Shown here in pieces: positions 1 through 13,901 of a stretch of DNA of 13,901 nt (its first letter is position 1; the number at the start of each line of letters is the position of its first letter). The notes beneath the pieces are model-generated. The model was not told the DNA's origin and ran no database searches. It was given only the letters and a program-made list of their open reading frames with translations. The position numbers and the translations under genes are program-made. The DNA lies in the NCBI GenBank assembly GCA_964426185.1, contig CAYRPF010000036.1, positions 14,026 to 27,926 on the forward strand, in the 5' to 3' direction. Source of the stretch: an uncultured archaeon. Its GTDB lineage: Archaea > Asgardarchaeota > Lokiarchaeia > Sigyniarchaeales > Promethearchaeaceae.

Positions 1-36
1 CCCTAATTACATCCAATTTCAATTTCTTAATGCCTT

Positions 37-53
37 TACAAAAGATTTTAATT
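37..53 (+). promoter_or_regulatory. Putative BRE/TATA box for the first CDS (possibly a leaderless transcript)
   Basis: Purine-rich ACAAAAGA followed by TTTTAATT (46-53), about 25-30 nt upstream of GTG77. This is the canonical archaeal spacing for a start site near the start codon. The AT-rich background limits certainty. Confidence 0.3.
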
Positions 54-76
54 GAATTATTCTTATCTTCATACGA

Positions 77-835
77 GTGATATTATTGAAATTAGATAAC
101 CAAACCGAATCTAATGTAGAATCAATAAATAAAGAGAAATTACCATCAGAACAATCAGAATTGCAACAATCTAGCAAGAAAAAGGAAAAAAAAGCAATAA
201 AAACTCTTACTATTTGTTATGATAATGGAGCTTCCTGTAACGACTGCCCCAATCAAAATAAACTTATGTGTCGCATTGATTGGAAAGATTCAGCCATTTT
301 TGCGTGGCCTTTCCTAACGATGGTGGGTTTTTTGATAGCGGGAATTATTATCTCGATGAAGAACGATCACTTAAATTGGCTGGGGCTTGTAATTTTTCTT
401 GCTGTATATTTTGGTTATATGTTCTTTTTCTTCAACATTTGGGAAAGTAAAGTATTGTGTAGCCATTGTCCATTCTACGTCATTGATGATTCAAAAACAC
501 TCAAATGCTATGCAAATTACGGATTTCTAAAAACAGCACCGTATAATCCTGCTCCTATCTCCAAATCGGAACAAATTCAGTTTGCAATTGGTGCAGTGTT
601 ACTTTTCGCCATTCCTTCCCTATTTTTGTTGATTGTGCAAAGTTATCTACTTGCTGTTTTAATTTTCGTGGTCTTATTAGTTTTTATTCTGAATACAATG
701 ACTCACAGCTGTAAGAAATGCCCAAATTTTTCATGTCTACTGAACAGAACCCCGAAAGAATGGCGAGATGAATATTTAAAGAGAAATTCTGTAATGAGAA
801 AAGCTTGGGAAGATGCGGGTTATCATATCGAATAA
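77..835 (+). CDS. Uncharacterised Cys-rich integral membrane protein (about 4 TM), putative metal-binding
   Basis: 252-aa ORF with GTG start. Charged N-terminal extension and four hydrophobic stretches (about 73-93, 100-121, 168-187, 190-206). Ten Cys in three clusters: C47-x6-C54-x2-C57-x7-C65; C128-x2-C131...C144; C212-x2-C215-x4-C220. Start codon uncertain. Confidence 0.8.
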   Translation: MILLKLDNQTESNVESINKEKLPSEQSELQQSSKKKEKKAIKTLTICYDNGASCNDCPNQNKLMCRIDWKDSAIFAWPFLTMVGFLIAGIIISMKNDHLNWLGLVIFLAVYFGYMFFFFNIWESKVLCSHCPFYVIDDSKTLKCYANYGFLKTAPYNPAPISKSEQIQFAIGAVLLFAIPSLFLLIVQSYLLAVLIFVVLLVFILNTMTHSCKKCPNFSCLLNRTPKEWRDEYLKRNSVMRKAWEDAGYHIE

Positions 836-931
836 TTAAGAAAAAGATAATTGATACCGCTGAAATCACTCCTAATTTATAGTTGCCAAAAATTGGACTT
901 CCTATCTTTTTTATTCAAAATCACTATTGAA

Positions 932-940
932 TTATAAATA
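932..940 (+). promoter_or_regulatory. Putative TATA box for the CDS starting at 963 (leaderless)
   Basis: TTATAAATA at 932-940, centred about 27 nt upstream of ATG963. Confidence 0.4.
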
Positions 941-962
941 GGTAAATTTTAGTGTGAATAGA

Positions 963-2261
963 ATGAGAAAAAACAGAATTTTCATTTTAAGTTTGATTAT
1001 AATTTCTGTATTTTTGACAGGAACAATATTTTCATTGACAAATGTTAGTGCTTCTGGAATTCAAGATAATTCTTCATTTTTAGGTTATGATTTGGGTGTG
1101 TTGAATACTCCTGTAAACACTACTTTGAATTATTCAATCCACACAGGCGAGGGATTGGGTTATTTCGATCAAATTAATCAAAGCACTATCCTTTTCAATT
1201 CGAAAAACGGAGTGAATGATAAATACAATTCAGAATTTTTTCAGAAAACTTATTATCAATTTAATTCTGTATATCTAAATAAAGATAGTGCATACTTCAA
1301 TATTGATTTATTTTCAATCCCAATGATTTTTCCCCATGATATTTCATTTTCGAATAATGATGATTGGGAATATCTATATCGAGATGAATTCCAGATTACC
1401 CCCATTTTTAAAGATATATATTCTTTCTTTATCTTTCCCACTGATGTTGATTGTTTTACCATATTTCCGAATTCTTCTGCTCCTATATTGGCAGAAGCGC
1501 TGTTTTGGGATAATGAATTTGATTTATCATATTTTTATTCCCAAGCTATTTATCCTGTGCAAAATGTATTAAATTATTCAGTTTTTGCATTTGATTGGAA
1601 TTATTCACGATATTATGCAGATTGGAATATTTCAGGCTATTCTTCCACCAATGAAGTTATTAATTTAGAAATGACTTTTAATTCTACCATTTGGTTGTCT
1701 GAAGATGGCTTCATTCAGCAGTATTTATATAATTTCACCCAAGATATTTTTGTTTCTGAGCCCGATTTCTCTGATACAATAGCTATGCACTATAGAAAAG
1801 AATATTATGCCAACAGATCACTAATTTATCGGGGTAATATGCACTTAGAAGCTCCTGAAACAACTATAGATGACTATGTAGATGATGATTGGGATAGTTG
1901 GGAAGGTGAAACTTTCAGTGAAACTCAAAATCTTGCGCTTCTTTCAGTAGTGTTGTTAGTAATTGGTGTCATAGTAGGATTAATTTTTCTGATTTTTATT
2001 ATTTCTTCTATCTTCAAAATGAAACCGGCCTCATTTCCTGCGGAACAGGCACGTGCAGGTAATATAAGTCGAGAAAACTTCACAATTAGGCAAAAATCTA
2101 CTAAAGTGTCTCGAACAGCCGATGGTGTAAGACTTTCAACCAAATTCATTCCTCGATTTTGTCCGATTTGCGGTACACCTGTAAGTGAGGTGATGGCTGA
2201 ATTACTTCAGAAAGAAAGATACGCATTTTGCGAATCATGCGGTGAGAAAATAGAGTTGTAA
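963..2261 (+). CDS. Single-pass (type I) membrane/surface glycoprotein with C-terminal cytoplasmic zinc ribbon
   Basis: Signal peptide MRKNR + hydrophobic core + VSA. Acidic/aromatic ectodomain with 11-12 N-x-S/T sequons, acidic juxtamembrane linker (DDYVDDDWD) and a TM helix (LALLSVVLLVIGVIVGLIFLIFIISSIF). Basic cytoplasmic linker, then FCPICG-x-FCESCGEKI (CxxC-x19-CxxC). ATG963 is preferred over GTG954 because of TATA spacing. Confidence 0.85.
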   Translation: MRKNRIFILSLIIISVFLTGTIFSLTNVSASGIQDNSSFLGYDLGVLNTPVNTTLNYSIHTGEGLGYFDQINQSTILFNSKNGVNDKYNSEFFQKTYYQFNSVYLNKDSAYFNIDLFSIPMIFPHDISFSNNDDWEYLYRDEFQITPIFKDIYSFFIFPTDVDCFTIFPNSSAPILAEALFWDNEFDLSYFYSQAIYPVQNVLNYSVFAFDWNYSRYYADWNISGYSSTNEVINLEMTFNSTIWLSEDGFIQQYLYNFTQDIFVSEPDFSDTIAMHYRKEYYANRSLIYRGNMHLEAPETTIDDYVDDDWDSWEGETFSETQNLALLSVVLLVIGVIVGLIFLIFIISSIFKMKPASFPAEQARAGNISRENFTIRQKSTKVSRTADGVRLSTKFIPRFCPICGTPVSEVMAELLQKERYAFCESCGEKIEL

Positions 2262-2292
2262 TGCTTTCTTTTTTCCTATTTCTATTTTATTT
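2262..2292 (+). terminator. Oligo-T/pyrimidine-rich archaeal terminator
   Basis: tgctttctttttttcctatttctattttattt immediately after the stop codon at 2261. Confidence 0.5.
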
Positions 2293-2657
2293 AAGAAATA
2301 CATAACAAAGATACATATAAGAAAGAAATGTCATTTTAGTCGATCTTCTTCTTTTACCCTAAAATCCTTTTCCATCATTCCTTAATAGTTTAGTGTGTTT
2401 TATAATGTTATCAAGCATAAAAGAGTTTACTACAGAATATACATACAGTTTAGATGGAATTGGACAAATTGCAAGATGTTTTCACGTCAACAATTTAACA
2501 AAATTCAATTTTGGGTAGTTCAATAAGAAATAAAAATAATTGGGCTTCCAATCATTTAAATACTATTTTGGGTTTCACACTCATAATATTACACACCTAC
2601 TTTACACATCAAGGTATAGTATTATTACAAAGAATTAACTCAAAAAAGGTTATTATT

Positions 2658-3944
2658 ATGTTTCAAAATATAAAAAAAACGTATAATGAGTTTCCTCAAA
2701 TATTTTGGATGGTAACAATCATATCCTTCATTGACATGCTGGGAAATTACATTTTAATGCCATACATTGCTCTGTACGTAACTTCTAGATTTGGTGTTGG
2801 ATTAACTCAAGTTGGAATCGTATGGGCGATAGTCGGAGTGGGAAATTTGATCGGAGGAATGTTTGGCGGTGCTTTAACTGATAAATTGGGAAGAAAATTT
2901 ATGATTTTATTTGGATTAATAGTAAGCGCTTCATTTTCCATAGTGGTAATATTCGTTAACAAAATTAGCACACTTTACATTGTAGTTCTGGTGATGGGTT
3001 TAATGGGTTCAATTGCTGGACCGGCTCGAAGTGCTATGGTGGTTGATGTGTTACCTGTTGAAAAACGCACGGAAGGTTTTGGAATCCTCCGAATCACCAT
3101 GAATTTAGCAGCTACCATTGGCCCTGCTCTGGGTGGGTTTATTTCTAAATATTCTTTTTCATATCTTTTTATTATGGATGCTGCGGCCAGTTTTATTGTG
3201 GGAATATTATTCTTCTTTGTTCTGCCTGAGACAAAACCTAAGTTGAAAACCGATGAAATAAAATTGCCAGAGACTTCAGGTAAAAAAGACGGAGGATATC
3301 GAGAAGTATTTCGGGATTGGAAATTTCTACTATTTGTTCTCATCTCGGCTATATCGGTATTAGTATATGAGCAAATGAATACTACTTTACCCGTATTTCT
3401 TAGAGATACATACGCTTTCCCGAACTTTATGTTCGGATGGCTTCTTTCCATGAACGCCCTTATGGTAGTACTCTTCCAGTATTTAATTACTAAACTGATT
3501 AAAAGATTTTCAGCCTTCAAAATGATTGCCCTAGGCAATGTGTTATATGCAGTTGGATTTGGTATGTATGGATTCTTTGAAACCGTTCCAATGTTCTTTG
3601 TAGCGATGATTATTATTACTCTTGGAGAAATGATTGTTGCACCCTATTCTCAAACTATTGCAGCGAATTTTGCTCCTGAAGATAAGAGGGGGCGTTATTT
3701 AGCAGTTATGCAGTGGACGGGATTAGTTCCAACCTTATTTGGTGTGTTGGGTGCTGGAATCATCATGGAAAATCATAATCCTTTGATTATATGGTACTTG
3801 GCATTTATTTTATGCATGGTTGCAGCATCAGGATATTTCATGTTGCATAAAATACATCGTAATCCAATGGAAGCGAACCAATCCAACAAAGACAATCAAG
3901 AAGTGCAGAATATACAAAATCCGCAAATAATTGCCGCCGATTGA
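2658..3944 (+). CDS. Major facilitator superfamily transporter (DHA1/MdtH-like drug:H+ antiporter type)
   Basis: About 12 hydrophobic helices. MFS motif A GALTDKLGRK, motif C-like NLAATIGPALGG, and PVEKR/PEDKRGRY in the equivalent loops of the two halves. ATG2658 (MFQNIKK), preceded by AAGGT, is more plausible than TTG2511, whose extra 49 aa look non-coding. Confidence 0.93.
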   Translation: MFQNIKKTYNEFPQIFWMVTIISFIDMLGNYILMPYIALYVTSRFGVGLTQVGIVWAIVGVGNLIGGMFGGALTDKLGRKFMILFGLIVSASFSIVVIFVNKISTLYIVVLVMGLMGSIAGPARSAMVVDVLPVEKRTEGFGILRITMNLAATIGPALGGFISKYSFSYLFIMDAAASFIVGILFFFVLPETKPKLKTDEIKLPETSGKKDGGYREVFRDWKFLLFVLISAISVLVYEQMNTTLPVFLRDTYAFPNFMFGWLLSMNALMVVLFQYLITKLIKRFSAFKMIALGNVLYAVGFGMYGFFETVPMFFVAMIIITLGEMIVAPYSQTIAANFAPEDKRGRYLAVMQWTGLVPTLFGVLGAGIIMENHNPLIIWYLAFILCMVAASGYFMLHKIHRNPMEANQSNKDNQEVQNIQNPQIIAAD

Positions 3945-4082
3945 TTTTTTTTCTTTAATTTTTAACTACTTTCTTTTTTATTTTCTATTTCTTTACTTTA
4001 AATCACTTCATGAATTGCCAGATTGACTAAAATATTGAGAAAAAGGAAAAAGAGAAAAGGAGATGTTAAATAAGTAAAATTT
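3945..4082. terminator. Bidirectional oligo-T terminator region between the convergent MFS and AAA genes
   Basis: Plus strand: T-tracts at 3945-4000 right after the MFS stop. Minus strand: 4037-4062 reads ctccttttctctttttcctttttctc, just after the AAA stop. Confidence 0.55.
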
Positions 4083-5303
4083 TTAAGAGAAAATTTCTTT
4101 TGGAGCGTCATTTTGGGAATTTTCTGGTTTGGCTTTTTTGATAAGTTTCAAGAAAAGTTCCGTATCAATACTCGATTTCTTTTTTCTGATGGCAGTATGA
4201 ACCGCAATTTTCATCAATTTCTCATGTAATTCCCGACCGCTCCAACCTTCGGTGAGTTTGGCCAATTTATCATAATTTGCTTTAATTGGAATGGGTGATT
4301 TGCTCCCGAAAAGTTTTAACATAGCGGCCCGTTCTTCTTCATTTGGTTGAGGAAATTCGATTTCTTCTTCAAATCGATTCCTGAGACCTATATCAAGTAA
4401 ATCTATATTATTTGTGGCGGCTACTGTGATTACACCTTCATTAGGCTCCAATCCATCTAATTCCGCTAATAATGCAGTAGCAACTTCCACCACATCGCCC
4501 CTAACACTTTGATAGGAGCGATTTAAGCCAATAGAATCTAATTCATCAATAAAAATTATCGAAGGTGCATTATCCCGTGCTTTTTTAAATAATGCGTGAA
4601 TTTTAGCCGCGCCATCACCGACGTGTAACCCAATCAATGTAGTTCCCTTTTTAGCAAAAAAGGAACAATCCGCTTGAGAAGCAATAGCTCGAGCCATTAA
4701 AGTTTTTCCTGTTCCGGGAGGGCCATAGAATAGAACATTTTTTGGCGCCCATTCACCGAATTTTTCAGGAGATTGAAGATAAGTAATGATAATCTCGGCT
4801 TTTTCCTTAGCGTTTTGATTCCCAATTATCTCATCAAATGAAATTTTTGCAAGTTTCGGCTTAGGCATAGCCGGCTGCTGCAAAATAATGTTAGTTTCGG
4901 TTCCAATTCGAGAAGTCTCTGGCGGTTCTATTTTAAGAATTTTAAAGGCGAAATCCGGAATGAGTAACTGGTCAAAAATATAATCATTTACTTGAACAGA
5001 CAAACCCAACCATTGTTCTGTAGCATAGGCTTGAAATAATTTCGGATCTCGATTTAGAGTGAGGTTTAAGGTATCGGGTGCATCAAAAGGTTTAATTGGA
5101 TAACCAGCTGGAGCAATAATCAGCGTTTGAATTATTTTTTCCGATTCGGTAGAAGACAGAGATTCATCCGAAGTTATCTCGATGTTTAAGGATAAATTCT
5201 CCGTTTTAGAATCGTTTTTTTGAGGTGATTCGTTTTCTTCAGTTTTAGAATCGGTTTCAGAGCTTAAGTGGGAAATCCGATGTCCGAGTTTTTTTTTCGG
5301 CAA
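4083..5303 (-). CDS. AMA-type (COG1223) single-domain AAA+ ATPase, putative proteasome-associated unfoldase/chaperone
   Basis: FGEWAPKNVLFYGPPGTGKT (Walker A in the COG1223 signature context), pore loop IGLHVGDG, Walker B IIFIDELD, RSYQSVRGDV, SRH AATNN...LRNRF. The N-domain has PAGYPI (GYPL-type motif of AMA N-domains) and YATEQW...DYIFDQLLIPDFAFK. TTG start uncertain. Confidence 0.9.
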   Translation of the reverse strand: MPKKKLGHRISHLSSETDSKTEENESPQKNDSKTENLSLNIEITSDESLSSTESEKIIQTLIIAPAGYPIKPFDAPDTLNLTLNRDPKLFQAYATEQWLGLSVQVNDYIFDQLLIPDFAFKILKIEPPETSRIGTETNIILQQPAMPKPKLAKISFDEIIGNQNAKEKAEIIITYLQSPEKFGEWAPKNVLFYGPPGTGKTLMARAIASQADCSFFAKKGTTLIGLHVGDGAAKIHALFKKARDNAPSIIFIDELDSIGLNRSYQSVRGDVVEVATALLAELDGLEPNEGVITVAATNNIDLLDIGLRNRFEEEIEFPQPNEEERAAMLKLFGSKSPIPIKANYDKLAKLTEGWSGRELHEKLMKIAVHTAIRKKKSSIDTELFLKLIKKAKPENSQNDAPKEIFS

Positions 5304-5422
5304 GAATAAATCAAGATCTAGAAATGATTCAAAACTATTTAATTTTTTTAATTAAAAAAGAAAGAAGTAGCTTAGCATTCAATAAGGTGTCATTCACCGA
5401 AAATCCATGAAAAGAGTTAAAA

Positions 5423-6574
5423 TTAAAGAGATTTCATAAATTCGGTGATTTTTTCTTTAAGTGGGGGTTCGATTTGGTCGGATTCTTTCAAATCACCCAA
5501 GATTACGTAAGTATTATTGAATTTAGCCATTAAACTTTCGGCTAATTTAACCAAGATTTCGTCTTCATGTAACATAAGTGGAATCAAGGCTTTAATAACT
5601 TCTTGCTGGTGAACCTGACCAATACGATATAAAGCGTCTTCAATCAATCTGCGTTTACGTGGTTTTTCCATGTACAATTTTAATAATGGTTCAATCGCTT
5701 GTGGATCTTGTCCTTTTCCCAATCCTCGTAATGCAATAGTTATAATTCTGGGATCTTCATCTTTTAGTGCTTTGATTAAAACTGGAATGCGGTCATTATG
5801 TCCCATTCTTCCAATTATGCCTAAAGCACCGTAACGAAGAAATTTATTAGATTCTGGGTTTTGAACTGCTTTAACCAAAGCTGGGAATGAAACTTGTTTT
5901 CCAGATTCTAAATGAGCCATTACTTCTTTACGAATTTCCTCGTCTTCATCACCTAACGCTTGAATTAATCCGGTCATTGCCTTTGGATCATTGATTTTAA
6001 TCAATCCTCTTACAGCCCAAAACCGAATAAATCTATAAGGATCTTTCAAAACAGCAGTAAATGTGGGAATTAATTTGGTATCTCGAAATCTTGCCAAGTG
6101 GGTGATGGCACTTCTCCTAAGTTCTTGAGGATTTTCTTGGTTTCCTGCTATATCTTGAAGAAATTTACGAAATCCCGCATCTCGTTTGCCTCGACTAAGG
6201 CCATCTAATGCAGCCACGCGTAAACGTTCATTCATATTTTTATTTTTCACGATTTCCAGTAATTTTTCTTCTGCTCTCTGATCCTTAACCCTAGAAAGCA
6301 ATTTTATTCCTTCATTTCGATCACGGAAGCGTCGTCCTGAAAATTTTTTAATTGCTTTTTCGTAGGGCGTTAATTGCTTTTTCGGAGCAGGTTCTTCTTC
6401 TTTTTGAGAGGATGATTCTTTCTGTTCAGAGGATTGATTTGATCCTGTAAGATTTTCAGATGAATCTATGGAAATCTTTTCTTCACGCATGTCGGATTGC
6501 GGGGATGAAGGTGAACATTCCTCGGTATCCATTGATTTCTCGGAGATATTTTGTTCTTCTTTTTCTGCCATCAT
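5423..6574 (-). CDS. HEAT-repeat (PBS-lyase/HEAT_2-like) alpha-solenoid protein with acidic disordered N-terminus
   Basis: About 8-9 repeats of ~31 aa with pattern L..D.D..(I/L)R..A...L (e.g. VLKDPYRFIRFWAVRGL, ALGDEDEEIRKEV, ALKDEDPRIITIALRGLG). The first ~65 aa are E/S/Q-rich. GAGG lies upstream of the tandem ATGs. Confidence 0.88.
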   Translation of the reverse strand: MMAEKEEQNISEKSMDTEECSPSSPQSDMREEKISIDSSENLTGSNQSSEQKESSSQKEEEPAPKKQLTPYEKAIKKFSGRRFRDRNEGIKLLSRVKDQRAEEKLLEIVKNKNMNERLRVAALDGLSRGKRDAGFRKFLQDIAGNQENPQELRRSAITHLARFRDTKLIPTFTAVLKDPYRFIRFWAVRGLIKINDPKAMTGLIQALGDEDEEIRKEVMAHLESGKQVSFPALVKAVQNPESNKFLRYGALGIIGRMGHNDRIPVLIKALKDEDPRIITIALRGLGKGQDPQAIEPLLKLYMEKPRKRRLIEDALYRIGQVHQQEVIKALIPLMLHEDEILVKLAESLMAKFNNTYVILGDLKESDQIEPPLKEKITEFMKSL

Positions 6575-6773
6575 GGTAGGCCTCTGGATTTATGGTGCGG
6601 TTTTCAGTCTTCATGTAAATTCAAACTGATGTTCAATCAAAATATGATTTCATGAGACAAACCGGGGACATCATACGGATGTTTAATTTTCGTGATGTAT
6701 AACTAATCTCATTTAATACAGTTGAAAAAATCTTTGGTTCAAAAAATTCAAGATATTTCATAAATTCTCCACC

Positions 6774-6789
6774 GTTAGAAATTTTAAAA
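6774..6789 (+). promoter_or_regulatory. Putative BRE-TATA of the mcm-hel308 promoter in the divergent intergenic region
   Basis: GTTAGAAA followed by TTTTAAAA (6782-6789). An SD-like AAGGGG (6904-6909) precedes ATG6917, implying a leadered mRNA. Confidence 0.35.
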
Positions 6790-6916
6790 GGGTGATTTTA
6801 TTTTCCTAGGTTAATAGTTTGTGATGAATAAATCATTAATAGGTAATTTTATCTTTCATCGACAAAAAATAGAAATCATTCATATCTCGGAAAAAATATT
6901 ATCAAGGGGCTAATAT

Positions 6917-9076
6917 ATGGTCATAGAAACTGATTCTCCACCCACTAATCCTGCAGGCGATTTTGAGGATTTCTTTCGAAATTTCGAGGAAATTCCCAAT
7001 GAATTTAAATACCGGCAGCGAATTAGTGATGCTTATGCAAAATCGGAGCATCACATCACTGTTCTTTTTGAAGATATTCTGGCTTTCAATCCTCAATTAG
7101 CCCATTACTTGAAAAATCATCCCGAAGAAGCCCTTGAAGAAGCTTCAGAAGCCCTAAAAAATATTATTCGGATCGATGCCGGTGGATTTTTTAATCCAGA
7201 TGAAGCTTATTTCGTTCGTATATCTACTTTAAATAATTCCAATGAAGTTTCTTTACGCAGGATCAGATCTGAACATGTAGATACACTAATTTATGTTAAA
7301 GGTATTGTTATTAGGGCTTCGATAATCCGTCCCCAAGTTATACGTGCCATGTTCGAATGTCCGATATGTGGAAATCAGATGCTGGTTGACCAATTAACCA
7401 CCCGGTTGACTCCTCCCCGTGAATGTATGAATCCAACTTGCAATAATAAAAAGGATTTTAAGGTATTAACCGAACAATCCGAGTTTCTCGATCATCAATA
7501 TGTGACTATCCAAGAGGCTCCCGAAGAATTAAGATCGGGAGATATTCCCCAAACTTTACAAGCAGTATTACTGAATGATTTAGTTGATTCAGTTCGTCCT
7601 GGTGAAAGAGTAAAAATGATGGGTATTCTAAAATCCGTCCCACGGGAGGATCGTAGAGGTAGGCTTTCCACCTTATTTCAATCGCAGTTATTCGTAAATA
7701 ATGTAGAAGGGATTCGGCAAGAAGATGAAGAATTGGATCTTTCTCAAGAGGATATCGATGAAATACACGCACTTGCCCAAGAACCGGATATTCAGAATAA
7801 AATTGCGAATTCTATTGCTCGTGCCATATTAGGACACGAGAAATTGAAAATGGCGGCGGCTTTAAGTCTTTTTGGGGGTAATCAGAAACTAAAGAAAGAC
7901 GGTAGTAGACTGCGAGGAGACATCCATGTGCTCTTTATGGGAGATCCCGGTACCGGAAAATCACAAATTTTGCAAAATTGTGCCCAAATTGCTACTCGTT
8001 CCGTATACACCTCTGGGAAAGGCGCTTCGGCGGCGGGTCTTACAGCTGCGGTGATTAAAGAAAACGATAATGCTGGACTGCAATTGGAAGCAGGTGCTTT
8101 AGTCTTGGCCTCCGGTGGTGTGGCATGTATTGATGAATTTGACAAAATGCGCAAACAAGATAGATCAGCTATCCATGAAGCGATGGAACAACAAACTATT
8201 TCTATTGCTAAGGCAGGGATTGTCGCTACTCTTCAATCAAAAACGGCCATAATTGCTGCAGCTAATCCCAAACACGGTCGCTGGAATGAATATGAGACTC
8301 CCGCAAATAATATAAATCTTAACCCTCCGATTCTTTCACGGTTTGATTTGATTTTTATTGTACGCGATATTCCCGAAAAAAATATGGATGATAGAATAGC
8401 CGATTACATTTTAAAGAATCATATGATGGGTTTTGATGAAACTTATTATACCGAAGACGAAGATGAAAATTCTCAATCTCGGAAACAAATAGAATTTATT
8501 CCCATAGATCTACTAAAAAAATATGTGCAATACGCCAAGGTTAATTCACATCCCAAACTGACCAGAGAGCCTGCAAATTTAATTCGGGATTTTTACATAT
8601 CTATGCGTAGTTCTACTCCAGAAGGTTCTACTGCAGTTCCCATTGTCGCACGAACTTTAGACGGAATGGTTCGGATGAGTGAAGCCTATGCAAAAATGGC
8701 TTTACGTGATTTTGTTAAAAAAGAAGATGCTGAAGCTGTTATCGAATTATTGAAAAAATCTTTACGGGATATTGGCTATGATGAAGAAACCAATCAATAT
8801 GATGTAGACGTCATGTATACTGGTACATCCAGTTCTAAACGGCAGAAATTAAACTTAATTTTGAATAAAATAAAAGAGTTGCAAACGGCAAATCCCAAAG
8901 CAGAATTAACTTTCGAGGATATTTTTGAACCACTGGCGCACGAAAAGGGTATCACTGAAGAATTTGTAAGAGCAGCGCTTGATCAGTGGGTTAAGGATTC
9001 TGAATTATACAATCCGCATCCTAATACATGGCGAATGACCAATCCTCCCAAAAAATCGAAAGAAAATCTTAAATAA
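6917..9076 (+). CDS. mcm: Minichromosome maintenance replicative helicase MCM
   Basis: Zn finger CPIC...CMNPTC, QEAPEELRSG..P, VRPGERV, Walker A GDPGTGKS, GLTAAV, LEAGALVLA, MCM box IDEFDKM, IHEAMEQQTISIAKAGI, arginine finger LSRFD, sensor-2 ARTLDG, C-terminal winged helix. 719 aa, no intein. Confidence 0.98.
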   Translation: MVIETDSPPTNPAGDFEDFFRNFEEIPNEFKYRQRISDAYAKSEHHITVLFEDILAFNPQLAHYLKNHPEEALEEASEALKNIIRIDAGGFFNPDEAYFVRISTLNNSNEVSLRRIRSEHVDTLIYVKGIVIRASIIRPQVIRAMFECPICGNQMLVDQLTTRLTPPRECMNPTCNNKKDFKVLTEQSEFLDHQYVTIQEAPEELRSGDIPQTLQAVLLNDLVDSVRPGERVKMMGILKSVPREDRRGRLSTLFQSQLFVNNVEGIRQEDEELDLSQEDIDEIHALAQEPDIQNKIANSIARAILGHEKLKMAAALSLFGGNQKLKKDGSRLRGDIHVLFMGDPGTGKSQILQNCAQIATRSVYTSGKGASAAGLTAAVIKENDNAGLQLEAGALVLASGGVACIDEFDKMRKQDRSAIHEAMEQQTISIAKAGIVATLQSKTAIIAAANPKHGRWNEYETPANNINLNPPILSRFDLIFIVRDIPEKNMDDRIADYILKNHMMGFDETYYTEDEDENSQSRKQIEFIPIDLLKKYVQYAKVNSHPKLTREPANLIRDFYISMRSSTPEGSTAVPIVARTLDGMVRMSEAYAKMALRDFVKKEDAEAVIELLKKSLRDIGYDEETNQYDVDVMYTGTSSSKRQKLNLILNKIKELQTANPKAELTFEDIFEPLAHEKGITEEFVRAALDQWVKDSELYNPHPNTWRMTNPPKKSKENLK

Positions 9077-9091
9077 GATTTTCCTCAGGAA

Positions 9092-11986
9092 GTGAAATTC
9101 ATCATTCCGCCTAAAAATACCACAGAAAACCCAAAAAAAAAACTTTTTGAATCCGTCAAAGTTCAAAAACCTTCAAAAATTCCACTGGAATCATATAATT
9201 GGCAGAATATTCCCTTTCATCTTGAAGTGGTTAATTATTTAAAAAAAAGAAGTATTAGAGAATTATATCCTCCCCAAATCGCAGCTCTTTCTCCCGGATT
9301 ACAAAGACATAATTTACTTATAAGTATTCCCACCGCATCGGGGAAAACCTTGATTGCAGAATTAATTGCTTTAAATTTATTAATGCGAAATCGAGAAAAA
9401 TTTCCAAATCAGATGGGTAATTGGGGTAAAATCCTTTATCTTGCCCCTTTGAAGGCATTAGCTATAGAAAAATATCATGAATTCTCAACACTTTGGAATC
9501 CTCTAGGTTTTCATGTGGGAATCTCGCGCAGCGATGTGGACGAGCCCGATTTTCGGATTTTTCAAAACCATTTGATTATTCTTACGAATGAAAAAGCTGA
9601 TTCATTTTTTAGAATGAACCCAAAATTCCTTAAAGATATAGATTTGGTGATTGTGGATGAAATTCATCTCCTTCGTGACCAACATCGTGGGATCACATTG
9701 GAAGTTTTATTGACTCGTCTATTAACACGAACACCACCCATTCAAATCATCGGGCTATCTGCTACAATACTAAACTCACATGAGTTAGCCCAATGGCTAC
9801 ATGCCGATCTGATCTCCTCCACTTGGCGCCCGGTGCAGTTAAAAGAAGGCTATTACATTGGAGATTCTATCTTTTTTCAAGATGGAAGTACCCGCCGTGT
9901 TATTCCACTTCCCGGCCATTCTACCACTGCTACATTAACACTGGATACCTTGAAGGAAGGTGGACAAGTTATCGTATTTGTCAATTCCCGAAAAAACTCT
10001 ATGCAAGAAGCAGAAAAATTGGCCCCGAAAGTCCGAATTTTCAGTTCTGCTGAAGAAAAGGAAATCTACAAAGCAGTCCAAGTGGAATTTGATAAAAATC
10101 ACTTAGATGATTCCCAGTTAAGTCATCGCCTTTCACATTGCCTAAAAGGAGGAGTTGCGTTTCATCATGCTGGAATGGCTTCAGATCAATTGGATTTTAT
10201 CGTGAAAAAATTCAACTCCCGCAGGATTAAAGTAATTTTCTGCACTCCTACTCTGGCTGCCGGCGTTAATACTCCAGCCCGTCGAGTGATAATTAAGACA
10301 TTGTACCGATATGAAGCTGAAAAAGGGAGTGTTCTAATTCCAATCTTGGAGTATAAGCAAATGGCCGGACGCGCTGGGCGACCAGGTTACGATCCATATG
10401 GAGAAGTAGTTATTTTGGGCAGTAATCCTGAAAAATTGATCAAAGATGCCGTGGCTTATATATTAGGGACTTCGGAAGAAATTCACAGTCAACTGACAAA
10501 TGAAGAATCTTTGGGATTCCATATTTTAGGGTTGTTTTTGGCAGGGGTAGTCAGCACTCCTGCCCAGTTGATTCACTTCGTCAATCATACATTTTATGCA
10601 TTTCAACAATTTTTTCCAAAAGCAACTCAAAAGAGCCGAAACAAAGGTCCAAATGCAAATAACTCAATTGCAAACAATTCAAATGCAAATAAATTAAACG
10701 GAATCGATGCAAAAATAGACTCTTCAAATGGATTGGGAATGAAAACACACAAATTACGCCCAAAATCGCATCGAAAGGAAGGAAGAGGGGCAGATCCATT
10801 AGGATTAAATTCAGAGTTTGATACCACCTTCAGATCGGCTGAAGAAATACTGGAATATTCTGAAAACTCTAATCATAGCGATAACTCCAATTTATTACTT
10901 GATCATAGCGGTTATCCCCGCCCCAAATCTTTTTCTCCTGATTCTTTATCTAATAATTACATTTCTGATACTTCATTACTACCATATTCTCCTCCATCCA
11001 ACTCTTCTTCTCCGCAAACCCTGGATAAAAATTCTGCCCTTCATAACTTAGTGCTATCCCAATTAACCTTTTTATGGAAAAATGATTTCTTAACCGGATA
11101 TTTTGATCCATCTGCTCAAGATCTAAATTCTCCTTTAATTCCCACCAAATTCGGCGAAATTGTTGGACAGAGCTATCTTAATCCACAAGATGCTGTTCTT
11201 CTCCGTGAAGATCTGATTTATGCTAAGACTCTTCATGCAAATAATGAAATCATTCTGCATCCTGTTTCATGGCTTCATTTATTAACCAAATTGAGTGTTT
11301 TCCCTAAGTATTTCATTCAAAGTCGTGAATATTCTCCTATTTTAGATTTTATTGACCGATATAGCGATCATTTTATTATGGAGCAAGTTTGGGATTCTCA
11401 TGATCCACAGTTTCCAGAATTCGCCAAAGAAATTAAAATGACAATGCTCCTCTTTGATTGGATTAATGAAATCCCACAACATGAGATCAACGAAAAATAT
11501 AACATCGGTATGGGCGATATTCGTCGTGTAGTAGATACAGCTTTATGGATTCTGCGCGGTTTTCTACGAATCGTCAAACTTGATGCTGATAATAATTATC
11601 CCATTGAAGGATTGGGAAATAATCTGCAGGTTTTAAATATTCGGATTAAGTATGGTATCCGCTCTAGCCTTGTTCCGTTTGTGCAGATTTCGGGCATCGG
11701 GCGGATTAGAGCACGTAAAATTTATCAAGCAGGATATAAATCCATAGAAGATTTGAAAAAGGCAAGCCTTGAGGACTTATCTCGTATCCCCTTAATCGGA
11801 AAGCATTTGGCTCAAGAAATATATTCGCAATTACATCTGCAAGAAACATTATTAAAATCGGGGAATAAAACGCCCAAATATAAGTTAAATAAGAAAATTT
11901 CTTCCCAATTCTCAAACCATAAAAATAATCATAGTAATCTCGATGATTTCCTTAAAGAGAGTAAGAAAAAAAGGAGAAAATTATAG
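9092..11986 (+). CDS. hel308: Ski2-like SF2 DNA helicase Hel308/Hjm with a large internal insertion
   Basis: Q motif ELYPPQ, motif I PTASGKT, Ia PLKALA, II DEIH, III LSAT, IV FVNSRK, FHHAG, V TPTLAAGVNTPA, VI QMAGRAGRPGYD. WH/ratchet domains (PTKFGE, WINE, GDI) and domain-5 HhH GIGRIRARKIY. 964 aa versus the ~700-750 aa typical of the family. GTG start lies 15 bp after the mcm stop. Confidence 0.95.
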   Translation: MKFIIPPKNTTENPKKKLFESVKVQKPSKIPLESYNWQNIPFHLEVVNYLKKRSIRELYPPQIAALSPGLQRHNLLISIPTASGKTLIAELIALNLLMRNREKFPNQMGNWGKILYLAPLKALAIEKYHEFSTLWNPLGFHVGISRSDVDEPDFRIFQNHLIILTNEKADSFFRMNPKFLKDIDLVIVDEIHLLRDQHRGITLEVLLTRLLTRTPPIQIIGLSATILNSHELAQWLHADLISSTWRPVQLKEGYYIGDSIFFQDGSTRRVIPLPGHSTTATLTLDTLKEGGQVIVFVNSRKNSMQEAEKLAPKVRIFSSAEEKEIYKAVQVEFDKNHLDDSQLSHRLSHCLKGGVAFHHAGMASDQLDFIVKKFNSRRIKVIFCTPTLAAGVNTPARRVIIKTLYRYEAEKGSVLIPILEYKQMAGRAGRPGYDPYGEVVILGSNPEKLIKDAVAYILGTSEEIHSQLTNEESLGFHILGLFLAGVVSTPAQLIHFVNHTFYAFQQFFPKATQKSRNKGPNANNSIANNSNANKLNGIDAKIDSSNGLGMKTHKLRPKSHRKEGRGADPLGLNSEFDTTFRSAEEILEYSENSNHSDNSNLLLDHSGYPRPKSFSPDSLSNNYISDTSLLPYSPPSNSSSPQTLDKNSALHNLVLSQLTFLWKNDFLTGYFDPSAQDLNSPLIPTKFGEIVGQSYLNPQDAVLLREDLIYAKTLHANNEIILHPVSWLHLLTKLSVFPKYFIQSREYSPILDFIDRYSDHFIMEQVWDSHDPQFPEFAKEIKMTMLLFDWINEIPQHEINEKYNIGMGDIRRVVDTALWILRGFLRIVKLDADNNYPIEGLGNNLQVLNIRIKYGIRSSLVPFVQISGIGRIRARKIYQAGYKSIEDLKKASLEDLSRIPLIGKHLAQEIYSQLHLQETLLKSGNKTPKYKLNKKISSQFSNHKNNHSNLDDFLKESKKKRRKL
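10650..10694 (+). repeat. Degenerate 15-bp tandem repeat x3 within the hel308 insertion
   Basis: caaatgcaaataact / caattgcaaacaatt / caaatgcaaataaat, encoding NANNS-IANNS-NANK. Confidence 0.75.
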
Positions 11987-12029
11987 AAATCTTCAATATC
12001 TTAATTCCTGCAAACAATTTTAAAATTCA

Positions 12030-12587
12030 TCACACTGGTGTTATATCATCCATCCCAGTGCAGCTCTTTATCATCGAAATAAATGCTTCGTTAACATGAT
12101 ATCCAGTTTTCGCCGAAGTATAAAGCACCTTATCGATTCCAACATCTGCAGCGATCTCTCGAACACGATTTTCTTTTATCTCAGCCGGTAAATCGTTTTT
12201 ATTGGCCAGCAGAATGATAGGAACACTCTCCGCTGCCGAACCGCCATGTTCCTTGAAATCCGGCACCCAAAAATTCTTTACCTGCTCAAAAGAATTTTTC
12301 CGTGTTAAATCCGCCACCACAAAAACACCCTGCGCCCCCCGATAATAGGTATGCCTCATGGCTGTCCATCTTTCTTGACCAGCAATGTCCCAAGCAGTAA
12401 TGGTAAATTGCAGCGAATCTTCTGCGGAGTTTTTAAAGGTAAGTTTTTTGATGAAAAGATTAGATCCTATGGTTGGGCGATAATCCTTCGTATAAGCCCC
12501 TTCTACGAAATTTTTAATTAATGAGGTCTTTCCGGCTGCGTATTCTCCGATGAGAATAAGTTTTAGTTTATAAATTTGAGTTGTCAT
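12030..12587 (-). CDS. Rab-like small GTPase (Ras superfamily; Asgard-type eukaryotic signature protein)
   Basis: G1 GEYAAGKTS, G2 YRPTIG, G3 WDIAGQE, G4 NKND, G5 TSAK, and an exact RabF4 YYRGA. 185 aa, with no C-terminal CC/CXC/CAAX. Confidence 0.93.
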   Translation of the reverse strand: MTTQIYKLKLILIGEYAAGKTSLIKNFVEGAYTKDYRPTIGSNLFIKKLTFKNSAEDSLQFTITAWDIAGQERWTAMRHTYYRGAQGVFVVADLTRKNSFEQVKNFWVPDFKEHGGSAAESVPIILLANKNDLPAEIKENRVREIAADVGIDKVLYTSAKTGYHVNEAFISMIKSCTGMDDITPV

Positions 12588-12685
12588 AATTCATCACAAT
12601 ATGAAATTAATTAAGTTTTGTTACAATTCTTACTTACTTATTTGGCTTTTGCTTCTTAATAAAATGGTTAACCTCAATATCATTT

Positions 12686-13813
12686 TTAATCTCCATGAAA
12701 GGATTTCCAATAAGGATTCATCAATGAATTTAAGTATGGGATGACTTTGTCATTATTGAACGCCATTACTTCGTCAGATTCCGAGATTATGCTTGATTCC
12801 TTAAATGGTGGATTGAATTTTGCCAAGGCTGCAATAGTATTGGCGATCGAATGACTTAAAGCCGTTAAGTCATACCCTCCTTCTAATGTAGCTAAAATTC
12901 GATCATGGTTAAGGTCACTCATTACATTTTGCATGGTTTTTACCATCCAAGTATAGGTTTGTTCCATAAATCCCAAATTAGTTAAAGGATCATTGTGATG
13001 GCCATCATATCCTGCTGAAATTAGCAGAAATTCTGGATTAAATTCACGCAAAGCCGGAATTATTACTGTTTGAAACATTTGTTTGATGGTTTCATGTCCG
13101 GAAGAGGGGGCTAAGGTCAGATTGAAGATTTTTCCTTGATGTTCACCCTCTCCAATTTCATTTACATAACATGTGCCGGGATATAAGGTATCTGGGTGTT
13201 GGTGCAAGGAAATCATAAGCAAATCTGCAGGAATGTGTCCTTCATTCATCAAATCTTCAGTTCCATTGCCTGCATGTGCATCAAAATCCACAATGGCCAT
13301 TTTTTTCATACCATAATGATGGTATAAATAATTCACTGCCAGTCCGATATTGTTAAAAATACAAAATCCCCGAGCGTTTGCGTAATCGGAATGATGACCG
13401 GGAGGACGGCACAGATTAAAGGCACTATCAATTTTTCTATTCATAATAGCATCAATTGCTGTAAACATTCCCCCTGCAGCATAAAGTGCTGCGTCGTAAC
13501 TCTGCGGTGACGCCACAGTTTCACCGTAACGATTGTTTGGAGAATCGAGAAATAATTGATATGGGAGCGAAATTGCCTCTTTGCAGCGGATTCTGGCGGT
13601 TTCAATCAATTCAAGGGCGTGACACCAACGAATTTCTTCTACAGTGGCTTTTCGGGGCTTGAGAGGTTCAATCCAAGATAAATGACCATCTCCAAAGAAA
13701 TCGAGTGAGGTTAAAGTTTCAAGGGTTCTTCTCAATCGATCAGGGTTCTCAGGATGATCTCCCGTTTCATGCTGTAAAAAAATATCATGGAATATTATCC
13801 CCACCTGTTTCAT
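12686..13813 (-). CDS. Zn-dependent histone deacetylase family protein (class II-like / AcuC-AphA superfamily)
   Basis: HPENPDRL, RPPGHH (catalytic His pair), GFCIFNN, DFDAHAGNGT (Zn ligands D, H), SLHQ, YPGT, SAGYDGH..DP (third ligand D), LEGGY (catalytic Tyr). ATG13813 is preceded by SD-like GGTGA at 7 nt and is preferred over TTG13834. Confidence 0.95.
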   Translation of the reverse strand: MKQVGIIFHDIFLQHETGDHPENPDRLRRTLETLTSLDFFGDGHLSWIEPLKPRKATVEEIRWCHALELIETARIRCKEAISLPYQLFLDSPNNRYGETVASPQSYDAALYAAGGMFTAIDAIMNRKIDSAFNLCRPPGHHSDYANARGFCIFNNIGLAVNYLYHHYGMKKMAIVDFDAHAGNGTEDLMNEGHIPADLLMISLHQHPDTLYPGTCYVNEIGEGEHQGKIFNLTLAPSSGHETIKQMFQTVIIPALREFNPEFLLISAGYDGHHNDPLTNLGFMEQTYTWMVKTMQNVMSDLNHDRILATLEGGYDLTALSHSIANTIAALAKFNPPFKESSIISESDEVMAFNNDKVIPYLNSLMNPYWKSFHGD

Positions 13814-13901
13814 TAATTTTTCACCAGAAGTCAATCTGCTACGGAATTTAGTTCTGGTTACTTATCCTTTTTTAACTATAAAATTATATTCCCTATTAAA
13901 A

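Follow-up and report, generated by a model that had tools for sequence, protein, structure and literature searches.

A contact of archaeal Hel308 helicases with the recombinase RadA has long been suspected. HELQ is stimulated through direct contact with RAD51, at a site that a 2026 review leaves unnamed, and Hel308 limits recombination; the same review describes a Hel308-RadA contact as "suggested, though clear data is lacking" (PMC13623763). The locus analyzed here, in a 13,901-nucleotide stretch of Lokiarchaeial DNA (the window), raises the question of whether a Hel308 protein can carry its own docking site for RadA. Hel308 from this locus probably binds RadA directly, because an insertion in the protein holds a conserved copy of the FxxA motif with which RadA binds itself. 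The proposed contact and that of HELQ with RAD51 involve the same helicase family, with the difference that canonical Hel308 lacks the insert.

The hel308 gene and its surroundings

6917..9076, + strand: mcm gene (Pfam MCM, MCM_OB, MCM_lid and MCM_N), 15 bp upstream of hel308 and on the same strand
9092..11986, + strand: hel308 gene with a GTG start, encoding a 964-aa Ski2-like/Hel308 DNA helicase (ORF list, translation, Pfam and AF2)
11939..11983, + strand: C-terminal L950-D-D-F-L954 and K/R tail, predicted helix 950-963, possible PIP-like docking motif

The Pfam architecture of the 964-aa protein comprises DEAD (residues 60-227), Helicase_C (335-432), Helicase_dom4_arc (726-855) and HHH_5 (865-914). 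Together with a confident AF2 model (mean pLDDT 83.5) these matches supply the parts expected of a Hel308, namely two RecA-like domains, a winged helix, a ratchet (domain 4) and a C-terminal HhH, and homologs of the protein carry the name Hel308 in their sources. The adjacency of mcm and hel308 is repeated at nine orthologous loci. At the C-terminus, where the consensus of alignment A3 ends in L-x-x-F, the LDDFL tail is possibly a PIP-like docking motif separate from the FxxA module. A second Hel308 paralog is encoded on another contig of the genome (C77); its insert differs, and neither the FxxA nor the SWIM pattern was found there.

A disordered insertion with two islands

10616..11035, + strand: disordered insertion, residues ~509-648 (~140 aa), within the winged-helix domain, flanked by the T-F-Y-x-x-Q helix and the winged-helix helix that follows
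10748..10807, + strand: basic run, then conserved island 1, G564-R-G-x-D568-P569-L570-x-L572 (island at 10781-10807)
10823..10855, + strand: island 2, T578-T-F580-R-S582-A583-E-E-I586-L587-E588, an FxxA motif resembling the RadA polymerization linker
10838..10861, + strand: A583-S590, a short amphipathic helix adjoining the F-x-x-A core on its C-terminal side (DSSP on the AF2 model)

The aligned span that holds the insertion measures 197 residues in this Hel308 against ~50 in Hel308 proteins without it, and in the alignment no such insert is seen in canonical Hel308, including the other Asgard proteins P0095 and P0102. The initial annotation had picked out TTFRSAEEILE, with F580 and A583, as an ordered-looking island within the insert, and both the translation and the model agree. 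Since AF2 gives pLDDT below 50 throughout residues 517-623 save for the helix at 583-590 (block mean 58), which is also the sole DSSP helix of that low-confidence stretch, an ordered island within a disordered insert is real. With a 63-sequence alignment as input, AF2 docked no part of 517-623 on the helicase body, and the motif thus lies in an accessible, disordered location. This placement bears on the notion that the island works in cis, as an autoregulatory or structural element that folds onto the Hel308 body or onto DNA, for example by gating the DNA path at the winged helix and ratchet. The insert does emerge from the winged-helix domain near that path, a basic run lies ahead of the islands, and disordered inserts are often autoinhibitory tethers; the undocked insert of the model nevertheless speaks against a role in cis, which would also leave unexplained the likeness to the RadA linker and the fact that F-x-[ST]-A turns up again, at another point of insertion, in further clades, and we consider such a role quite improbable.

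Conservation of the islands

Conservation was gauged across 38 Lokiarchaeial-type orthologs, a set that reaches down to 34% full-length identity with the reference Hel308. Pairwise identity is 13-14% in the flanks of the insert, 42% in the FxxA island, 56% in the helicase core and 60% in island 1, which is thus better conserved than the FxxA island. Within island 2, F580 and A583 are each kept in 37 of 38 sequences and residue 582 is Ser or Thr in 35 (19 Ser, 16 Thr); position 585 is acidic in 27, 586 hydrophobic in all 38 and 587 hydrophobic in 33. Island 1, which includes A-D-P-L-G-L at residues 567-572 on the N-terminal side of the FxxA island, retains P569 in every ortholog, G566 in 35/38, D568 in 33/38 and L570 in 32/38. 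The initial annotation had proposed an alignment to see whether the motif and DPLG hold while the surrounding insert diverges; in agreement with its prediction, F-x-[ST]-A-x-[DE] and D-P-L-G are conserved across the Lokiarchaeial orthologs, and the remaining insert cannot be aligned. Island 2 accordingly has the sequence features of an FxxA short linear motif, with conserved Phe and Ala at i and i+3 and a conserved Thr/Ser at i+2, the latter being typical of BRC repeats and of RAD51/RadA linkers (PMC4855620).

The motif is kept in 11 of 12 orthologs from family-level genomes (L005-L013, L015 and L016, the last as F-I-Q-A) and is missing from L014, of sister family f2; in a sister Lokiarchaeial group made up of P0040-43 and L014, the insert is there and the motif was not found. 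A few orthologs have substitutions at the hot spots (F to L in P0038, A to S in P0035), and Ser in the Ala position inactivates BRC4 (PMC4855620). A search of all six-frame ORFs of the genome with an island HMM and a regular expression found no further protein with the module, and thus no BRCA2-like multi-repeat protein in this genome.

Four residues in a low-complexity insert could in principle match by chance and have no function. About 0.3 occurrences of F-x-[ST]-A are expected in a protein the size of Hel308, and the ORFs of the genome hold 0.33 per 1000 aa, or 0.04 per 1000 aa for F-x-[ST]-A-x-[DE]. The motif alone is therefore not rare, and it exceeds chance through being kept at one relative position in 37/38 diverged orthologs whose inserts are otherwise 13-14% identical, to which is added independent recurrence in three other clades. 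A chance origin is barely credible, and the conservation data contradict it.

Likeness to the RadA polymerization linker

RadA and RAD51 self-associate through a motif, G-F-x-T-A-x-E, in the linker that joins the N-terminal domain to the ATPase core, and the Hel308 island shares with it F-x-[ST]-A followed by an acidic and two hydrophobic residues. The linker of the RadA encoded in this genome reads G-F-K-T-A-D-I-V-W-E and the Hel308 island T-F-R-S-A-E-E-I-L-E. The island differs in lying within a disordered insertion of a helicase, away from any adjoining recombinase domains, and in that it usually has neither the Gly ahead of the motif nor the E-R-R behind it. A single-sequence BLOSUM62 scan with the RadA linker of the genome returned the island as the top window with a score of 13, against an average of 17.4 for the best windows of insert-less controls; by such a scan some orthologs strongly resemble the RadA linker outside F-x-[ST]-A as well, and the reference Hel308 does so modestly. 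Because that scan discriminated weakly, it was replaced by a 14-column PSSM, for which 93 RadA/Rad51 linkers were used. With the PSSM, the island scores 13.4 bits, the second-best window of the same protein 4.3 bits and the best window among 159 insert-less Hel308 proteins 10.8 bits, and the island outscores every other window of the protein in 34 of 40 Loki-type Hel308 sequences (36 when two partial sequences are counted). Some orthologs match the P. furiosus RadA linker at 7/11 positions (F-x-x-A-x-E-Y-L-K-x-R).

Predicted complex with the RadA core

A complex of the cognate RadA core (residues 183-423) with the Hel308 island (550-603), predicted with alignments for both partners, gave ipSAE values of 0.81, 0.82 and 0.81, compared with 0.00 for the best of three controls; the ipSAE mark applied was attained by 58 of 80 solved complexes and by 2 of 110 mismatched pairs. 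The runs share at least 79% of their contacts, and partner pLDDT is only ~50. Passing this mark shows likeness only and may reflect the predictor's memory of structures, because RAD51-BRC4 and RadA-FxxA peptide complexes have been solved.

Confident contacts on the Hel308 side fall at residues 578-584, 586, 587 and 590, and on the RadA side at 228, 245-246, 253, 255-256, 258, 270, 272-279, 293-294, 297 and 301. In the predicted complex, F580 and A583 occupy the established FxxA pocket of RadA. By alignment, RadA residues 245, 277, 278, 293 and 297 correspond to P. furiosus I169, Y201, V202, Q217 and K221, and residue 245 is presumably the equivalent of human M158. M158 is on the list of PMC4855620. 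In PMC3594973, the Phe pocket of P. furiosus RadA is described with Y201, V202 and K221 at its rim and Q217 lining it; I169 would be a further pocket residue, to judge from the mutant name MAYSAM used there, as the sixth humanized residue. An isolated F-H-T-A tetrapeptide binds RadA weakly, with a Kd of 170-250 uM (PMC3594973), and the motif by itself may therefore give low affinity. Island 1 is absent from the confident interface in this prediction; under the broader proposition given further below, it would be a second docking module.

The partner might also be something other than RadA, either a RadA paralog with a similar pocket or RPA. RPA binds amphipathic acidic helices, and the helix that follows the motif is amphipathic and often acidic. 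The genome encodes RadA paralogs, one of which is the 330-aa L002, and in several relatives a RadA paralog adjoins a second Hel308 paralog. RPA is moreover the one documented partner of archaeal Hel308, contact with RadA being undocumented (PMC13623763). Set against this, the small, invariant Ala at +3, together with Ser/Thr at +2, is what marks an FxxA motif and not an acidic RPA-binding helix, and in several orthologs the helix after the motif is net basic (K/R/H). The RadA-linker profile picks the island specifically, and the docking prediction with RadA passes where its controls score zero. A partner of this other kind seems to us unlikely, and RadA itself is preferred.

Relation to BRC repeats and BRCv motifs

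The initial annotation had proposed a BRC-like mimic that docks on RadA. Docking in the FxxA pocket is indeed predicted; the comparison with BRC needs adjustment, the island being closer to the RadA polymerization linker than to a BRC repeat. As in the BRC repeats of BRCA2, an FxxA with a conserved Thr/Ser, placed in a disordered region, mimics the recombinase's own motif, and the Hel308 variants F-Q-T-A, F-S-T-A, F-T-T-A and F-R-S-A have counterparts in human BRC repeats and RAD51; modeled F and A also occupy the pocket of RadA self-association (PMC4855620). The Hel308 motif is, unlike BRC repeats, present in single copy and preceded by the conserved G-R-G-x-D-P-L-x-L, and homology is not indicated. 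A second module of the L-F-D-E type, ~17-20 residues past FxxA in a BRC repeat of ~35 aa, was not found, the columns after residue 590 being without consensus, nor does Hel308 have a Pfam BRCA2-repeat match at E<=0.01. A reading of the island as a BRC-repeat homolog is rejected on these two results.

Functionally, the island comes closest to the BRCv motifs of eukaryotic homologous recombination helicases. These motifs are of the F-x-T-A-[S/T] type, lie in disordered extensions of the helicases, bind RAD51 and serve to control filaments or recruitment (PMC7949153). They occur in RECQL5 and MCM9 and have been proposed in Srs2, Sgs1, Mph1 and Pif1 (PMC7949153). The published pattern consists of motif 1 (F-x-T-A-[S/T]-x-x-x-hydrophobic-x-hydrophobic-S), a linker of ~14 aa and motif 2 (hydrophobic-L-[DE]-[DE]) (PMC7949153). 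Nine of the 38 Hel308 orthologs have Ser at +4, but their hydrophobic residues stand at +6/+7 as against +8/+10, and no conserved motif 2 was found. The Hel308 case differs further in its archaeal host, its candidate partner RadA and the position of the motif within the winged-helix domain instead of a C-terminal extension. By analogy, the island may be called BRCv-like in its working while falling outside the BRCv pattern. No earlier description of FxxA or BRCv motifs in archaeal helicases, or of the Asgard Hel308 insert, was found in the literature.

Recurrence in other Hel308 clades

In at least three euryarchaeal clades, Hel308 independently has F-x-[S/T/R]-A within another winged-helix insertion. 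The Methanimicrococcus/Methanolapillus proteins have a different insert, in the wing of the winged helix, where 33 of 34 sequences keep P-F-V-T-A-D (the linker of Methanimicrococcus RadA itself reads F-E-T-G); in a clade close to Methanoliparia the motif is E-F-K-R-A-E-E-Y-L, which its nearest relatives lack; and two haloarchaeon-like genomes encode A-F-T-S-A in Hel308.

A proposed mechanism and its implications

We regard it as fairly likely that residues ~578-590 form a short linear motif that mimics the RadA polymerization linker and docks Hel308 on the RadA core. The support is computational throughout: the motif, its conservation, its disordered setting, its likeness to the RadA linker, the controlled in silico docking and the convergence. 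We see in the island a probable short linear motif for docking on RadA, and with it a new archaeal form of the BRC/BRCv principle. The motif would sit on a long disordered tether emerging from the winged-helix domain, from which F580 and A583 would insert into two hydrophobic pockets of the RadA ATPase core, where the F-x-x-A of a neighboring protomer normally sits. Free RadA, or the end of a RadA filament that is left exposed, could in this way be docked by Hel308, which would compete there with the self-association of RadA. The likely outcome of such binding would be that Hel308 is brought to recombination intermediates and caps or destabilizes RadA filaments during translocation; alternatively, RadA may stimulate Hel308. 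The motif may serve to remodel filaments or only to tether Hel308.

The proposal offers a precise and mutable candidate interface, F580 and A583, for the long-suspected contact of Hel308 with RadA, and the Methanimicrococcus and haloarchaeon-like clades repeat the case naturally in euryarchaea that can be cultivated or are genetically closer. If it is true, it would give a mechanistic handle on the restraint of recombination by Hel308, and the FxxA mimicry that regulates the recombinase in BRCA2, RECQL5 and MCM9 would also work in archaea and would have arisen convergently several times. A broader proposition, for which we find the balance even, is that mimics of RadA self-association evolved repeatedly on disordered winged-helix inserts of Hel308, with a single origin in Lokiarchaeia and three or more in Halobacteriota, so that Hel308 would regulate RadA filaments directly and by competition. 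Control in the style of BRC and BRCv would then predate eukaryotes, would be present in their closest archaeal relatives and might be the ancestral principle behind the contact of HELQ with RAD51.

A conserved motif in the Hel308 insertion

It is clear from Pfam that this Hel308 has its full complement of domains: the two RecA-like domains (DEAD and Helicase_C), the archaeal ratchet domain (helicase domain 4) and the C-terminal HhH. In the alignment, 197 residues separate the T-F-Y-x-x-Q helix of its winged-helix (WH) domain from the P-T-x-F-G segment, versus about 50 in ordinary Hel308. The FxxA island that the initial annotation had read within this insertion is identical on translation of the ORF, with A-D-P-L-G-L ten residues upstream. 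The features concerned are:

9092-11986, + strand: hel308, 964 aa (ORF list, translation)
10781-10807, + strand: island 1, G564-R-G-x-D-P-L-x-L572, with a basic K/R run from 10748
10823-10855, + strand: FxxA island, residues 578-588, T-T-F-R-S-A-E-E-I-L-E (translation)

In an AlphaFold2 model from a 63-sequence alignment the helicase body is modelled confidently (mean pLDDT 83.5), and no packing of the insert on the helicase is predicted. Because residues 517-623 have pLDDT below 50, with a sole short helix (583-590) directly after F-x-x-A, the insert is modelled as a long disordered tether bearing one small ordered element. At the C-terminus, L-D-D-F-L and a following K/R tail (11939-11983, predicted helical at 950-963) may form a PIP-like PCNA-docking tail; a consensus L-x-x-F closes the multi-clade Hel308 alignment.

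The ORFs of this genome contain F-x-[ST]-A at a frequency of 0.33 per 1000 residues, and a single occurrence, taken alone, is not beyond chance. The decisive argument that the motif exceeds chance is its conservation across aligned orthologues. Whole-genome searches of 40 relatives, together with a protein search, recovered about 40 Lokiarchaeial-type insert carriers, including source-named proteins of Candidatus Harpocratesius, Promethearchaeum syntrophicum and Lokiarchaeum ossiferum. Among 38 aligned islands the only columns conserved at 90% or more are G566, P569, F580 and A583; F580 and A583 are each kept in 37, S/T at 582 in 35 and an acidic residue at 585 in 27, and positions 586 and 587 are hydrophobic in 38 and 33, respectively. 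The suggestion that the motif and the D-P-L island would be kept while their surroundings diverged is borne out, pairwise identity being 42% in the FxxA island and 60% in island 1, versus 13-14% in the flanks, 16% in the spacer and 56% in the helicase core. This pattern points to two short linear motifs under selection within an otherwise free-drifting insert. The sister group (P0040-P0043 and the sister-family locus L014) has a shorter, motif-free insert, and the aligned Hel308 proteins of other Asgards (P0095, P0102) have none. Hel308-like proteins of Lokiarchaeial family f3 (L018-L032) carry a C-x-C ... C-x-H insert (SWIM-like zinc finger) at the same WH site, with no FxxA module.

Likeness to RadA and the predicted complex

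The RadA of this genome (L001:961-2232, 423 aa) has the polymerisation linker I-G-F-K-T-A-D-I-V-W-E-R-R, of which G-F-K-T-A-D-x-V-W-E is kept in Lokiarchaeial RadA orthologues. Its usual HhH domain is preceded by an N-terminal extension of about 100 residues, Lys-rich (K/T/A repeats) and then acidic. When a 14-column log-odds profile of the linker, from 93 RadA/Rad51 sequences, was slid along every Hel308, the insert island was the top-scoring window of the whole protein in 34 of 40 Lokiarchaeial-type sequences (36 counting two partial ones). In the Hel308 studied here it scored 13.4 bits, the runner-up 4.3, and none of 159 insert-less Hel308 proteins had a window above 10.8; a single-sequence linker scan was far less discriminating for this protein. 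The likeness extends well past F-x-x-A in several orthologues (e.g. F-x-T-A-x-x-[IY]-W-E), one of which shares seven of eleven residues with the RadA linker of P. furiosus; in the present Hel308 it rests chiefly on F, S and A together with the acidic and the two hydrophobic residues.

A controlled complex predictor was given the RadA ATPase core (183-423, 93-row alignment) and Hel308 550-603 (38-row alignment). Three runs, sharing at least 79% of contacts, scored 0.81, 0.82 and 0.81 versus 0.00 for the top of three controls. Among solved complexes 58 of 80 attain such a mark, and among mismatched pairs 2 of 110; partner pLDDT in the complex was about 50. The confident Hel308 interface (578-584, 586, 587, 590) is exactly the FxxA finding, and that on RadA comprises 228, 245-246, 253, 255-256, 258, 270, 272-279, 293-294, 297 and 301. 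In human RAD51 numbering, with residue types checked against PMC4855620, these contacts would be M158, F166, P168, L171, L186, V189-A192, A207 and M210. So numbered, the modelled contacts make up the Phe pocket, the Ala pocket and the strand that the motif pairs with. RadA 245, 277, 278, 293 and 297 align with P. furiosus I169, Y201, V202, Q217 and K221 (1PZN); Y201, V202 and K221 rim the Phe pocket and Q217 lines it, according to PMC3594973, and I169 we infer to be the sixth humanised residue from the mutant name MAYSAM. The docking on cognate RadA that the initial annotation envisaged is predicted in the model, with the FxxA pocket occupied, and because RAD51-BRC4 and RadA-peptide complexes are already solved, the result demonstrates likeness to a known interface in the model, not binding by this Hel308 copy.

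Island 1, situated 8-22 residues ahead of FxxA, is the best-conserved part of the insert (P569 in 38 of 38). It lies outside the confident RadA-core interface and is not docked in cis in the AlphaFold2 model; it is not present in euryarchaeal Hel308 inserts, and an island HMM found no other carrier of the Hel308 island in this genome.

Comparison with known systems

Mimicry of FxxA by recombinase regulators is well known in eukaryotes, in BRCA2 BRC repeats, the BRCv of RECQL5 and MCM9, and BRCv-type motifs have been proposed for Srs2, Sgs1, Mph1 and Pif1 (PMC4855620, PMC7949153). The Hel308 module does not qualify as a BRC repeat, there being no second L-F-D-E-type module and no Pfam match. 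The hydrophobic spacing of BRCv motifs is unlike that of the Hel308 module, to which the RadA linker is nearer than either BRC repeat or BRCv. A literature search turned up no account of FxxA motifs in archaeal helicases and none of the Lokiarchaeial insert. A 2026 review states that the Hel308-RadA contact still lacks clear data (PMC13623763).

Halobacteriota Hel308 offers F-x-[S/T/R]-A in a WH-wing insertion in three separate clades (loci L054, L057, L059, Methanimicrococcus; L068-L070; L072-L073). The Methanimicrococcus/Methanolapillus insertion lies elsewhere in the WH, at the wing after the recognition helix, is absent from Methanosarcina Hel308, and in 33 of 34 sequences contains [S/P]-F-[V/Q/M]-[T/S/R]-A-[D/N] between low-complexity flanks that vary. 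Because the linker of RadA itself in these genera is F-E-T-G, and Ala to Gly cuts tetrapeptide affinity about six-fold (PMC4855620), we infer that F-x-T-A on the helicase could prevail over the native contact. A sample of 120 genomes of the same phylum (41 usable loci) turned up two further wing inserts, E-F-K-R-A-E-E-Y-L-N-K in one clade but not in the named relatives nearest to it (Candidatus Methanoliparum, 60% identity), and A-F-T-S-A in two haloarchaeon-like genomes. In those 41 loci a wing insert of at least 20 residues comes with such a motif in every clade concerned, Arg at the third position having been allowed post hoc. By sequence, these inserts appear to be independent natural replicates of the Lokiarchaeial motif.

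Genomic context and proposed mechanism

The genes flanking hel308 are:

6917-9076, + strand: mcm, 15 bp upstream
12030-12587, - strand: Ras-family small GTPase, downstream (Pfam Ras 2e-37)
12686-13834, - strand: histone-deacetylase-family protein, downstream

The latter two are typical Asgard 'eukaryote-like' genes. As the mcm-hel308 adjacency recurs in nine orthologous loci (L005-L013, tblastn), a conserved operon joining the replicative helicase gene to hel308 is suggested. Elsewhere, four relatives' genomes have a second Hel308 paralogue with a RadA paralogue (39-45% identity to RadA) nearby, at about 1.5-2.6 kb in G005:C8, G006:C36 and G010:C1 (5617583-5621179) and about 11 kb in G015:C47, and this proximity is a genomic link between both families.

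What emerges computationally is a module that is conserved and exposed, mimics the motif by which RadA self-associates, is carried on a flexible tether and is predicted to occupy the self-association pocket. Hel308 would dock on free RadA, or on a filament end with a vacant pocket, and would thereby compete with RadA-RadA contacts. Less probably, the motif would bind a RadA paralogue or RPA instead. Because the affinity of FxxA tetrapeptides alone for RadA is weak (170-250 uM; PMC3594973), help from the second island, from the helix after the motif or from avidity on a filament is probably needed. Hel308/HELQ restrain recombination and HELQ is stimulated through direct RAD51 contact (PMC13623763), so the likely outcomes are that Hel308 would be recruited to RadA-coated intermediates, capping or peeling the filament while translocating 3'-5', or, alternatively, that the helicase would be activated by RadA.
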